Positions 1 through 31,753 of a DNA stretch of 31,753 nucleotides are shown one piece after another. Each line of letters starts with the position of its first letter. The stretch's first letter is position 1. Source of the stretch: a virus (lineage: Duplodnaviria > Caudoviricetes); IMG/VR virus record IMGVR_UViG_3300038336_000119, positions 1-31,753 of that record, one strand, 5' to 3'. The position numbers were made by a program, and so were the translations under genes. The notes beneath the pieces are model-generated. The model saw nothing but the letters and a program-made list of their open reading frames with translations. It ran no database searches and was not told the origin of the DNA.

Positions 1-2993
1 GCTGATACTCCATAGCCGCGGGCGACATAGTCGAAACTGCGCGCCACGCCGTCCCCCGCCGCGTTTCTGAACTGGATGGTGAACCCGGCCGCGCTTTTGC
101 CGGTGATCTCGTAATAGTCGCCGCTGGCCATGCCCTGCGCCGAGACGCCAAGCCCCGAAAGGCCGCGAAATGCTGGAGTGAAGCTGACCACCATGCCGCC
201 CGTCCCCGCTGCCAGGTCGGCTTCGGCAATTGTGCGGTCGGGCATGTCAACTTCGACCGACAGCGCGGTCACATATGGCGTGACATTGGCGCTGGCGGTC
301 GAAAGCACGGCCCGAAAGCGAAACCCGCGCGCCGTGAAATCGCCCACGCTGAGCGCGCGCCAGGCGCTCCAGGCCGCCATGTCATCAGAGGTCGCAACCT
401 CTATTGCGACGTCGATGTCGGCGGCATTGGCATCGCCGGTGAACAGACCTTGCCGCGCCGAGAATAGGCCGGGGGCGGACGCGAACAGCCCCGCGGTGTC
501 GTCCTGCCGCGACACCGCAATCCGCGCGGTCAGCCGCGAAGTGTAGCGCGCGCCGAGGTCGACCGCTCCGCGGAAATCGTAGATGCCGCTACCCGGCGCG
601 GAGTAATCGGTCAGCACCAGCCCGAGACCGCTCTTGACGGTCTGCTTCACGGTGCCCCCAGCGGTGCTGAAAATGCCGGGGGCGCTGGCAAAGAGCCCCG
701 GCACTTCGCTGAAGCGGACCTCGGCACCGCTGAACCCCGGTTCCTCGATCACCGTCTCGACCGCGTTCAACCCCTCGACGCCTGCGATGGTGGTGACGAT
801 CGCGGTGGGGTTCAGGCTTTCGTTGCCAAGCTTGTCCACCGCGCGGATGAGGTATGTGCCGGTGCGTGCCGCGACGGTCGCACTGGTGCCGGGCCGCGGC
901 ACTTTGGGGACCAGGGTGACAGCGTTCGAATAGCTGGCCCCCGAGGTCGCAGGCGACCAGCGGATGACGTAGTGTGAAAGATCCTCGTCGGGTACAGGAT
1001 CCCAACGCAGATGTGCGACCGCGCCGGTAATGGCGATGTCGAAGCCAGTGACATCGGCAGGCGGCAGGCCGGGCAGCGCCACCGGGTAGGCCAGCAACTC
1101 GAGCCAGTCGGAATTGGTGCCGAGCACGCTGACCGCGCGCACCCGCACGTCGTAGTCTGCCGCTTCGATGCCAGAGACCTCGAAGCGCCCGGCGCCGCTC
1201 GCCCCGACATCGCGCCAGACCGCATCGCCGGTGGGGCGGTACTGCACCTCGGCGCTGTTGATGAACCCGCCCTCCCAGGCGACGTCGATGATCAGCACGC
1301 CCACCGGCTGCTGGTTGCGGATCCGCACCTCGGTGGAAAGCGTGACCCCCGGCAGAATCGGCGCGGGCGGCGGAGTGAGGCCGGTTGCAGCCGGTTCCCA
1401 AGGCAGCTCGTCCGCGGGGGTCCAGTCGTAGTCGGCCGGGTCGCGTTCGCGCAAAGAAACCTGCTGCAGCACGGTGCCAAGGTCATCGACGCATTCGGCG
1501 ACTTCGAACACCTTCGCCTCATAGCCGTTCGCTTCGCTGGTCCAGACCACCGCATCGAGCGGCTCAAGGATCGCGGCGTCGGGCGGCAGCGTCAGGCCGT
1601 GGCGCCGGAACCGGCGCTCCTCCTCGATGTAGGCGCGCATCAGCCGCTGCACCTGTCCCGCGTATGGCACCGCAGGCAGGCTCAAGTCCGCCACTAGGCG
1701 GCGGCCCTGGTCGAGAGCCTCGTAATCGGCGTTGAAGCGCGGTGGCGCGTCCTTGCTTTCCCAAAGGCTCGAGGGTTCGGGGTAGCTCGCCTGGATGCCG
1801 TTCCAGGTGCGATCGAGGCCGGGGAACGGCTCGAACCCCTGCGCGGCGGTCACGATCACGTCGTCGTCCGAGAACAGATAGACCGGTAGCCCAGGCCCGC
1901 CGACGCGGATTTTCCAGATACCGCCGACCTCGGCCATCTGGCCTGAACAGCCTTTCAACAGCTCTTCAATGACACTTGCAGGCTCTTCATCGACGGTCAC
2001 CTCGAAGCCCGCGCGGTACTGTGGCTCGGTGCCGCCCTCGGCGAGCGCGATCTCGACATCGCACTCGTTCATCGCGGCAAACCAGGTGTCGAGGGGCAGA
2101 TCGTCCGCCGTGCTCTCGCCGCCCCAGATCGAGCCGTCCGGCAGCCGGATGCCGCGCAGTATGTTGTAGATCTGCACGACCGGGTTGGCGCTTGGGCTCC
2201 AGCTGGCGGGGTCCGACCAGCGCTGCGCACCGCTGCCGCCCTCGGTATCGTCGGCGCGCGGATCATAGAGCGGGATCCCGGCCAGCACGAAACGCACGCG
2301 CGGCAGCCCGTTGAAGAGCTCGCGGTTGTAGCGGAAGGTCAGGACCGCGTAGCAAAGCCCGGTGCCGACCATGTCGGCCTGCCAGGGCCGATCGGCGGCC
2401 TCGCCATATTTGGCCAGCAGCATCGGATCGGCCGCGGTCTGGGTGCCATCGTAAAAGGTGACCCAGGCGTAGCCTTGGTATTTGCCCAGTACCGGGCGGC
2501 CGTAGGTGGTCTCGCTGGTGCGCGGGAAGAGGCCTAGCGGATCGGGCCAGTCCGGCCAAGCTGGCCAGTCAGGCAGACCAAAAAAGAGCGTGGTTCCGCC
2601 TTCGCTGACCACATCGGGGCCAATCTCGACATAGTCGTCGTCGATGATCAGACCAGTCAGCGCCTGCCCAGGCACATCGCCCAGATCGATGACATAGGTG
2701 AGATAAGCGTTCGGCGTCTTGCCGCTCGTGCCGTGGCTCATCGCCGGGGCAAGCGCAAATCCTGCCGTCGCATATTGCCCGAGGATGAAGCTCTGCGGGT
2801 TGGTGCCACCGGTGGCGGTGGTCGAGGTCTTGATGCCCGGCACCCGCGGCTTCGGCGCCAGTGCCTGCGCCAGAGCCGACAGGCCGACAGAGACCAGCAG
2901 CCGCACAATAAATGCGCCGGTGGTGCCGATTGTCGCGGCAAGCGCCGCGCCGAAGCTGACACCATTTGCGATCAGGGCGGCGAATACGGCCAT
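1..2993 (-). CDS. Tail tip / host-specificity protein (lambda J-like central fibre with FN3-type domains), 3' end truncated by window; absent from ORF track
   Basis: Hand translation from ATG 2993 (MAVFAALIANG...) stays open for ~997 codons to the edge (...FDYVARGYGVS). Motifs GIPLYDPR, NPVVQIYNILRG, FN3-like YDVRVRAVSVLG and YLIRAVDKLGNES. Follows the tail peptidase gene. Confidence 0.9.
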   Translation of the reverse strand, partial: MAVFAALIANGVSFGAALAATIGTTGAFIVRLLVSVGLSALAQALAPKPRVPGIKTSTTATGGTNPQSFILGQYATAGFALAPAMSHGTSGKTPNAYLTYVIDLGDVPGQALTGLIIDDDYVEIGPDVVSEGGTTLFFGLPDWPAWPDWPDPLGLFPRTSETTYGRPVLGKYQGYAWVTFYDGTQTAADPMLLAKYGEAADRPWQADMVGTGLCYAVLTFRYNRELFNGLPRVRFVLAGIPLYDPRADDTEGGSGAQRWSDPASWSPSANPVVQIYNILRGIRLPDGSIWGGESTADDLPLDTWFAAMNECDVEIALAEGGTEPQYRAGFEVTVDEEPASVIEELLKGCSGQMAEVGGIWKIRVGGPGLPVYLFSDDDVIVTAAQGFEPFPGLDRTWNGIQASYPEPSSLWESKDAPPRFNADYEALDQGRRLVADLSLPAVPYAGQVQRLMRAYIEEERRFRRHGLTLPPDAAILEPLDAVVWTSEANGYEAKVFEVAECVDDLGTVLQQVSLRERDPADYDWTPADELPWEPAATGLTPPPAPILPGVTLSTEVRIRNQQPVGVLIIDVAWEGGFINSAEVQYRPTGDAVWRDVGASGAGRFEVSGIEAADYDVRVRAVSVLGTNSDWLELLAYPVALPGLPPADVTGFDIAITGAVAHLRWDPVPDEDLSHYVIRWSPATSGASYSNAVTLVPKVPRPGTSATVAARTGTYLIRAVDKLGNESLNPTAIVTTIAGVEGLNAVETVIEEPGFSGAEVRFSEVPGLFASAPGIFSTAGGTVKQTVKSGLGLVLTDYSAPGSGIYDFRGAVDLGARYTSRLTARIAVSRQDDTAGLFASAPGLFSARQGLFTGDANAADIDVAIEVATSDDMAAWSAWRALSVGDFTARGFRFRAVLSTASANVTPYVTALSVEVDMPDRTIAEADLAAGTGGMVVSFTPAFRGLSGLGVSAQGMASGDYYEITGKSAAGFTIQFRNAAGDGVARSFDYVARGYGVS

Positions 2994-2996
2994 GGC

Positions 2997-3419
2997 TCAC
3001 CCCACCCTGAACGCGCGAGATGCGAGAGATCGCGGCACGAGCCGGAGTCCCGTTGGCCCCAGCACGAAGATCATCTCGCCCTGCACCAACCCGAGCGCCG
3101 GTCCGTCCTGGGTTTCCACCACCGCGCCATCGCCGGTGCGGGCATAGGCGGCGGGCACCTCGGGCAGACATGCCGCGGCAAGGGCAAGGTGATCGGCGAA
3201 TCCCGCCCGGCGCAACAGCCTGAGCCCGGCCGCTGTGCTCGGGTATCGCCCGCGCCAGGCGGCAGCCGGATCGGTGCCTGTCATCGCCTCGACCGCGCCT
3301 GCAAAGAAGAGCGCGCAATCGTGCTCGCCCTCGGCAAAGGGGCGGCGCGCGGCCTGCACCAACCAGGCGGTGAGGCGCGGTTTCCAGTCGGGAAGGCGGG
3401 CGAGGGGCGCATGGGTCAT
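2997..3419 (-). CDS. NlpC/P60-like tail-associated protein (DUF6950-like)
   Basis: RRPFAEGEHDCALF...AMTGTD...WRGRY and RTGDGAVV motifs. ATG 3419 overlaps the upstream TGA (ATGA). Confidence 0.8.
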   Translation of the reverse strand: MTHAPLARLPDWKPRLTAWLVQAARRPFAEGEHDCALFFAGAVEAMTGTDPAAAWRGRYPSTAAGLRLLRRAGFADHLALAAACLPEVPAAYARTGDGAVVETQDGPALGLVQGEMIFVLGPTGLRLVPRSLASRAFRVG

Positions 3420-4027
3420 GAGGATTTCGCCTTCGCCTCGCCCCAATAGACATCGACCGATCCGGAAATGTCGGTGTAGCGCCGCAGCCGGTCATCACCG
3501 CGCCGCCGCTGGCTCTCGTCGCTTTTCTTCAAGGCAAGCACCTTGGTGAGTGCCCGCGCCGAACTGGCCAATGTCACCTCGACCGCGCCCTGCCCGCCCA
3601 CTTCGGGCGTCGGCAGCGAAATCGCATCGATCCAGCCCTTGAAAATCCGGTGCGGCGCCTCGATCAACTCGCCCGAGGCGGGCGCAAAAAAGGCGCGGTG
3701 GATCTCGACCGGGGCAAGGCGCGCATCATAGGTGCGCAAGGCCTGCGCCACTTCGGGCGCGGTCGGCGCCAGCGTCACGCGGTGCATGCGCACCACGATG
3801 CCGGTCTGCATGGTAATCGGCTCGATCCCCAGCACCCCGCCCGCGCCGTAATAAAGCCGGGTCGCGCCGTCGATCGTGAAGCTGCGGTGATCGTCGCCGG
3901 TCCAGAGCCCCAGTGCCTCTTCGGCGCCGGTCGCGCGGTTGCGCGCCCTGACCCAGATCAAGAGGCGCGACATGACGCCTTCGCGCGAGGCGAGGTAAAG
4001 GCTGGTGGTGGCTCCAAACGTGCGCAT
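3416..4027 (-). CDS. Minor tail / baseplate hub-like protein
   Basis: 203 aa ORF between the distal tail and peptidase genes. C-terminal SDESQRRRGDD...VYWG is typical of this position. Confidence 0.75.
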   Translation of the reverse strand: MRTFGATTSLYLASREGVMSRLLIWVRARNRATGAEEALGLWTGDDHRSFTIDGATRLYYGAGGVLGIEPITMQTGIVVRMHRVTLAPTAPEVAQALRTYDARLAPVEIHRAFFAPASGELIEAPHRIFKGWIDAISLPTPEVGGQGAVEVTLASSARALTKVLALKKSDESQRRRGDDRLRRYTDISGSVDVYWGEAKAKSS

Positions 4028-4029
4028 CG

Positions 4030-4686
4030 CTACCTCAGCGTCTGGATAAAGCGGAAGGTGATACCCTCGGTCAGCCAGCGCGACACCGCGCCCGCGTCGG
4101 TCGAGCCGGGCTCGATCACCGCCTTGATCGGGGGTTTGGTCAACGCCACTGGGGCGCCGTTGCTGGCACCGGGGCGCAGCGGCGGCGTTACCTCGATCGC
4201 GCCCGTGACCCCGCCTGCGTCGGCCACTGCGCCGGTCACCACCCGGTGCAGGGCGCGGCGCACCGGGTTTGCGCCGTAAGCAAAGGCGAGGTAGTCGCCG
4301 CTGGAAAGCGTGTAGCTTTCGGGCAACCCGCCCAGCCGCAACTCGCGCGATCCGGCGATCAGTTCGTAGATCACCGGCGTCGCAGTGCCGAGCAAGCTGC
4401 CGGTCGGGTCGGCCAGCGGCGCGGCACGACTCACGTCATAGGCTAGAAACGACGCCCCGGCCCCACGCAGCAGGGCCAGCAGTGCCAAGATCGGTGCCGC
4501 CTCGGCGCGCGTCAGACGGCCGAGTGTCACCTCGCCAGACCAAAGCCGGGGGCCCAGATCGGCGGCAAGGATTTCGCCGCCGCCGGTGCGCGCGATCTGC
4601 ACCTGCTCCGGGCAATCGAAGGTGATACTCTGTATCGGCAGCAGATCGAAGAAGGTCTCGCGGGCGAGCGGAAAGGCGAGCGCCAT
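4030..4686 (-). CDS. Distal tail protein-like minor tail protein
   Basis: 218 aa, directly after the tape measure gene (TGATG overlap). Beta-rich, GDYLAF and IEVTPPLRPG motifs. Confidence 0.75.
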   Translation of the reverse strand: MALAFPLARETFFDLLPIQSITFDCPEQVQIARTGGGEILAADLGPRLWSGEVTLGRLTRAEAAPILALLALLRGAGASFLAYDVSRAAPLADPTGSLLGTATPVIYELIAGSRELRLGGLPESYTLSSGDYLAFAYGANPVRRALHRVVTGAVADAGGVTGAIEVTPPLRPGASNGAPVALTKPPIKAVIEPGSTDAGAVSRWLTEGITFRFIQTLR

Positions 4687-6836
4687 CAGCCGACCCTCCG
4701 CAGATCGCCGGAAATCTGGCGCACGCGCCCAGGCAGCGCCTGCCGGTCGTATTCGGCAAGGCCGCGGCGGATGCCCTCGGCCACCAGCGCTTCGATCTCT
4801 GTGTTGCCGCGCGCGCCGCGCAAATCGATGGTGATGTTGGCGGGCGCTGCCTCGGCCGCGCTAGCTGACGCGCCGATGCCGCCCACCGCGCCCCCGCGCG
4901 CGAAACCCGGCATCGTCGCCCCGGCGTTCATCGCCTCGAGCAGATGCCGGTGGCGCCGCGTGGCTGCGGCGGTCATCACGAATTCGCCCGACGAGGCGGC
5001 GATCAGCACGTCATCCGAGGTGCCCGAACCGGGGCCGGTGATCAGCCCGCCCTCGGCCTTGCCGGGCAGAATGGCCTTGAACAAGGAGCCGAGCAATCCA
5101 CCGCTGTCTTTGGTCCCGAACAGCCCCGCCAGCGGCCCACTGCCCATCAACGTCGCCTGCAGCGCTGCCTGCGCGAGCGCCGACACAATATTGTGCAGCA
5201 CGTCGGTCAGGTTGTCGCCGCGCAGGATCAGCCCTTCAAATGCGTCGTAGAGCGTGCCGGAAAAGAAGTCCTGCGCCTCCTGCAGTGCCTGCATCTCAGC
5301 CTGCTCGCGGATGCGGGCTGCAATCAGTTCTTCGACCATCTGCCGTTCGGCGTCGGTGGCGCCGACCATCGCCTCGCGGTGCTTCAGCATTTCCTTTTGC
5401 ACCGGATCGGTCTCGCGCAGGATCGCCAATTCCTGCATCTGCGCGTCGATCAGGTCTTCCAGCGAAGAACGCTGCTTGTCCGATGCCTTGCCGCCCTCGC
5501 GCTGGCCGCGTTGCCAATCGGCCAATGCTTGGTCAATGCGCGCGGTTTCGGTCGCGGCGGAGACGGTTTGCTGGCGTCGGATTGCCACGTCCAGCTGCTC
5601 TTCCGGGCCGGTTCCGGCGGGCAATTGCACGGCCGCATCGAACCGCGATGCCGCCAAGGCCGCGGCAAGCTTGACCGGGTCTTCCTTGAATTCAAGCCGC
5701 AGTTGCGCTTCCTGCAACGCGGATTGGCCCTGGCTGGCGAGCGATTGTGCCGCGCCAACAGCGGCCAGCAGCTCGTCGGTCAGGCGACGCGCCTCATCCG
5801 CAGCGCGCGCGATGCCGCCAGCAATATCTGTCGCGGCGATATCACCGGTGGCCGCGGCGACACGCCGCAGCGTGCTCTCGCTTTCCAGGGCCTTCCGATA
5901 AAACTCAGCCTGGGCGTCGGTCATATGGTCGACGCCGCCAGACGCTTCGAGCATCGCACCCTTTAACACGCTGATCCAGAACAGCTGTTCCTTGATCGAA
6001 GTACTCTTGCCTAATTGATCTAACGCGCGGGTCATCGTAGCGACCGCGTCGTAGGCGGGAGTGATAGCACCAAGGGCGGAAGCACCGAAAAGGTCGGCGA
6101 GCCGAGCCCCGGCACTTCTGAAGCCGCCCGACATCGACTCGGAAAGCGCCTTCGACGCCTCGGCCGCATCGAGCAGCACGTCGCGGATGCGCAGCTCCTG
6201 GAACGCCCGCTCCATCGCGATCACTTCGGGCGTCACCGCCCCGAAGTCCGCGCGCATGTCCTCCAGGCTGCGTTTAGTGCCGTCGCGCAGCGCCTTGACG
6301 CTTTTATCGAGATCTCCGAGCACCTCATCGAGACCGCGCGCTTCATCGCCCGCCGCCGTCAGCCACTGCACCAGCGAAGCGCCAACGGCGATGGTGCCGA
6401 GCGTGAGCAGGCTGATCGGGCTCAACATGCCCATGAAGGCTGACCCCAGCGCCTTGGCAGCACCCGTGGCGCCCATCGGACCGATCACCTGGCTGATCTG
6501 GGTGCCCTGCTGGATCGCCAGTTGCAGCGGGTTCTGCCCAGCCATCATCATCATGCCGATGTCGTTGAACTGCGCGGTCAGGTTGCCGACTGCGCCTGCG
6601 GCACCCTGATAACCGCGACCGCCCATTGAACCGCGGCCGTCATGGCCGATCGCTGCTTCGAGGGCGCCCGCCTGCCGGGTCAGGCCGCCAAGTGCGCCCC
6701 CATCGCTGCCCGCCCGGCTCAAGCCTTCGACAGCTCCCTTCGCCTCGGTCGCCGCGGCAGCTGTCGCCGCCAATGCGGCCTGGGCGCCCTTTGCGTTGCC
6801 GTCGATTCGAAGCGAAAGCACGAAGGCCTGGGTCAT
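4686..6836 (-). CDS. Tail tape measure protein
   Basis: 716 aa, Ala-rich helical. Lambda-type N-terminal motif NLTAQFNDI...GQNPLQLAIQQGTQI and C-terminal GGLITGPGSGTSD...GEFV. Confidence 0.93.
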   Translation of the reverse strand: MTQAFVLSLRIDGNAKGAQAALAATAAAATEAKGAVEGLSRAGSDGGALGGLTRQAGALEAAIGHDGRGSMGGRGYQGAAGAVGNLTAQFNDIGMMMMAGQNPLQLAIQQGTQISQVIGPMGATGAAKALGSAFMGMLSPISLLTLGTIAVGASLVQWLTAAGDEARGLDEVLGDLDKSVKALRDGTKRSLEDMRADFGAVTPEVIAMERAFQELRIRDVLLDAAEASKALSESMSGGFRSAGARLADLFGASALGAITPAYDAVATMTRALDQLGKSTSIKEQLFWISVLKGAMLEASGGVDHMTDAQAEFYRKALESESTLRRVAAATGDIAATDIAGGIARAADEARRLTDELLAAVGAAQSLASQGQSALQEAQLRLEFKEDPVKLAAALAASRFDAAVQLPAGTGPEEQLDVAIRRQQTVSAATETARIDQALADWQRGQREGGKASDKQRSSLEDLIDAQMQELAILRETDPVQKEMLKHREAMVGATDAERQMVEELIAARIREQAEMQALQEAQDFFSGTLYDAFEGLILRGDNLTDVLHNIVSALAQAALQATLMGSGPLAGLFGTKDSGGLLGSLFKAILPGKAEGGLITGPGSGTSDDVLIAASSGEFVMTAAATRRHRHLLEAMNAGATMPGFARGGAVGGIGASASAAEAAPANITIDLRGARGNTEIEALVAEGIRRGLAEYDRQALPGRVRQISGDLRRVG

Positions 6837-7189
6837 TGCCGCGCCTCGTTCATCGCGGCCAGCGCGCCGCGCTCGATCACCTGCACGTCGGCCCAGAGCG
6901 CGGGCGTCATGGCGATCCCGGCCAGATCGAGCCCGGCGCGTGCGCCCGCATAGTCAAGCCCTGTCATCGCCACGCCGCCCATTCCTGCCACCATCCTCCA
7001 CTGTGTCGTTACTGCCAGAAACGCCGTGAGCGCCGCGAGGTTTTCGGCCCAGATGCCAGGGCCAGTGTCGGGTATGTCGCCCGTTTGCAGATCCAGCCCC
7101 CAGCGGCGCGCATCGGCCTTCGCCTCGTCCTGGTCCTCGTCCGACCCGCCAAGCTCGCCCCGCGCCCAGGCTTGCCCGGCGGCTTTCAG
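6833..7189 (-). CDS. DUF1799-like tail chaperone extension (gpT-equivalent), probably reached by -1 frameshift; absent from ORF track
   Basis: Hand translation LKAAGQAWARG...IWAENLAALTAFLAVTTQWR...GLDY...VQVIERGALAAMN. No start codon at its 5' end. Its stop overlaps the tape measure ATG. Confidence 0.85.
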   Translation of the reverse strand: MKAAGQAWARGELGGSDEDQDEAKADARRWGLDLQTGDIPDTGPGIWAENLAALTAFLAVTTQWRMVAGMGGVAMTGLDYAGARAGLDLAGIAMTPALWADVQVIERGALAAMNEARQ

Positions 7190-7515
7190 TTTCCCGTTCG
7201 CGCCTTGGTGACCGCCGCGATGTAGGCGCGCAGCAGCGCCGCACGCGCGTATGGCAGCGCCAGCACCTGATCGCGCACCGCGTCCGAATAGGGCACCGGA
7301 GCGCCGTCATCGTCGACGATGTCTTCAAGCCCGACCACGGCGCGGGCCAGAAAGCCGCTGATGTCGGCGTTGGTCGCCAGCGCGAACACGTCTTCGCCCG
7401 GTCCCGACAGCACGCGAAACCGTGCCTTCAGCACTTCTTCGCGGTGGCCGCCATCGGCAGGCACCTGCACCGGCACGGCATGGGTAAACTCGGGGTTCTG
7501 GATGATCTTGAACAT
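7186..7515 (-). CDS. Tail assembly chaperone (lambda gpG-equivalent)
   Basis: 109 aa between tail tube and tape measure genes, ends in a slippery site, GGAG RBS. Confidence 0.88.
   Translation of the reverse strand: MFKIIQNPEFTHAVPVQVPADGGHREEVLKARFRVLSGPGEDVFALATNADISGFLARAVVGLEDIVDDDGAPVPYSDAVRDQVLALPYARAALLRAYIAAVTKARTGN
7189..7195 (-). other. -1 ribosomal frameshift slippery site G GGA AAC
   Basis: X XXY YYZ heptamer in the correct frame immediately before the chaperone stop (ACG GGA AAC TGA). Confidence 0.88.
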
Positions 7516-7530
7516 GTCGTCTCCGCCGGA

Positions 7531-8463
7531 TCAGGTAAGGGTGAGGGTCCACTGGTCGTTGCCAGCACCGGGCAGCGGCACCAGACGCAGTGGCCATTCA
7601 AGGATGTTCTGGGCGTTCTCTAGCCCCTGCGGGCGCTGCATCTGCGCGGTGGGAACGGCAAGCGCCAGGCGCTGCCCGGCCACCGTGCCATGCGTCAGCG
7701 CCAGTGCCACGCTGGCTTGGGTCGATGCCTTCGAGAACGGGTTGAAGGTGGTCAGCGCCACCGCCTCGACCTTGGCCTCGATGGTCTCGGCCTTCTCGGT
7801 GATCAGCACCGATTCCGATCCGATCAGGAAGCGGTTCTCGATCTGGTTGCCGAGGTCGAGCGCCAGCGAGCGCAGCACGAAGCTGGTGGCATCGAGCGTG
7901 AACACCGGGGTGTTTGTGCTGGTTGCCAGCAGCGGTTTCTGGAAACCGCTGAGCGTCGGTGTGACCCGCGCGGTTTCGGCGGGCAAGCTGAACAGACCGG
8001 TGAAGCTGAATTCGAGGTAGGGGATCGCCTGCGCCCCGATCATGATCTTGGCCGTGCCGCGCGCGCCCTTGAGCACATAGCGCGTGTCGCCGATCCAGAG
8101 GTGTAGCGTCAGCGACTCGTGGGCCTCGCTGACCGGGTTGTAGGTGACCGAGGTGCCCGCGCTGACCACCTGAGCGACGGCGCAACCGCGCAGCAATGCC
8201 CCCCAGGCAGGCGCGGTGCCCGCGGTGCCCGAAGCTGCCATCTCGACCTTGAAGGTCAGCTTCTGGTGCAGCTCGGCCGGGATCGTTGCCTGTGCTCCGA
8301 GATGGGGCAGTTCAAGCCCGCGGCTGATGTCGCTGCCTTCCATCGGTGTCAGGGTGACATCTGTGGCAAGGATCGCGTTGAGCACGCCGGTCGGCGCGGC
8401 ATCGACGCCGTAGCTGGTTTCGATCTTCGCCAGCAGGATTTTCGTGCGCCATTTAATGGCCAT
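7531..8463 (-). CDS. Major tail tube protein
   Basis: 310 aa, beta-rich. N-terminal LLAKIETSYGVD and GTAGTAPAWGALLRGC motifs, AAGGAGG RBS, position before the chaperone. Confidence 0.88.
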   Translation of the reverse strand: MAIKWRTKILLAKIETSYGVDAAPTGVLNAILATDVTLTPMEGSDISRGLELPHLGAQATIPAELHQKLTFKVEMAASGTAGTAPAWGALLRGCAVAQVVSAGTSVTYNPVSEAHESLTLHLWIGDTRYVLKGARGTAKIMIGAQAIPYLEFSFTGLFSLPAETARVTPTLSGFQKPLLATSTNTPVFTLDATSFVLRSLALDLGNQIENRFLIGSESVLITEKAETIEAKVEAVALTTFNPFSKASTQASVALALTHGTVAGQRLALAVPTAQMQRPQGLENAQNILEWPLRLVPLPGAGNDQWTLTLT

Positions 8464-8601
8464 TTACGCCTCCTTTTTCGGGGCAGGTTTCGGGGCGGGT
8501 TTCGATGCTGCGGCGGGTGTCTCGGGGGCATCGGCGGGGCGCAGCGTGCCATCGGCCTCGCGGGTGTAGCTGCCGCCCGCGGCGGGGTGGGTGTCGGTCA
8601 T
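8464..8601 (-). CDS. 45-aa small protein (MTDTHPAAGGSYTREADGTLRP...KKEA); absent from ORF track
   Basis: Fills the gap exactly: ATGA overlap with the upstream gene, TAA abutting the tail tube ATG, GAGG upstream. Confidence 0.75.
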   Translation of the reverse strand: MTDTHPAAGGSYTREADGTLRPADAPETPAAASKPAPKPAPKKEA

Positions 8602-9032
8602 GTTGCAATCCTCAGCTGGTCGGAAATGGAAAACTCGAGCTGGTAGACGATGGTGCCCGCGGCCATGCTGATCACCGCGCCACGGCGCAGTGCGAAGACG
8701 CCCACGGCGTTTTCCGGGCCCCAGCCCGCCAGCGCGTCGATCACCGCGTGGATCACCTGATCGAGCGGCGCGAGCGAGGCACTGCCAGTGCGCTCGTGAG
8801 ACCGGAAGGTCAGCACCACAGCGATGACCTCTTCGATGCTCTGCACAAACAGGCCCGCTGCGGCTTGCACCTGCCCACCTTGCAGCCCGAGCGGCAACAC
8901 ATGCGCGGCGGGCGTTACCTGCGGCAGCGCCTTGCGGGCCATCAGGTCGGCAAACTGCGCCGCGCCCTCGGTGCGGCCAGCAAGCCCCACCACCTGGTCT
9001 TCGATTCGCGCAATGACCTCGGCGATAAGCAT
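8598..9032 (-). CDS. Tail terminator / neck protein (Mu gp37-like)
   Basis: 144 aa after the gp36-like gene. PAAHVLP and ALAGWGP motifs. Confidence 0.8.
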   Translation of the reverse strand: MLIAEVIARIEDQVVGLAGRTEGAAQFADLMARKALPQVTPAAHVLPLGLQGGQVQAAAGLFVQSIEEVIAVVLTFRSHERTGSASLAPLDQVIHAVIDALAGWGPENAVGVFALRRGAVISMAAGTIVYQLEFSISDQLRIAT

Positions 9033-9460
9033 CAGATGAAGCCCTTCATGTTGGACTCGGTCAGTGGCCGCTCGCGGTCGGTGATGCGCACGCCGGTGCC
9101 GCCGCTTACGCTCGGCTCGGCGCCCGCCACCGACAGGCGCACCGCACCGCTGGCGATGTCCCGCAGCATCCGCATGGCATCTTTATAATCGGCCTCGATC
9201 TTGGGATCAGCCGCGGCCAGGTGCAGCTTCCAGATCGCGATCGAGGCGGCAATGTCGGCCAGGAGCGCGGGAACCTCGACCAGAGGCAGCGCATAGCGCG
9301 CGGCCAGATAGCCGTCGATCACCGCATCGGTATCGACAAGCGCGCGCGCCACCACATCGGCGTCGATCAGGCCGGTGGCCACCTCGCCGCGATCGGTGAG
9401 GGCCACCAGCATGCGCGCGCCAAAGCGGTCAGTCAGCGTGGCTTGGGTGATGTAGGACAT
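9032..9460 (-). CDS. Head-tail adaptor (Mu gp36 / DUF1320-like)
   Basis: MSYIT...IDGYLAARYALPL...YKDAMRMLRDIASG. Confidence 0.9.
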   Translation of the reverse strand: MSYITQATLTDRFGARMLVALTDRGEVATGLIDADVVARALVDTDAVIDGYLAARYALPLVEVPALLADIAASIAIWKLHLAAADPKIEADYKDAMRMLRDIASGAVRLSVAGAEPSVSGGTGVRITDRERPLTESNMKGFI

Positions 9461-9569
9461 CGGCGATCTGGCCTTTCGGGTTTGCGGTTCCTGGCGGCAG
9501 CATCACCGCCGCCAGGCAGGCCCCCGGGCGGGAGCATCGGGGCCGGGGGGGAACCTTCGGCCCGTCGCG

Positions 9570-9929
9570 TCAGCTGCCACTGACGACGATCGTCAGGGCC
9601 GGGTCGGCCTCCAGCGCGAGGCGCTCGACCTCTGTCAGATCAGCGGCAGCGATCGTCACCGGATCGGGGCCGAACTCGCGCCCGGCGCGGCGGCGGCCGC
9701 GTTTGGGGCCGGTGATCGTCAACATCACCGCGCCCTTGCCGCGCAAAACCGCCTTGGGCGCAATTGGTGCCGCAACCGGCGCGGAAACGTCGCCGGAAAG
9801 GTTGCCGTCTTCTGCGGCCGCCGCCTTTCCGGCTGTCCCCGCCTGCTCGGAAGCAACGAGGTTGCCTGGGACCATTGCGGCCCCCTCGGTGTCGGTATTC
9901 GCCGGTGTGGTTTTCGGGGCTCGTGCCAT
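9570..9929 (-). CDS. Mu gp35 / HI1506-like protein
   Basis: Low-complexity N-terminus, GRRRAGREF and LEADPALTI motifs, directly after the capsid gene. Confidence 0.75.
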   Translation of the reverse strand: MARAPKTTPANTDTEGAAMVPGNLVASEQAGTAGKAAAAEDGNLSGDVSAPVAAPIAPKAVLRGKGAVMLTITGPKRGRRRAGREFGPDPVTIAAADLTEVERLALEADPALTIVVSGS

Positions 9930-9942
9930 CGCGTCTCTCCTC

Positions 9943-9992
9943 TCGGCTTATCGAAGGGGGCGGGCAGCACCCGCCCCCTCTGGATCAGCCGA
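9943..9992 (-). terminator. Long GC-rich hairpin directly after major capsid stop (mRNA stabiliser or attenuator)
   Basis: AGGGGGCGGG (9955-9964) pairs with CCCGCCCCCT (9970-9979), extended by TCGGCT/AGCCGA. No U-tract. Confidence 0.55.
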
Positions 9993-9995
9993 GCG

Positions 9996-10892
9996 TCAGG
10001 CGAGCCACGGCACGACCAGCAGTTCGGCGGTGCCCTTCCACTCGTTGGTCTCACCACCCGCGGCGTATTCCGAGTTCAAGAGCTTGCGCGCAGCACTTTC
10101 GAGCGCGGGCGGCACTACCAGCAGATTTGGCGTCAGCCCCATTGGCACGCCGTGATCGCCCTTGCGACCGTAGATCGCGGCGCGGGCGGTGGCGTAATGG
10201 GTCGCGTCGAGGGTCTGCTTGCTGCCCCAGGCCATCTGCCAGAAGCCGTAACCGACCGCGTAACGGGCATCGACGCCGTAAATGAACTGGCGGTTCATGA
10301 ACACGTTGCCGTCGGTTTCGCGGTCCATGTTCACGAAGTTCGGCGCCTTGCGGCTCTGGAAGATGATCGGCTTGATCACCTCGGAGGCCGCGAGCAGGAA
10401 CCACGGCGTGCCCGAGCCACCATCGGTGTTGGCCACCGAGTTGATCGTCACACCATCCTCATCGATCACCGGGTGATCGGTGTCGAAGAAATACTGCCCG
10501 TCGTAACATTCGGTGACAAAACCGTTCTTGAGCGCCTCGAACACCAGTTGCTCGGGGTGCCGCGCGGCGGTGCGACCGAGCATGTCGAAGCGCGTCGCAT
10601 ACTGGCCGAGCGTGTCGTCCTCGATGTCATTTCGATCGACGCCGACGGTCTTTTCCCAGCTCTCGTTCTTGATGCGGTAGTCGCTGGACTTCAGGTTGTC
10701 GATCGCGCGCGCCCCGAGCCATTTCTGCATCGAGCTGAGCTCGCCCAGCCAGCCGTAGATGTTTTCTCCGGCCGTCGAGGGGATCGTGGTGGCAACGCGG
10801 TCGCGCTGCGATTGCACCGCGCTGAATGCCCCCTGGAAGGAGGTCTTGAAGCCGACGCGCAGCGCGTCGAGGTTGGCGGAATTGATGATCAT
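9996..10892 (-). CDS. Major capsid protein (Mu gpT family)
   Basis: YGWLG, CYDGQYFFDTDHPV, KPIIFQ, YGVDARYAVGYGFWQMA and LVVPPALE motifs. Confidence 0.96.
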   Translation of the reverse strand: MIINSANLDALRVGFKTSFQGAFSAVQSQRDRVATTIPSTAGENIYGWLGELSSMQKWLGARAIDNLKSSDYRIKNESWEKTVGVDRNDIEDDTLGQYATRFDMLGRTAARHPEQLVFEALKNGFVTECYDGQYFFDTDHPVIDEDGVTINSVANTDGGSGTPWFLLAASEVIKPIIFQSRKAPNFVNMDRETDGNVFMNRQFIYGVDARYAVGYGFWQMAWGSKQTLDATHYATARAAIYGRKGDHGVPMGLTPNLLVVPPALESAARKLLNSEYAAGGETNEWKGTAELLVVPWLA

Positions 10893-10906
10893 GTCCTGGT
10901 TTCCTC

Positions 10907-11338
10907 TCAGGCGTTGCGGGTCATGGCTGCGTCAAAGCGCACCCAGACGCCAAGATCGTCGACCATCTCGACGAAACCGGCTTTGGAACGGGTGTTGGTG
11001 CCCGAGGTCTTGGCTACGGTCTGGTCGTCGACCACGTAGCAAAGCGCGCCGATATCAGCGGCGGTGATCGCGTCCGTGGAGGCCGAGTTGGCATAGCGGT
11101 AGGTGCCGGGCCGGAAGCGCGCCTGGATGTCGCCCGCCGCACCTGCCGAATTGTCGAACTGCGCTTCGGCGCGCCCCGCGCCGATCGAGCCGGTGGCGGT
11201 GGCGCCAGGGGTCAGGAACCCGGCGGCGTCGCGCATCACAATCGCGCCCGCGTAGATCTTGACGGCGGCGGCCACCGCGCCTTCGCGCAGATCGCCCATC
11301 GCCATCAGGGTGTTACGGTCAGAAGTCAGTGCAGTCAT
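10907..11338 (-). CDS. Capsid decoration/cement-like protein
   Basis: 143 aa, MTALTSDRNT...DIGALCYVVDDQTVAKT...GVWV, between protease and capsid genes. Confidence 0.78.
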   Translation of the reverse strand: MTALTSDRNTLMAMGDLREGAVAAAVKIYAGAIVMRDAAGFLTPGATATGSIGAGRAEAQFDNSAGAAGDIQARFRPGTYRYANSASTDAITAADIGALCYVVDDQTVAKTSGTNTRSKAGFVEMVDDLGVWVRFDAAMTRNA

Positions 11339-11931
11339 CAGAGGGACTCCTCATGGGCGCGCTCGGCCTTGAGCGTCGCGGCGTAAGATTTGGGGTCGAG
11401 GCCGAGCACCTTTGCGGCGCTGAGTTGCTCGGCGTTCAGCGCGACTTCGCCAGTGGGGGTGGGCGGCGCGGCGGTAATGGCGCCGCTGCGGCCCAGGACC
11501 GGCAGCGCGCCGATTTCCTTTTCGACGCGACCGGCATCCGCCATATGCATGGCGATGTAGTGCTCGCGCAGCGGCTTGACGCCGACGCGACCCAACTGGA
11601 TCGCCCCATCAACAAATGCAGTGGCCTTTTCGCGCGCGACACTGTCGGTCAGCGTGTTGAGGCGCGTGGTGACCGTGGTCAACTCGGCCTGCAGCGCCAC
11701 AATTTGCGGCGCATCGGTCGGTTTTTGCGCCGCCTTGCGCGCCGCTTCCAGCACCACGGTGCCGTCGCCGGTGACGCCAAACACCTGGCCGATCTCGGCC
11801 AGCTGCGCCTGCAGCGCAACGGCGGGTGCCGCCGCATCCTTCGTCTCCTTGACGGCATTGACCACCGCGTCTTCGGTTGCGGCCGCGTCGAGGCCGAGCG
11901 TCTCGGCCAGTCGTTCGAGCAGGGGTTTCAC
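11338..11931 (-). CDS. Scaffold protein (Mu gpZ-equivalent) from in-frame internal start
   Basis: AGGAG then AGCGAT then GTG at 11931, right after the protease domain (ALNQESD|VKPL). Mu I/Z precedent. Confidence 0.7.
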   Translation of the reverse strand: MKPLLERLAETLGLDAAATEDAVVNAVKETKDAAAPAVALQAQLAEIGQVFGVTGDGTVVLEAARKAAQKPTDAPQIVALQAELTTVTTRLNTLTDSVAREKATAFVDGAIQLGRVGVKPLREHYIAMHMADAGRVEKEIGALPVLGRSGAITAAPPTPTGEVALNAEQLSAAKVLGLDPKSYAATLKAERAHEESL

Positions 11932-12408
11932 ATCGCTCTCCTGGTTGAGCGCGGCAAGTCCGCGCAGATTGGGTCTGTTCACGAGGCTGGCGCGCAGGAC
12001 GCGCATGATCCGCTTGGCGGTATCGTGCAGCACCACCGGCGAGATCGCCCGGTAGGCACGGTCGGCGACCAGTGCGCGCCCCGCCTCGGTCCATTCCACT
12101 CGGCCCCAGATGCCATCGGCGCGGGCCTGCATCTCGACAATCCAGCCGCGGGCGGGCGAAGGTTGCCCAAGCGGCGCGGCCAGGTCGGTGGCGTGGTTCT
12201 CGTCGATCGGCAGCCGGTCGGCTTCGGCGAAAGACGCGGCGATCAGTTCGGCAGGATCGGTCACATGATAGGGGCCTCGCGCATCGGCGGTGCTGATCTG
12301 GCCCCCGCCACCTGGCAACAGATGCACCCAGTCCGGCACCGCTGGTGCAGCGGCGGTTTCCTGGGCGGCCATAAGGACCGGGGTGAGGGCGAGATGCTTG
12401 TTGATCAT
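11338..12408 (-). CDS. Prohead protease/scaffold (Mu gpI family)
   Basis: DARGP, PIDENH, ARGWI, VEWT, YRAISPV and SLVNRPNL motifs. Start placed at ATG 12408 because ATG 12420 lies inside the predicted -10 box. Confidence 0.93.
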   Translation of the reverse strand: MINKHLALTPVLMAAQETAAAPAVPDWVHLLPGGGGQISTADARGPYHVTDPAELIAASFAEADRLPIDENHATDLAAPLGQPSPARGWIVEMQARADGIWGRVEWTEAGRALVADRAYRAISPVVLHDTAKRIMRVLRASLVNRPNLRGLAALNQESDVKPLLERLAETLGLDAAATEDAVVNAVKETKDAAAPAVALQAQLAEIGQVFGVTGDGTVVLEAARKAAQKPTDAPQIVALQAELTTVTTRLNTLTDSVAREKATAFVDGAIQLGRVGVKPLREHYIAMHMADAGRVEKEIGALPVLGRSGAITAAPPTPTGEVALNAEQLSAAKVLGLDPKSYAATLKAERAHEESL

Positions 12409-12415
12409 GACGGCG

Positions 12416-12461
12416 ATCATCGCCGCCGGGGCCTGCGCGTTACATCCGCAACGGTGTGCGG
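12416..12461 (-). promoter_or_regulatory. Late promoter (PI-equivalent): CCGCA-N6-TGCGG, 24 nt, GATGAT -10
   Basis: Same motif and spacing as 20559-20604. Confidence 0.78.
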
Positions 12462-12512
12462 AGACGCGCCAGATCGAGCCTACTCAATGCTGCACCCGCC
12501 CGCTTGTGCCGG

Positions 12513-13016
12513 TCAAGCCCCGTCGCCACTGGTCGCAATTCGGGCAAGCCACTCGTTCACGGTTGCGATGATATTGGCGCGGTCGGTTTCGGAAAGCCCG
12601 ATGAAGGGACGCGCCGGAATCGCGCCCCAGGGGATTGGCCGACCGGAGGCATCTGCGCCGAATGCCCCCTTTGCCGCGCCGAACTGCATGACCGCAGCGT
12701 AGATCGCGCCTGAGCCGACCTCGACGAAATCCGCGCCCGCGCGATAGTCGATCGTCGAATGCAGTCGCCCGCTCGGCCCGAACAGCGGCCGGAAATCGAC
12801 CCTGTCGCCACGGCGGGCATACGCGTCGATCGTGGTTTCCGACTTTGGTGCCCAGGCGCCGCCATCGGGCGTCACGCCCTGGTCAAACCGCTGGCCGGTC
12901 TCATAGACCAGCTGCTCGCCGATTTCCTGCATCACCGGCGTCAGGTCCGCCATCGCGGCGCCCAGCCGATTGAGGATCGCGCTGACCTCGGCATCCTTGA
13001 GTTCGATGGTGATCAT
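12513..13016 (-). CDS. Virion morphogenesis / tail completion protein (Mu gpG family)
   Basis: RFDQGVTPDGGAWAP, YAAVMQFG and IPARPFIGLS motifs. Confidence 0.92.
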   Translation of the reverse strand: MITIELKDAEVSAILNRLGAAMADLTPVMQEIGEQLVYETGQRFDQGVTPDGGAWAPKSETTIDAYARRGDRVDFRPLFGPSGRLHSTIDYRAGADFVEVGSGAIYAAVMQFGAAKGAFGADASGRPIPWGAIPARPFIGLSETDRANIIATVNEWLARIATSGDGA

Positions 13017-13032
13017 GGCTATATTCCTTGAA

Positions 13033-13123
13033 CGGGTGGCGACCCTGGAAACCCGGAGTCCAGGATGCCGGTCGGGTTACCGATCGCTAGCACATGAGGG
13101 GACGTCCGGCCCTCCGTCACCCG
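13033..13123 (-). ncRNA. Candidate structured RNA: four-way cloverleaf with kissing loops
   Basis: Hand-folded stems P1-P4, and loop CCGGA complementary to loop UCCGG (see findings). Confidence 0.6.
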
Positions 13124-14346
13124 ATTTTCCCGAGCAGCAGTTGCAGCATGTCGGCCGCCAGACGGTTCCTGAGGGCACCAAGCTCGGGACGATATGCCGA
13201 AATGACCAGATTGATCAGACCTTTCGTCGGCTTTTTCACGAAGTAGTCCAGCGAGACGGCTACCTGGGCACCTCGGTCTGGCGCGCCCAGCAACAAGATC
13301 AGCTTGCCAGTCCTGTTATCGATCATCGCGGCACGCGGTTGGCGCAACAGCGCGGGTAGCCTGACCCACTGCTCCGAGGTGAGGGCGTCGCCAGCAAACT
13401 CGTGCCTCAAAGCCTTCGGGCCTACCAGCAGCCCTGGCTTGACCATGATCTCGGCCGAGACCGGCGCTCGACCCCCTGCAGCGAGCGCCTCGATCAGATC
13501 ATGGCCCAGCACACCCGCCAGCCCCGGTTCGTGCGATCCGCGCGCCTCGATGTCGGCAACCCACATCGGCCAAGAGCGGTCGATGATGTCAGCCATCCCG
13601 GTCCCGAGGTCAGATCCAATCCGGGCCGGAAGTGTCGCAATCTTCTGGGCACCGAGTGCCACCGTCTCAGCCACGCTCGCGCCTGGGGCATAGGCCCAGC
13701 CCTTGCCGATGCCGACCGGCGCGCCGGTCTTCGGATCAATCTGGTTCCAGTTGTCGGGCAGTTCCTTGCCGGGCTTGCCGCCGACGCGCCGGGCGCTGTC
13801 TTTGGAACGCGCACCGAACACCTTGCAACCGCAGCCCCAGCCGTTGGGCGGAAAATGCGCCGCCCAGAACGGGTGGTCCGCCTCGAGCACCACCCCATCC
13901 CACGAAAGATGGTCTAGCCGGGGGTGCGCGGCACCGCTGTGCTTGTAGACCCAGAATGCAAACCCGCCCGCCACCAGCTGGGCATGCCGCCCCGCCGCGT
14001 AGGAGGTCGCCATGTTGGTGCGATAGATCACCCGCGTGCGCCAGGCCTCGCCCTTCGCGGTGCCCTCGCCGGTCCAGCCGTGCCAGCCGTGTTTCTCGAC
14101 GATCCCGCGAAAATCCTGCCGGAAGCTCTCGAGGCTGGTGCCCTCGGCAATCGCCCGATCGACCGCCAGCCCGAGGTCGGCCAGCAGGTCGGCTTTCATC
14201 GCCCCCGCCACCATGAAGGCGCGGTCGTGCTCGCCCTGCCAGAGATCGTCCCAGCGCGCGGTGGACGCCAGCGTGCCGAGCCGCAGCCGAAAGGCCGCAA
14301 GTTGCTCGGCAAACGGGCGACGAAAACCGGCAGCGAGGTCAGGCAC
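13117..14346 (-). CDS. MuF (gp30) head morphogenesis protein with C-terminal extension (putative PBECR-type nuclease)
   Basis: AFMVAGA, IYRTN...YAAGR and HPFW..HFPPNGWGCGC MuF motifs, then ~155 extra aa. GTG start at 14346 overlaps the portal end. Confidence 0.9.
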   Translation of the reverse strand: MPDLAAGFRRPFAEQLAAFRLRLGTLASTARWDDLWQGEHDRAFMVAGAMKADLLADLGLAVDRAIAEGTSLESFRQDFRGIVEKHGWHGWTGEGTAKGEAWRTRVIYRTNMATSYAAGRHAQLVAGGFAFWVYKHSGAAHPRLDHLSWDGVVLEADHPFWAAHFPPNGWGCGCKVFGARSKDSARRVGGKPGKELPDNWNQIDPKTGAPVGIGKGWAYAPGASVAETVALGAQKIATLPARIGSDLGTGMADIIDRSWPMWVADIEARGSHEPGLAGVLGHDLIEALAAGGRAPVSAEIMVKPGLLVGPKALRHEFAGDALTSEQWVRLPALLRQPRAAMIDNRTGKLILLLGAPDRGAQVAVSLDYFVKKPTKGLINLVISAYRPELGALRNRLAADMLQLLLGKIG

Positions 14347-15982
14347 GGTCCTGCTCCACCGCAATCCGCCCGGCCGCCTGCGCAAGGATCATCCCCTCCG
14401 CCAGGCGATCAGCGAGGGCGGTCGCATCAAGCGCGGGAAACCCGGCACGCAGCATCTCGGCGAACTCCTCGAGCGAGCCCGCGGCCGCCAGCATCGCCTC
14501 GATCTTGCCGAGCATCGCCACCATCGCGGGCGCCGCTTCTTCGGCCAGTTGATCGGCGAGTTCCGCTTCCGCTGAAGGAGGCTCAGCGAAGGCCGCTGAG
14601 CCCCCTTCAGCGTTGAGCGCTGTCGTTACCCCCGAAAGGGCGTCACCCCGTTTAATTTCGCCTGAAACCCGTTTAATCTCCCGATCCGGCCCCGCAGGCT
14701 CGGTCGCAGGCGGCGCGGGTGGCGCATCAGGCGCCTTTTGCCCCAAAATCTCGTCGTCAGGTGCGGGCTCCGAGAGCTTCAGGCGGTCGCGCACCTCGCT
14801 TGCCCCGACCCGCATACCGAGGGGCACCAGGATGCCAAGCGCCTCGACGAGCCCCTTGATGTCTTCGACCTCAGGTCGGGCGATCACCAGGCGCGGGTAG
14901 CGCTGCTGTGGCCCGAACTCGAGATCGATCCAGGGCCGGATCAGATCGCGGTTGAGAATGGCCGACAGCGCCTTGGCATCGGCGCGTTCAATGTCCTCCT
15001 GCACCTCGCGGTGTTCCTGGCCGACCGCGTGGCCTCCGGCGATCGCGTCGGTGGTGGCGGTCTGACCGAGCACCGCTTTCGAGATCTGCTGGTCAAGCCA
15101 GTCAGCGCGCTCGCGGTAGAGCGTCGAACTGGCGCCCACGGTCTTCGATTCGATGAAGTCGATCGCCATCGCCTCGGGGATGATCGCAGCGCAGTCACCC
15201 GCAATCTGGCTGACCGCGCGGAAGAGCGTGTCCTTGTCGGCTTCCGAAGCCCCTGCCCCGTATTTACCGACGCGCAGCGGCTGGCCGAAGGTTTGGGTAA
15301 AGATCGCCCAGTCGCGTTGGGTGAACGCCTTGAACATCCAGCCCCAGGCGGCAACGCGGGCGAGCCCCGAGCGTAGGGCGAGACCCGACTTTGCCTTGAG
15401 CGTGGCGAAGACGAACTTGAACGGATCGAGCGGGCGTTCCTGCCCGCTGTCGTCAAGCATCACCGGTGTCGCCAGATCGCGGCGCTCGAAGCGGAACCAG
15501 CGCGGATCGCGCCATTCCAACCGCGTTGGTCGCCACTGGCCTTCGCTGGTGTCCCAGATGATCTCGGTAAACGAGTAGCCCTTGCCAATGCAGTCGAGGA
15601 TGTCGAAAAGCTCGTCGTTGAGCTCGTCGCGCGTCAGCCATTCGCGCACCATATCGGCCTTGGCCACGTCGGCTGGATCATCGCTTGCCGCCTCGACCGA
15701 AATGTCGATCTGGCTGACCGAGCGTTTGCGGGTGCCGAGTACGCCGAGGTAGTGCGGGTCGCGCTCTTCGATCGTTTCCGCCAGTTCCAGATAGCGCAGC
15801 GGATCGCCCTGGTCGGCCTCGCGCAGGATATGCGCCAGCCGCACCGGGTTCAGCCCGTCCGCCGGATAGCCGGAAATCGGCGAGCGTACGCCGCCGACTG
15901 TCGCTGCGGCGACTTCCTCCTGCAGCACCGAGCGCACGATCGGGCGGCCCCAACGATCAAGCAGGGTCGGGTTGCGGGCCAT
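14339..15982 (-). CDS. Portal protein (Mu gp29 / DUF935)
   Basis: EERDPH, FGQPLRVGKY and QISKAVLGQT motifs. TAATG overlap with the terminase stop. Confidence 0.95.
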   Translation of the reverse strand: MARNPTLLDRWGRPIVRSVLQEEVAAATVGGVRSPISGYPADGLNPVRLAHILREADQGDPLRYLELAETIEERDPHYLGVLGTRKRSVSQIDISVEAASDDPADVAKADMVREWLTRDELNDELFDILDCIGKGYSFTEIIWDTSEGQWRPTRLEWRDPRWFRFERRDLATPVMLDDSGQERPLDPFKFVFATLKAKSGLALRSGLARVAAWGWMFKAFTQRDWAIFTQTFGQPLRVGKYGAGASEADKDTLFRAVSQIAGDCAAIIPEAMAIDFIESKTVGASSTLYRERADWLDQQISKAVLGQTATTDAIAGGHAVGQEHREVQEDIERADAKALSAILNRDLIRPWIDLEFGPQQRYPRLVIARPEVEDIKGLVEALGILVPLGMRVGASEVRDRLKLSEPAPDDEILGQKAPDAPPAPPATEPAGPDREIKRVSGEIKRGDALSGVTTALNAEGGSAAFAEPPSAEAELADQLAEEAAPAMVAMLGKIEAMLAAAGSLEEFAEMLRAGFPALDATALADRLAEGMILAQAAGRIAVEQDRA

Positions 15983-17649
15983 TACATGCCTCCTCTCAGG
16001 CGGGCGCCGAGCGGTGGGCGCCACCAGTGGTCATCGTGGCGCGCGTCATCCGCATCGGCGTTGGTGTTTCCTGATCCGGCCGCGGGCGAGGCGGCGCGGT
16101 AGCCGTATTCGACCCAGCGCATCCGGCTTGCAAAATGCGCCAGTGCCAGAGCGATGGCGTAGTCGCCGTGGCGGCGCTTGCCCTTCTCGCCCTCGCGGGT
16201 CACCGGCACGCGGGCGATACCGCGGATCACCTTGATCACGCGCAGATCCGACAGGTGCTCGGCGTCGGCGCCGATGGCGATCATATCGTCCTCGAACGCG
16301 GCCTTCAGCGGCGGCATGTGCAAGCGGTACCATTCTTCAGTGAACTTCACCGCCATGATCGCGCCCGAGCCTTCCGGGTCCGTGCGCAGGCCAAAGCGGC
16401 GGCCCATGTCTTCGGCCAGTGTCCAGCCCATGCCGGTGGCATCGAACGCGGCCCCTACCAGACGGGTGCGCACGTGTTCGAGCACCGATCCGACGATCAT
16501 CTTCTGCTCGTCGCCGGGCACGTTGCGCATTTCGATCGACAGCGCCTCGCGCCGTTTAAGGCGCTGTTCAATGGCCAGTAACGACAGCGTTGAAAGGTCA
16601 GCGACGCGGCCAAAGTCGAAGCCCGCCGCGTATTGCGCGGTCAGATTGAGTGCCGCGACCGCATCCGCCAGATCCTTGATGAACGGGGCAAGCAGCACCG
16701 CCTGGTCGAGCTTCGAGCGGTAGAGATAGTCGCCCGGCAGCTCGAGCCGAAGCACCGGCGCCGCGGCGGTCATCCGCGCCTCGATCAGCGGCGCGGGCAG
16801 CCAGGCGCCCGAGCTCATCGAGGGGATGCAGAACAGCTCCTCGTCAGCCCCGTCGCCGTAAAAGTCGATGATCTCCTGCCGCCACCTGGCCTCTACCTCG
16901 GGCGACCAGTCCTTGCCGGTCACGAGGCAGATGCGCTGATAAAGCCCGTCGCGCAGCGCGTCGTCGAAATCGATGCGGATGTGCTTGTGCGGCGCCCGGC
17001 CCGCCAGGATGTCCTGAACCGTCTGGTTGAACGGGTTGTCGGCGCCGTTGTGGGTCGAACAGACGACGACCTGGCCGCCCCACATCAGGAACGCCAGCGC
17101 CGCCTTCAGAAGCTCTGCCAGACTGTCGACGAAGGCCGCCTCATCGATGATCACTACGCCCTGCTTGCCTCGCAACCCGCGCGGGGCGGAGGACAGCGCG
17201 AGGATCTCGAAGCCTGAGGCAAAACGGATGCGGAATGCCTGGATGTGCTTGGTGTCACTCGGGTCGGCCGGGTTCGCGTCCTCGAACAGCAGCTCATCGG
17301 CAGCCATCGCGGCCGTGCTGAATGCGCGGGCCCACATCGCACAGGCGTCGATGAACTCGCGCGTCATCTCCTGGCTGTAGGAGATGTACATCGCATCCAT
17401 GCCACCGGCCGATTTCTCGCGCCCAGCGCGCAGCACCGCAAAGGCCGCGAGCCCCCAGGTCAGGCCAACACGGCGGCTCTTTTCGACAAAGAGCACGCGG
17501 CAGGCGGTCGATTCGAGCAGGCTGACGGTGCGCGCCTGATAGGGCAACAGCACCTTTGGCAGCCCGACCTCGGCAATCACGCTGGACATCGCCTCGGTCG
17601 CGGCGCGGCGCTGGCGCTCCCATTCGGCGGCGGAAATCGGCGCGGTCAT
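15982..17649 (-). CDS. Terminase large subunit (Mu gp28-like)
   Basis: LLPYQ, EKSRRVGLTW (Walker A), VIIDEAAF (Walker B), nuclease motifs GFDFGR and HGDYAIA. Confidence 0.95.
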   Translation of the reverse strand: MTAPISAAEWERQRRAATEAMSSVIAEVGLPKVLLPYQARTVSLLESTACRVLFVEKSRRVGLTWGLAAFAVLRAGREKSAGGMDAMYISYSQEMTREFIDACAMWARAFSTAAMAADELLFEDANPADPSDTKHIQAFRIRFASGFEILALSSAPRGLRGKQGVVIIDEAAFVDSLAELLKAALAFLMWGGQVVVCSTHNGADNPFNQTVQDILAGRAPHKHIRIDFDDALRDGLYQRICLVTGKDWSPEVEARWRQEIIDFYGDGADEELFCIPSMSSGAWLPAPLIEARMTAAAPVLRLELPGDYLYRSKLDQAVLLAPFIKDLADAVAALNLTAQYAAGFDFGRVADLSTLSLLAIEQRLKRREALSIEMRNVPGDEQKMIVGSVLEHVRTRLVGAAFDATGMGWTLAEDMGRRFGLRTDPEGSGAIMAVKFTEEWYRLHMPPLKAAFEDDMIAIGADAEHLSDLRVIKVIRGIARVPVTREGEKGKRRHGDYAIALALAHFASRMRWVEYGYRAASPAAGSGNTNADADDARHDDHWWRPPLGARLRGGM

Positions 17650-17840
17650 CCCGCCACCCCGCCCTTGAGCAGCTCCAAAGCCGCTATCGCGAACCACAGC
17701 AACCCCAGCAGGAACAGAAAACCGCCGACCATCCTTCCGCCCTCGTCGCCCGGTGACAGCCCGGCATTTACGTTGATCGCAAGACCTAACAGCGCGACAA
17801 GCGGGCCGATGACGGCCATGAGGATCGCCTCGCCCATCAC
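17646..17840 (-). CDS. Small two-TM membrane protein
   Basis: 64 aa with two hydrophobic segments. GTGA and ATGA overlaps with both neighbours. Confidence 0.65.
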   Translation of the reverse strand: MMGEAILMAVIGPLVALLGLAINVNAGLSPGDEGGRMVGGFLFLLGLLWFAIAALELLKGGVAG

Positions 17841-18436
17841 GCTACCCCCAGGATCTGCGCCTTGATCGCTTCGGCCGTCTCGGTGGTCAGCCCCTTGGCG
17901 CGCGCCACCGTCTCGACCGCCGTGCCGATGCGGCTCTCGAACTCCTTCTCGACCTTGCGGCGCCGGTCGGTCGAAATGCTCTGCGCCTGCGCTGCCGACT
18001 TGAAGGCGGTGGCGAGCAGCATGGCGTCTTTCGGCTCGATGCCGTCGGTGCTGTCGCCCAGCATGTGCAGCACCAGCGCCTTGATGGTTTCGGCGGTCAT
18101 GATGGTCAGATCGTCGCTATCCTTGGCATCGAAGCTGGCGGACAGCGCCGAGACGATCTGACGGGTCTCATCAAGCCGCCGCGTCAGCCGTGCCAGCCGG
18201 ATCGAGTAGCGGTTGAAGCTGGAAAACGCCGGGATCGCGAACTCGAGCTCACCTCGGTGCTCGGCCATGAGCTGCTCGCACTTGCCGACGAACTCGGCGT
18301 AGATGTCGGTCTGCGTGCGCTCGCGCAGGCCGAGTTCGGCCGCTGCCCAGCTGATGATGCCATCGGCCTCGGGCGGCATCAGATCGATCGCCGAGAGGCG
18401 GCCGCGGGTCACCTTGTCCGGTGCGGTGCGGGCCAT
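17837..18436 (-). CDS. Terminase small subunit (Mu gp27 / DUF3486-like)
   Basis: GRLSAIDLMP, SSFNRY and GLTTETAEAIKAQILGV motifs, plus position. Confidence 0.85.
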   Translation of the reverse strand: MARTAPDKVTRGRLSAIDLMPPEADGIISWAAAELGLRERTQTDIYAEFVGKCEQLMAEHRGELEFAIPAFSSFNRYSIRLARLTRRLDETRQIVSALSASFDAKDSDDLTIMTAETIKALVLHMLGDSTDGIEPKDAMLLATAFKSAAQAQSISTDRRRKVEKEFESRIGTAVETVARAKGLTTETAEAIKAQILGVA

Positions 18437-18437
18437 G

Positions 18438-18740
18438 TCATTCACCGCCGCGGCTGGGTCGCGAAATGCCTTCGATGGCAATGGCGCGGCGCAGATGCCG
18501 CGCGCCCTTTTCGGTGAGGGTGGCGATCACCACCGAGCCCGGCTTGGTCAGCGTCACGGCGCCCATTTCGGCGAGCCAGTCAAGCTCGCCATGCACCCAT
18601 TCGCGCTCGCGGTCGATGCCGCCATAGGCAAAGATCGCCGCGGTCAGCTGGCCCGAATGCAACCGTTCGTCGACCTGTTTGCTGAGCTCCTTAAGAATGA
18701 TCAGCCGGGCGTCTTCCCGGATGCGCTGCGCCATGTCCAT
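18438..18740 (-). CDS. Mu gp26-like winged-helix protein
   Basis: RLIILKEL...ELDWLAEMGAV...ATLTEKG...GISRPS. Confidence 0.82.
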   Translation of the reverse strand: MDMAQRIREDARLIILKELSKQVDERLHSGQLTAAIFAYGGIDREREWVHGELDWLAEMGAVTLTKPGSVVIATLTEKGARHLRRAIAIEGISRPSRGGE

Positions 18741-18741
18741 G

Positions 18742-19086
18742 TCACTTTCGCCCTTGCTCGATCAACACTTCCTGCATGCGCTCGGCAATCGCCGCGACCG
18801 GCTTCAGCCTTTCATCCAGCCGGTCGATGTGGCCTTCCATGCGCGCCAGCGACAACTCGAGCCGGTGCATCATGGCCTGGTCCGGCATCTGGCCGAGCCT
18901 GTCGCCAAGCCGGGTCACCTCTTGCCTTAAAGCCTCGACGAGGTGCTCGAGTTCACCAATGCGCCGCGCGTTCTGCTTCGAGCCTGAATTGACCAGGTTC
19001 CAGACCGTGGTGCCGAACGACAGCAGCGTCGAGAGCCCGACGATCCAGACGATCAGCGGCGCAATATCCAATTCCGATCCCGTCAC
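18742..19086 (-). CDS. DUF2730-like (Mu gp25-like) N-terminal TM coiled-coil protein
   Basis: GTG start overlapping the holin stop, with AGGA upstream. One TM, then coiled coil with MP..MHRLELSL. Confidence 0.8.
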   Translation of the reverse strand: MTGSELDIAPLIVWIVGLSTLLSFGTTVWNLVNSGSKQNARRIGELEHLVEALRQEVTRLGDRLGQMPDQAMMHRLELSLARMEGHIDRLDERLKPVAAIAERMQEVLIEQGRK

Positions 19087-19601
19087 TCCTTGGCCCCCCA
19101 GCGGGTGGCGACAAAGTCCTTGACGGTGTGCCCGCCCATGTAGAGGCCCATGTAGACCGCATTCAGCTGGAAAAGCGTGCCGAGGTCGGTCTGCGGCAGG
19201 GCGATCTTCCAGTAGGCATTGGCGACATGAAGGATCACGATGTTCCAGAACCACAGGAAGCCGAAGCCCCACATCGCCGCCGGGCGCCAGGCCCAGCTGA
19301 GGAAGTGCTCGGAGCTGGTTTCGGCACGCGCCAGCGCGAACTGCGCCTCAACCCCGGCCGCGTAGAGCGCGATCAGTTCGGGCGTCATCTTTTCGACTTC
19401 GCGCATCGCGTCGATCACGCGCGGCGGGTTTGCCTCGGCCAGAGCGTTCAGCTCGGCAGGTGCCACACCGGCGCGCTCGGCAAGCGCGCCGATCACGTCG
19501 GTGACCAGTTCGGCGGACCCGGCGCCGATCTTGCGGGCCAGCACCTTTTCGATCAGCGGCACACCGATCTGCACGGCGAGCGAAATCAGGGCGGAATACA
19601 T
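19083..19601 (-). CDS. Holin-like protein (GTA 3TM holin-like)
   Basis: After the endolysin. WAWRPAAMW plus hydrophobic segments ending YMGGHTVK. Confidence 0.72.
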   Translation of the reverse strand: MYSALISLAVQIGVPLIEKVLARKIGAGSAELVTDVIGALAERAGVAPAELNALAEANPPRVIDAMREVEKMTPELIALYAAGVEAQFALARAETSSEHFLSWAWRPAAMWGFGFLWFWNIVILHVANAYWKIALPQTDLGTLFQLNAVYMGLYMGGHTVKDFVATRWGAKE

Positions 19602-19603
19602 GG

Positions 19604-20512
19604 TCAGAAACTCCTCAGGAACGCCGCGAGCCGCGGCATCTTTCGTTGCACGCGCGCGGCCAGCGCATCGCGGTAGGTAAAGGCGAGCCAGGCAAGCCAG
19701 AGCGCGCCGAGCCCCAGCAGCGCCCAGCCAAGCCAGGGCAGAGATGCGGCATCAACGACCTGGTCGGTCGTGGCAACTGCGCCACCGCCGCCGGTGGTGA
19801 TCGCGGCACTGGTCGCCTTGGTGCGGGCGTCGAGCGCGCGCTGCAGCGTCGAAAGCGTGGCCTTGCCGATGATGCCGTCGACCGTCAGGTCGTAGTCGCG
19901 CTGGAATGCCTCGACGCCCTCGCGCAGAATGCCGGTGCTGATTAGGCTCGCGCTGCTCACGGCATAGCCGAGCGACGTCAGCCCCTCGCGGATGCGCTGC
20001 ACCTCGACGGCATCGACCATGATCGCGAACCCGGCGAAGATGCCGCGCGCGGCGGGGGGCGGATTTGCGGAGTAGATGCCCTCAGCGATCAGCAGGTATT
20101 CTTCCTCGCGCCGCCGCTCGAGCCCCGGGAACACCTTCCCGGCCGCCTTGTTCCAGAGCTTGATCGCGACACGCATGCCCGGCAGGTCATGCGCGCGCCA
20201 TTTGCCCACCCAGCTCGCGCGGCCGATGGCGCCGGTGTTGAAATGAAACGACACACCGCCATCGATCTCGTGCGGTCGCGCGCCGGGCATCGCCGCCAGC
20301 ACGCCGGGCTCGTAATTCGCGGCAAGCGCCTGACTCAATAGTTCGCGCGCGCGTGCGCGCGTAAGCACCATTCCCGCCACCGGCTTGATCACGCCAGAGG
20401 CCGCGGTCAGGCCCGCGCCGATCGTCCAGATCCCGACCGGATCACGATAGGCCTTCAGGATCACGCCTTCATGGCGTTCGATGAAGGCGACACCCTTCTC
20501 GCTGGTCTGCAT
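19604..20512 (-). CDS. Endolysin: GH24 lysozyme + peptidoglycan-binding domain + C-terminal TM
   Basis: HEG..LKAYRDPVGIWTIGAG (E-x8-D-x5-T), GLERRREEE, FQRDYDLTVDGIIGKAT. GGAGG RBS before ATG 20512. Confidence 0.92.
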   Translation of the reverse strand: MQTSEKGVAFIERHEGVILKAYRDPVGIWTIGAGLTAASGVIKPVAGMVLTRARARELLSQALAANYEPGVLAAMPGARPHEIDGGVSFHFNTGAIGRASWVGKWRAHDLPGMRVAIKLWNKAAGKVFPGLERRREEEYLLIAEGIYSANPPPAARGIFAGFAIMVDAVEVQRIREGLTSLGYAVSSASLISTGILREGVEAFQRDYDLTVDGIIGKATLSTLQRALDARTKATSAAITTGGGGAVATTDQVVDAASLPWLGWALLGLGALWLAWLAFTYRDALAARVQRKMPRLAAFLRSF

Positions 20513-20558
20513 CTGGCCCTCCAGGAAAGAGGGCAAATCGGCCCTCGCTGACAGTGCC

Positions 20559-20604
20559 AGCATGGCCGTGGGCGGCGCATGAAAACACCCGCAAGGGTTT
20601 GCGG
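20559..20604 (-). promoter_or_regulatory. Late promoter (Plys-equivalent): CCGCA-N6-TGCGG, 24 nt, CATGCT -10
   Basis: Same motif and spacing as 12416-12461. Lies between the Mor/C gene and the endolysin. Confidence 0.78.
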
Positions 20605-20612
20605 TGTCAGGG

Positions 20613-20984
20613 TCAGATCAGGGGAAGCTGGCGCGGATCGGCGGCACCCGGGCCGGGGCCATCATCGATCCAGCGGCGCACCGAGACGTCGCTCGTGTGC
20701 AATCTGCGGGCAATCTCGGCTTTGGGCAAGCCTTTTGCGTGCATCACGCGCGCCACCCAGGGCTTGGCGGTGGGCACCCGGCGCGGCAGGTGTTCGGCGG
20801 CGCGTGCGAGTGCTGTGGCGCGATCGAGCCCGACCAACTCGGCCAGCCGCCCGCGCCCCTTGGGATTGGCAGCAAGGTAAAGCTCGGCGCCACCGAAGGT
20901 CATCAGAAACTCGACCGCGCCCTCGATGCCCAGCACGCGGACGTAAGGCTCGACATGGGCGGGCGGGGGCGGCAGGTCACGCAT
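20613..20984 (-). CDS. Mor/C-family transcription activator
   Basis: LGIEGAVEFLMTFGGAELY dimerisation motif and C-terminal HTH (EIARRLHTSDVSVRRW). Last gene before lysis. Confidence 0.85.
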   Translation of the reverse strand: MRDLPPPPAHVEPYVRVLGIEGAVEFLMTFGGAELYLAANPKGRGRLAELVGLDRATALARAAEHLPRRVPTAKPWVARVMHAKGLPKAEIARRLHTSDVSVRRWIDDGPGPGAADPRQLPLI

Positions 20985-21579
20985 CGGCCACCGCCCCGAA
21001 ATGCGCGGTCTCGTTGCCCCAGACATCGTGCCCCGCCCAGGCCTCGCGCGCGAACAGCTCGGCGAAATACTGGCGCGGCAACAGCCGGTCGATCATCTCG
21101 CGCATCTCGACCGGCTTGCGCGAATGCTCGCGTCGGATCGCCTCAATGCTGTCGGGGATGTCTTCGGGCGCGAGGATCACGTTGCGCTCGGATCGCGATG
21201 CGATCTGAGGTCGACCGATCTTGCCGATCAGGTACGGCTCCGTGGACGAACGCATCACATAGCCGGTGCCCATCGCCACCTTCCAGTTCCTCGTCCGCTT
21301 CAGCCAGGAACCGCCGGTGACATAGGAAAAGCCCCATGCCTCCAACACCGCCCCCGCCACCATCAGGTGCGGCCAGGTCGACCAGAGAAACAGGTAGCAG
21401 TCCGGCCCCGCCAGTCGCGCGACCGGCAGCGCCTTGATCGTGTCGACATCGAGCGTGGCGTAATGCGCCTCGGGGCTCTTTGCATGCCCGGCGGCCGAGT
21501 GCATCACATAGGCCCAAGGCGGGTCGGCGAGGATCGCGCCATACCTGAGCGGCGAGAGCGGGGCGAAGGGCCAGCTCAT
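20977..21579 (-). CDS. MT-A70 family adenine methyltransferase
   Basis: ILADPPW, HYAT, LFLW, AWGF.Y, GTGY..RSSTE, REHSRKP, ELFARE and WGNE motifs. Confidence 0.93.
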   Translation of the reverse strand: MSWPFAPLSPLRYGAILADPPWAYVMHSAAGHAKSPEAHYATLDVDTIKALPVARLAGPDCYLFLWSTWPHLMVAGAVLEAWGFSYVTGGSWLKRTRNWKVAMGTGYVMRSSTEPYLIGKIGRPQIASRSERNVILAPEDIPDSIEAIRREHSRKPVEMREMIDRLLPRQYFAELFAREAWAGHDVWGNETAHFGAVADA

Positions 21580-21827
21580 TCATCGCGCTCCCGGCGTTGG
21601 CGGCCGGTGCGCAGATCGGGCGACGAGGCCTCGGTCACCGTGGTCACATAGCCCTCGCGCAGCGCGTAGCGGAACCCGTCGATGATCACCGCCGAGGCGC
21701 CGACCGAAACGGCGCGATCGACGCGCTGGCCGATCCGGCACCGCAGCGCCTCGACATCGACCAGCATGACGCGCTCGAGGTAGCGCAGCACCGCATGATC
21801 GGTCACGATGGCGATCGGCTTCTTCAT
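21576..21827 (-). CDS. 83-aa hypothetical protein with VTDHAVLRYLER motif
   Basis: True start MKKPIAIV at ATG 21827 (ATGA overlap). It is the tail of the 328-aa tracked ORF. Confidence 0.75.
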   Translation of the reverse strand: MKKPIAIVTDHAVLRYLERVMLVDVEALRCRIGQRVDRAVSVGASAVIIDGFRYALREGYVTTVTEASSPDLRTGRQRRERDE

Positions 21828-22288
21828 GCCTGCGGCCCGCCCTTGGGGTCGATCCCGGCGCGGCGGCACATCGCCTTCAGCGCGTCGATCACGTCCTTGA
21901 TCCGTTCCCAGTCCGACATCGCGTCGATGTCGATCGGCACGTGTCCCCAATGCGCCTCGAACCGCGCCCGCACGAAGGCATTGAGCCCGCGCGGGCCTGC
22001 GACCTTCACCGCGCCCTTTTCGGCCAGCAGGCGCCAGAGCACATGCGCATAGCGCACATCGCCCCGCCGCGCCGCCGGGCGGCCGCGCTTGCCCTTGGCC
22101 GGATCGCCCGAGGGAGCGAAACCGCGCGCCTTCAGCGCCTCGACGAGGCGTTCGAGGTCGGCCTCGCCCATTTCGCGCATGCTCGCCTTGCCGGTCACCA
22201 CCAGCTGCAGATCGCGCCGGGTCTCGGCATCGATCCCCAACTCGCGGCAGCCGACATGGACGAGCTTCTGGAGCGCGCGGGCGGTCAT
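21824..22288 (-). CDS. gemA: GemA (Mu gp16 / DUF1018) family regulator
   Basis: LVHVGCRELGID...TGKASMREM...LKARGF...VIDALKAM. Confidence 0.88.
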   Translation of the reverse strand: MTARALQKLVHVGCRELGIDAETRRDLQLVVTGKASMREMGEADLERLVEALKARGFAPSGDPAKGKRGRPAARRGDVRYAHVLWRLLAEKGAVKVAGPRGLNAFVRARFEAHWGHVPIDIDAMSDWERIKDVIDALKAMCRRAGIDPKGGPQA

Positions 22289-22291
22289 CGG

Positions 22292-22945
22292 TCAGGCCTT
22301 CGCCAGATCGATGGTGATCGGCTGCCAGGCGGCGTCGTGGCGCGGGCGCGCGTAGCAGCGCACATAGGTCTTCGAGCCGACCACCCGCATCGCATCGCGG
22401 ATCGCCGCCATCGCGCGCAGCCAGCGTTCGTCCGAAATATCGAGCCGCAGCAGCATGAAGATCTCCGAGCGGTTGATCTGCCCGGCCTTGTCGGTGTTGA
22501 AGGCGCGCGTCACGATCGCGCGGATCTCGGGGCGCGCCTCGGCCGACCATTCGTTGAGGCATTCGTCGACCAGCCCCTTGGCGATCTGCAGCTCGGGGCC
22601 GAAGTCGATGTGATCGGCCACCTGCACCTGCACCTTGTAGAGCCCGTCGACGCTTTGCAGCGTCTTGTTGCCCTTGGCGCCGCCGATGGTCGCGCCGTAT
22701 TCCTGCTCGAGGATCGCATCAAACCCGCCGATATCGTCGAAGGTGTGTTCCTTGAACCGGGCGATCTGGTCGGAAAGCTCGAGCGCATAGCCCACGATCT
22801 TGCGCGTGACTTCGTCCTGCAGCAGATCCTGCGCCTTGATCATCTCGACAGGTTTCAGACCGCCCTTGGCATCGGCCATGTAGGGTTTGCCGTTGAGATC
22901 AAAGCGGCCGTCAGGCACGCGCGGGGGAATGGCTTCTCGGGTCAT
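22292..22945 (-). CDS. DUF3164 family protein
   Basis: YMADAKG, GGAKGNKTL, FGPELQIAKGLVDECL, AFNTDKAG and SKTYVR motifs. Confidence 0.88.
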   Translation of the reverse strand: MTREAIPPRVPDGRFDLNGKPYMADAKGGLKPVEMIKAQDLLQDEVTRKIVGYALELSDQIARFKEHTFDDIGGFDAILEQEYGATIGGAKGNKTLQSVDGLYKVQVQVADHIDFGPELQIAKGLVDECLNEWSAEARPEIRAIVTRAFNTDKAGQINRSEIFMLLRLDISDERWLRAMAAIRDAMRVVGSKTYVRCYARPRHDAAWQPITIDLAKA

Positions 22946-23157
22946 GCCCGGTCTCCTTCTATGGTGATGATGAGCTGCGCAGGCGTCGGCGCCCCCGGCG
23001 GGATCGGCACGAGGCCGAAGGCCGCCAGCGTCCCCGCCATCGCGGTGATTTCGTCGGTGCTGACCAGGCTCGCGCCGCGCAAACCGCTGGTATCGATCTT
23101 GCCTAGGCCGCGGGCAGCGAGGATCAGCATTTCGGTCAGGGTCCAGCGCTCAGACAT
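22942..23157 (-). CDS. Hypothetical protein, 71 aa
   Basis: Overlaps both neighbours, GGGGGAAG upstream. Confidence 0.7.
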   Translation of the reverse strand: MSERWTLTEMLILAARGLGKIDTSGLRGASLVSTDEITAMAGTLAAFGLVPIPPGAPTPAQLIITIEGDRA

Positions 23158-23482
23158 TGCTTCCCCCCGCGCCGCCGAGGTTCTGCTCGAGCGTGCGCAG
23201 CGCCTCTTTCAACGCGCGCAGACCCTCGAGGTTGATGATCGTGGTCTTGTCGGGGACCGATGGCGCGCCGCGGCCGAGCAGCAGCCAGTTGGCGTCGACA
23301 TTGAGCGCGGTGCAGACCTTCATCAACGTCAACGCCCGCGGCTGTGACGCGCGCCGCGACCAGAACGAGGGCTGGCTCTCGTCAATTCCGACCGCGCGGG
23401 CAAAAGCCGACTGCGAGGGGAACAGCGCGATCAGCTGTTCAAGCCGCTCGAATAGAGCCTCATGTTCGCGTGCGCCGATCAT
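23150..23482 (-). CDS. XRE/CI-like HTH protein
   Basis: SQSAFARAVGIDESQPSFW...PRALTLMKVCTALNVDANWLLLGRG. ATG 23482 in an ATGA overlap with GGAGG. Confidence 0.85.
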   Translation of the reverse strand: MIGAREHEALFERLEQLIALFPSQSAFARAVGIDESQPSFWSRRASQPRALTLMKVCTALNVDANWLLLGRGAPSVPDKTTIINLEGLRALKEALRTLEQNLGGAGGSNV

Positions 23483-23859
23483 CGCTGATCCTCCCTGGCG
23501 TTGCGCGGACAGACGGCACAGGCGCGGAACATCCGCACCCGGAGCGGGTTGCCCGTCGCGAATGCGCGCGACTTGGCGCGCCAGTCCTGACACTCGTTCG
23601 AGGGCAGCGTTCCCAGTGCCGGGCAGGCCACGCGACCTTCAAGAAACACCCCCCTGAACCGCTCTTCAACGGCACTTAAATCGGCGGGATACTTGGCACG
23701 CAGCACCTGGCTGATCAGTGCGGGCGAGCGGTCCATGCGCGCCGCCACACGGTTCTGGCTGGTGGCGGCGCATTCGACAGCAAGCGCCTCGACCCAGTCA
23801 GGCATGGCCTTGCCGGCCTCCGTCCAGGCGGCGCGGGCAATCTCGAGCGGCGTGGTCAT
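23479..23859 (-). CDS. HTH protein with C-terminal Cys cluster (CP..G...C...C..CP)
   Basis: SQNRVAARMDRSPALISQVLRAKY HTH. Commonly found downstream of MuB in Mu-like phages. Confidence 0.8.
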   Translation of the reverse strand: MTTPLEIARAAWTEAGKAMPDWVEALAVECAATSQNRVAARMDRSPALISQVLRAKYPADLSAVEERFRGVFLEGRVACPALGTLPSNECQDWRAKSRAFATGNPLRVRMFRACAVCPRNAREDQR

Positions 23860-24410
23860 TGCGCACCCCCGTTCAGCAGCACCAGTTCGCCGAGATTGTC
23901 ATCCCAGACCGCACGCACCCGCCGCTCGCGCGGCGGCCGCGGGCCGGTATTGCGGATCAGGCGATAGATCGCTTCGCGCCGTCCGGGCACCGCCGTTCGT
24001 TCGACCTTGAGGTAGCCCGCCTTAAGCAGCGCCTGACAATACCCCTGCGCTGCCTCGAGCTTGACCGGCACCGAGGCGGTCGAGGAATGCGCGGCAAGAT
24101 CGTTGGGCGTAAAGCTCTTCAGCCCCCGCATGGACGTCCAGAGATTGAGCGGCACCGAGCCGCCGGGGCCCGCCTCGCGCTGGCGCTGGAAATCAGCCAC
24201 CACGCGATAGAGGTTCCGCCGCCCGACCCCGCGCTGGATGTTGACGCAGGCGCCGTCCTTTTCCCAAGCGCGCACGATCTCGGTCGCCTGATACATGCTG
24301 ACATGCAGCTCGGCGCTGATCTCGGCATAACCAAAGGTGCCGATCCTGAGCGCCACCGCCCAGGCGGCGTCGGCGAGTGCGGCGCGGGTGTCGGGGGTCA
24401 GGAACATCAC
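23856..24410 (-). CDS. Tandem winged-helix DNA-binding protein
   Basis: LWTSMRGLKSFT..DLA and Y..AL.KAGYL...YRLIRNTGPRPP motifs. Confidence 0.8.
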   Translation of the reverse strand: MMFLTPDTRAALADAAWAVALRIGTFGYAEISAELHVSMYQATEIVRAWEKDGACVNIQRGVGRRNLYRVVADFQRQREAGPGGSVPLNLWTSMRGLKSFTPNDLAAHSSTASVPVKLEAAQGYCQALLKAGYLKVERTAVPGRREAIYRLIRNTGPRPPRERRVRAVWDDNLGELVLLNGGAQ

Positions 24411-25192
24411 GCCACCCTCCGCTTGGCGTCGGCTTTGCGGCGGAATTCCTCGGCCATTTCATCGCGGCGCGCGGCGGGGGCCTCGCCAGTAAAGAACGCG
24501 CCCTTCCAGTCGGCAGCGGTGACCCGCACCAACCCGCGCACCTTCGCGTGCTCGTTGATCAGCGCGAGGTTGATCGCCACCCGGCGGATCGAGCGGCGCG
24601 ACGATTTCAGCAGGATCTCGCGCAGGTCCGGGGCGATCTCGATGCCCGGCGCGTAAATCGGCGCCATGTGTCCGACATCCGCGAGGCTCGCAGGCTCGGC
24701 CGCGACCCAGTCGAGCATGCGGCCATGCACCCGCTCCCAGCGCTGCAGCTTCTGCGGCAGCAGTTCCTCGCCGATCAGGATCACCGGCACGCCCGAGGCC
24801 TCGTAAAGCCCGCGCACCACCTCGATCATCTTGTCGCTGACCAGATGGTCTGCCTCGTCCAGAAGCAGCGGGCGGCCCGAGCGGGCCAGCTCTTCCGCGG
24901 CCTGGTTGAAAAGCTCGGGCGCCGTGCGCGCGGGCCGAAGGCCGAGCTCGATCACAATCTCCTGCAGCAGGGTCTTGGCGCGCCAGAGCGCCTGGATCTG
25001 GATGTGGCAGGCCCGGAAGCGGTTGGTCGCATAGACCGCTGCGGTGGTCTTGCCGTAGCCCGAAGGCCCGTAAAAGGTGGCCATGCCCGGCAGCCCATGC
25101 GCCCGGGTCTGCACCCGGTCGATCAAGGTCAGCAAGGCTGCCACGTTCCGCAGGGGCGCCACGCTGTTGTAAAGCCTCGGTTCGTCCGTCAT
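24407..25192 (-). CDS. MuB-like AAA+ transposition ATPase
   Basis: GPSGYGKT Walker A, LLLDEAD Walker B, follows the transposase. Start ATG 25192 after GAGGG. Confidence 0.93.
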   Translation of the reverse strand: MTDEPRLYNSVAPLRNVAALLTLIDRVQTRAHGLPGMATFYGPSGYGKTTAAVYATNRFRACHIQIQALWRAKTLLQEIVIELGLRPARTAPELFNQAAEELARSGRPLLLDEADHLVSDKMIEVVRGLYEASGVPVILIGEELLPQKLQRWERVHGRMLDWVAAEPASLADVGHMAPIYAPGIEIAPDLREILLKSSRRSIRRVAINLALINEHAKVRGLVRVTAADWKGAFFTGEAPAARRDEMAEEFRRKADAKRRVA

Positions 25193-25252
25193 CGTTCCCT
25201 CGCCTCCGCTCGTGTTTTCCGCCGTGGCGCCCGTCCGCACCCGGCGGTTTCC

Positions 25253-27373
25253 TCATCCAAAGATCGCGTCGCCCCGCTCGTCCCAGAGCATCCGTTCTGC
25301 CCGGTATTCGGGGGTCGACTGGTAAACGCTCAGCCAGCGCTGCTGTTCGGCGGTCAACCGCTCGCCCGCGCTCATCGCCCGCTCGAGCTGCAGCGCGCGG
25401 CGAAACCGCTCGCGCGGTTCTTCCTCGGCGACCTGTGCCGGTGCGGCGCGGTGTGCCGCCAGATCGGCGACGATCGCCGCCTGTGCGCGGTCCAGATCGG
25501 GTGCGGGCGCCGCGCGCGCCGACTTCGGCGCGGGTTTGGCAAAGACCGGCCGCACCACTTTGGCCTCTGGTTTCGGCAGATCGACGGGCGTCAACGCCGC
25601 CAGCCCCTCGCCGATTTCGGCGGCCTTGTATTTCCGGTGCGCGGCCAGCGCCGTCTTTTCGGCGGCGAGCCAGGCGTTGCGGGCCCGCGCATGCGCACGC
25701 GCCTCGTCCATGTCGAAGAACCCGGCTTTCACCAGACACGGCGCGTGGCCGAGATAAGCGTTGTCCTGGCTGTAAATGTGCAGCCCGTCGAAGAAGTTTG
25801 CCGGATCGAAGCGGATGATGACCCGCTGCCCCGCAACCTCATGCATCCACTCGGCCCAGAACTCGCTGCCCTGAAAGCGAATGCGCCCGCTGTTGCTCTC
25901 GGCGCGAAGGCCCTCGGCGCCCAGCAACCAAAGCCGCCGCTGCGCCTCGGTGGCCTTGCGGATCGGCGCGGTGGCATAGTTTTCGTCGAACACCTCGGCA
26001 AAACTGCGCCCCCAGGCCACTTCGGAGCGCCGCCCCTGCCGGGTGTTGTGCTCCTCGATCCCTTCCGCCAGCACTTCGAGAAACTGCTCGAGGTCGATGG
26101 CGCGGCTGCCATAGTTTTCGGGCTGCGCCTCGGGTCGGTTGCCGGTCCAGGCGCCCGCAAAGCGTGGATCCTTGGCAATCGCGGTGCACATGTCGCGAAA
26201 TGCCCGCTCGATCGGCTTCGACTGGCCCGCATAGGGCGTGGCCCAATGGATCTCGCAGCCGAGCGCCGTGAACAGGCCCGGAATATCCTCGTCGCGCACC
26301 TTGAAGCGGTAGCGCGTCGGGCTGCCGCCGGTGATCGCCTTGGCGGCGAATTCGCGGCCGTTGTCCAGAAGCACATGCTGCGGAATGCCCCAGTTCTCGA
26401 TCATGTCGCCCGCGCAAAGCAGCACCGCGGTCGCGTTCGGGGTCTGATCCACGCGCCAGGCAAGGATGCGGCCAGAGTAGATGTCCTGAAAGGCCACCAT
26501 TTGCGCGCGCCCGATCACTGGCTTTTCGCCGCGCGCGGCGGGCCAGCGCACGAAGACGTCGAACTTGTGGAAGTCGGCGTTGACCGCCTCGAGAACCGTC
26601 ATCGCGGTCTTGTCGCGCACCTGGGCGGGATACATTCGTTTCACGGCGTCAAGCCCCTTGCGCGCCAGCACCTGGCTGACCTGCGACACGGCCGCGTCGA
26701 GCCGCCGCCGCATCGTGCGCTCTGGCAGGATGTCCCAGCCTTCGGCGCGAGCTCGTTTGACCGAGCGGCGATAGCAATCGGTGAAGGGCGGCTGTTCAAG
26801 GCGCAGATAATCGCTCTTGATCAGTGCGAAAAACTCCGGGTTGCAGTCCTTCGCGCGCGGGCGCTCAGGTGCAGCTCTGTGGCGCGGCGCGAGGTATGGC
26901 AGGCGGTCGTCGGCACGCACGCCTTCGACCAGCGCCAGCCACGACCAGATGGTGCGCGCGCCAAGGCCTTCCAGACGGGCAACCTCGGTCACCGCGCTCT
27001 GGCGACCGATCGCAGGCTCGAGCACCTCGACCTTCTGCAAAATGCCCTGCCTGACACGCGCTTTTGCCTTCACCGCCTCGGGCAGTGCGTCGAGCCACTC
27101 CCAAGCCTCGTCGCGGCCCATACGCTCGGGCTCCTTGGGAGCGCGTTCAGACCGCATCAGCTGGTGGCGCGCACGCACCGGCAAGAGCTGCCAGCTGTAT
27201 TCCCAACCGCCGCCGCGGCCCGCGCGTCGGCGCGCGTGCACGGTGTCCTGTCGCCAGCCAGCCCGCTTGATCAGCGCCTCGACGCCCTGGCGGGTCGATG
27301 GCATGTCGGGGAGTGCTGCGGCGGCGATTTCTTCCGCGCTCCACCAGAGCCGATCGGGTGCGGTCGAGGTCAT
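25253..27373 (-). CDS. MuA-like DDE transposase
   Basis: N-terminal Mu-type HTH (..GRGGGWEY), NADFHKFD, LDNGREF and SKPIERAF catalytic motifs. Confidence 0.96.
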   Translation of the reverse strand: MTSTAPDRLWWSAEEIAAAALPDMPSTRQGVEALIKRAGWRQDTVHARRRAGRGGGWEYSWQLLPVRARHQLMRSERAPKEPERMGRDEAWEWLDALPEAVKAKARVRQGILQKVEVLEPAIGRQSAVTEVARLEGLGARTIWSWLALVEGVRADDRLPYLAPRHRAAPERPRAKDCNPEFFALIKSDYLRLEQPPFTDCYRRSVKRARAEGWDILPERTMRRRLDAAVSQVSQVLARKGLDAVKRMYPAQVRDKTAMTVLEAVNADFHKFDVFVRWPAARGEKPVIGRAQMVAFQDIYSGRILAWRVDQTPNATAVLLCAGDMIENWGIPQHVLLDNGREFAAKAITGGSPTRYRFKVRDEDIPGLFTALGCEIHWATPYAGQSKPIERAFRDMCTAIAKDPRFAGAWTGNRPEAQPENYGSRAIDLEQFLEVLAEGIEEHNTRQGRRSEVAWGRSFAEVFDENYATAPIRKATEAQRRLWLLGAEGLRAESNSGRIRFQGSEFWAEWMHEVAGQRVIIRFDPANFFDGLHIYSQDNAYLGHAPCLVKAGFFDMDEARAHARARNAWLAAEKTALAAHRKYKAAEIGEGLAALTPVDLPKPEAKVVRPVFAKPAPKSARAAPAPDLDRAQAAIVADLAAHRAAPAQVAEEEPRERFRRALQLERAMSAGERLTAEQQRWLSVYQSTPEYRAERMLWDERGDAIFG

Positions 27374-28212
27374 TCCTGGCCCTCCCCATGCGCCTGATCG
27401 ATCAATTCCTGCAGTTCGGCCCCAAAATGCCCGGCAAAGCGCCGTTTGGATGCCTTCGGCACACGGCCCCAGAGGGCAATCAGCGCCTTGAAACCGTCTT
27501 CGGCGGGATCCTTGACCGAAGGCGCGGCGCCGTTTTTCGCCGCCAGATAGGCCTTGCGCGCCGCGCTGGCTTTCCGCCCTTCCGCGAGCGCCTCGACAAC
27601 CGCGACGCGTTCATCGGGGTCGGCGATCTTGCCAAGCATCTGCAGGTCGGCAAGCGTCACCCTCTTTGGCGCGGCGCGCAGCTGGTCCGCCTCGTTGCGG
27701 CTGATCGACCGACCGGCGCGCGCGATCTTCCTCACCTGCCGCACCGTAATCGCCCGCTTTTCGGCGATGGTTTCAGCAAAGGAACTAAGTTCCGTTGCTA
27801 ACCCCTGCCGCGCCAAGCCCCCGGCGACACCCGCGCGCGTTTCGGGGTGCAAGTCGCCATAAGCCTCGCTGTACGCGGCCAGAAAGATCGCGTCATCAAC
27901 GGGCGTCATTCCCGCACCGGCAAGGTTCTGGCTCGCCTCGAGCGCTCGCGCCTCATCGTCGCGGCAGCTGATCGCCACAACCGGGATGATCGCTGCGCCC
28001 AACTCGGTCATCACCGCAAGGCGGTTCGCCCCGTCGACCAGCACGAACCCCTTGCGCGTCTTGCGTACCAGCACCGGCACGGTGAACCCAAACTCCGGGA
28101 TCACATGCCGCAGCACTGCCGTCGTCGCGGCCGATACAGGGCGCAGGCGATCAGCCGGTACGGTGATGTCCGCAATCGGCAGATCGGTCACGGAAGGGAT
28201 GATCTCCGTCAT
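27370..28212 (-). CDS. ParB N-terminal domain protein with HTH
   Basis: IADITVP.DRLR, PVLVR, LVDGANRL and EASQNL motifs, plus HTH TIAEKRAITVRQVRK. Confidence 0.88.
   Translation of the reverse strand: MTEIIPSVTDLPIADITVPADRLRPVSAATTAVLRHVIPEFGFTVPVLVRKTRKGFVLVDGANRLAVMTELGAAIIPVVAISCRDDEARALEASQNLAGAGMTPVDDAIFLAAYSEAYGDLHPETRAGVAGGLARQGLATELSSFAETIAEKRAITVRQVRKIARAGRSISRNEADQLRAAPKRVTLADLQMLGKIADPDERVAVVEALAEGRKASAARKAYLAAKNGAAPSVKDPAEDGFKALIALWGRVPKASKRRFAGHFGAELQELIDQAHGEGQE
27776..27798. promoter_or_regulatory. Intragenic palindrome GCAAaGGAACTAAGTTCCgTTGC (parS-like candidate)
   Basis: 11-bp arms with one mismatch around a central A, inside the parB-like gene. Confidence 0.55.
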
Positions 28213-28445
28213 TTGCTCGCCACCTCTGGCCCCTTCGTCATCAGATAGAAAAACCGCCGCCGACCAGCGATGATGCGCGCGGTGCAGATGATCTCGGCCC
28301 CATGCTCGCGCAGCTCAGCCACGCATGCGTTCACCGCCATCACCCGGCCGCGCCGCACGATGTCGCGCGTCGTGTGCGCCCGCCCGTCGCCGAGAACGGC
28401 CAGCACTCGCTGTAGGCGGGGTGATGTCAGGGGCGCGGCATGCAT
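28209..28445 (-). CDS. Small winged-helix protein
   Basis: RVLAVLGDG...TTRDI...VAELREHG.EI pattern. Confidence 0.75.
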   Translation of the reverse strand: MHAAPLTSPRLQRVLAVLGDGRAHTTRDIVRRGRVMAVNACVAELREHGAEIICTARIIAGRRRFFYLMTKGPEVASK

Positions 28446-28448
28446 GCG

Positions 28449-28691
28449 TCAGCTCCCGTAAACTACCGCGAAATACTCGCTGACTGGCTCGAGCGCGCCG
28501 GTATCGGCCATCACGCCGAGCACCGAGACCAGTTCGTCGACCGCCTCGACATAGGCCTGCGTGGCGGCATCGCGCATGGGCGAGCTCTCGCGCGCCCTCA
28601 TCAGCGGCGCCAAACGGCGCGCCTCGGCGAGCAACTCGTTGGCGCGCCGCCACTGCGCGATCGGCCCGTTATGGTGCATCGCTTCCCTCAT
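28449..28691 (-). CDS. Hypothetical helical protein, 80 aa
   Basis: ATG 28691 in an ATGA overlap, GAGG upstream. Confidence 0.65.
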   Translation of the reverse strand: MREAMHHNGPIAQWRRANELLAEARRLAPLMRARESSPMRDAATQAYVEAVDELVSVLGVMADTGALEPVSEYFAVVYGS

Positions 28692-28942
28692 GTCCGGCCC
28701 TCGAAGCCCGCCAGAACCGCGGCGATCGTGTTGAAATGCTCGCCATCCTCGAGTGCTGCGAGCAGTTCGAGGATCTCGTCGACCAGCGCGTCGTGGCTGG
28801 CCCAAAGATCGAAACTCTGGTCCTCGTCGTCGCTCGCATCGGCCGCTTTCGCCGCCAGGCGCGCCGCCGCAAGCTTGGCGCGCAGCGATATGACGATCTC
28901 GTACCCGGACCGCAGACCGGGTGCCGTGCCGCGGCAGCTCAT
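28688..28942 (-). CDS. Hypothetical acidic helical protein, 84 aa
   Basis: ATG 28942 in an ATGA overlap. Confidence 0.65.
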   Translation of the reverse strand: MSCRGTAPGLRSGYEIVISLRAKLAAARLAAKAADASDDEDQSFDLWASHDALVDEILELLAALEDGEHFNTIAAVLAGFEGRT

Positions 28943-29070
28943 TGCAGGATCCCCGCGCTGAAAAAGCCGATGTAGCCGATGATCATCAGGCACACCGCCC
29001 CGATCAGATCGCCCAGCCAGTGGTTGTCCAGCCAGCGCGCGCCTGCGATCAGTTTGCGCATCATGCTCAC
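28939..29070 (-). CDS. ~41-43 aa single-TM peptide (MRKLIAGARWLDNHWLGDLIGAVCL...)
   Basis: GTGA overlap at 29067-29070 (alternative ATG at 29064 or 29061). Hydrophobic C-terminal half. Confidence 0.65.
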   Translation of the reverse strand: MSMMRKLIAGARWLDNHWLGDLIGAVCLMIIGYIGFFSAGILQ

Positions 29071-29363
29071 GCCCTGCTCCCCGCTTTCGGCGCCTGGTGC
29101 GACCGCGCCGGAATGCGCTCGACCGGGGTTCCGGTCCGGCATTCCGGGCAGAGGCGGTTGTGGATGCCTGCCGATTGAAAACTCACGCCGCAGCACATGC
29201 AGGCCCGGCGCATCCGCCGCTCGGTAGTTTCGGCGAGGTCGGCAAGCTCTCCCATGCGCACCACCGCGAGGTCGCGGCTGCCATAGACCCCTGAAATCTG
29301 CCGCCCGTCTGGCCCGGCGACGATCCAGCCGCGCCCGTGGCGCTGCAGGTTGAATGTGGACAT
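29067..29363 (-). CDS. Zinc-finger-like early protein (CxxC...CxxC)
   Basis: RACMCCGVSFQSAGIHNRLCPEC. TAATG overlap with the cro-like gene, GGAGG RBS. Confidence 0.78.
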   Translation of the reverse strand: MSTFNLQRHGRGWIVAGPDGRQISGVYGSRDLAVVRMGELADLAETTERRMRRACMCCGVSFQSAGIHNRLCPECRTGTPVERIPARSHQAPKAGSRA

Positions 29364-29608
29364 TACGCGGCCTCCTTTGACTTACCCGACGGCGGCACGG
29401 CTCGCGGCCACTCCAGATCCGTCGGCCAGTGATCTCCGAACCAGCGAAACAGGCGCGCCGCAGTTGCTGTGCGGCAGTCGCCGCCATCCTTGAGCTTCTT
29501 GAAGAAGTCGCCCTTGCCGAGAGCTCGCATTGAGATCGCGAAGTGCGTGACACCCTGATGGGCGGCAAGCGTGTCGGCCAAGGTGATAAGGGCGTGTCGC
29601 TGGTCCAT
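29363..29608 (-). CDS. Cro/Ner-like small regulator
   Basis: Divergent from the repressor, HTH-like, ends KEAA. W.GDHWP.DLEWP tail. Confidence 0.82.
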   Translation of the reverse strand: MDQRHALITLADTLAAHQGVTHFAISMRALGKGDFFKKLKDGGDCRTATAARLFRWFGDHWPTDLEWPRAVPPSGKSKEAA

Positions 29609-29613
29609 ACCCA

Positions 29614-29690
29614 ACATTAGCCTGTAGTGGCGTTGTCGGTCAAGCCACTACAGGCTAACTATTTACCAATTAGCCGCTACAGGCTAACAT
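29614..29690. promoter_or_regulatory. Lysis/lysogeny switch: three operators GCC(A/G)CTACAGGCTAA and divergent promoters
   Basis: Copies at 29617-29631 (inverted), 29644-29658 and 29673-29687. TTGACC-18-TAATGT (minus) and TTTACC-17-TAACAT (plus). Confidence 0.88.
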
Positions 29691-29696
29691 CGCGCG

Positions 29697-30395
29697 ATGG
29701 ACCCGATTCTCGAAACCATCGACACCGCTCTTAAGCGCAAGGGGCTTACCGACGCTGCAGCGTCAAAGCTCGCTGTCGGGCATCCTTCATTGATCAAGAA
29801 CCTGCGAATGCCGCGGGCGGGCGAAAAGCGGTACAATTTCCCTGCGCTTGCCAAGCTCGCGGAGGTTCTCGACCTTGAGCTTTATTTCGGCCCTCGGCGC
29901 GAGGCCGACCCAATCGAGCAAGTGATCCTGAGCTCAAAGGCGTACGTGCCAATCGCGCTTCACGCCGCCGAACTTGCTGCAGGCGCCGGTGCCGAGAACG
30001 GTGACGCGGAGGTGATCGACTACCTCGTCTTCCGCCGTGATTGGTTACGAAAGATAGGTGTGCCAGCTGCCAGCGCTCGGCTTGCACGGGTGCGGGGCGA
30101 AAGCATGCTTCCCACCTTGTCCCCCGGCGACATGGTAATGATCGACACAGCACGAACCACTGTACCAGTCCGGCCGCGTCAACCGGAAAGACCGCTCCGA
30201 GCTGACCTCTACGCCGTTTTCGAGAGCGGCGGCGCAAGAGTGAAACGCATCGAACACTCAACCCCAGGCGAGCTTTGGCTCCACTCCGACAACTCAGCGC
30301 TGCGGTTGCCGCCGGAGCGGCGCACCGGCTTCGATGCCGAGCAGCTTGGGATCATTGGCAAGGTCGTTTGGTGGGGGCATACGGAAGACGTCTAG
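29697..30395 (+). CDS. CI-like repressor with S24 autopeptidase domain
   Basis: N-terminal HTH, AAGAG cleavage site, VRGESMLP (Ser), VKRI (Lys), SDN, IIGKVVW. Confidence 0.93.
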   Translation: MDPILETIDTALKRKGLTDAAASKLAVGHPSLIKNLRMPRAGEKRYNFPALAKLAEVLDLELYFGPRREADPIEQVILSSKAYVPIALHAAELAAGAGAENGDAEVIDYLVFRRDWLRKIGVPAASARLARVRGESMLPTLSPGDMVMIDTARTTVPVRPRQPERPLRADLYAVFESGGARVKRIEHSTPGELWLHSDNSALRLPPERRTGFDAEQLGIIGKVVWWGHTEDV

Positions 30396-30784
30396 CGTTC
30401 CGGTCTCCACCCAACGGGAACATCGACGCCTCGGAACGCAAGATAGAGATCGTTGCCGATATTGTTGCACGTGCCTACAGCCACGCCGTCCATGTCGATG
30501 TAGCTGAAAGTTGTCTCGTCAAGAACAAGAACGTCCTGCTCGGTAACGATGATGGTCTTTTCGCCGAGCCCAATTACTCGTGTGTTTTTGCCAGCTCCGC
30601 GAACCACATCCGCGCCTTCGGCATCCTCGCCGATCACAAGCAGACCGACCTCACCATCGAATTCGCAGGCAAGAATCCTGTTCCCAGACAAAAGTGCTGC
30701 GAGTTCGTCCGCGACATCGGCGCTCGAAGCGTTGCCAATCGACAACATAACAAGAAGCGCACTACAAATAGTCCTCTTTCGCAT
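30392..30784 (-). CDS. Putative secreted/periplasmic acidic protein (moron)
   Basis: MRKRTICSALLVMLSIGNASSA signal-peptide-like start. Stop overlaps the repressor stop (CTAG). Visibly more AT-rich. Confidence 0.68.
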   Translation of the reverse strand: MRKRTICSALLVMLSIGNASSADVADELAALLSGNRILACEFDGEVGLLVIGEDAEGADVVRGAGKNTRVIGLGEKTIIVTEQDVLVLDETTFSYIDMDGVAVGTCNNIGNDLYLAFRGVDVPVGWRPER

Positions 30785-30870
30785 CGGCATCCCGCAAATT
30801 AACTGAACTGCTGTCGGCAGCTTCGCACTCGCTCTCCGCTCAATGCAATCCCCTATTCGCGCCCGCACTT

Positions 30871-30929
30871 GTTCATGCTATGTTCCTCCGCGAAGCACCC
30901 TCCTAGAGGGTGTTGAACGCCCCATTGAA
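30871..30929 (+). promoter_or_regulatory. Alphaproteobacterial LexA-box-like sites
   Basis: GTTC-atgctat-GTTC (30871-30885) and GAAC-gcccatt-GAAC (30915-30929). Confidence 0.62.
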
Positions 30930-30946
30930 CAGGCCTTTTCGACCCG

Positions 30947-31753
30947 ATGAACACGCCCCTGGCTCCCGTCGATCCTATTGCCCCAGTCGCGCCCTGGCTT
31001 GGCGGCAAGCGCAACCTGGCGCGGCGCATCTGCGCCCGCCTCGATGCCACGCCCTGCAGCACCTATGCCGAGCCCTTCGTGGGCATGGGCGGCATCTTCC
31101 TGCGCCGCCAGGCGCGACCCCGCGCCGAGGTGATCAATGACCGCGGGCGCGACGTGGCGAACCTCTTTCGCATCCTACAACGCCATTATCCGCAGTTCCT
31201 CGAAACGCTGCGCTTCCAGCTGACCACCCGCGCCGAGTTTAACCGCCTGGTCGATACCAACCCGGAAACCCTGACTGATCTCGAGCGCGCCGCTCGCTTC
31301 CTCTACCTGCAGCGCACTGCTTTCGGCGGAAAGGTCTCGGGCCGCAATTTCGGCGTGGCGAAGGATCGCCCCGGCCGCTTCAACCTGACCACGCTCGAGC
31401 CGATGCTCGAAGACCTGCACACCCGCCTCGCGGGCGTAGTGATCGAGTGCCTGGACTGGTCCGATTTCATCACCCGCTACGACGGCCCCGGCACCCTCTT
31501 TTACCTCGACCCGCCCTATTGGGGCTGCGAGGATGACTATGGCAAGGCGATGTTCACCCGCGCCGACTTCGCCCGCATGGCCGACCAGCTGGCGGGCATC
31601 AAGGGCCGGTTCCTGCTCTCGATCAACGACGTCCCCGAGATCCGCGCGCTCTTCGGCCAGTTCGAGATCGAAGAGGTCAAGGTTAGCTACACCATCGGCG
31701 ACAAAGCCGACCGCGCGCCTATGCGGACGGAATTGCTGGTTTCTGCTCGTTGA
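30947..31753 (+). CDS. Dam-family (D12 class) DNA adenine methyltransferase
   Basis: PWLGGK, YAEPFVGMGG, EVIND, FYLDPPY, FLLSIND and ELLV motifs. Confidence 0.95.
   Translation: MNTPLAPVDPIAPVAPWLGGKRNLARRICARLDATPCSTYAEPFVGMGGIFLRRQARPRAEVINDRGRDVANLFRILQRHYPQFLETLRFQLTTRAEFNRLVDTNPETLTDLERAARFLYLQRTAFGGKVSGRNFGVAKDRPGRFNLTTLEPMLEDLHTRLAGVVIECLDWSDFITRYDGPGTLFYLDPPYWGCEDDYGKAMFTRADFARMADQLAGIKGRFLLSINDVPEIRALFGQFEIEEVKVSYTIGDKADRAPMRTELLVSAR

Follow-up and report, generated by a model that had tools for sequence, protein, structure and literature searches.

A conserved tRNA-shaped RNA, antisense to the late operon of Mu-like phages, as a candidate immunity partner of the predicted nuclease domain of MuF

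The short gap behind the muF gene of a Mu-like provirus (a viral record of 31,753 nucleotides, analyzed at its full length and hereafter called the window) harbors a tRNA-shaped RNA belonging to a real, broadly conserved, and uninterpreted RNA superfamily, for which a function can be proposed by comparing sequences. According to the explanation that we consider rather probable, this RNA is a trans-acting tRNA-mimic immunity factor, which would bind and block the virion-carried C-terminal nuclease of MuF; the expression of the RNA, the activity of the nuclease, and the binding of the two are predictions from sequence data.

The late genes of the window lie on the minus strand and code for the terminase, the portal, MuF, gpG, the protease gpI, and the capsid protein gpT. 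The muF product, which combines an N-terminal MuF domain belonging to the head module with an exchangeable C-terminal tip, matches Pfam PF04233 (E 6e-11) and, under its cut-off, PF18819 (E 3e-5). The muF-gpG gap is 100 nt long and is filled by the cloverleaf element (Table 1). An earlier note on this DNA had described it as the only gap in the gene run; the gap is real, but the head module has a second one between gpG and gpI (12421-12512), which may hold a late promoter. Elsewhere, the window harbors methyltransferase genes at 20977-21579 and 30947-31753 (MT-A70 and D12-class adenine methylase) and an HTH gene (20613-21026) having a homolog in the host islands described below.

Table 1. Coordinates of the features in the window and their main characteristics.
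Feature	Position	Strand	Remarks
muF	13117..14346	-	409 aa; Phage_Mu_F plus C-terminal MuF_C/PBECR-type domain; start taken from P0001
gpG (Phage_tail_S)	12513..13016	-	Pfam PF05069, E 3e-30; first codons contain the predicted -35 box of the RNA
Predicted BECR-fold nuclease domain	13120..13575	-	5' border approximate
His315	13404-13402	-	Predicted helix 51-59 of the tip model
Ser383	13200-13198	-	Strand 117-126 of the tip model
tRNA-shaped non-coding RNA, class A, 91 nt	13033..13123	+	Cloverleaf is MFE and centroid; covariation
Acceptor-like stem, 5' strand	13033..13041	+	Pairs with 13115-13123; 9 pairs, one G-U
D-arm equivalent	13044..13064	+	Loop bases 13053-13057 (CCGGA) form the kiss
Anticodon-arm equivalent	13065..13093	+	Length and sequence variable, mostly tetraloop-capped, without anticodon loop (alignment A4, tetraloop count)
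T-arm equivalent	13096..13114	+	5-bp stem continuous with acceptor 3' strand; loop 13105-13109 (UCCGG) forms the kiss
Acceptor-like stem, 3' strand	13115..13123	+	No encoded CCA in the window
Predicted -35 hexamer TTGAGT	12997..13002	+	Within gpG codons 5-7
Predicted -10 hexamer TATATT	13020..13025	+	7 nt before the RNA; overlaps the gpG SD-ATG spacer

The earlier note had placed the RNA on the minus strand. While the sequence does contain its four helices at the stated coordinates, together with the CCGGA/UCCGG complement, the strand had to be changed, since the cloverleaf is not the predicted fold of the minus strand and all the strand tests favor the plus strand. On the minus strand another fold is preferred (-39.3 kcal/mol, z -0.70, with 49 of 200 shuffles as good), whereas on the plus strand the cloverleaf is both the MFE and the centroid structure (-44.5 kcal/mol, z -2.09, 6 of 200 shuffles as good); in L001 and L002, too, it is the MFE on the plus strand and not on the minus strand. 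The A-C mismatch in the first helix of the minus strand corresponds to a G-U pair on the plus strand, and only on the latter do the arms follow the tRNA order, with a 5-bp T-stem running straight into the acceptor strand. Moreover, GNRA or UUCG loops with two closing pairs were found in the antisense reading at 45 of 81 loci, against 10 of 81 in the sense one. In the antisense reading, G-U pairs exceed A-C pairs by 15 to 1 in the acceptor interior and the kiss, and by 22 to 12 over all helices, a test that leans towards the antisense strand, the rows having been chosen with G-U allowed. Two random 9-mers of the window would share a 5-nt complement with a chance of 4%; the evidence for the fold from the window alone is modest, and it is the comparison across homologs that makes the fold solid.

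The 3' acceptor strand overlaps the muF stop codon, and the RNA is antisense to the late operon and convergent with muF. Scanning 500 nt (12900-13400) retrieved a sole promoter-like site, TTGAGT-17-TATATT on the plus strand (0.2 expected), and no Rho-independent terminator. A TTG triplet 16-18 nt ahead of TAnnnT is present at 40 of 83 RNA loci and at none of 23 gapless loci. A TAnnnT box within 20 nt of the gpG start occurs in the antisense direction at 57 of the 83 RNA loci (39 at one offset), compared with 5 in the sense direction and with none of the 23 gapless loci, an imperfect control in that the stretch is coding there. In one locus, muF and the RNA are separated by an inserted DNA methylase gene (L313:3176-4116), and the RNA remains with its promoter at the gpG start. 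Of the readings that go with the earlier note, neither a type III-like co-transcription with muF nor an autoregulatory role within the late mRNA is supported: the RNA runs convergently to muF and has a promoter-like site of its own.

The T-arm pattern retrieved 19 viral matches, 17 of which (some of them duplicates) are the element behind a MuF tip and two are due to chance; a genome scan with the five kissing bases left free gave 46 loci, 23 carrying the element by reading and the others being chance matches. In the alignment of 33 distinct homologs, from which two long-armed copies were excluded, 95.3% of the cells pair, compared with 77.3% in the shuffles and 37-50% in the slid controls, and none of 500 shuffles reached this level. 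Double-sided changes affect seven of the eight acceptor pairs and two of the four pairs of the kiss (5 and 13 cells), which is 99% paired. The D-stem is paired at 83%, a value partly lowered by misalignment, whereas the T-stem was fixed by the search pattern, of which its invariance in alignment A4 is partly a product. A CCA triplet occupies the last three alignment columns in six of the 33 homologs. Thus, the covariation that the earlier note had proposed to look for does exist, both in the acceptor stem and in the loop-loop kiss. Searching 100 sources with the model built on the 33 copies yielded 29 matches at E <=0.0011, among them members whose T-loops differ, and model R1 matches the record once (E 6e-22, by construction). 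Searching Rfam with the window and seven relatives gave no match at the gathering score and one chance-level match (P37, E 1.3). In three loci (L252, L024, and L227), the RNA lies partly inside the last muF codons, so that reading frame and fold overlap.

The earlier note had stated that no immunity ORF is present here. A 33-aa frame does lie in the gap (13120-13019), although it is not conserved as a peptide. This raises the possibility that the gap encodes an immunity peptide of 30-40 aa, the fold being incidental: the frame overlaps the muF stop in the window, such frames exist in 17 of 24 class A loci (see below for the classes), and phage B3 has an annotated 32-aa ORF there. However, between the T-arm and the D-stem the frame is not maintained (distance mod 3: 11, 9, 4), the peptide sequences lose their similarity past the invariant arm, and only one of eight class T loci has the frame; this candidate was rejected, its probability being practically negligible. 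The B3 ORF (ORF34, 32 aa, L030:2434-2532) occupies the same place as the antisense RNA and is unlikely to be a real gene.

As regards the protein, His315 and Ser383 of the tip match the His plus Ser/Thr active-site pattern of the PBECR domains (Iyer 2017, PMC5512222, accessible text), which the same source reports for as many as 26% of polyvalent phage proteins. The match with PF18819 (MuF_C) scored 27.4 bits against a cut-off of 27.6, and six of 13 members match this family. The AlphaFold model of the tip has a mean pLDDT of 84. Foldseek did not retrieve any match to it in the PDB at E 0.001; in a wide structural search, 18 of the top 19 matches were BECR-type toxins, with weak Z values (3.6-5.4), the best being BrnT (Z 5.4, rmsd 3.3, 76 aligned). 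We take the families represented among the top matches to be BrnT, RelE/ParE, CDI toxins, and colicin D. The PDB sequence search returned only two rows (E 1.5-1.6), and PADLOC matched none of four proteins.

The presence of the RNA was then compared with the type of tip in 158 non-redundant muF loci, whose tips comprise three PBECR-type clades, other toxin-like tips, and short MuFs. The RNA profiles matched behind 93 of the 115 His-bearing domains, but behind none of the 12 His-less ones and none of the 31 short or other-toxin MuFs; out of the 127 PBECR loci in all, nine of the 12 lacking the His have also lost the gap. The Fisher P of 3e-8 for this coupling overstates the independence of the loci. 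According to the trees, the His was lost in at least three lineages of clade 2 and at least two of clade 1 (for which a quick tree was used), and JBD18 and Mu add clade 0 cases. Both these phages have neither the RNA nor the His, while B3 has both parts. Mu gp30 matches clade 0 at E 1e-23, without the His, whose loss was already reported (Iyer 2017, PMC5512222, accessible text), and overlaps gene G by 4 nt. The check suggested in the earlier note, whether the RNA occurs only with an extended MuF, thus gave the expected answer, the RNA being absent behind short MuFs.

The profiles missed 22 His-bearing loci, most of which have a closed antisense fold on inspection. Those without a clear fold include L222, which has no gap, L213, with a remnant only, and L031; L222, a close relative of the RNA-bearing L182 and L245, lost both the RNA and the last-strand Ser and kept the His. 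L008 and L168 are exceptions in appearance only: both have a class B RNA, shifted by about 1 kb in the former, where a methylase gene is inserted ahead of it, and by about 230 nt in the latter. The similarity of the RNAs tracks that of the tip (rho 0.63) and not that of the MuF N-terminus (0.16) or gpG (0.07); within clades 1 and 2, it tracks the C-terminus no better than the N-terminus, and adjacent parts can co-travel by linkage alone. The relatives closest to the window in the N-terminus have a different domain and a different RNA: L114 and L115, about 90% like it in this part, have a clade 2 tip and a class B RNA. Behind other toxin tips the gap is ORF-like, and MuF toxins have an immunity ORF behind their gene (Jamet 2017, PMC5576092, accessible text). 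Gaps of 160-330 nt with this appearance follow other tips in L143, L158, L166, L177, L218, L161, L211, L212, and L020, and are candidate protein immunity genes.

Four RNA profiles (leave-one-out) sort without any crossover, classes A and T with clade 0, class C with clade 1 (the PBECR3 tips), and class B with clade 2. This pairing, together with the covariation and the counts given above (93/115 versus 0/12 and 0/31), bears out the core of the earlier note: the RNA is tRNA-like and conserved, its elbow is a kiss, and it accompanies extended MuFs, being most plausibly the partner or antidote of their C-terminal domain. In class B the kiss is a distinct one; all of its pairs form in 32 of 32 copies, the middle pair, which is left free, being G-C in 13, C-G in 17, and U-A in 2, and 17 of the 20 viral matches of this class are behind a clade 2 tip. 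Phage B3 has yet another complementary loop pair, as judged by reading; sequence-only profiles miss divergent members, B3 included. An independent sample of 401 genomes gave 13 PBECR3 matches, nine of them assessable: four are class C, and inspection of the remaining five revealed other closed folds in the antisense direction, including one that has a T-loop and one that follows an open frame of 931 aa. In two intact prophages (L066:1298-1660 and L064:1331-1680), the space from muF to gpG holds a stack of as many as three RNAs, each of a different class.

Class T RNAs keep the UUCGA T-loop, and ARAGORN called a tRNA in five of 16 scanned loci, with inconsistent anticodons; the class T RNAs of L019, L167, L220, L240, and L302 received calls of tRNA-Arg, tRNA-Ala, or undetermined. 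It gave no call in the window. The plus-strand fold of the window RNA shares with canonical tRNA the order of the arms (acceptor, D, anticodon, and T), but not the 7-nt anticodon loop with a conserved anticodon, nor the UUCGA T-loop/GG D-loop. We therefore agree with the earlier note that it is not a canonical tRNA, given the lack of an anticodon loop, of a canonical T-loop, of CCA, and of an ARAGORN call in the window. The simplest history would start from the capture of a tRNA: its elbow would have been remade into a Watson-Crick kiss, and its anticodon arm would have turned into a free hairpin.

The tRNA shape and a promoter immediately available to the host polymerase might also be expected of an anti-defense decoy, soaking up a host tRNA-cutting defense nuclease or a tRNA-sensing protein, with the PBECR domain merely processing the RNA; phage tRNAs that counter tRNases are a precedent. 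We regard this as very unlikely, since there is no anticodon loop, the RNA class follows the clade of the phage nuclease, and host chromosomes retain the RNA. Even less probable, in our opinion, is a structural RNA like the prohead RNA of phi29, with an intermolecular kiss and a role in head assembly or packaging: its location in the head module, the covarying complementary loops, and the retention of gpT and gpI in orphan islands would suit it, but neither Mu nor JBD18 nor the short-MuF phages have the RNA, and the canonical T-loop that class T has at the same position favors an intramolecular elbow.

The RNA is often found without the nuclease, 13 of the 23 genome loci not being behind muF. 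In 17 assemblies (13 orphan or remnant, with a class A RNA, and four positive) the RNA was present in all 17 and the cognate tip was found in the four positives only, two of the 13 orphan assemblies having some other MuF; the orphan genomes are mostly MAGs, mostly incomplete, and were picked because the RNA was not behind muF. Several orphans are in small islands among housekeeping genes, with gemA, gpT, a split gpI, and a homolog of the HTH gene, and no muF, portal, or terminase was found in the stretches covered. These islands have RNA arrays of one to three classes (A+B, A+C, or T+A+B), show a patchy identity of 65-80% in pairwise blastn with variable gene order, and could represent an undescribed satellite or a domesticated anti-Mu cassette. 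They recur at L301-L308, L347, and L348 (G004, G005, G009, G011, G012, G015, G016, and others). From 151 unselected genomes, six new matches were obtained, namely two islands, one copy behind muF, two lone copies, and one weak match. In many orphans the -35 position still reads TTG or TTGAC though gpG is gone; a strict TAnnnT box was found, within the stretch covered, in only five of 26 orphan or displaced copies, and downstream members of an array would need none. A Geobacter record (L311:4262-7453) has a single class A RNA in an RNA-repair neighborhood, immediately ahead of a gene for a Tpt1/KptA RNA phosphotransferase and with a Thg1 gene nearby.

These orphan and displaced copies bear on two further explanations. 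The first is a cis-antisense silencer (type I-like), in which the RNA, by pairing with the late mRNA where muF stops and gpG starts, would limit the leaky synthesis of toxic MuF, the tRNA shape only stabilizing it. The RNA is indeed convergent with the late mRNA, which it complements in full, and a promoter-like site of its own precedes it; given that no terminator was found, its transcript may run into muF, and it is lost when the His is lost. Orphan and displaced RNAs, however, have no overlap with the toxin mRNA (as in L008, 1 kb away behind the methylase gene), and such pairing needs neither a compensated tertiary kiss nor class-specific folds, so that we consider a silencer unlikely. The second is a cofactor, guide, or activator, MuF-PBECR and the RNA forming a packaged and delivered ribonucleoprotein directed, for instance, against host defense RNAs. 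From it the class-for-clade pairing and the joint loss are equally expected, and Y RNA, a tRNA-like RNA tethering a nuclease, is a precedent. Yet several classes are kept and stockpiled where no nuclease was found, non-cognate classes lie in tandem behind one muF (L064 and L066), and the variable arm is a closed hairpin rather than a guide-like strand; we consider a cofactor quite unlikely.

An intact tip is almost never without the RNA, a dead tip is never with it, and the RNA is often alone or stockpiled: this asymmetry is what would be expected of immunity genes, as known from polymorphic toxins. In the explanation that we favor, the RNA would fill the slot of the immunity ORF behind muF, and host sigma70 would transcribe it in the lysogen and right after DNA entry, independently of late transcription; its 3' end would be trimmed by host tRNA-type enzymes, no terminator having been found. 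It may then bind the nuclease as an L-shaped tRNA mimic without an anticodon loop, via its conserved T-arm, elbow, and core, and block the attack on host RNA, probably tRNA. MuF travels in the head, where it is thought to be present in two to three copies (PMC12226406, accessible text), and a recipient cell not expressing the matching RNA would be poisoned or stalled; hosts and phage-derived islands would gather several RNA classes as orphan immunity. Some data disagree with an immunity factor: the structural matches are weak and the Pfam match is just under the cut-off, and pure immunity does not account for the capsid and protease genes retained in the islands. Furthermore, PBECRs were held possibly not to cut host tRNA, with mRNA or CRISPR RNA proposed as targets (Iyer 2017, PMC5512222, accessible text).

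A more far-reaching version, which we put forward tentatively and do not hold to be the likelier outcome, is that of a widespread poison-antidote system: the phage heads would carry a tRNA-attacking nuclease, and a domesticated tRNA, whose transcription from the injected DNA would begin immediately, would act as the antidote, so that only DNA with the matching RNA gene survives delivery. Cells destroying the phage genome, and pirates borrowing its capsid, would in this case be punished, and Mu-derived satellites or host islands would respond with arrays of several RNA antidote classes.

In its proposed mode of action the immunity factor that we favor resembles the type III antitoxins, and in its position the MuF immunity genes, but it lacks features that define each of these groups, and those that define tRNA as well. 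In type III systems, the toxin stands alone and the antitoxin, made up of pseudoknots repeated in tandem, is encoded ahead of it on the same transcript, the two being separated by a terminator. As in these systems (ToxIN, CptIN, TenpIN), a structured RNA is the predicted direct antidote of an RNase toxin, with tandem units in some loci; here, however, it is downstream, antisense, tRNA-shaped, and usually single (a single copy in the record, with no ToxI, CptI, or TenpI match in Rfam), and a virion head protein carries the predicted toxin as its tip. With the MuF polymorphic toxins (Jamet 2017, PMC5576092; Apk2/IapK, PMC12226406; accessible texts) it shares the MuF carrier, the exchangeable tip, the partner slot behind the gene, cassette swapping, and orphan and stacked partners, but the partner is an RNA on the opposite strand and not a small ORF; the proteobacterial tips (Ct_MAD) were left without an assigned function in the accessible text of Jamet 2017 (PMC5576092). 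The relationship with the PBECR/MuF-C domains (Iyer 2017, PMC5512222, accessible text) is given by the weak MuF_C similarity of the window tip, by clade 1 being PBECR3, and by Mu gp30 falling in the clade of the window; the terms "noncoding", "non-coding", and "structured RNA" are absent from the main text of that paper.

Among RNAs, the acceptor, D, central, and T arms in tRNA order and the T-loop kept by class T liken the superfamily to tRNAs and tRNA-like RNAs, such as the bacterial Y RNA YrlA, tmRNA, and the viral tRNA-like structures, while the lack of an anticodon loop, the mostly missing encoded CCA, and the Watson-Crick kissing elbow of classes A and B distinguish it from tRNA. Two candidates in the supplement of Fremin 2023 (PMC10690425, accessible parts), DNAVirus_1035 and DNAVirus_615, of 76 nt and 62 nt and on opposite strands, have 33 instances within 25 bp of Phage_tail_S genes, in hosts including Rhodobacterales. 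They may be one class of this RNA, as matched by table rows and not by sequence; there they are anonymous rows, with no tie to MuF or a nuclease in the main text. Our literature search, which covered mainly openly accessible papers, retrieved none that links an RNA to MuF or PBECR, and the accessible texts of PMC5512222, PMC5576092, PMC12226406, PMC10690425, and bioRxiv 10.64898/2026.08.28.747851 do not mention an RNA partner.

If the immunity factor proposed here is correct, the unexplained C-terminal tip of Mu gpF-type head proteins would gain a function and the PBECR domains their missing immunity partner, and some annotated prophage tRNAs and small ORFs would turn out to be these RNAs. This, in turn, would imply a new kind of RNA antitoxin derived from tRNA, with a series leading from the canonical T-loop to a base-paired kissing elbow, and that bacteria stock arrays of RNA immunity.
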